7,485 bases of DNA from a virus (taxonomy: Duplodnaviria > Heunggongvirae > Uroviricota > Caudoviricetes): IMG/VR virus record IMGVR_UViG_2675903661_000009, positions 1 through 7,485 of that record, one strand, 5' to 3'. Both the position numbers and the translations under genes were made by a program. This document shows, piece after piece, positions 1 to 7,485 of this stretch. The notes under the pieces were generated by a model. That model saw nothing but the letters and a program-made list of their open reading frames with translations, did no database searches and was not told the origin of the DNA. Positions within the stretch are counted from its first letter, which is position 1. Every line of letters begins with the position of its first letter.

Positions 1-192
1 CTCCTTTTACGGAGAGGCGCTAACCTTTCACTTGCTTAGGATGAATGGTCAGGCCTCGGGTTAAACATGAATGTTTGTCCGGGGCCTTTTCACATCCGGC
101 CTTCAGGTGTTCCCTCCGGCCATCAGCCAAAGGCACCCGCGCATACTGTACGGTTTTTGTCTCCTTCCGGCAATCCGTATTCCGGCTGCCTG

Positions 193-3100
193 TCACGATC
201 TCCGGGTAAAACCGGAATCTGTCGATTTCGCCACCATGAGAGTAAAGGCGTCATATCTCCACCGCACCAGCTCTCTCTTTCTCCCTTCCACATCCCCCAT
301 ATTGCCAGGACCACCTTCAACTCTCATTGTCACTGTAATCCGTGTATCTCCCCCTCCTGCCACCACATCCCATACTCCTGAAACGGTGTCCCCGAGGTTG
401 GTGTACGTGTTAACAGCATTGCCATTTCTGTCAAAACGACCTGAAAAACCCGTATCAGCAATTCTCGGTTCTGCCTTAATGACAACTCTTCCGTTAATCT
501 CTATCGTCAGTGTTCCTGAATAGAAAAAGAAGGGAAGGAGTATCAGCTTGCGATCAAACGAAACATCATCAACAAGAGATACCTCCGCCTTAAAGATGAC
601 ATAACCCTCTCCATACTTGTGGTTCGTAATATGGAGCGTGCCATCACGAGGTTCGAAGGAATAGCCCTTGACGATATCACCGATGATTCTGTCTGCGCTA
701 ATGGTTCCTTTAACAACGCAGTTTTCTGCAATGGTCACGTTATTCAGCGTGCCCGAGTTCGCACTGATATGTCCGCTGATGTCAGCATTGCGGGCCGTCA
801 GCCTGCCCTCCGGCGTCAGGGAGAACGTCGGGGGATTGCCGGACGAGGTGATGCTTACTGCAAACAGTCGCTTCAGGAACACATCGTTCATGAACAGCTG
901 ATTCCCCTGCGCCACAAACAGCGGCGTGGTGTTGCCGTTCTCCGGGTTAATCATCGCGATACGGTCCGCCTGCAGCAGTATATTGCTCAGGGGCTGGCCA
1001 TCAGCATCCTCAATCCCCGCACCTATACCGGCAACATACGGAATGCCGTTTTTTGTTTTCTGCACCTTCAGCATGTACAGCGCAGCCAGGTCGTTATTTG
1101 TGTCTGTCTGCACCCGCTGTATCTGCTGTATGGTGGCGCTCTGGTCTTCCAGGGTTTTACTGACCGTCTGCGTGATTTCATTGCGGGTTTCTGTGATGGT
1201 GGTCTTCATCTCCGCCATCAAAATGTGCGGGCCGGAGACACTCCACTGACTGCCTGTCCCCAGATAACGGGCAGAGGTTTCCACCTGAGATGTGTCTGCG
1301 ATTTTTGCCTCCGAAAACCAGAACTCAAACTGTACCGTCGGGTCATACACCGTAAGATGCGGGACCGCCGTTATCTGATAATACCCCGGCGTCAGCTCAA
1401 TGCTGTCCGGTGCTGCAGGCGCATTAATCCGGAACGTGGTGGTGGCAGGTTCGCCCTGCTGGCCGTAGCTGTTTATCGCCCTGACCGTCAGGGTGTATTC
1501 CCCGGGCGGCAGGCCACTGAAACGGTGCTCCGTGTCGGCAGTGATGGCGCTGGTCACCAGGCGGCTGTTTTCACCGTTTCCGCTGGTCAGGCGCAGACTG
1601 AAGCGCACGCCCTTCACCACCCGCGGCGTGTCCCATTTCGCCAGCGCCAGATACTGACCGTCTGAGGCACTCACCTCCACCGTGAGGTGCTGCACTGCCG
1701 GCGGGATGACGCTGTTCAGTGAACCGGAGAGCGGCTCAAAGCGGGCCCCGTTATCCACGATGGCTTCTTTTTCCGGTACGTGCTGCACTGCCGTGATGGC
1801 AAAGGTGCCGTCCGTGTTTTCCCGGATGGAAACACAGCGGAACAGGCGACGACGCAGTGACGGCAGGGAGAGTCCCCACACACCGTATGTCTCCACGCCA
1901 TCCGGCAGGGCGCTGACCTGTATCCGGTCCGGGGCGGGGTGTGCAGTGATGTCCACGCGCACCGGCTTACCGCTGCCGTTAATCAGGTTCACCGTCGATG
2001 TACCTGTCTCCGGCAGTGTCACCTCACGGTCCAGCGTCAGTGTGCGGCTGGCGGCATCGATGGACAGGATGCGTCCGCCGGTCAGGGTCCCGGCGTAGTC
2101 GTTATCACAGATTTCAATGATGTCACCGGGCGTGTGCCGCAGCCCCTGTGACCCGAGCGTGAAATCCACCGTCTGCGTTTCCAGCAGTTCGGTCTTTATC
2201 ACCCACAGTCCGGCACGGTGGGCCTGACCGCGGCTGGTACAGCCAAACGCATCCATCTTCAGCAGATTGCGCCCGTAGCGCAGGATGGCGTCCGGGTCTT
2301 CCACCAGTTCCGTGGAAGTCTGCCAGCCGTTCTGCGGGTCGGTGTAATTCACCTCCACCGCCGTGTGCCGGTCCTTCAGGGCACTGAAGCTGTAGCGGAA
2401 CCCCACGCCGTTATCATCCACCACCACATCGCTGTTGGTGTACGGCCACACCACATCCGACGGACGGTCCTGAACGAACGTCAGCGTCTGGCCGTTCCAT
2501 ACCGGCATACAGCGCATCGCCGAGCAGAAATCCCCCAGGACATCCCAGACCTTACGCTGCTGTGACAGGTACGCATTGAAAGTCATCCGCGGCTCTGTGC
2601 CCCCGAAACCATCCGGGACCGTCTGGTCACAGTACTGCCCGATGGCATACAGTGCCCACTTGTCCACGTCCGGGGCCCCCAGGCGTTTTCCCATCCCGTA
2701 GCGCGGGTGGGTCAGCATGTCCCACAGACACCAGGCCGGGTTATTGCTGTATGCCGGTTTCAGACTCCCGTCCCAGATACCGCTGTAGGTGCGTTTTTCC
2801 GGGTCATAGTTTGACGGCACCTGAATGATGCGACCACGGATATGGTAGTTCACCGTCAGCTGCTGGCCACCAAACTGCTCCGCATCCACCTGCAGCCCCA
2901 CAATGGCCGTGTTCGGGTAGCACTGTTTCACATCGATGATTTCGGTGTATGACGACCACAGCGTTCTGTTCTGCAGCTGGTCCGTGGTGCTGTCCGCCGT
3001 CTCCCTGACCATCCGGATGTTAAAGGGGCGCTCAGGGAGATTATTCAGAATCACCGACGTCAGGTACTGCGAGGTGGTCTTGCCGTTAATGGTGATATCC

Positions 3101-3552
3101 TTCTCCGTCACCCAGTTACCGTTACGCTCAAGCTGAATCAGCAGGCGGACAGAAGAGGGATTACGGTCACCCTTTGAGGTGGTCTCCACCAGTGACTGCA
3201 CCCCGAAGGTGACCCGCAGACGGTCAATGTTCGCTGACGTGATGGTGCGCGTCACCGGCTTTGCCTTCGTCACCTCCACGCCCAGTGCGGTTTCAGCCCC
3301 GGAAGACTCAAAGCCTTCCGGCGGTGTCTGCTCCTGCTCCCCGGCACGCCAGACGGCGGTCACACCGTGTATCACGGGATTACCGTCCGTGTCCGTCAGC
3401 GGGGTTTTGTTCACCAGAATACTCTGCAGTCCCTTCACCGGACCTTCCACCGGTCCCTCACCGATGGCATCAATCACGCTCATCATCTGCGTGGATTTGA
3501 GATTGTCCTTCGCCTCACGCGGTGTGTGCCCCTTGCCGCCCCCTTTACCCAC
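193..3552 (-). CDS. J: Tail tip host-specificity protein J (central tail fibre), about 1119 aa
   Basis: Minus-strand ORF 193..3603 in the track. From the internal GTG at 3550-3552 the product reads [22 protein letters not shown]..., which aligns with the lambda gpJ N-terminus ([22 protein letters not shown]) as I recall it. Similarity continues across most of the length (e.g. [36 protein letters not shown]). The tool's TTG start at 3603 lies 17 codons upstream without matching homology. Stop TGA at 193-195. Confidence 0.9.
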
Positions 3553-3557
3553 TCTGT

Positions 3558-3568
3558 CCCCCTCTCCT
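3558..3568 (-). promoter_or_regulatory. Shine-Dalgarno region for J (AGGAGAGGGGG), 5 nt upstream of the GTG start
   Basis: Minus strand reads ACAGGAGAGGGGGACAGA-GTG-GGT-AAA; the purine-rich AGGAG/GGGGG block is at appropriate spacing from GTG 3552..3550. Confidence 0.5.
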
Positions 3569-3590
3569 GTCTGATGTCTGAATCTGTTTA

Positions 3591-3625
3591 TGCCAGAAAA
3601 CAACAGGCACCCCGGAGGGTGCCTG
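3591..3625 (-). terminator. Intrinsic-terminator-like hairpin (9-bp GC-rich stem, 4-nt loop) followed by a U-rich tract on the minus strand; possible attenuator upstream of J
   Basis: Plus 3604-3612 caggcaccc pairs perfectly with 3617-3625 gggtgcctg, loop cgga. On the minus strand the stem is followed by UUGUUUUCUGG (plus 3603..3593). It sits about 40 nt upstream of the J start codon. Confidence 0.4.
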
Positions 3626-3755
3626 TGTCATGACGGAATAAAATTTCTGAAACTCTTCACATTTCCGGCAACTGCCTGTAGCCGCAATAATGACGCTGCG
3701 TTACTTTTTTGATGCCTGAAAAATAACTCCATAACGTTAATCTTCATCGTTATTT

Positions 3756-3793
3756 CCCGCAGCTCCGCTAACTCTGCGGGATTTTTTTATTTT
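3756..3793 (+). terminator. Plus-strand rho-independent terminator (7-bp stem, 11-nt loop, T-tract ATTTTTTTATTTT), antisense to the tail operon
   Basis: Plus 3756-3762 cccgcag pairs perfectly with 3774-3780 ctgcggg; a run of 7 T, then A, then 4 T follows at 3781-3793. On the minus strand the hairpin is flanked by A-rich sequence, so terminator polarity is plus only. The T-tract abuts and overlaps the stop codon of I (3793-3795). Confidence 0.45.
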
Positions 3794-4473
3794 CATCCCC
3801 GCCCGATAACCACCACTTTCCCGTCTCCGCCCTCATCACGGGTGCTGATATCCTGGGATATCCGTCGTGAACCAACCAGCATTTCACCGTAAGGCACCGG
3901 CATCGGGTTACCCTGGGCAATCATGTTGTCCAGTGACGAAAAATACGTGTTCTGTTTACCGTTATCCGTACTTTTGTATTCCGGCGTCTTTGCCTTCGGG
4001 GCCAGCATCTGAGCCACACCACCCAGTATCATGCTGGCACCCAGTGAGAACAGCATCGTGGTGGCAGTCAGCCCTCCGGCACTCAGGGCTGCGCCCCACA
4101 ACGCCATCGTTGCACCGGCTGTGAAGAAAGAGCCCACGATGGCTGCTGCCCCCAGCACCACCTGAAAAACACCATTTCCCCCGGCTCCGGCCAGTCGCGG
4201 CACAATGTGGATGACCGCTCCCTCACCCAGTTGTTCGTGAAGACAGGCATACACCGCCTCCGGCGCGGTATCCTCACCGGCAATACGTATCTGATACCAG
4301 CCTTCGTTCATCTGACAGCGGAATCCCGGCACCTGCAGCGACAGGGCACGGATGGCCTCCGCTGCCGTGTTCACATACAGGCTGATGCGGCGACCAAATC
4401 GTTGTAAATCCCCGTGAAGGCAGATGCGGACCAGTGGCGGTGACGCCAGACAGAATGCGTTCGTCGTTGCCAT
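3793..4473 (-). CDS. I: Tail tip assembly protein I, 226 aa
   Basis: Minus ORF with ATG at 4473..4471. The product (ICLHGDLQRFGRRI ... GKQNTYFSSLDNM ... VVVIGRG) resembles lambda gpI (223 aa in lambda, from memory), including the Gly/Ala-rich hydrophobic segment. Its 5' end overlaps the 3' end of K by 103 nt in another frame, as in lambda. Possible SD GAGAGG about 11 nt upstream. Confidence 0.85.
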   Translation of the reverse strand: MATTNAFCLASPPLVRICLHGDLQRFGRRISLYVNTAAEAIRALSLQVPGFRCQMNEGWYQIRIAGEDTAPEAVYACLHEQLGEGAVIHIVPRLAGAGGNGVFQVVLGAAAIVGSFFTAGATMALWGAALSAGGLTATTMLFSLGASMILGGVAQMLAPKAKTPEYKSTDNGKQNTYFSSLDNMIAQGNPMPVPYGEMLVGSRRISQDISTRDEGGDGKVVVIGRG

Positions 4474-5114
4474 TTTTCAGAATACCTCTCCCGTTTACTC
4501 AGTTGTTCAGGTATATGGTGAAGCAGTTCACCGTTGCCACAGTAAATGGCGGCATGATTCGGCACCGATGAACCAAAGCAGCACAGCAGGATATCGCCTG
4601 CCTGTGCACAGGACGGAGACACCCGGTAAAAGCCGTTGTCCGCCAGGTTGTCCAGGTACAGGTTCTGGCCGTTGCGCCACCAGTCATCCTCACGCACAAA
4701 ATCCGGCAGCGTTATCCCCGCCAGATGGTATGCATCCCGGAACAGGGTGTAACAGTCCGTCACACCGTGTTCAAAGCGCCGTCCGGTCAGGTGCGGCACA
4801 CAGCCGAACCGGTGAATTTCACCCCGGCAGACCAGCCACCAGGGCAGGGCACTCTTTATCTGCAGCCGCCGGTCCGCCTCGCTCAGCCAGGGCAGACCAC
4901 CGGGATGACTGTGGACCAGCGCCACAATCTCCCCCTGCATCTCTGCCTGCAGCCAGTCCTCCGGTGTAATACGAAAATACGCCTCCGGCTCTGCGGAGAT
5001 ATTCACGCAGGGCTGGTACCGCTCCCCCTCCGGGGTGCTTATCACGAAGCCGCACGACTCCGCTGGCGCACACCGCCGGGCATGCGCCAGAATCGCTGAT
5101 TCAGTCTGTGTCAT
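4371..5114 (-). CDS. K: Tail tip assembly protein K, 247 aa, with MPN/JAMM and NlpC/P60 peptidase domains
   Basis: Track ORF 4371..5375; homology starts at the internal ATG 5114..5112 (MTQTESAILAHARR...), 10 nt after the L stop. JAMM motif H-x-H-x7-S-x2-D is readable as HSHPGGLPWLSEAD. NlpC/P60-like Cys/His residues appear in GVTDCYTLF and VPNHAAIYCG. Stop TGA at 4371-4373. Confidence 0.85.
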   Translation of the reverse strand: MTQTESAILAHARRCAPAESCGFVISTPEGERYQPCVNISAEPEAYFRITPEDWLQAEMQGEIVALVHSHPGGLPWLSEADRRLQIKSALPWWLVCRGEIHRFGCVPHLTGRRFEHGVTDCYTLFRDAYHLAGITLPDFVREDDWWRNGQNLYLDNLADNGFYRVSPSCAQAGDILLCCFGSSVPNHAAIYCGNGELLHHIPEQLSKRERYSEKWQRRTHSVWRHRHWSASAFTGIYNDLVAASACM

Positions 5115-5124
5115 AAAACGGGAT

Positions 5125-5823
5125 TTACTGCGAAAGTTTATTAATGGAAAGGAAACCGCCGAAATTAGCCACCATGCCGCGCATCTCACACCCGCGCATG
5201 CATTTACTGCATCTGTCCTTCCGGCTATCCGTGGTGGGGTTGTCGAACTCATCCGCCACTGCCGGACCGTTATACCCGCATTCATCGCCCCGGTAATCCC
5301 ACATACAGGTGTTCGCCAGCATGATGCGACCGGGAAACAGCGCACCGTCCGTCTCCGTCGGTGTCGCCAGCACAAACGAGGCCGTCATGGCCGTCAGCGC
5401 TGACATCTGCTCCACCACCCAGCGGTCGGTCAGCTCCTGCTCCGGGTCCGCTTCCGGATTGCCTGCAACGAAATTCACCGCATCCAGAAAACGCGCATAC
5501 ACCCGACGGCGGACCACCGTTGCACCCACCAGACTCTGCAGGTCTTCCGCCATCCCGGTGACCAGCCCGAAAAGATTGGACACTGTCAGCGACGGGCGGG
5601 CACTGCTGCCCTTTCCGTTCATCTCAAAGCCGCTGCCCTCAATCGGGTATGCCTGATATTCACGCCCCTGCCAGGTCACCGGCTCCCCTTTTTCATTCAG
5701 CTCATTGCAGAAAAAATACCGCTCACCGCCCTGCACCGTCAGGTCGATTTCCCAGAGCACCACCCGCGGTGACTGCTCTGACTTAACCGACTCGTTCAGG
5801 CTTTCTTCGTGAATATCCTGCAT
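5125..5823 (-). CDS. L: Minor tail (tail tip) protein L, 232 aa
   Basis: Track ORF 5125..5850 begins at a GTG; the lambda-like N-terminus (MQDIHEESLNE...) starts at ATG 5823..5821, giving 232 aa, the same length as lambda gpL. Conserved blocks include VVLWEIDLT, GERYFFCNE, GEPVTWQG, FPGRIMLANTC and the C-terminal FGGFLSINKLSQ. A four-Cys pattern C-x22-C-x2-C-x3-C lies near the C-terminus. The start overlaps the M stop by one base (TGATG). Confidence 0.85.
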   Translation of the reverse strand: MQDIHEESLNESVKSEQSPRVVLWEIDLTVQGGERYFFCNELNEKGEPVTWQGREYQAYPIEGSGFEMNGKGSSARPSLTVSNLFGLVTGMAEDLQSLVGATVVRRRVYARFLDAVNFVAGNPEADPEQELTDRWVVEQMSALTAMTASFVLATPTETDGALFPGRIMLANTCMWDYRGDECGYNGPAVADEFDNPTTDSRKDRCSKCMRGCEMRGMVANFGGFLSINKLSQ

Positions 5824-6164
5824 CAGTTCACCACCTGCTCTATCGTGCAACTGAAATCACTGTACCGGGCGTTATCCGTAATACTCCACTCCCGGCACAC
5901 CACCCTGACCGTCCGGTTATGTTTCGGGGGCTTCCACAAAAAAGCCCGGTAACCACCATGCCATGACAGAAACGCGGACAGTGCCTCCCGCTCAGCATCC
6001 GTTGTCACCCGAAAAACCACCTGAAAGGTCTTCAGTTGCGCATTCAGTCCTGCCGGACGACGCTGCTGATAACCGTCGCCAAACTTCACCGTCATCACCG
6101 ACGGTTTCTCCGTCACCTGCATCCCTTCCCGGGGACACCAGTGAAGGGTCTTAATCTCATCCAC
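5823..6164 (-). CDS. M: Tail tip assembly protein M, about 113 aa (start codon uncertain)
   Basis: Minus ORF ending TGA at 5823-5825; product contains FGDGYQQRRPAGLNAQLKT, HGGYRAFLWKPP and C-terminal EQVVN, matching lambda gpM (109 aa) as recalled. The tool's start is GTG at 6164..6162, overlapping the H stop by 8 nt. The lambda-equivalent first residue aligns with an ATT (Ile) codon at 6155..6153, so the true start is either the GTG or not resolvable by eye. Confidence 0.75.
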   Translation of the reverse strand: MDEIKTLHWCPREGMQVTEKPSVMTVKFGDGYQQRRPAGLNAQLKTFQVVFRVTTDAEREALSAFLSWHGGYRAFLWKPPKHNRTVRVVCREWSITDNARYSDFSCTIEQVVN

Positions 6165-7485
6165 TCAGCATTCCTCCGTCACGACGCATGGATAACATCA
6201 CCGCCTGTACCCGCTGGTCAATCAGTTGCACAAGGGTGCCCGCCGCTTCCGGCCCTATCTGCCCGTTAGCGCCGTCATTCTGAATGGCGATGTGGTACAC
6301 CGGGGAATACACCAGACCCGCACTGCCGTTCATACTGCCCACCGCACGCACGCCGAGTGAACCATCCGCTGCCCGGGTCAGGGGCATGATGGCTTCAGGT
6401 CCGGCCTCCCCCATCAGCCCTGCCCCTTTTGCAAAGGCAAAGTACGTGGGCGTGTCCACAATACTGTTACTGTATGCACTCAGGTTTGCCGAGGTATAAA
6501 CGCCGCCTTTTGCATTTGCCACCGCGCCACCCAGCCAGTTGCCTATACTGCCGAAAAATCCTCCTGCACCGGACATACTGTTTGCCGCCATCTTAATGCC
6601 GTTGACAATGGCCGCATTCATAAGAACTTTTGATATTTCCTGCAGGATTGATGCAGCCCAGCTGCGCCATTCCACTTTATTTCCGTTCAGCATCTCCGTG
6701 ATGTTATTCACCATCCCTGAGATACCGTCTGTCGCAAGCTGTGCTGCCTGTGAAGCGTAATCTGATGCGCTGTCCACCCAGTTACTTAGCCCTTCCTGCA
6801 GCCCTTTCTGCCAGTCAGCACGCTGCGCATCCGATTCGGCATAAAAAGCCTCCTGGTCTTTAAGGCGTTCACTCAGATACTGCGCATTCTGCGCCAGCGC
6901 CTGTCTGTAAAAATCCTCACTGATATCCCCTGTCTGATACTGAGACTGCAGGTCCGCATCCTTCTGGCGGTAGCCGTCACGAATCTGCTGCAGCTCCCGC
7001 ATCCGTTCACGGACCCGCTCACCCTGCCCGTACCCCAGCAGCTCAGCGTCATTTGATGCCCTTGCGTCTGCATTATCATTTTTCAGGGTCTCCTCCCGGG
7101 CCCGTAACTGCTCCCGGATTTTCTTCTGGTCAATCAGGGCTGCATTGCGCAGCAGCTCCTGCTTCTGTATCTCCGTCAGGGTTTTCAGCTCGCCCTGCGA
7201 GGTCTGGTATTTCAGTTTTGCCAGTTCTGTATTCTTCCCGGCCAGTGCCAGTTGTTCCTTCTGCTGCTTCAGCAGACGGGAAAAACTGTCTTCCGCTTTT
7301 TCCGCCCCTGATTTTCCGGCCCGGGATTTGGGTTTATTCGCCTCATTATTGCGCCAGGCTTCCATCGAATTACGGATGTAACGCTGCCTCGCCTCCTGAT
7401 ACGTATCCCCCACCAGACCAAGGTCATCCGCCGCATACCCCAGCCGGGCACGCTCTTTTTCTTCCCCTTTCAGCCGGGACAGGGC
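6157..7485 (-). CDS. H: Tail tape measure protein H, C-terminal about 442 aa (5' end lies beyond the right edge)
   Basis: Track ORF 6157..7413. I translated 7414..7485 in the same frame and found no stop, so the ORF is open to the window edge. The product has charged, coiled-coil-like Q/E/K/R-rich repeats followed by a Gly-rich C-terminal region (GGFFGSIGNWLGGAVANAKGG), typical of lambda-like tape measure proteins. Stop TGA at 6157-6159. Confidence 0.85.
   Translation of the reverse strand, partial: ALSRLKGEEKERARLGYAADDLGLVGDTYQEARQRYIRNSMEAWRNNEANKPKSRAGKSGAEKAEDSFSRLLKQQKEQLALAGKNTELAKLKYQTSQGELKTLTEIQKQELLRNAALIDQKKIREQLRAREETLKNDNADARASNDAELLGYGQGERVRERMRELQQIRDGYRQKDADLQSQYQTGDISEDFYRQALAQNAQYLSERLKDQEAFYAESDAQRADWQKGLQEGLSNWVDSASDYASQAAQLATDGISGMVNNITEMLNGNKVEWRSWAASILQEISKVLMNAAIVNGIKMAANSMSGAGGFFGSIGNWLGGAVANAKGGVYTSANLSAYSNSIVDTPTYFAFAKGAGLMGEAGPEAIMPLTRAADGSLGVRAVGSMNGSAGLVYSPVYHIAIQNDGANGQIGPEAAGTLVQLIDQRVQAVMLSMRRDGGMLSG

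Follow-up and report, generated by a model that had tools for sequence, protein, structure and literature searches.

We conclude, at a probability of about 0.85, that the distal end of the J protein encoded in the window (by which we mean the whole 7,485-nt stretch of DNA analysed here) is the receptor-binding domain of a lambda-type J, that it represents a rare and diverged type of gpJ tip, and that it has been recombined onto the J backbone that now carries it. Exchange of the gpJ C-terminus is an established route by which lambdoid phages change receptor. In lambda, the C-terminus of gpJ determines host specificity and four loops of the trimeric tip enter LamB, after which the prism twists, the helical shaft flips, the FNIII strings are released and the tube is opened; also, placing the tail fibre gene of phage 434 in the position of lambda J redirected the phage to OmpC (PMC11101478). 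Particles in which lambda gpJ had received a natural gpJ C-terminus at aa 964 were functional and OmpC-specific, the 1A2 chimera (Nature 2024) is a gpJ C-terminus exchange, and such exchange retargets lambda-based delivery particles (PMC11338833).

Layout of J and its similarity to lambda gpJ

The minus strand of the window holds the 3' part of H and then M, L, K, I and J, which is the end of a lambda-type tail block, and the H-M-L-K-I-J order is also annotated in related prophages. J begins with a GTG at 3550-3552, ends with a TGA at 193-195 and is open through all 1119 codons (Table 1). Its RefSeq relatives are annotated as gpJ with the same start position, and no recorded protein was identical to J, whichever of the two start codons was assumed. 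We observed five Pfam domains of the gpJ hub and fibre in J, namely FNIII-A_GpJ, Phage-tail_3, Ig_J, Ig_J_second and Phage_Tail_Tip; the first three were matched with E-values from 1e-37 to 3e-41, and a phmmer search of the PDB matched J aa 1-773 to lambda gpJ (8IYK) with E=0. The beta-prism corresponds to Phage_Tail_Tip (PF09327, aa 807-934, E 4e-24), and the conserved linker is next to it.

The regional identities between J and lambda gpJ that are listed in Table 1 come from one global MAFFT alignment. As a sequence-only reading of this DNA had stated, J follows lambda gpJ up to the NVTIAENC region, and that reading was also right that the break lies near this motif; it was wrong by 6 nt in the coordinates of the motif, which is encoded at 724-747 and not at 718-741. 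The similarity to lambda itself ends after the residues IIGDIVK (J aa 962, window 667-669).

Table 1. Positions of J, its segments and its 3' flank in the window
Feature	Window position	Strand	J residues	Observations
J (tip attachment / central tail fibre protein)	193..3552	minus	1119 aa	ORF list, Pfam, PDB match
Hub and FNIII domains			aa 1-777	73.2% identity to lambda gpJ (MAFFT)
Divergent helical-shaft-like block	1033..1221	minus	aa 778-840	27.4% identity to lambda aa 814-877
Junction of 189-nt in-frame deletion	1220..1221	minus		63 codons replaced by one Leu
Prism and linker			aa 841-962	68.0% identity to lambda gpJ (MAFFT)
Conserved linker, 5'-edge crossover zone	667..747	minus	aa 936-962	67% amino acid identity to lambda
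Tip			aa 963-1119	24.1% identity to lambda gpJ over 116 alignable columns of 157 (MAFFT)
Receptor-binding-domain cassette (predicted)	196..666	minus	aa 963-1119 (157 aa)	Divergent gpJ-type beta-sandwich, predicted C-terminal helix
Hypervariable patch, allele A vs allele B	388..471	minus	aa 1028-1055	84 nt
3' edge of exchanged segment	177..192	minus		Identity to 1720a-02 resumes at 176, seventeen bases beyond the J stop codon
hok/sok-type leader, conserved 3' flank	4..138	minus		Rfam sok RF01794, 51.8 bits (gathering score 59), E 1.4e-9

Breakpoints and alternative backbones of the tip cassette

The comparisons of DNA support the view that the J tip is a horizontally exchanged module of the kind that is ordinary in phage mosaicism. 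Phage 1720a-02 matches the window at 96.4% over 718-1219 and at 99.4% over 1-176, and has no similarity to it over 177-717, the slot in which this phage encodes a 130-aa tip of the lambda type. In a base-level alignment to 1720a-02, identity near the 5' boundary of the cassette is about 96% as far as position 745 or so and then about 70%, with codon-level similarity lingering down to 667 and nothing aligned below that. Prophage HY220605 likewise combines a different tip with flanks that match in the same range of 96-99%, and in more than 100 Stx-phage records the match to the window is lost at about 730. The tips of 1720a-02, HY220605 and Stx-phage JLK-2012 all occupy exactly the slot of the cassette, on J backbones that are 94-96% identical to that of the window; unlike the cassette, they are lambda-like, being 130-132 aa long and 40-42% identical to the lambda tip. 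By this evidence, one crossover would have occurred within the conserved linker (window 667-747) and the other just past the stop codon, at window 176/177, ahead of the conserved hok/sok locus.

The hok/sok-type flank is the same in 1720a-02 and HY220605 as in the window, and the Hok/Gef coding sequence begins, in relatives, about 10 nt past the window end. We considered this locus as a part of the cassette and rejected the idea, since it is 99% shared with 1720a-02, whose tip differs.

The same cassette is also found on a backbone of another kind. In three loci (L004, from STEC2018-553, and L011 and L012, which are two IMG/VR contigs) an intact fibre of 588 aa ends with this cassette. The DNA of these loci is 89-91% identical to the window over 11-800 or 99-800, and the STEC2018-553 cassette taken alone (193-666) is 93.7% identical. 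Residues 1-388 of the fibre are 96.6% identical to L0125 of 933W, a short-tailed Stx phage (Traversvirus), and, apart from the cassette, a fibre of this type has no relation to the part of J that lies upstream of the prism. In the three loci, the L0125-type segment is followed by the cassette, in the form that we call allele B below, and then by hok, whereas 933W itself has a different L0125 end after aa 388, and then L0126, L0127 and lom. 933W is a podovirus, and its L0125 is not a lambda-type tail tip. Allele B is therefore present on 2 backbones, the lambda-like J of locus L006 and the 933W-L0125-type fibre of L004, L011 and L012.

Base composition of the cassette

The DNA that encodes the J tail had been described from the sequence alone as AT-rich, and the composition of J along its length agrees with this. 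The last 157 codons have a GC content of 48.0% and a GC3 of 45.9%, as compared to 59.3% and 73.9% for the remainder of J, so that the profile is not flat and drops clearly at the cassette. Among 805 codon-aligned windows of 471 nt in J outside the cassette, the lowest GC was 53.5% (mean 59.7%, sd 3.0) and the lowest GC3 was 63.7%; across 718-7485, we found no 471-nt window as GC-poor as the cassette. The trough lies at window 400-549, with a GC of 42% and a GC3 of 40%.

A GC content below that of the backbone is a general trait of J tips, and the tip type described here is the most extreme. Tip and backbone were 52% vs 59% in 1720a-02, 47% vs 59% in PhiR12 and 56% vs 57% in lambda. Because all the tip cassettes that we compared are somewhat GC-poorer than their backbones, low GC alone is not specific evidence of recent transfer. 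The proposal of horizontal replacement made from the sequence is nonetheless supported by the GC3 drop of 28 points taken together with the sharp breakpoints and the occurrence of the cassette on an L0125-type backbone. The backbone of the 933W-type fibre has a GC of 50.7% and a GC3 of 49.9%, and since the composition of the cassette is closer to these values, there is a hint that the cassette may have been donated by the 933W-type fibre lineage.

Fold and remote homology of the tip

By sequence and by model, the tip is a deeply diverged homologue within the gpJ tip superfamily and would not be a foreign fold. It falls below the Pfam threshold for PF12421 (Ig_GpJ_C), with 14.6 bits against a cut-off of 26.2 (E 0.034), and the match covers only residues 46-73 of a 175-aa query. 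The cassette aligns to lambda gpJ aa 1000-1132 with 24% identity and gives weak phmmer matches to lambda gpJ and A8 gpJ by way of the linker and a DDxxFDR motif. In hhalign, a profile of the tip matched lambda-type tips with 89% probability (E 2.4e-6, 66 columns), each profile having only 3 sequences. An alignment of 6 tip types is colinear, with D33, F37, D38, R39, G73, S96, A103, G104, G106 and K147 invariant, and the core motifs DDxxFDR and AGxG are accordingly the same in all six.

An AF2 model of the tip, made from a 79-sequence alignment of mostly lambda-type PF12421 sequences, shows a beta-sandwich and, late in the chain, a single helix (pLDDT 71, pTM 0.67). When this model was compared with the PDB by Foldseek, the best 4 matches were all gpJ tips: 8XCJ (lambda tip with LamB), 8XCK (closed lambda tip), and 9WCB and 9WCA (A8 tip with and without OmpC), with E-values from 4e-9 to 9e-8 and TM-scores of 0.45-0.52. 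The next match had an E-value of 8e-5, and generic carbohydrate-binding jelly rolls trailed. The agreement of the model with gpJ tips is partly circular, the input alignment being dominated by lambda-type tips; the hhalign result is free of this bias and comes from very small profiles. Single-sequence AlphaFold on the last 184 aa of J gave a pLDDT of 30, which is unusable, and a Foldseek search of BFVD with the tip model returned only generic jelly-roll or C1q-like matches with TM below 0.42, which are uninformative.

The relation to the lambda tip (aa about 1000-1132; 8XCJ and 8XCK) can be stated as follows. Both tips occupy the same slot behind the same linker and share DDxxFDR and AGxG, and the lambda tip is the best structural match to the cassette model (E 4e-9, TM 0.52), with the reservation that this model was built mostly on lambda-type tips. 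Yet the 2 tips are only about 24% identical, have no DNA homology and differ in length (157 aa for the cassette vs 133 aa), and a variable insertion and a predicted helix at the C-terminus set the cassette apart. Thus, of the earlier statement that the J tail does not resemble the lambda C-terminus, the part that concerns sequence holds (24.1% on alignment, with no high identity), and the part that would extend to fold and core motifs does not, the core motifs being shared with the lambda tip and the modelled fold being similar to it. The A8 tip (9WCA and 9WCB; OmpC of EDL933), which provides the third and fourth best structural matches, comes from an E. coli prophage and is a natural gpJ C-terminus open to exchange within the conserved stretch ahead of the tip; by sequence it appears to be of the lambda/Stx-phage type (FDRQ, DMPAGQG), whereas the cassette belongs to a separate and much rarer lineage.

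Distribution and alleles of the cassette

Sensitive blastn over 5426 complete E. coli genomes gave 10 that carry the cassette, and IMG/VR yielded a further 4 contigs with it; in all of these it was intact and conserved. The 10 genomes came from human samples in nine cases and from food in one; three of the strain names are labelled STEC, and one prophage context is 933W-like, of the Stx type. A tblastn search gave no match between the cassette and plasmids, and a pattern scan of GTDB species representatives detected no cassette relative. When 1.84 billion representative proteins were searched exhaustively, the tip had 3 matches, of which 2 were repeat artefacts and the third was a J fragment with a PhiR12-type tip, at 34% identity (phmmer). 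Similarly, tblastn of the tip against 50,697 phage records found only the five PhiR12 phages, at 36% identity. A protein homology search with the 157-aa tip returned nothing, and its profile versions returned only fragments of less than 276 aa; this search apparently cannot reach full-length J, and we do not count its silence toward rarity. From the DNA searches and the exhaustive search of representative proteins, we consider that the tip type is rare and, by sequence, nearly an orphan, and that in the data searched it is confined to STEC-associated prophages.

The PhiR12-type tip (Escherichia phages PhiR12_1 to PhiR12_5, PV340549-54; P0002 and P0004-P0006) is the only detectable sequence relative of the cassette, at 32-36% identity. 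It resembles the cassette in having the same linker, a length of 151 aa and a GC content of 46.6%, but two-thirds of the positions differ. A literature search on the PhiR12 phages found nothing relevant.

The cassette exists in 2 alleles: allele A in the window, KY202 and L009, and allele B in L006, L004, L011 and L012. When the window is compared with L006, an 84-nt hypervariable patch (Table 1) accounts for 20 of the 26 nucleotide differences and 12 of the 15 nonsynonymous codons (binomial P 4e-8). Within the patch, dS is 0.27 and dN is 0.29, as compared to 0.018 and 0.011 outside it. We rejected positive selection as the sole cause of the patch, dS being as high as dN; selection on point mutations would not suffice, and the patch has the look of a small mosaic unit nested in the cassette. 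It overlaps a segment that hhalign leaves unaligned to lambda by a gap and that is of low confidence in the model, and it probably forms receptor-facing loops, which may set specificity. The module circulates among STEC prophages on two backbones, lambda-like J and the L0125-type fibre, and as two alleles that differ chiefly in this patch.

One might suppose, alternatively, that the tip arose where it stands, a lambda-like tip having changed by rapid point mutation under host-range selection, and that no horizontal replacement took place. Such an origin would agree with the colinearity of the tip with that of lambda and with its retention of the core motifs, and receptor-binding domains are known to evolve quickly. 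However, it would have to accommodate a change in DNA identity from 96-99% to none within a few bases on both sides of the cassette, the 28-point drop in GC3, the fusion of the cassette to a 933W-type fibre, and an allele difference that is itself a mosaic patch with high dS. The breakpoints largely refute divergence in place, and we regard it as highly improbable.

The mid-protein block and an in-frame deletion

A second divergent block in the middle of J had also been noted from the sequence, and it is real: J aa 778-840 are only 27% identical to lambda, and a 34-aa gap relative to lambda adjoins them. The DNA of this helical-shaft-like block is 96-99.9% identical to STEC prophages and to phage 1720a-02. 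At its border, we found the junction of a 189-nt deletion, where a single Leu with a 2-nt filler stands in place of the codons for KPGKDFW...QLDDE. Loci L001, L003 and L009 each hold an extra 189 nt at this junction, and every relative that we examined has the missing piece; searches for the junction sequence in complete E. coli genomes, in IMG/VR, among GTDB representatives and in metagenome contigs did not find it. Lost with the deletion are the final strands of FNIII-2, amounting to its C-terminal half, together with the beginning of the helical shaft, and Ig_J_second was matched only at positions 2-65 of its 105-position profile, so that both FNIII-2 and the shaft are incomplete in this J. 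On comparison with the relatives, then, the mid-protein divergence is a shaft variant shared among STEC prophages together with a private deletion, the latter accounting for part, perhaps most, of it. The deletion could be a sequencing or assembly error. If it is genuine, this copy of J may be defective, because the loss of 63 aa truncates FNIII-2 and the helical shaft.

These observations raise the question of whether the cassette is a decaying remnant, with J inactivated in a defective prophage and its C-terminus having no current function. In addition to the private deletion, the frameshift in the J of relative L006 and the designation of the L004 fibre as a pseudogene by PGAP are in keeping with decay. 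However, the ORF of the L004 fibre has no interruption over its 588 aa; also, the deletion is in frame and leaves J open over its 1119 codons, several full-length J genes of 1182 aa carry the cassette with 99-100% conservation, and dN/dS outside the patch is 0.64, a value derived from very few changes. We therefore consider decay of the cassette unlikely, though it deserves more weight than divergence in place.

Receptor and proposed mode of action

As a recombined receptor-binding domain, the cassette would be expected to form a trimeric tip that contacts an outer-membrane receptor, presumably a protein. Because the backbone architecture upstream of the tip is conserved, we expect a lambda-like relay in this J, in which receptor binding would be passed by way of the beta-prism, the helical shaft and the FNIII domains to opening of the tail, the difference being that this tip would read another surface. 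Our understanding of how J works is unchanged by the cassette.

The receptor of the cassette is likely to be other than LamB. We base this on the A8 tip, whose sequence is far nearer to that of lambda and which has nevertheless been solved bound to OmpC (PMC11338833). Retention of LamB as the receptor despite the divergence of the tip would be consistent with membership of the same fold family as the LamB-binding tip of lambda, and GpJ tips of Drexlerviridae with little or no homology to the lambda tip also target LamB (bioRxiv 10.64898/2026.04.02.716166). Against this stand, besides the A8 tip, the identity of about 24%, a chain that is longer by 24 aa and the inserted variable segment, and we judge an unchanged receptor to be quite improbable. 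The presence of a prophage ompC in relatives was considered as a clue to the receptor and was discarded, as this gene is also found in prophages with other tips.

More tentatively, the tips of the window type and the PhiR12 type may constitute a separate branch of the gpJ receptor-binding superfamily, with an E. coli outer-membrane receptor that is new for lambda-like J, and this branch may move as a unit between long-tailed (lambda-like J) and short-tailed (933W-like) STEC prophages; we offer this as a possibility that is doubtful in its entirety. If it were true, 2 virion architectures would share one receptor specificity. Since the cassette also occurs on a 933W-type fibre, Stx-related phages of 2 morphologies may be rivals for a common set of hosts, or may both use it to spread. 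The cassette adds to the known J tips a rare type that is not recognised by Pfam, and it might serve as a part in the engineering of host range and as a data point for the prediction of receptors from sequence.

With regard to the position of the exchange, we observed that the natural crossover falls within the same conserved stretch of J as the published graft junction.

The tip cassette and its surroundings

The receptor-binding tip encoded at the 3' end of the window's J gene was also found on a fibre of another kind (see the table below). As seen at L004, the locus of STEC2018-553, this fibre consists of the N-terminal 388 aa of L0125 of the short-tailed Stx phage 933W, followed by a J-like prism, a linker and a tip cassette of the window type. 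In RefSeq the annotation of this locus is limited to positions 4842-6005, which are recorded as an incomplete pseudogene; the tip has no annotation. Among complete E. coli genomes, the 10 that carry the cassette hold it at 18 places, up to 3 of them in a single genome (see NZ_AP045178.1, NZ_AP045170.1 and NZ_CP027340.1); a tip of the window type may therefore be common to several prophages of one strain.

The two alleles of the cassette differ almost solely in one patch, which accounts for 20 of the 26 nucleotide differences between the window and L006, a carrier of the other allele. Since nonsynonymous divergence in this patch is as high as synonymous divergence, and both are high, the sequence comparison suggests that the patch is a smaller recombined piece inside the tip. 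To the 3' side of the cassette, the sub-threshold match to sok, taken together with a Hok/Gef toxin gene that in relatives starts ~10 nt beyond the window end, places a type I toxin-antitoxin locus in the position that lom occupies in lambda. This locus makes up the conserved flank on the 3' side of the cassette.

Features of the tail-gene region and of related loci
Feature	Location	Strand	Remarks
sok match	window 4-138	minus	Rfam, 51.8 bits (gathering score 59; sub-threshold), E 1.4e-9
Allele-variable patch	window 388-471		J aa 1028-1055
189-nt in-frame deletion	window 1220-1221	minus	J aa 777/778
I-J intergenic gap	window 3553-3792		~240 nt; lower GC, ~48-49%
Prophage-borne ompC porin gene	L014 (JNEC-KY171) 3362-4516		between M and L
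Intact 588-aa fibre	L004 4842-6608		also in L011 and L012 (IMG/VR contigs)

Other features of the tail genes

Through the deletion, J lacks the C-terminal half of FNIII-2 together with the beginning of its helical shaft. One Leu stands in place of 63 codons; the junction contains a 2-nt filler and is not flanked by a repeat. Because the deletion was seen in no other sequence searched (complete E. coli genomes, IMG/VR, GTDB representatives and metagenome contigs), the J protein of the window may be defective, or else the sequence may be in error at this point.

Several close relatives, some of them with the window-type tip, carry ompC between M and L; in the window these two genes overlap directly (5823-5850), and the porin gene is therefore absent. 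We considered the prophage ompC as a pointer to the receptor of the tip and rejected it, since the porin also accompanies other tip types and is thus uninformative on this question.

J starts with GTG (3550-3552), where lambda has ATG, at the position of the RefSeq-annotated start of relatives; upstream of the GTG its open frame continues for another 17 codons, as far as a TTG (3601-3603). The I-J gap, which is only ~60 nt long in lambda, contains no convincing ORF in the window and is kept in relatives. In one phage record, the end of I is overlapped by an annotated hypothetical protein of 50 aa.

What the first reader, a model, noticed from the sequence alone, without database searches (positions are those of the whole stretch)
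3553..3792. Expanded, AT-rich I-J intergenic spacer with structured elements
The gap between the I stop and the J start is about 240 bp. From my recollection of lambda coordinates (I ends 15444, J starts 15505) the equivalent gap there is about 60 bp, so roughly 180 bp appears to be extra here. My hand count of 3631-3750 gives about 39 percent GC, against clearly GC-rich flanking tail genes. The spacer holds two strong hairpins with opposite terminator polarity and a 39-codon ORF. That combination looks like a small moron-like insertion or an embedded small-RNA locus rather than a simple spacer. It is the only part of the window the known tail genes do not explain.
Basis: partly seen in the sequence, partly recalled or inferred. 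Interest (0 to 1): 0.55.

Follow-up and report, generated by a model that had tools for sequence, protein, structure and literature searches.

The report
Known prophage small-RNA gene between tail genes
The unusually long, AT-rich gap between phage tail genes I and J holds a copy of an already described Hfq-dependent small regulatory RNA gene (PasB / EcOnc22-24) that prophages of pathogenic E. coli carry as extra cargo, so the finding is real but largely already explained.

Summary
The tail genes lie on the minus strand. I ends at 3793 and J starts with GTG at 3552, leaving a 240-bp spacer of 39% GC (3631-3750) between 58% GC genes. Lambda's gap is 60 bp. The extra DNA is a known sRNA gene read antisense to the tail operon (plus strand, about 3698/3714 to 3788).

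- It is 97% identical to EcOnc22 of O157 Sakai prophage Sp15, which has an Hfq-CRAC peak, a ~85-nt Northern band and is destabilised in Δhfq.
- It is 74% identical to PasB of EPEC E2348/69 (83 nt, Hfq-dependent, RIL-seq partners).
- Both published RNAs sit in the same 240-bp I-J gap.

The 39-codon ORF is not conserved and is probably not a gene. The second, tail-sense hairpin (3603-3626) has a counterpart in lambda's 60-bp gap, so it is probably ancestral and not part of the insert.

I did not find these points in the papers I read:
- An invariant CRP-like palindrome (TGTGA-N6-TCAGA, 3643-3664) sits at fixed spacing upstream of the -10.
- Two to four such cassettes occur in tandem at this junction in other prophages.
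- sodC can occupy the same site.

Verdict: real, correctly interpreted, already known. Interest is modest.

The parts
3793..4473 (-). Tail assembly gene I (226 aa); its TGA stop is at 3795-3793
   Evidence: ORF list; Pfam Lambda_tail_I, E=2e-15; annotated as I in VT1-Sakai
193..3552 (-). Tail tip / host specificity gene J (1119 aa), GTG start at 3552, Shine-Dalgarno sequence AGGAGAGGGGG at 3568-3558
   Evidence: Pfam GpJ domains; the J start is annotated at the equivalent base in Sakai and E2348/69
3553..3792 (.). I-J intergenic spacer, 240 bp; 3631-3750 is 39% GC
   Evidence: lambda's gap is 60 bp
3596..3626 (-). Tail-sense terminator-like hairpin: 10-bp stem at 3626..3603, then UGUUUUC. It occurs once per spacer, next to J, and is probably ancestral.
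   Evidence: Nearly invariant in 75 unique spacers, with a C-G to U-G to U-A series in the stem. Lambda's 60-bp gap has an analogous hairpin, CCGCC-TGCG-GGCGG-TTTTGT.
3643..3664 (+). CRP-like palindrome. Tail-sense strand: AAATGTGA-AGAGTT-TCAGAAAT. sRNA strand: TCTGA-N6-TCACA. Centre at 3653.5. Candidate activator site of the sRNA promoter.
   Evidence: Only match in the window at up to 3 mismatches to AAATGTGA-N6-TCACATTT, with 0.01 expected. The most conserved block of the cassette. Present at fixed spacing (24 nt from TCACA to the -10) in all 21 unique promoters retrieved independently of the box. Repeated in every module of the tandem arrays.
3686..3691 (+). -10 hexamer AATAAT (TATAAT in PasB and many variants); candidate promoter P1, predicted start G3698
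   Evidence: Alignments. Hexamer census at the fixed position: TATAAT 70, AATAAT 55, TATCAT 50, CATAAT 16 of 216. Inference, not mapped.
3702..3707 (+). Alternative -10-like TACTTT (TAnnnT in the main variant types) preceded by the conserved GCGT; candidate promoter P2, predicted start G3714
   Evidence: The conserved GCGTTA block. A start at G3714 lies 1 nt from the position homologous to PasB's annotated 5' end, E2348/69 1466343, which maps to window 3713. Inference.
3698..3788 (+). PasB / EcOnc22-family sRNA gene at maximal extent (91 nt). The mature 5' end lies between 3698 and 3714. The 3' end is in the U7 run, 5 nt from the I stop codon.
   Evidence: 88/91 identical to Sakai EcOnc22 and 74% to PasB. 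Northern probes of both papers map here on the tail-sense strand, so the RNA is antisense to the tail genes. The Hfq-CRAC peak converts to about 3713-3782. Fold -20.3 kcal/mol, z=-3.4.
3725..3747 (+). Conserved, predicted mostly unpaired target-pairing region: AACUCC (anti-Shine-Dalgarno-like) and UUAAUCUUCAU (loop of the second hairpin)
   Evidence: Conservation; fold. The preprint 10.64898/2026.05.13.724894 proposes the PasB seed just upstream of the terminator. Weak support from complementary 7-8-mers in RIL-seq partner regions such as ler.
3755..3788 (+). Intrinsic terminator of the sRNA: 8-bp stem UCCCGCAG/CUGCGGGA, 11-nt loop, U7
   Evidence: The stem is the same in the main cassette types while the loop varies; a minority cassette type carries a different hairpin plus U-tail at the same place.
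3628..3747 (-).
   Evidence: The reading frame is cut to 26 codons or fewer, with no Met, in most of the 75 unique homologous spacers. No Pfam hit. Its start, ATGAAGATTAAC, is simply the complement of the sRNA's conserved region.

Best explanation
The I-J spacer consists of two things.

(1) Next to J there is a short tail-sense hairpin followed by a U-rich run. Lambda has one in the same position, so it is probably an old feature of the tail operon.

(2) The rest, about 155 bp, is an inserted sRNA cassette of the PasB / EcOnc22-24 family.
- It is transcribed from its own sigma-70-type promoter on the strand opposite to the tail genes.
- It ends at an intrinsic terminator 5 nt from the I stop codon.
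- Homologues are expressed in the lysogen while the flanking tail genes are nearly silent. They give a roughly 75-91-nt RNA that binds Hfq and needs Hfq for stability.
- The RNA is inferred to act in trans. A conserved unpaired stretch (AACUCC ... UUAAUCUUCAU) would pair with host and virulence mRNAs and change their translation or stability.
- The terminator has no U-tail in the tail-sense direction, so it would not act as an intrinsic terminator of late transcription.

Shown: homology, position, orientation, the terminator, and the published expression and Hfq dependence of the homologues.

Inferred: expression of this particular copy, the exact 5' end, the seed, and regulation of the promoter by CRP-cAMP through the invariant TGTGA-N6-TCAGA box.
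For: - Spacer identity: the spacer is 98.3% identical to that of VT1-Sakai/Sp15 and about 80-85% identical in more than 100 Stx phages, where it is unannotated.
- EcOnc22/23/24: these are Hfq-CRAC peaks with a ~85-nt Northern band, 'destabilised' in Δhfq. All three fall in the 240-bp I-J gaps of Sp15, Sp14 and Sp11. Their Northern probe has the tail-sense sequence of those gaps.
- Coordinates: the paper's coordinates are offset about 137-146 nt from the current RefSeq record, calibrated with the Rfam AgvB hit. This puts the peak at window 3713-3782 on the plus strand.
- PasB: 83 nt, NC_011601 1466343..1466261, between E2348C_1436 (I) and E2348C_1437 (J), antisense to both. The probe matches. 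Δhfq log2FC is -6.8 and -2.4. BaseMean is 482-1082, against 5-15 for I and J.
- Partners: RIL-seq partners include ler, bfpB, bfpI, perB, ftsZ, gshA, glk, galE and hflX.
- Similarity and fold: window versus EcOnc22 is 88/91 identical; window versus PasB is 74%. Fold z=-3.4.
- Spread: the cassette is present in 1825 of 5426 complete E. coli genomes, up to 10 places per genome, and unannotated.
- Absent from lambda: lambda has only 60 bp, with the hairpin.
Against: - No expression data exist for this exact copy.
- Its -10 is AATAAT, not TATAAT, and its -35 is poor (TTCCGG). The Sakai copies share both features and are expressed.
- The 5' end is unresolved. P1 predicts 91 nt and P2 predicts 75 nt; the Northern estimate is ~85 nt.
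- No PasB target has been validated, and the family's function is listed as unknown.
- Rfam has no model for it, so membership rests on sequence and synteny.
- The CRP-like box would be centred at -44.5 (P1) or -60.5 (P2). Neither is the canonical -41.5 or -61.5.
Confidence: 0.88

Rival explanations
1. The sRNA acts mainly in cis. It is fully complementary to the I-J intercistronic part of the late tail transcript. It could pair with that transcript during induction, trigger RNase III or RNase E cleavage, and tune J versus I expression or dampen leaky tail-gene expression in lysogens.
For: The antisense orientation and complete overlap with the intercistronic RNA are seen directly. The cassette position is strictly conserved at this one junction. 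The complement of the conserved region reads as a Shine-Dalgarno-like AAGGAGUU in most variants.
Against: PasB forms many Hfq-mediated chimeras with unlinked host and virulence mRNAs. The cassette does not overlap the J ribosome-binding site; 3558-3568 is about 130 nt away. Lambda assembles tails without it. Arrays of 2-4 diversified copies suggest target diversification, not one cis target.
Confidence: 0.15
2. The spacer encodes a small protein (the 39-codon ORF), possibly the toxin of a type I toxin-antitoxin pair with the antisense RNA as antitoxin.
For: An ATG-initiated ORF (3747..3628) is followed directly by the tail-sense hairpin. The sRNA overlaps its 5' part in antisense, an arrangement that resembles type I systems.
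Against: The frame is truncated to 19-26 codons without a Met in most of the 75 unique homologues; indels are not in-frame and the ATG is lost in some variants. There is no Pfam hit. The peptide is basic and not hydrophobic. Conservation follows nucleotide blocks (box, -10, terminator), not codons.
Confidence: 0.03
3. The spacer is a non-functional recombination scar or plain AT-rich spacer. The hairpins are only transcription terminators or insulators of the tail operon.
For: The tail-sense hairpin does have a lambda counterpart and may simply stabilise or terminate sense RNA. Mosaic junctions are common in lambdoid phages.
Against: Published Northern, Hfq-CRAC and RIL-seq data exist for the homologous RNAs. 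The promoter-like -10, the box and the terminator are strongly conserved at fixed spacing across diverged cassettes. The cassette is multiplied in tandem.
Confidence: 0.03

Closest known systems
EcOnc22 / EcOnc23 / EcOnc24 of E. coli O157:H7 Sakai prophages Sp15, Sp14 and Sp11 (Tree et al. 2014, Mol Cell, PMC4104026)
   Same: Same I-J spacer of 240 bp and same antisense orientation. 88/91 nt identical over the predicted RNA and 98.3% over the whole spacer. Same terminator.
   Different: Three substitutions in the RNA: G3699 where Sakai has A, and GTTATTT where Sakai has GTTCTCT just before the terminator. These lengthen the predicted second hairpin stem. There is also one substitution between the box and the -10. 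The function of EcOnc22-24 is still listed as unknown.
PasB of EPEC E2348/69 prophage PP6 (Pearl Mizrahi et al. 2021, PMC8550237; Zhu, Shabalina and Storz 2026 preprint)
   Same: Same junction, orientation and architecture: box, -10, GCGTTA, U-run, AACUCC, AUCUUCAU, and the CCCGCAG/CTGCGGG terminator with U7.
   Different: Only 74% identical. The window lacks 6-7 nt in the 5' half and differs in part of the proposed pairing region (CUCCAUAACGUUA versus CUCCUUCACAUUG) and in the loop. The -10 is AATAAT versus TATAAT, and the -35 is weaker. The 2021 table lists EHEC homologues for PasA and PasD but none for PasB, and the only paper in the searchable library that mentions EcOnc22-24 is a 2021 review. 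The PasB = EcOnc22-24 link therefore seems not to be stated in what I could read.
Morons of lambdoid phages (Juhala et al. 2000), for example sRNA pairs downstream of PR' (AgvB, AsxR) and lom/bor
   Same: An autonomous cassette with its own promoter-like element and terminator and lower GC than its neighbours. It is present or absent between otherwise collinear phages.
   Different: It sits inside the tail operon, not downstream of PR' or at the operon's end. It encodes an RNA. It is not related to AgvB or AsxR: there are no Rfam hits here, while AgvB was found in the control locus.
HnrS (EcOnc10-12), a multicopy prophage sRNA repressing hha (PMC13502914)
   Same: A short Hfq-associated sRNA carried in the late region of EHEC/EPEC prophages and multiplied by acquiring several prophages.
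   Different: A different locus and a different RNA. EcOnc11 lies about 5 kb from AgvB1 in Sp10, not at the I-J junction. This lead was considered and rejected.

Membership tests
PasB / EcOnc22-24 prophage sRNA | Located in the intergenic spacer between tail genes I and J and read antisense to them | tested here: met
   Window: I 3793-4473 (-), J 193-3552 (-), sRNA on the plus strand. PasB lies between E2348C_1436 and E2348C_1437 on the opposite strand. EcOnc22-24 lie in the Sp15, Sp14 and Sp11 I-J gaps.
PasB / EcOnc22-24 prophage sRNA | Sequence homology to the published RNAs and their Northern probes | tested here: met
   88/91 identical to the Sakai copy and 74% to PasB. The first 23 nt of the EcOnc22/23/24 probe match Sakai exactly and the window with 2 mismatches. 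The PasB probe matches the window terminator region with 4 mismatches in the loop.
PasB / EcOnc22-24 prophage sRNA | [quoted passage not shown] | tested here: met
   8-bp stem at 3755-3781 plus U7 at 3782-3788. PasB's annotated 3' end maps to the last U.
PasB / EcOnc22-24 prophage sRNA | Discrete ~83-85-nt transcript, Hfq-bound, and unstable without Hfq | not testable with these tools
   Known only for the homologues. It needs a Northern blot, CRAC or RIL-seq on a strain carrying this copy.
Moron (autonomous extra gene in a phage operon) | Present/absent polymorphism between collinear genomes and deviant base composition | tested here: met
   Lambda's gap is 60 bp without the cassette. Among 193 junctions the gap classes are about 60, 240, 342, 421-486, 712, 851 and 910 bp. 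GC is 0.39 versus 0.58.
Moron (autonomous extra gene in a phage operon) | Own promoter and own terminator | tested here: inconclusive
   The terminator is clear. The simple promoter scan found none at its threshold, but a conserved TATAAT/AATAAT sits at fixed spacing. Expression in lysogens far above that of I and J implies a promoter. The start site is not mapped.
CRP-cAMP-dependent promoter | 22-bp site matching AAATGTGA-N6-TCACATTT | tested here: met
   3643-3664 matches 13 of the 16 specified positions and 9 of the 10 core positions. It is the only such match in the window, with 0.01 expected. The half-sites are invariant while the central N6 varies.
CRP-cAMP-dependent promoter | Site centred near -41.5 (class II) or -61.5 and further upstream in helical register (class I) relative to the start site | tested here: inconclusive
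   The centre, 3653.5, is at -44.5 from the P1-predicted start (3698) or -60.5 from the P2-predicted start (3714). The start is not mapped. The canonical positions are from established knowledge of CRP promoters, not from a tool.
CRP-cAMP-dependent promoter | CRP binding and cAMP- or glucose-dependent expression | not testable with these tools
   There is only a hint. PasB is higher in overnight static LB than in exponential DMEM, but these conditions differ in many ways.
Anti-sRNAs AgvB / AsxR (Rfam RF02702 / RF02703) | Match to the Rfam covariance models | tested here: not met
   No Rfam hit at gathering score in the window or in the three Sakai spacers, while AgvB scored 96.5 bits in the control locus L006.
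Type I toxin-antitoxin | Conserved small (usually hydrophobic) ORF opposite the antisense RNA | tested here: not met
   The ORF is disrupted in most homologues.

The most novel reading that the evidence does not exclude
The I-J junction of lambdoid prophages is a dedicated docking site for a modular sRNA cassette: CRP-like box, -10, variable pairing region, terminator.

- The cassette would be switched on by CRP-cAMP, that is by carbon limitation.
- It has been amplified into tandem arrays of 2-4 paralogues with at least three different pairing regions (UUAAUCUUCAU, GUGACUAUUCGU, GUUAGUCAACAUCG).
- One prophage could then deliver a nutrient-responsive battery of regulators of host and virulence mRNAs such as ler, bfp and per.

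The arrays and the conserved box are observed here. CRP control and functional diversification are conjecture.
Probability: 0.35. Interest if true: 0.5.

Novelty: already known. Interest (0 to 1): 0.3.

Why it matters
The finding gives a concrete identity to the one stretch of this tail-gene window that protein genes do not explain.

- It is a prophage-borne regulatory RNA present in about a third of complete E. coli genomes, often in several copies, and not annotated in the RefSeq records I examined.
- Two literatures (EHEC EcOnc22-24 and EPEC PasB) appear to describe one family, so their data can be pooled.
- If the conserved CRP-like box is functional, it would link carbon status to a phage-carried regulator whose RIL-seq partners include virulence regulators (ler, perB, bfp).
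- The tandem arrays would be an unusual case of sRNA gene amplification inside a structural operon.

None of this overturns current views. It refines them.

Tried and rejected
- **Rfam.** There were no hits at gathering score. The sub-threshold hits, including GcvB at E=0.5 on 3685-3790, are driven by the terminator and were dismissed.
- **AgvB / AsxR anti-sRNA lead (from memory).** Rejected. Those RNAs lie downstream of PR', and there is no model match.
- **HnrS (EcOnc10-12) lead.** Rejected on coordinates.
- **Literal coordinates of EcOnc22 (2902714-2902774).** On the current RefSeq record these fall on the J-proximal hairpin and contradict the probe position. The conflict was resolved by finding a 137-146-nt offset between genome versions, using AgvB as a calibrator.
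- **39-codon ORF, and the 40-codon plus-strand ORF at 3590-3712.** Neither is conserved.
- **RNAalifold on 23 diverse cassettes.** It gave no consensus structure because the minority terminator type misaligns.
- **RNAduplex of PasB against six RIL-seq partner regions.** It gave uninformative full-length duplexes with z about 0. A k-mer count gave only weak enrichment: 21 complementary 7-mers against 8.9±4.7 in shuffles, partly from U-runs.
- **Sigma-54 reading of the conserved TGGC motif between box and -10.** Rejected by eye; the spacing does not fit.
- **Published start-site tables for Sakai.** No supplementary text is held for PMC7547250 or PMC13502914.

Full report
**Observation.** The window carries lambda-like tail genes on the minus strand.
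- Pfam identifies the end of H, then M, L, K, I (3793-4473) and J (193-3552).
- J begins [18 protein letters not shown] at a GTG at 3552, behind a strong Shine-Dalgarno sequence. RefSeq places the I stop and J start at the same relative positions in Sakai and E2348/69.
- The gap is therefore 3553-3792, 240 bp. Lambda's I ends at 15444 and J starts at 15505, a 60-bp gap.
- GC of 3631-3750 is 0.392, against 0.58-0.59 in J and I.
- The terminator scan finds exactly the two hairpins described, one on each strand, against 0.5 expected.
- The 39-codon ORF is present.

**What it is.** BLASTN shows the spacer at 98.3% identity in VT1-Sakai (Sp15), CP-1639 and Stx2a_WGPS6, and at about 80-85% in more than 100 Stx-converting phages. 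It is almost always unannotated. Two published sRNAs map to it.

*EcOnc22/23/24.*
- Tree et al. 2014 list these as Hfq-CRAC peaks in Sp15, Sp14 and Sp11, with a ~85-nt Northern band that is destabilised in Δhfq.
- The three coordinates fall in the three 240-bp I-J gaps of Sakai.
- Their Northern probe (GGGAGAGAACGATGAAGATTAAC...) has the sequence of the tail-sense strand there, so the RNA is antisense to the tail genes. That is the plus strand in this window, at 3721-3758.
- The listed coordinates are from an older genome version. The Rfam AgvB hit shows an offset of 137-146 nt. This moves the EcOnc22 peak to window 3713-3782, consistent with the probe.

*PasB.*
- PasB of EPEC E2348/69 is 83 nt, at NC_011601 1466343..1466261 on the minus strand, with probe AATCCCGCAGTGATCGCGGAGCT. 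It lies between E2348C_1436 (I) and E2348C_1437 (J), again in a 240-bp gap and antisense.
- In the alignment its 3' end falls on the last U of the window's U7 run (3788). Its 5' end corresponds to 3713.
- PasB drops 110-fold and 5-fold in Δhfq. It is 30-200 times more abundant than the flanking tail genes in lysogens.
- It forms RIL-seq chimeras with ler, bfpB, bfpI, perB, ftsZ, gshA, glk, galE, hflX and others.

The window's RNA is 88/91 identical to the Sakai copy and 74% identical to PasB. Rfam has no model for the family. The 2021 table gives EHEC homologues for PasA and PasD but none for PasB. In the searchable library only a 2021 review names EcOnc22-24. The equivalence of the two names therefore seems not to be stated in what I could read.

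**Anatomy of the cassette.** I collected 193 I-J junctions from IMG/VR. Some were found with a conserved 25-mer, others independently with the I protein. In sRNA orientation the cassette reads as follows.
- An almost invariant ATAAAAtTTCTGA-N6-TCACATTT box (window 3643-3664).
- Then 24 nt, of which only a C-GT(A/G)G motif is conserved.
- A -10 hexamer: TATAAT 70, AATAAT 55, TATCAT 50, CATAAT 16 of 216.
- GCGTTA, then a U-run.
- AACUCC, then UUAAUCUUCAU.
- A CCCGCAG/CUGCGGG stem with a variable loop, then U7.

The box is the best-conserved part. It is present at the same distance from the -10 in all 21 unique promoters found without reference to it.

On the tail-sense strand the box reads AAATGTGA-N6-TCAGAAAT, 9 of 10 core positions of the CRP consensus. 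It is the only such match in the window, with 0.01 expected.

There are two candidate promoters.
- P1 is the TATAAT-like hexamer at 3686-3691, with a predicted start at G3698 and a 91-nt RNA.
- P2 is the conserved cGtTAnnnT at 3702-3707, with a predicted start at G3714 and a 75-nt RNA. That start is within 1 nt of the position homologous to PasB's annotated 5' end.

The box would be centred at -44.5 or -60.5 respectively, close to but not at the canonical CRP positions. PasB is higher in overnight static LB than in exponential DMEM. This fits catabolite control but is far from proof. I rate CRP control at about one in three to one in two.

**The predicted RNA.** It folds into a 5' hairpin, a second hairpin presenting UUAAUCUUCAU in its loop, and the terminator (-20.3 kcal/mol, z=-3.4). 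[quoted passage not shown] That is this stretch. Complementary 7-8-mers in RIL-seq partner regions cluster there. For example, ler has UCCUUCACA once and UCUUCAUU twice. The statistics are weak.

**What does not belong to the cassette.**
- The tail-sense hairpin next to J (stem 3603-3626, then UGUUUUC) occurs once per spacer, however many cassettes are present.
- It is nearly invariant, with a C-G to U-G to U-A series in the stem.
- It has a positional counterpart in lambda's 60-bp gap: CCGCC-TGCG-GGCGG followed by UUUUGU.
- It is best read as an old feature of the tail operon. It may be a terminator for polymerase not modified by Q, or a 3' stabiliser. This was not tested.

The 39-codon ORF is cut to 19-26 codons without a Met in most homologues. 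Its 'MKIN' start is simply the complement of the sRNA's conserved region.

**Wider context seen on the way.** The junction is an insertion hot spot. Gap classes are:
- about 60 bp: lambda;
- about 240 bp: one cassette, 138 junctions;
- about 342 bp: one cassette plus a different hairpin segment;
- about 421-486 bp: two cassettes;
- about 712 bp: three cassettes;
- about 910 bp: four cassettes;
- about 851 bp: the 3' part of a cassette without its upstream box, plus an antisense Cu/Zn superoxide dismutase gene (Pfam Sod_Cu, E=4e-32).

The four-cassette array is found at full length in 67 complete E. coli genomes. Its boxes are spaced 216-232 bp apart. The cassettes in arrays differ in the pairing region, with at least three types. 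The single cassette occurs in 1825 of 5426 complete genomes, in up to 10 places per genome. The preprint does not mention tandem PasB copies, a promoter or CRP.

**Verdict.** The added value here is:
- the link between the two names;
- the correction about the ORF and the ancestral hairpin;
- the CRP-like box;
- the tandem arrays.

Interest is modest.

Noticed in passing
L055:12178-13081 (IMG/VR 2534681673_000010); also NZ_CP027373.1 76250-77154: Four PasB-like cassettes lie in tandem in one I-J spacer of about 905 bp. Their conserved boxes are spaced 222, 232 and 216 bp apart and their pairing regions differ. The array is found at full length in 67 complete E. coli genomes. Two- and three-cassette versions (about 421-486 and 712 bp) also exist, for example L117:1594-2014 and L132:2185-2896.
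   Followed up: partly
L190:2182-3029 and L160 (about 851-bp I-J spacers, 14 junctions): The same junction carries an antisense Cu/Zn superoxide dismutase gene (sodC; Pfam Sod_Cu, E=4e-32). It sits next to the 3' part of a PasB-like cassette (pairing region and terminator, no upstream box), with a GC-rich hairpin between them.
   Followed up: partly
L181:1872-2211 and L196:2182-2519 (about 342-bp spacers, 20 junctions): These spacers have an E2348-type PasB cassette. The usual J-proximal hairpin segment is replaced by about 170 bp containing a different tail-sense hairpin (CCCCGGTATC...GATACCGGGG followed by TTTCTCTTT). A sense hairpin upstream of J therefore recurs in unrelated sequence.
   Followed up: no
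Sakai NC_002695.2 versus the coordinates in Tree et al. 2014, Table S2: The published EcOnc coordinates are about 137-146 nt lower than in the current RefSeq record at 1.94 Mb. AgvB1 is at 1941920-1941981 now, against a listed peak of 1941783-1941835. The probe position implies about the same offset at 2.17-2.90 Mb. Anyone mapping EcOnc RNAs onto NC_002695.2 literally will land on the wrong element.
   Followed up: yes
window 3677-3682 and the equivalent position in all cassettes: A small conserved motif, C-GT(A/G)G(C), lies between the CRP-like box and the -10, about 8-13 nt upstream of the -10. It is not explained by either candidate promoter.
   Followed up: no
window 4371-4473: Gene I starts 103 nt inside the 3' end of gene K (Prok-JAB plus NlpC/P60 domains), the same overlap as in lambda (K 14276-14875, I 14773-15444). 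This is ordinary for this operon.
   Followed up: yes
window 1-192: The 192 nt downstream of the J stop codon show no ORF start on the tail-sense strand. In VT1-Sakai, by contrast, lom begins about 70 nt after J. The window may end before the next gene, or carry different cargo.
   Followed up: no
L006:428-620 (Sakai Sp10): Rfam STnc100 (145.8 bits) lies immediately next to AgvB on the opposite strand. It overlaps an annotated 'hypothetical protein' CDS (ECs_1960), which may therefore be a mis-annotation.
   Followed up: no

What the first reader, a model, noticed from the sequence alone, without database searches (positions are those of the whole stretch)
3756..3793. Canonical intrinsic terminator oriented against the tail operon, abutting the I stop codon
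A perfect 7-bp stem (cccgcag/ctgcggg) with an 11-nt loop is followed on the plus strand by ATTTTTTTATTTT. On the minus (tail operon) strand it is flanked by A-rich sequence, so it would terminate only plus-strand transcripts. That implies either a plus-strand transcript starting within 3630-3750 (a short antisense or small RNA) or a barrier protecting the tail operon from convergent transcription. I could not find a convincing sigma70 promoter by eye; the best candidates (TTGATG at 3709-3714 with a weak -10) are poor.
Basis: seen in the sequence. Interest (0 to 1): 0.45.

Follow-up and report, generated by a model that had tools for sequence, protein, structure and literature searches.

The report
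Terminator of known prophage sRNA EcOnc22
The hairpin is a real transcription terminator that ends a small Hfq-binding RNA (EcOnc22/23/24, already detected experimentally in E. coli O157 prophages) transcribed against the phage tail genes from a small insert between genes I and J; what the RNA does is still unknown.

Summary
Window 3755-3781 folds into an 8-bp G+C-rich hairpin (-13.2 kcal/mol, z -3.9). On the plus strand it is followed by T7-A-T4, whose last T is the first base of the I stop codon.

The spacer is 98.6% identical to the I-J spacer of prophage Sp15 (VT1-Sakai) of E. coli O157:H7 Sakai. Tree et al. 2014 mapped the Hfq-bound sRNA EcOnc22 there (~85 nt on northern, destabilised in delta-hfq; copies EcOnc23/24 in Sp14/Sp11). 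Their northern probe and an RNase E-CLASH read match the window's plus strand (3724-3758 and 3714-3746). The Hfq peak maps to 3711-3771.

New here:
- The I-J junction is a moron hotspot. Lambda has 61 bp; other classes have ~240-850 bp holding one to three sRNA modules, or sodC plus an sRNA body.
- Across 35 distinct copies the stem and T-run are invariant while the loop varies.
- Most copies carry a near-consensus promoter (TTCACA-16-TATAAT).
- The 39-aa ORF on the opposite strand is not conserved.

Targets and function remain unknown. Verdict: real, ordinary in kind, already known.

The parts
3755..3781 (+). Terminator hairpin: 8-bp stem (U CCCGCAG / CTGCGGG A) with an 11-nt loop
   Evidence: Sequence. 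Fold -13.2 kcal/mol, z -3.9. Stem arms invariant and loop variable in 35 distinct copies.
3782..3793 (+). U-tract of the terminator (T7 A T4). T3793 is also the first base of the I stop codon (TCA, 3793-3795, read on the minus strand). It is the probable 3' Hfq-binding tail.
   Evidence: The T-run is 7/8 invariant. The role of the U-tail in Hfq binding is established knowledge (Otaka et al. 2011, cited in PMC4104026).
3698..3789 (+). Predicted EcOnc22-type sRNA (about 75-92 nt). The 5' end is inferred at G3698, or alternatively G3714. The 3' end is in the U-tract.
   Evidence: Northern ~85 nt and Hfq-CRAC peak. Peak maps to window 3711-3771 through the CLASH anchor. Probe maps to 3724-3758. 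Conserved GCGTTA lies 7 nt after the -10.
3714..3746 (+). Candidate seed region: unstructured, with conserved motifs ACUCC (3727-3731) and UUAAUCUUC (3738-3746). It is the arm recovered in RNase E-CLASH hybrids.
   Evidence: Exact match of the CLASH arm. Conservation 0.86-0.92. No consensus pairing in RNAalifold.
3686..3691 (+). -10 hexamer of the sRNA promoter. It is AATAAT in the window and TATAAT in most copies. The aligned -35 position (3664-3669, TCCGGC) is degenerate in this allele.
   Evidence: Alignment. The independent scan finds TTCACA-16-TATAAT (11/12) and TTTGCA-16-TATAAT (10/12) at the homologous place in L038 and L001. No promoter is called in the window.
3643..3664 (+). Most conserved block upstream of the promoter (16/22 invariant). 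It is CRP-like, TCTGA-N6-TCACA at 3646-3661. It could be an activator site or an UP element; its function is untested.
   Evidence: It is the single 1-mismatch match in the window, where 0.26 are expected by chance. Spacing to the -10 is non-canonical for class II (inference).
3603..3626 (-). Sense-strand hairpin plus T-run just upstream of J. It is not part of the sRNA but bounds the inserted module, and is the positional counterpart of the hairpin in lambda's 61-bp I-J spacer.
   Evidence: 10 pairs, 7 GC. (-23.1 kcal/mol, z -5.5). Lambda-type spacers.
3796..4473 (-). Tail assembly gene I (flanking gene)
   Evidence: Pfam Lambda_tail_I, 2.1e-15.
193..3552 (-). Tip attachment / host specificity gene J (flanking gene). 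The start is most likely GTG at 3552.
   Evidence: Pfam FNIII-A_GpJ, Ig_J, Phage-tail_3 and Phage_Tail_Tip. RefSeq annotation of the Sakai copy.

Best explanation
The hairpin is the Rho-independent terminator, and probably the 3' Hfq-binding module, of a small plus-strand RNA of the EcOnc22/23/24 family. This is a self-contained 'moron' of about 155 bp, inserted between tail genes I and J of EHEC lambdoid prophages and transcribed against the tail operon. Transcription starts from the module's own promoter (-10 at 3686-3691; +1 inferred near G3698). It runs through an A/U-rich, largely unstructured body with conserved motifs (3714-3746) and stops in the T-run that abuts the I stop codon. This keeps antisense transcription out of I.

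Shown: the hairpin and its conservation; the insertion polymorphism; identity with the published locus; and, from the literature on the 98.6%-identical Sakai copies, a plus-strand Hfq-bound RNA of ~85 nt that needs Hfq for stability and forms hybrids on RNase E.

Inferred: the exact 5' and 3' ends, the promoter, and the mode of action. I take the mode of action to be that of a classical Hfq-dependent trans-acting sRNA made in the lysogen, which pairs with host or prophage mRNAs through the conserved single-stranded region.
For: Structure and statistics. Conservation pattern (stem and T-run invariant, loop free). Fixed position next to the I stop in 81/82 non-lambda junctions, and absence in 29/29 lambda-type junctions. 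Identity with Sakai Sp15. EcOnc22 Hfq-CRAC peak on the strand opposite the tail genes, ~85 nt northern, destabilised in delta-hfq, homologues EcOnc23/24; these two are also at I-J junctions. The probe sequence equals the minus strand of the spacer, so the RNA is plus. The CLASH arm GCCTGAAAAATAACTCCATAACGTTAATCTTCA equals window 3714-3746 (+). Strand convention checked with AgvB. Near-consensus promoter at the homologous place in other copies. Only the terminator is a consensus structure and the body is unpaired. No conserved ORF on either strand of the module.
Against: - The experiments were done on the Sakai copies, not on this exact allele. It has 4 substitutions, one at predicted +3 and two just 5' of the stem.
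- The window/Sakai allele has a poor promoter (AATAAT, no -35) and no promoter is called by the scan.
- The predicted length from G3698 (91 nt) is slightly above the ~85 nt northern, and all CLASH arms start at G3714, so the 5' end is unsettled.
- Table S2 of the paper does not flag a Rho-independent terminator for EcOnc22. Its RNAmotif descriptor also fails to flag AgvB, which has one.
- No Term-seq 3' end could be inspected here.
- CLASH hybrids are few (1-2 reads, weak p-values), so a trans-acting role is not demonstrated. The 2021 review lists the targets as unknown.
Confidence: 0.85

Rival explanations
1. Cis-antisense regulator. The plus-strand RNA acts mainly on the phage's own late transcript, to which it is perfectly complementary across the I-J spacer. 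For example, it could create an RNase III site that uncouples I and J expression or tunes J (host-range protein) dosage during lytic growth.
For: Its position opposite the late operon is fixed in all copies. Precedents exist in phages (lambda OOP, P22 sar; own knowledge). The few CLASH hybrids give no strong trans target.
Against: The overlap covers only non-coding spacer more than 140 nt upstream of the J start, and it ends at the I stop codon. The RNA was detected in uninduced lysogens, where the late operon is silent (PMC4104026). Hfq dependence and an unstructured conserved seed are typical of trans-acting sRNAs. In the sodC class and in tandem arrays the geometry relative to J changes a great deal.
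Confidence: 0.15
2. Pure insulator. The hairpin exists to stop any convergent or spurious antisense transcription from entering the tail operon, and the RNA it releases is a functionless by-product.
For: It terminates only plus-strand transcripts and sits exactly at the gene boundary. The same terminator also closes the sodC-containing insert.
Against: The module brings its own promoter aimed at the terminator. Lambda-type junctions, which lack the insert, also lack the terminator, so it travels with the cargo. Body motifs of the RNA are conserved at 0.86-0.92 among otherwise 75-80% identical copies. The RNA binds Hfq and needs it for stability.
Confidence: 0.08
3. Type I toxin-antitoxin pair. 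The plus-strand RNA is the antitoxin of the 39-aa minus-strand ORF (3747->3628), whose start codon it overlaps and which is followed by a strong terminator (3626->3603).
For: The arrangement superficially resembles hok/sok-type loci: a small ORF, an overlapping antisense RNA and a terminator. A sok-like RNA lies elsewhere in the window.
Against: The ORF is not conserved. Start codon, frame and length differ among copies (12, 21, 22, 30 and 31 aa, or none at all). The peptide has no hydrophobic helix and no Pfam match. The downstream hairpin is also present in lambda, which has no insert.
Confidence: 0.03
4. The hairpin matters on the minus strand, as a 3' stabilising stem-loop for processed late mRNA ending after gene I.
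For: It folds equally well on the minus strand (-14.0 kcal/mol, z -3.6) and directly follows the I stop.
Against: The invariant T7 run has no role in that model. The hairpin is absent from lambda-type phages with homologous I genes. It is always accompanied by the plus-strand RNA body.
Confidence: 0.04

Closest known systems
EcOnc22 / EcOnc23 / EcOnc24 of E. coli O157:H7 Sakai (Tree et al. 2014, Mol Cell, PMC4104026; listed as Stx1-phage sRNA with unknown targets in PMC7873438)
   Same: Same locus (I-J spacer of lambda-like prophages Sp15, Sp14 and Sp11), same strand and same terminator. The 291-bp region is 98.6% identical. The CLASH arm matches the window exactly, and the first 23 nt of the northern probe match with 2 mismatches.
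   Different: The window's allele differs at 4 positions (3672, 3700, 3752, 3754), and the surrounding prophage is not Sp15 (different J C-terminus and downstream region). The published work gives no promoter, ends, family analysis or function.
AgvB / AsxR / EcOnc03 'anti-sRNA' family (Rfam RF02702, RF02703)
   Same: Prophage-encoded, Hfq-bound, short, ended by an intrinsic terminator, located at moron sites of lambdoid prophages, multicopy in EHEC.
   Different: No sequence or structure match (no Rfam hit in 3600-3800 at E<=1). Different site (downstream of PR' versus the I-J junction). Longer (~85 versus 51-60 nt). No evidence that it sponges another sRNA.
HnrS (EcOnc10/11/12; PLoS Pathog 2026, PMC13502914)
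   Same: Multicopy Hfq-associated sRNA in the late region of EHEC/EPEC prophages with an intrinsic terminator. It shows what such an RNA can do (it represses hha).
   Different: A different gene: 66 nt, in other prophages (Sp9, Sp10, Sp12) and at another position.
Phage morons (Juhala et al. 2000), e.g. prophage sodC, lom, bor
   Same: Extra DNA between two conserved late genes, present or absent among relatives, with its own promoter and terminator. sodC occupies this same I-J site in other prophages and uses the same terminator.
   Different: The cargo is a non-coding RNA, it is oriented against the operon, and it can occur as tandem diverged copies.
Phage cis-antisense RNAs (lambda OOP, P22 sar)
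   Same: Short transcripts opposite a phage operon, ended by an intrinsic terminator.
   Different: Those overlap the coding or regulatory sequence they control. This RNA overlaps only an intergenic spacer, and it is Hfq-dependent.

Membership tests
Rho-independent (intrinsic) terminator | G+C-rich stem-loop that is stable relative to background | tested here: met
   8-bp stem with 6 G-C pairs, -13.2 kcal/mol, z -3.9. The 11-nt loop is at the upper end of the usual range.
Rho-independent (intrinsic) terminator | Run of U immediately 3' of the stem on the terminated strand | tested here: met
   A then T7 A T4 at 3781-3793. Invariant across copies. The minus strand has no such run.
Rho-independent (intrinsic) terminator | RNA 3' ends map to the U-tract in vivo | not testable with these tools
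   Term-seq data exist (GSE143631) but cannot be read here. The ~85-nt northern size is compatible with the 75-91 nt predicted for starts at 3714-3698.
EcOnc22/23/24 sRNA | Sequence identity with the published Hfq-bound region, northern probe and CLASH reads | tested here: met
EcOnc22/23/24 sRNA | Location in the I-J spacer of a lambda-like prophage, on the strand opposite the tail genes | tested here: met
Hfq-dependent trans-acting sRNA | Binds Hfq in vivo and is destabilised without it | not testable with these tools
   Published for the Sakai copies (Hfq-CRAC in 3 datasets; 'Destabilised' in delta-hfq). Not tested for this allele.
Hfq-dependent trans-acting sRNA | Terminator with a U-tail of at least 6, plus a single-stranded conserved seed | tested here: met
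   U7 tail. Conserved unpaired 3714-3746.
Hfq-dependent trans-acting sRNA | Validated mRNA target regulated by base pairing | tested here: inconclusive
   Only 1-2-read CLASH hybrids (yjbJ/ECs5028 through CCAUAACGUU; ECs5349) with weak statistics. The review lists the targets as unknown.
Moron | Insertion between adjacent conserved genes, absent from related phages | tested here: met
   61-bp spacer in lambda-type phages versus ~240-850 bp elsewhere.
Moron | Own promoter and own terminator | tested here: met
   Terminator as above. Promoter at 10-11/12 consensus in other copies; weak in this allele. Prediction only.
Type I toxin-antitoxin | Conserved small toxin ORF overlapped by the antisense RNA | tested here: not met
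   The ORF's start, frame and length are not conserved. No Pfam match.
AgvB / AsxR (Rfam RF02702/RF02703) | Match to the covariance model | tested here: not met
   No hit in the spacer at E<=1. As a positive control, AgvB was found in Sakai Sp10 at 96.5 bits.

The most novel reading that the evidence does not exclude
The EcOnc22-family module is a regulated, portable 'antisense cassette'. A conserved CRP-like or activator site (3643-3664) would couple its expression to host physiology. The RNA would act both in trans on host mRNAs and in cis on the late I-J transcript to tune the dosage of the host-range protein J. Its terminator and body would serve as the landing pad at which further antisense cargo, such as sodC or extra diverged sRNA copies, is acquired.
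Probability: 0.12. Interest if true: 0.55.

Novelty: already known. Interest (0 to 1): 0.3.

Why it matters
The family occurs in about 15% of complete E. coli genomes (801 of 5426), with a median of 3 and up to 9 places per genome, almost all in EHEC/EPEC-type prophages. The RNA binds Hfq, yet it has no known target. Related prophage sRNAs (AgvB, AsxR, StxS, HnrS) have each turned out to rewire host regulation or virulence. The family alignment, predicted promoter, candidate seed and conserved upstream block from this analysis give concrete handles for testing its function. As a scan finding, however, it re-discovers a published sRNA and its terminator.

Tried and rejected
- **Rfam.** cmscan of the whole window at E<=1 gave nothing in the spacer, so the RNA belongs to no curated family.
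- **Pas sRNAs.** PasA-D (bioRxiv 2026.05.13.724894) lie near the Q/lysis genes, not at I-J. Rejected.
- **HnrS.** This is EcOnc10/11/12, a different RNA. Rejected.
- **Direct use of published coordinates.** They are in NC_002695.1 and differ from the RefSeq v2 record by about +135. Taken at face value they would have put the Hfq peak on the sense-strand hairpin near J. I resolved this with the AgvB control, the probe and the CLASH read.
- **Supplement string search.** My first search for probe fragments failed because of OCR errors in the stored table. The probe turned up on reading the table itself.
- **39-aa minus-strand ORF and type I TA model.** Rejected because the ORF is not conserved.
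Rejected because recovered RNA fragments begin at 3711-3714.
- **Covariation in the stem.** None is possible, because the stem never varies. The argument rests instead on the contrast between stem and loop.
- **RNAalifold of the body.** No conserved structure apart from the terminator.
- **CRP site.** The core matches 9/10 but the spacing is non-canonical, and one such match per window is not rare by chance (45 of 200 shuffles). I kept it only as a hypothesis.

Full report
**1. What is there**

The window is a lambda-type tail operon on the minus strand. The 226-aa ORF at 3793-4473 is tail assembly protein I (Pfam Lambda_tail_I, 2.1e-15). The long ORF ending at 193 is the tip attachment protein J (FNIII-A_GpJ, Ig_J, Phage-tail_3, Phage_Tail_Tip). 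The ORF upstream of I is K-like (JAB + NlpC/P60).

Between the I stop codon (3793-3795) and the most likely J start (GTG at 3552) lie about 240 bp of non-coding DNA. Phage lambda has 61 bp at this position.

RNAfold gives an 8-bp stem (3755-3762 with 3774-3781), an 11-nt loop and -13.2 kcal/mol. Shuffles average -5.3 +/- 2.0 kcal/mol (z -3.9), and none of 200 folds as well. The stem is followed by U7-A-U4 on the plus strand, and the last U is the first base of the I stop codon. On the minus strand no U-run follows the hairpin, so it is a one-way, plus-strand terminator.

**2. It is a published sRNA locus**

The spacer is 98.6% identical to the I-J spacer of VT1-Sakai, which is prophage Sp15 of E. 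coli O157:H7 Sakai, and 80-87% identical to many other Stx and lambdoid prophages. At megablast sensitivity it occurs in 801 of 5426 complete E. coli genomes, with a median of 3 and up to 9 places per genome. No record annotates a gene in the spacer apart from one spurious hypothetical protein.

Tree et al. 2014 (PMC4104026, Table S2) list EcOnc22 as follows:
- an Hfq UV-crosslinking peak at NC_002695.1 2,902,714-2,902,774, plus strand, in Sp15;
- confirmed by northern at ~85 nt;
- destabilised in a delta-hfq strain;
- homologues EcOnc23 (Sp14) and EcOnc24 (Sp11).

In Sakai the tail genes are on the minus strand and the peak lies between J (ECs_2944) and I (ECs_2945). EcOnc23 and EcOnc24 lie in the I-J spacers of Sp14 and Sp11 with the same geometry.

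The paper's coordinates refer to an older genome version, so I anchored them by sequence in three ways:
- **Strand control.** Rfam finds AgvB in Sakai v2 on the same strand the paper gives, about 137-146 bp higher. The strand convention therefore holds and the coordinates are shifted.
- **Northern probe.** The probe 'EcOnc22/23/24' is the minus-strand sequence of the spacer. Its first 23 nt match Sakai Sp15 exactly, and match window 3736-3758 with two mismatches. The detected RNA is therefore plus-strand.
- **CLASH read.** In the RNase E-CLASH table of Waters et al. 2017 (PMC5286369), the EcOnc22 arm at 2,902,717-2,902,749 reads GCCTGAAAAATAACTCCATAACGTTAATCTTCA. This is an exact match to window 3714-3746 on the plus strand.

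It follows that v1 coordinate = window + 2,899,003, and that the Hfq peak is window 3711-3771 (+). That runs from the body of the RNA into the terminator loop. The three Sakai copies are identical to each other over the module and differ from the window at four positions.

A 2021 review still lists its targets as unknown (PMC7873438). A 2026 paper on a multicopy prophage sRNA, HnrS, concerns EcOnc10/11/12, which is a different RNA. The Pas sRNAs lie near the Q/lysis genes.

**3. Anatomy from comparison of copies**

I collected I-J junctions from 111 loci in viral and genome collections. They fall into discrete length classes.

| Class | Loci | Content |
|---|---|---|
| 60-61 bp (one Citrobacter locus has 72 bp) | 29 | Lambda type. 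Only a sense-strand hairpin plus T-run before J |
| ~235-261 bp | 40, including the window | One sRNA module |
| ~337-345 bp | 21 | One sRNA module plus further sequence not examined |
| ~422-426 bp | 3 | Two regions matching the module |
| 716 bp | 1 (L008) | Three diverged regions matching the module |
| 715 bp | 1 (L109, Citrobacter) | Terminator motif absent; content not examined |
| ~850 bp | 15 | sodC plus a promoter-less sRNA body |

The ~850-bp class holds a periplasmic Cu,Zn superoxide dismutase gene (Sod_Cu, 3.9e-32). It is oriented against the tail operon and has its own hairpin. It is followed by an sRNA body without the promoter block, and then by the same terminator.

The terminator motif lies 7-10 nt from the I stop in 81 of 82 non-lambda junctions and in none of the 29 lambda-type junctions. 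The I-J junction is therefore a moron hotspot. Wherever I identified the inserted cargo it points against the tail operon, and the terminator travels with it.

An alignment of 35 distinct module copies, 71-98% identical to the window's, shows the following in the sRNA sense:
- **Upstream block.** 3643-3664 is highly conserved, with 16 of 22 positions invariant.
- **Promoter.** The -10 box is TATAAT in most copies, with TTCACA or TTTGCA 16 bp upstream. An independent scan scores these 11/12 and 10/12.
- **Start.** A conserved GCGTTA begins 7 nt after the -10 and is followed by a U-run.
- **Body.** A variable stretch is followed by the conserved motifs ACUCC and UUAAUCUUC.
- **Terminator.** Both stem arms are invariant (7/7 and 7/7) and the T-run is nearly so (7/8), while no loop position is invariant (0/11) and the loop tolerates a 5-nt insertion.

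The stem never varies, so covariation cannot be scored. The contrast with the loop and flanks is what a hairpin selected for structure would show. About 21% of the other transcribed columns are invariant. That comparison is rough, since the copies are related.

RNAalifold finds only the terminator as a consensus structure, and the body is A/U-rich and unpaired. This is the usual layout of an Hfq-dependent trans-acting sRNA.

The window/Sakai allele has AATAAT at 3686-3691 and no -35 (TCCGGC at the aligned position).

**4. Unsettled points**

*The 5' end.* The alignment points to +1 near G3698, which gives a 91-nt RNA. The northern says ~85 nt. All CLASH arms start at G3714, where a weak TAnnnT box (TACTTT, 3702-3707) could also place a start and give 75 nt. 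The uniform start at 3714 may equally reflect RNase trimming after U3713.

*The upstream block.* It contains TCTGA-N6-TCACA at 3646-3661, which is 9/10 of the CRP core. One such match per window is not rare by chance (0.26 expected; 45 of 200 shuffles). Its centre is -44.5 from G3698, which is not a canonical activation position, or -60.5 from G3714, which is close to class I. It could also be an UP element. I keep it only as a hypothesis.

*Function.* This is unknown. The CLASH hybrids are yjbJ/ECs5028, through a perfect 10-nt complement to CCAUAACGUU, and ECs5349. They rest on 1-2 reads with weak statistics.

**5. Alternatives considered**

- **Type I toxin-antitoxin.** The 39-aa ORF at 3747->3628 is overlapped by the RNA. 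However, its start, frame and length differ among copies, many copies have no such ORF, and it has no Pfam match. Rejected.
- **Pure insulator.** The terminator comes with its own promoter and a conserved RNA body, and it is absent where the insert is absent. Unlikely.
- **Minus-strand mRNA-stabilising hairpin.** This does not explain the invariant T-run.
- **Cis-antisense action on the late I-J transcript.** This cannot be excluded. It is disfavoured because the overlap is purely intergenic and far from the J start, and because the RNA is made in uninduced lysogens.

**6. Verdict**

The hairpin is the intrinsic terminator of the EcOnc22-type Hfq-binding sRNA. The kind of element (prophage moron sRNA) and this particular locus are already in the literature, so the novelty is 'already known'. 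What this analysis adds is the family-level anatomy: the promoter, the conserved seed, the upstream block, tandem arrays and the shared site with sodC. Interest is modest. The RNA is widespread in EHEC and still without a known function, but nothing found here departs from known biology.

Noticed in passing
window 4-138 (-): A sok-like antisense RNA (Rfam RF01794, 51.8 bits, below the gathering score of 59; E 1.4e-9) lies just downstream of the J stop codon. This suggests a hok/sok-type type I toxin-antitoxin moron after J. The region is 99.4% identical to an unannotated stretch of phage 1720a-02.
   Followed up: partly
window 3603-3626 (-); lambda-type loci such as L088 spacer: A strong sense-strand hairpin plus T-run (-23.1 kcal/mol, z -5.5) sits just upstream of J. 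It has a positional counterpart in lambda's 61-bp I-J spacer (AAACCGCCTGCGGGCGGTTTTGTC). This is a conserved terminator-like structure inside the Q-antiterminated late operon, and its role is unexplained.
   Followed up: partly
L021 2190-3033 (and 14 other loci of the ~850-bp class): In these prophages the I-J junction holds a Cu,Zn superoxide dismutase gene (sodC, Sod_Cu 3.9e-32) antisense to the tail operon, with its own hairpin. It is followed by an sRNA body that lacks the TATAAT promoter block and by the same terminator. That RNA may be a remnant or may derive from the sodC 3'UTR.
   Followed up: partly
L008 2181-2897; L004, L005, L007 (~425-bp class): Two regions (~425-bp class) or three regions (L008) matching the sRNA module, 75-95% identical to the window's, lie in one I-J spacer. 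Diverged modules therefore stack at this site.
   Followed up: partly
window 3643-3664 (+): This is the most conserved block of the module outside the terminator (16/22 invariant) and it resembles a CRP site (TCTGA-N6-TCACA). The window/Sakai allele lacks a -35, so an activator might be needed. The spacing is non-canonical from the predicted start.
   Followed up: partly
window 3552-3603 (-): The mechanical ORF list starts J at TTG 3603. Alignment to lambda J ([13 protein letters not shown]) and the RefSeq annotation of the Sakai copy both favour GTG at 3552. The 51 nt upstream are probably untranslated.
   Followed up: partly
L085, L087-L101, L110-L117 (genome contigs): Many hits to protein I in assemblies labelled Streptomyces, Neobacillus, Pseudomonas, Bradyrhizobium and others are short, low-coverage contigs carrying lambda or E. 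coli prophage sequence. They are most likely contamination or spike-in rather than real hosts.
   Followed up: no
L109 (Citrobacter meridianamericanus) 2148-2863: This locus has a 715-bp I-J spacer without the CCCGCAG...CTGCGGG terminator motif. It probably holds a different insert at the same hotspot.
   Followed up: no
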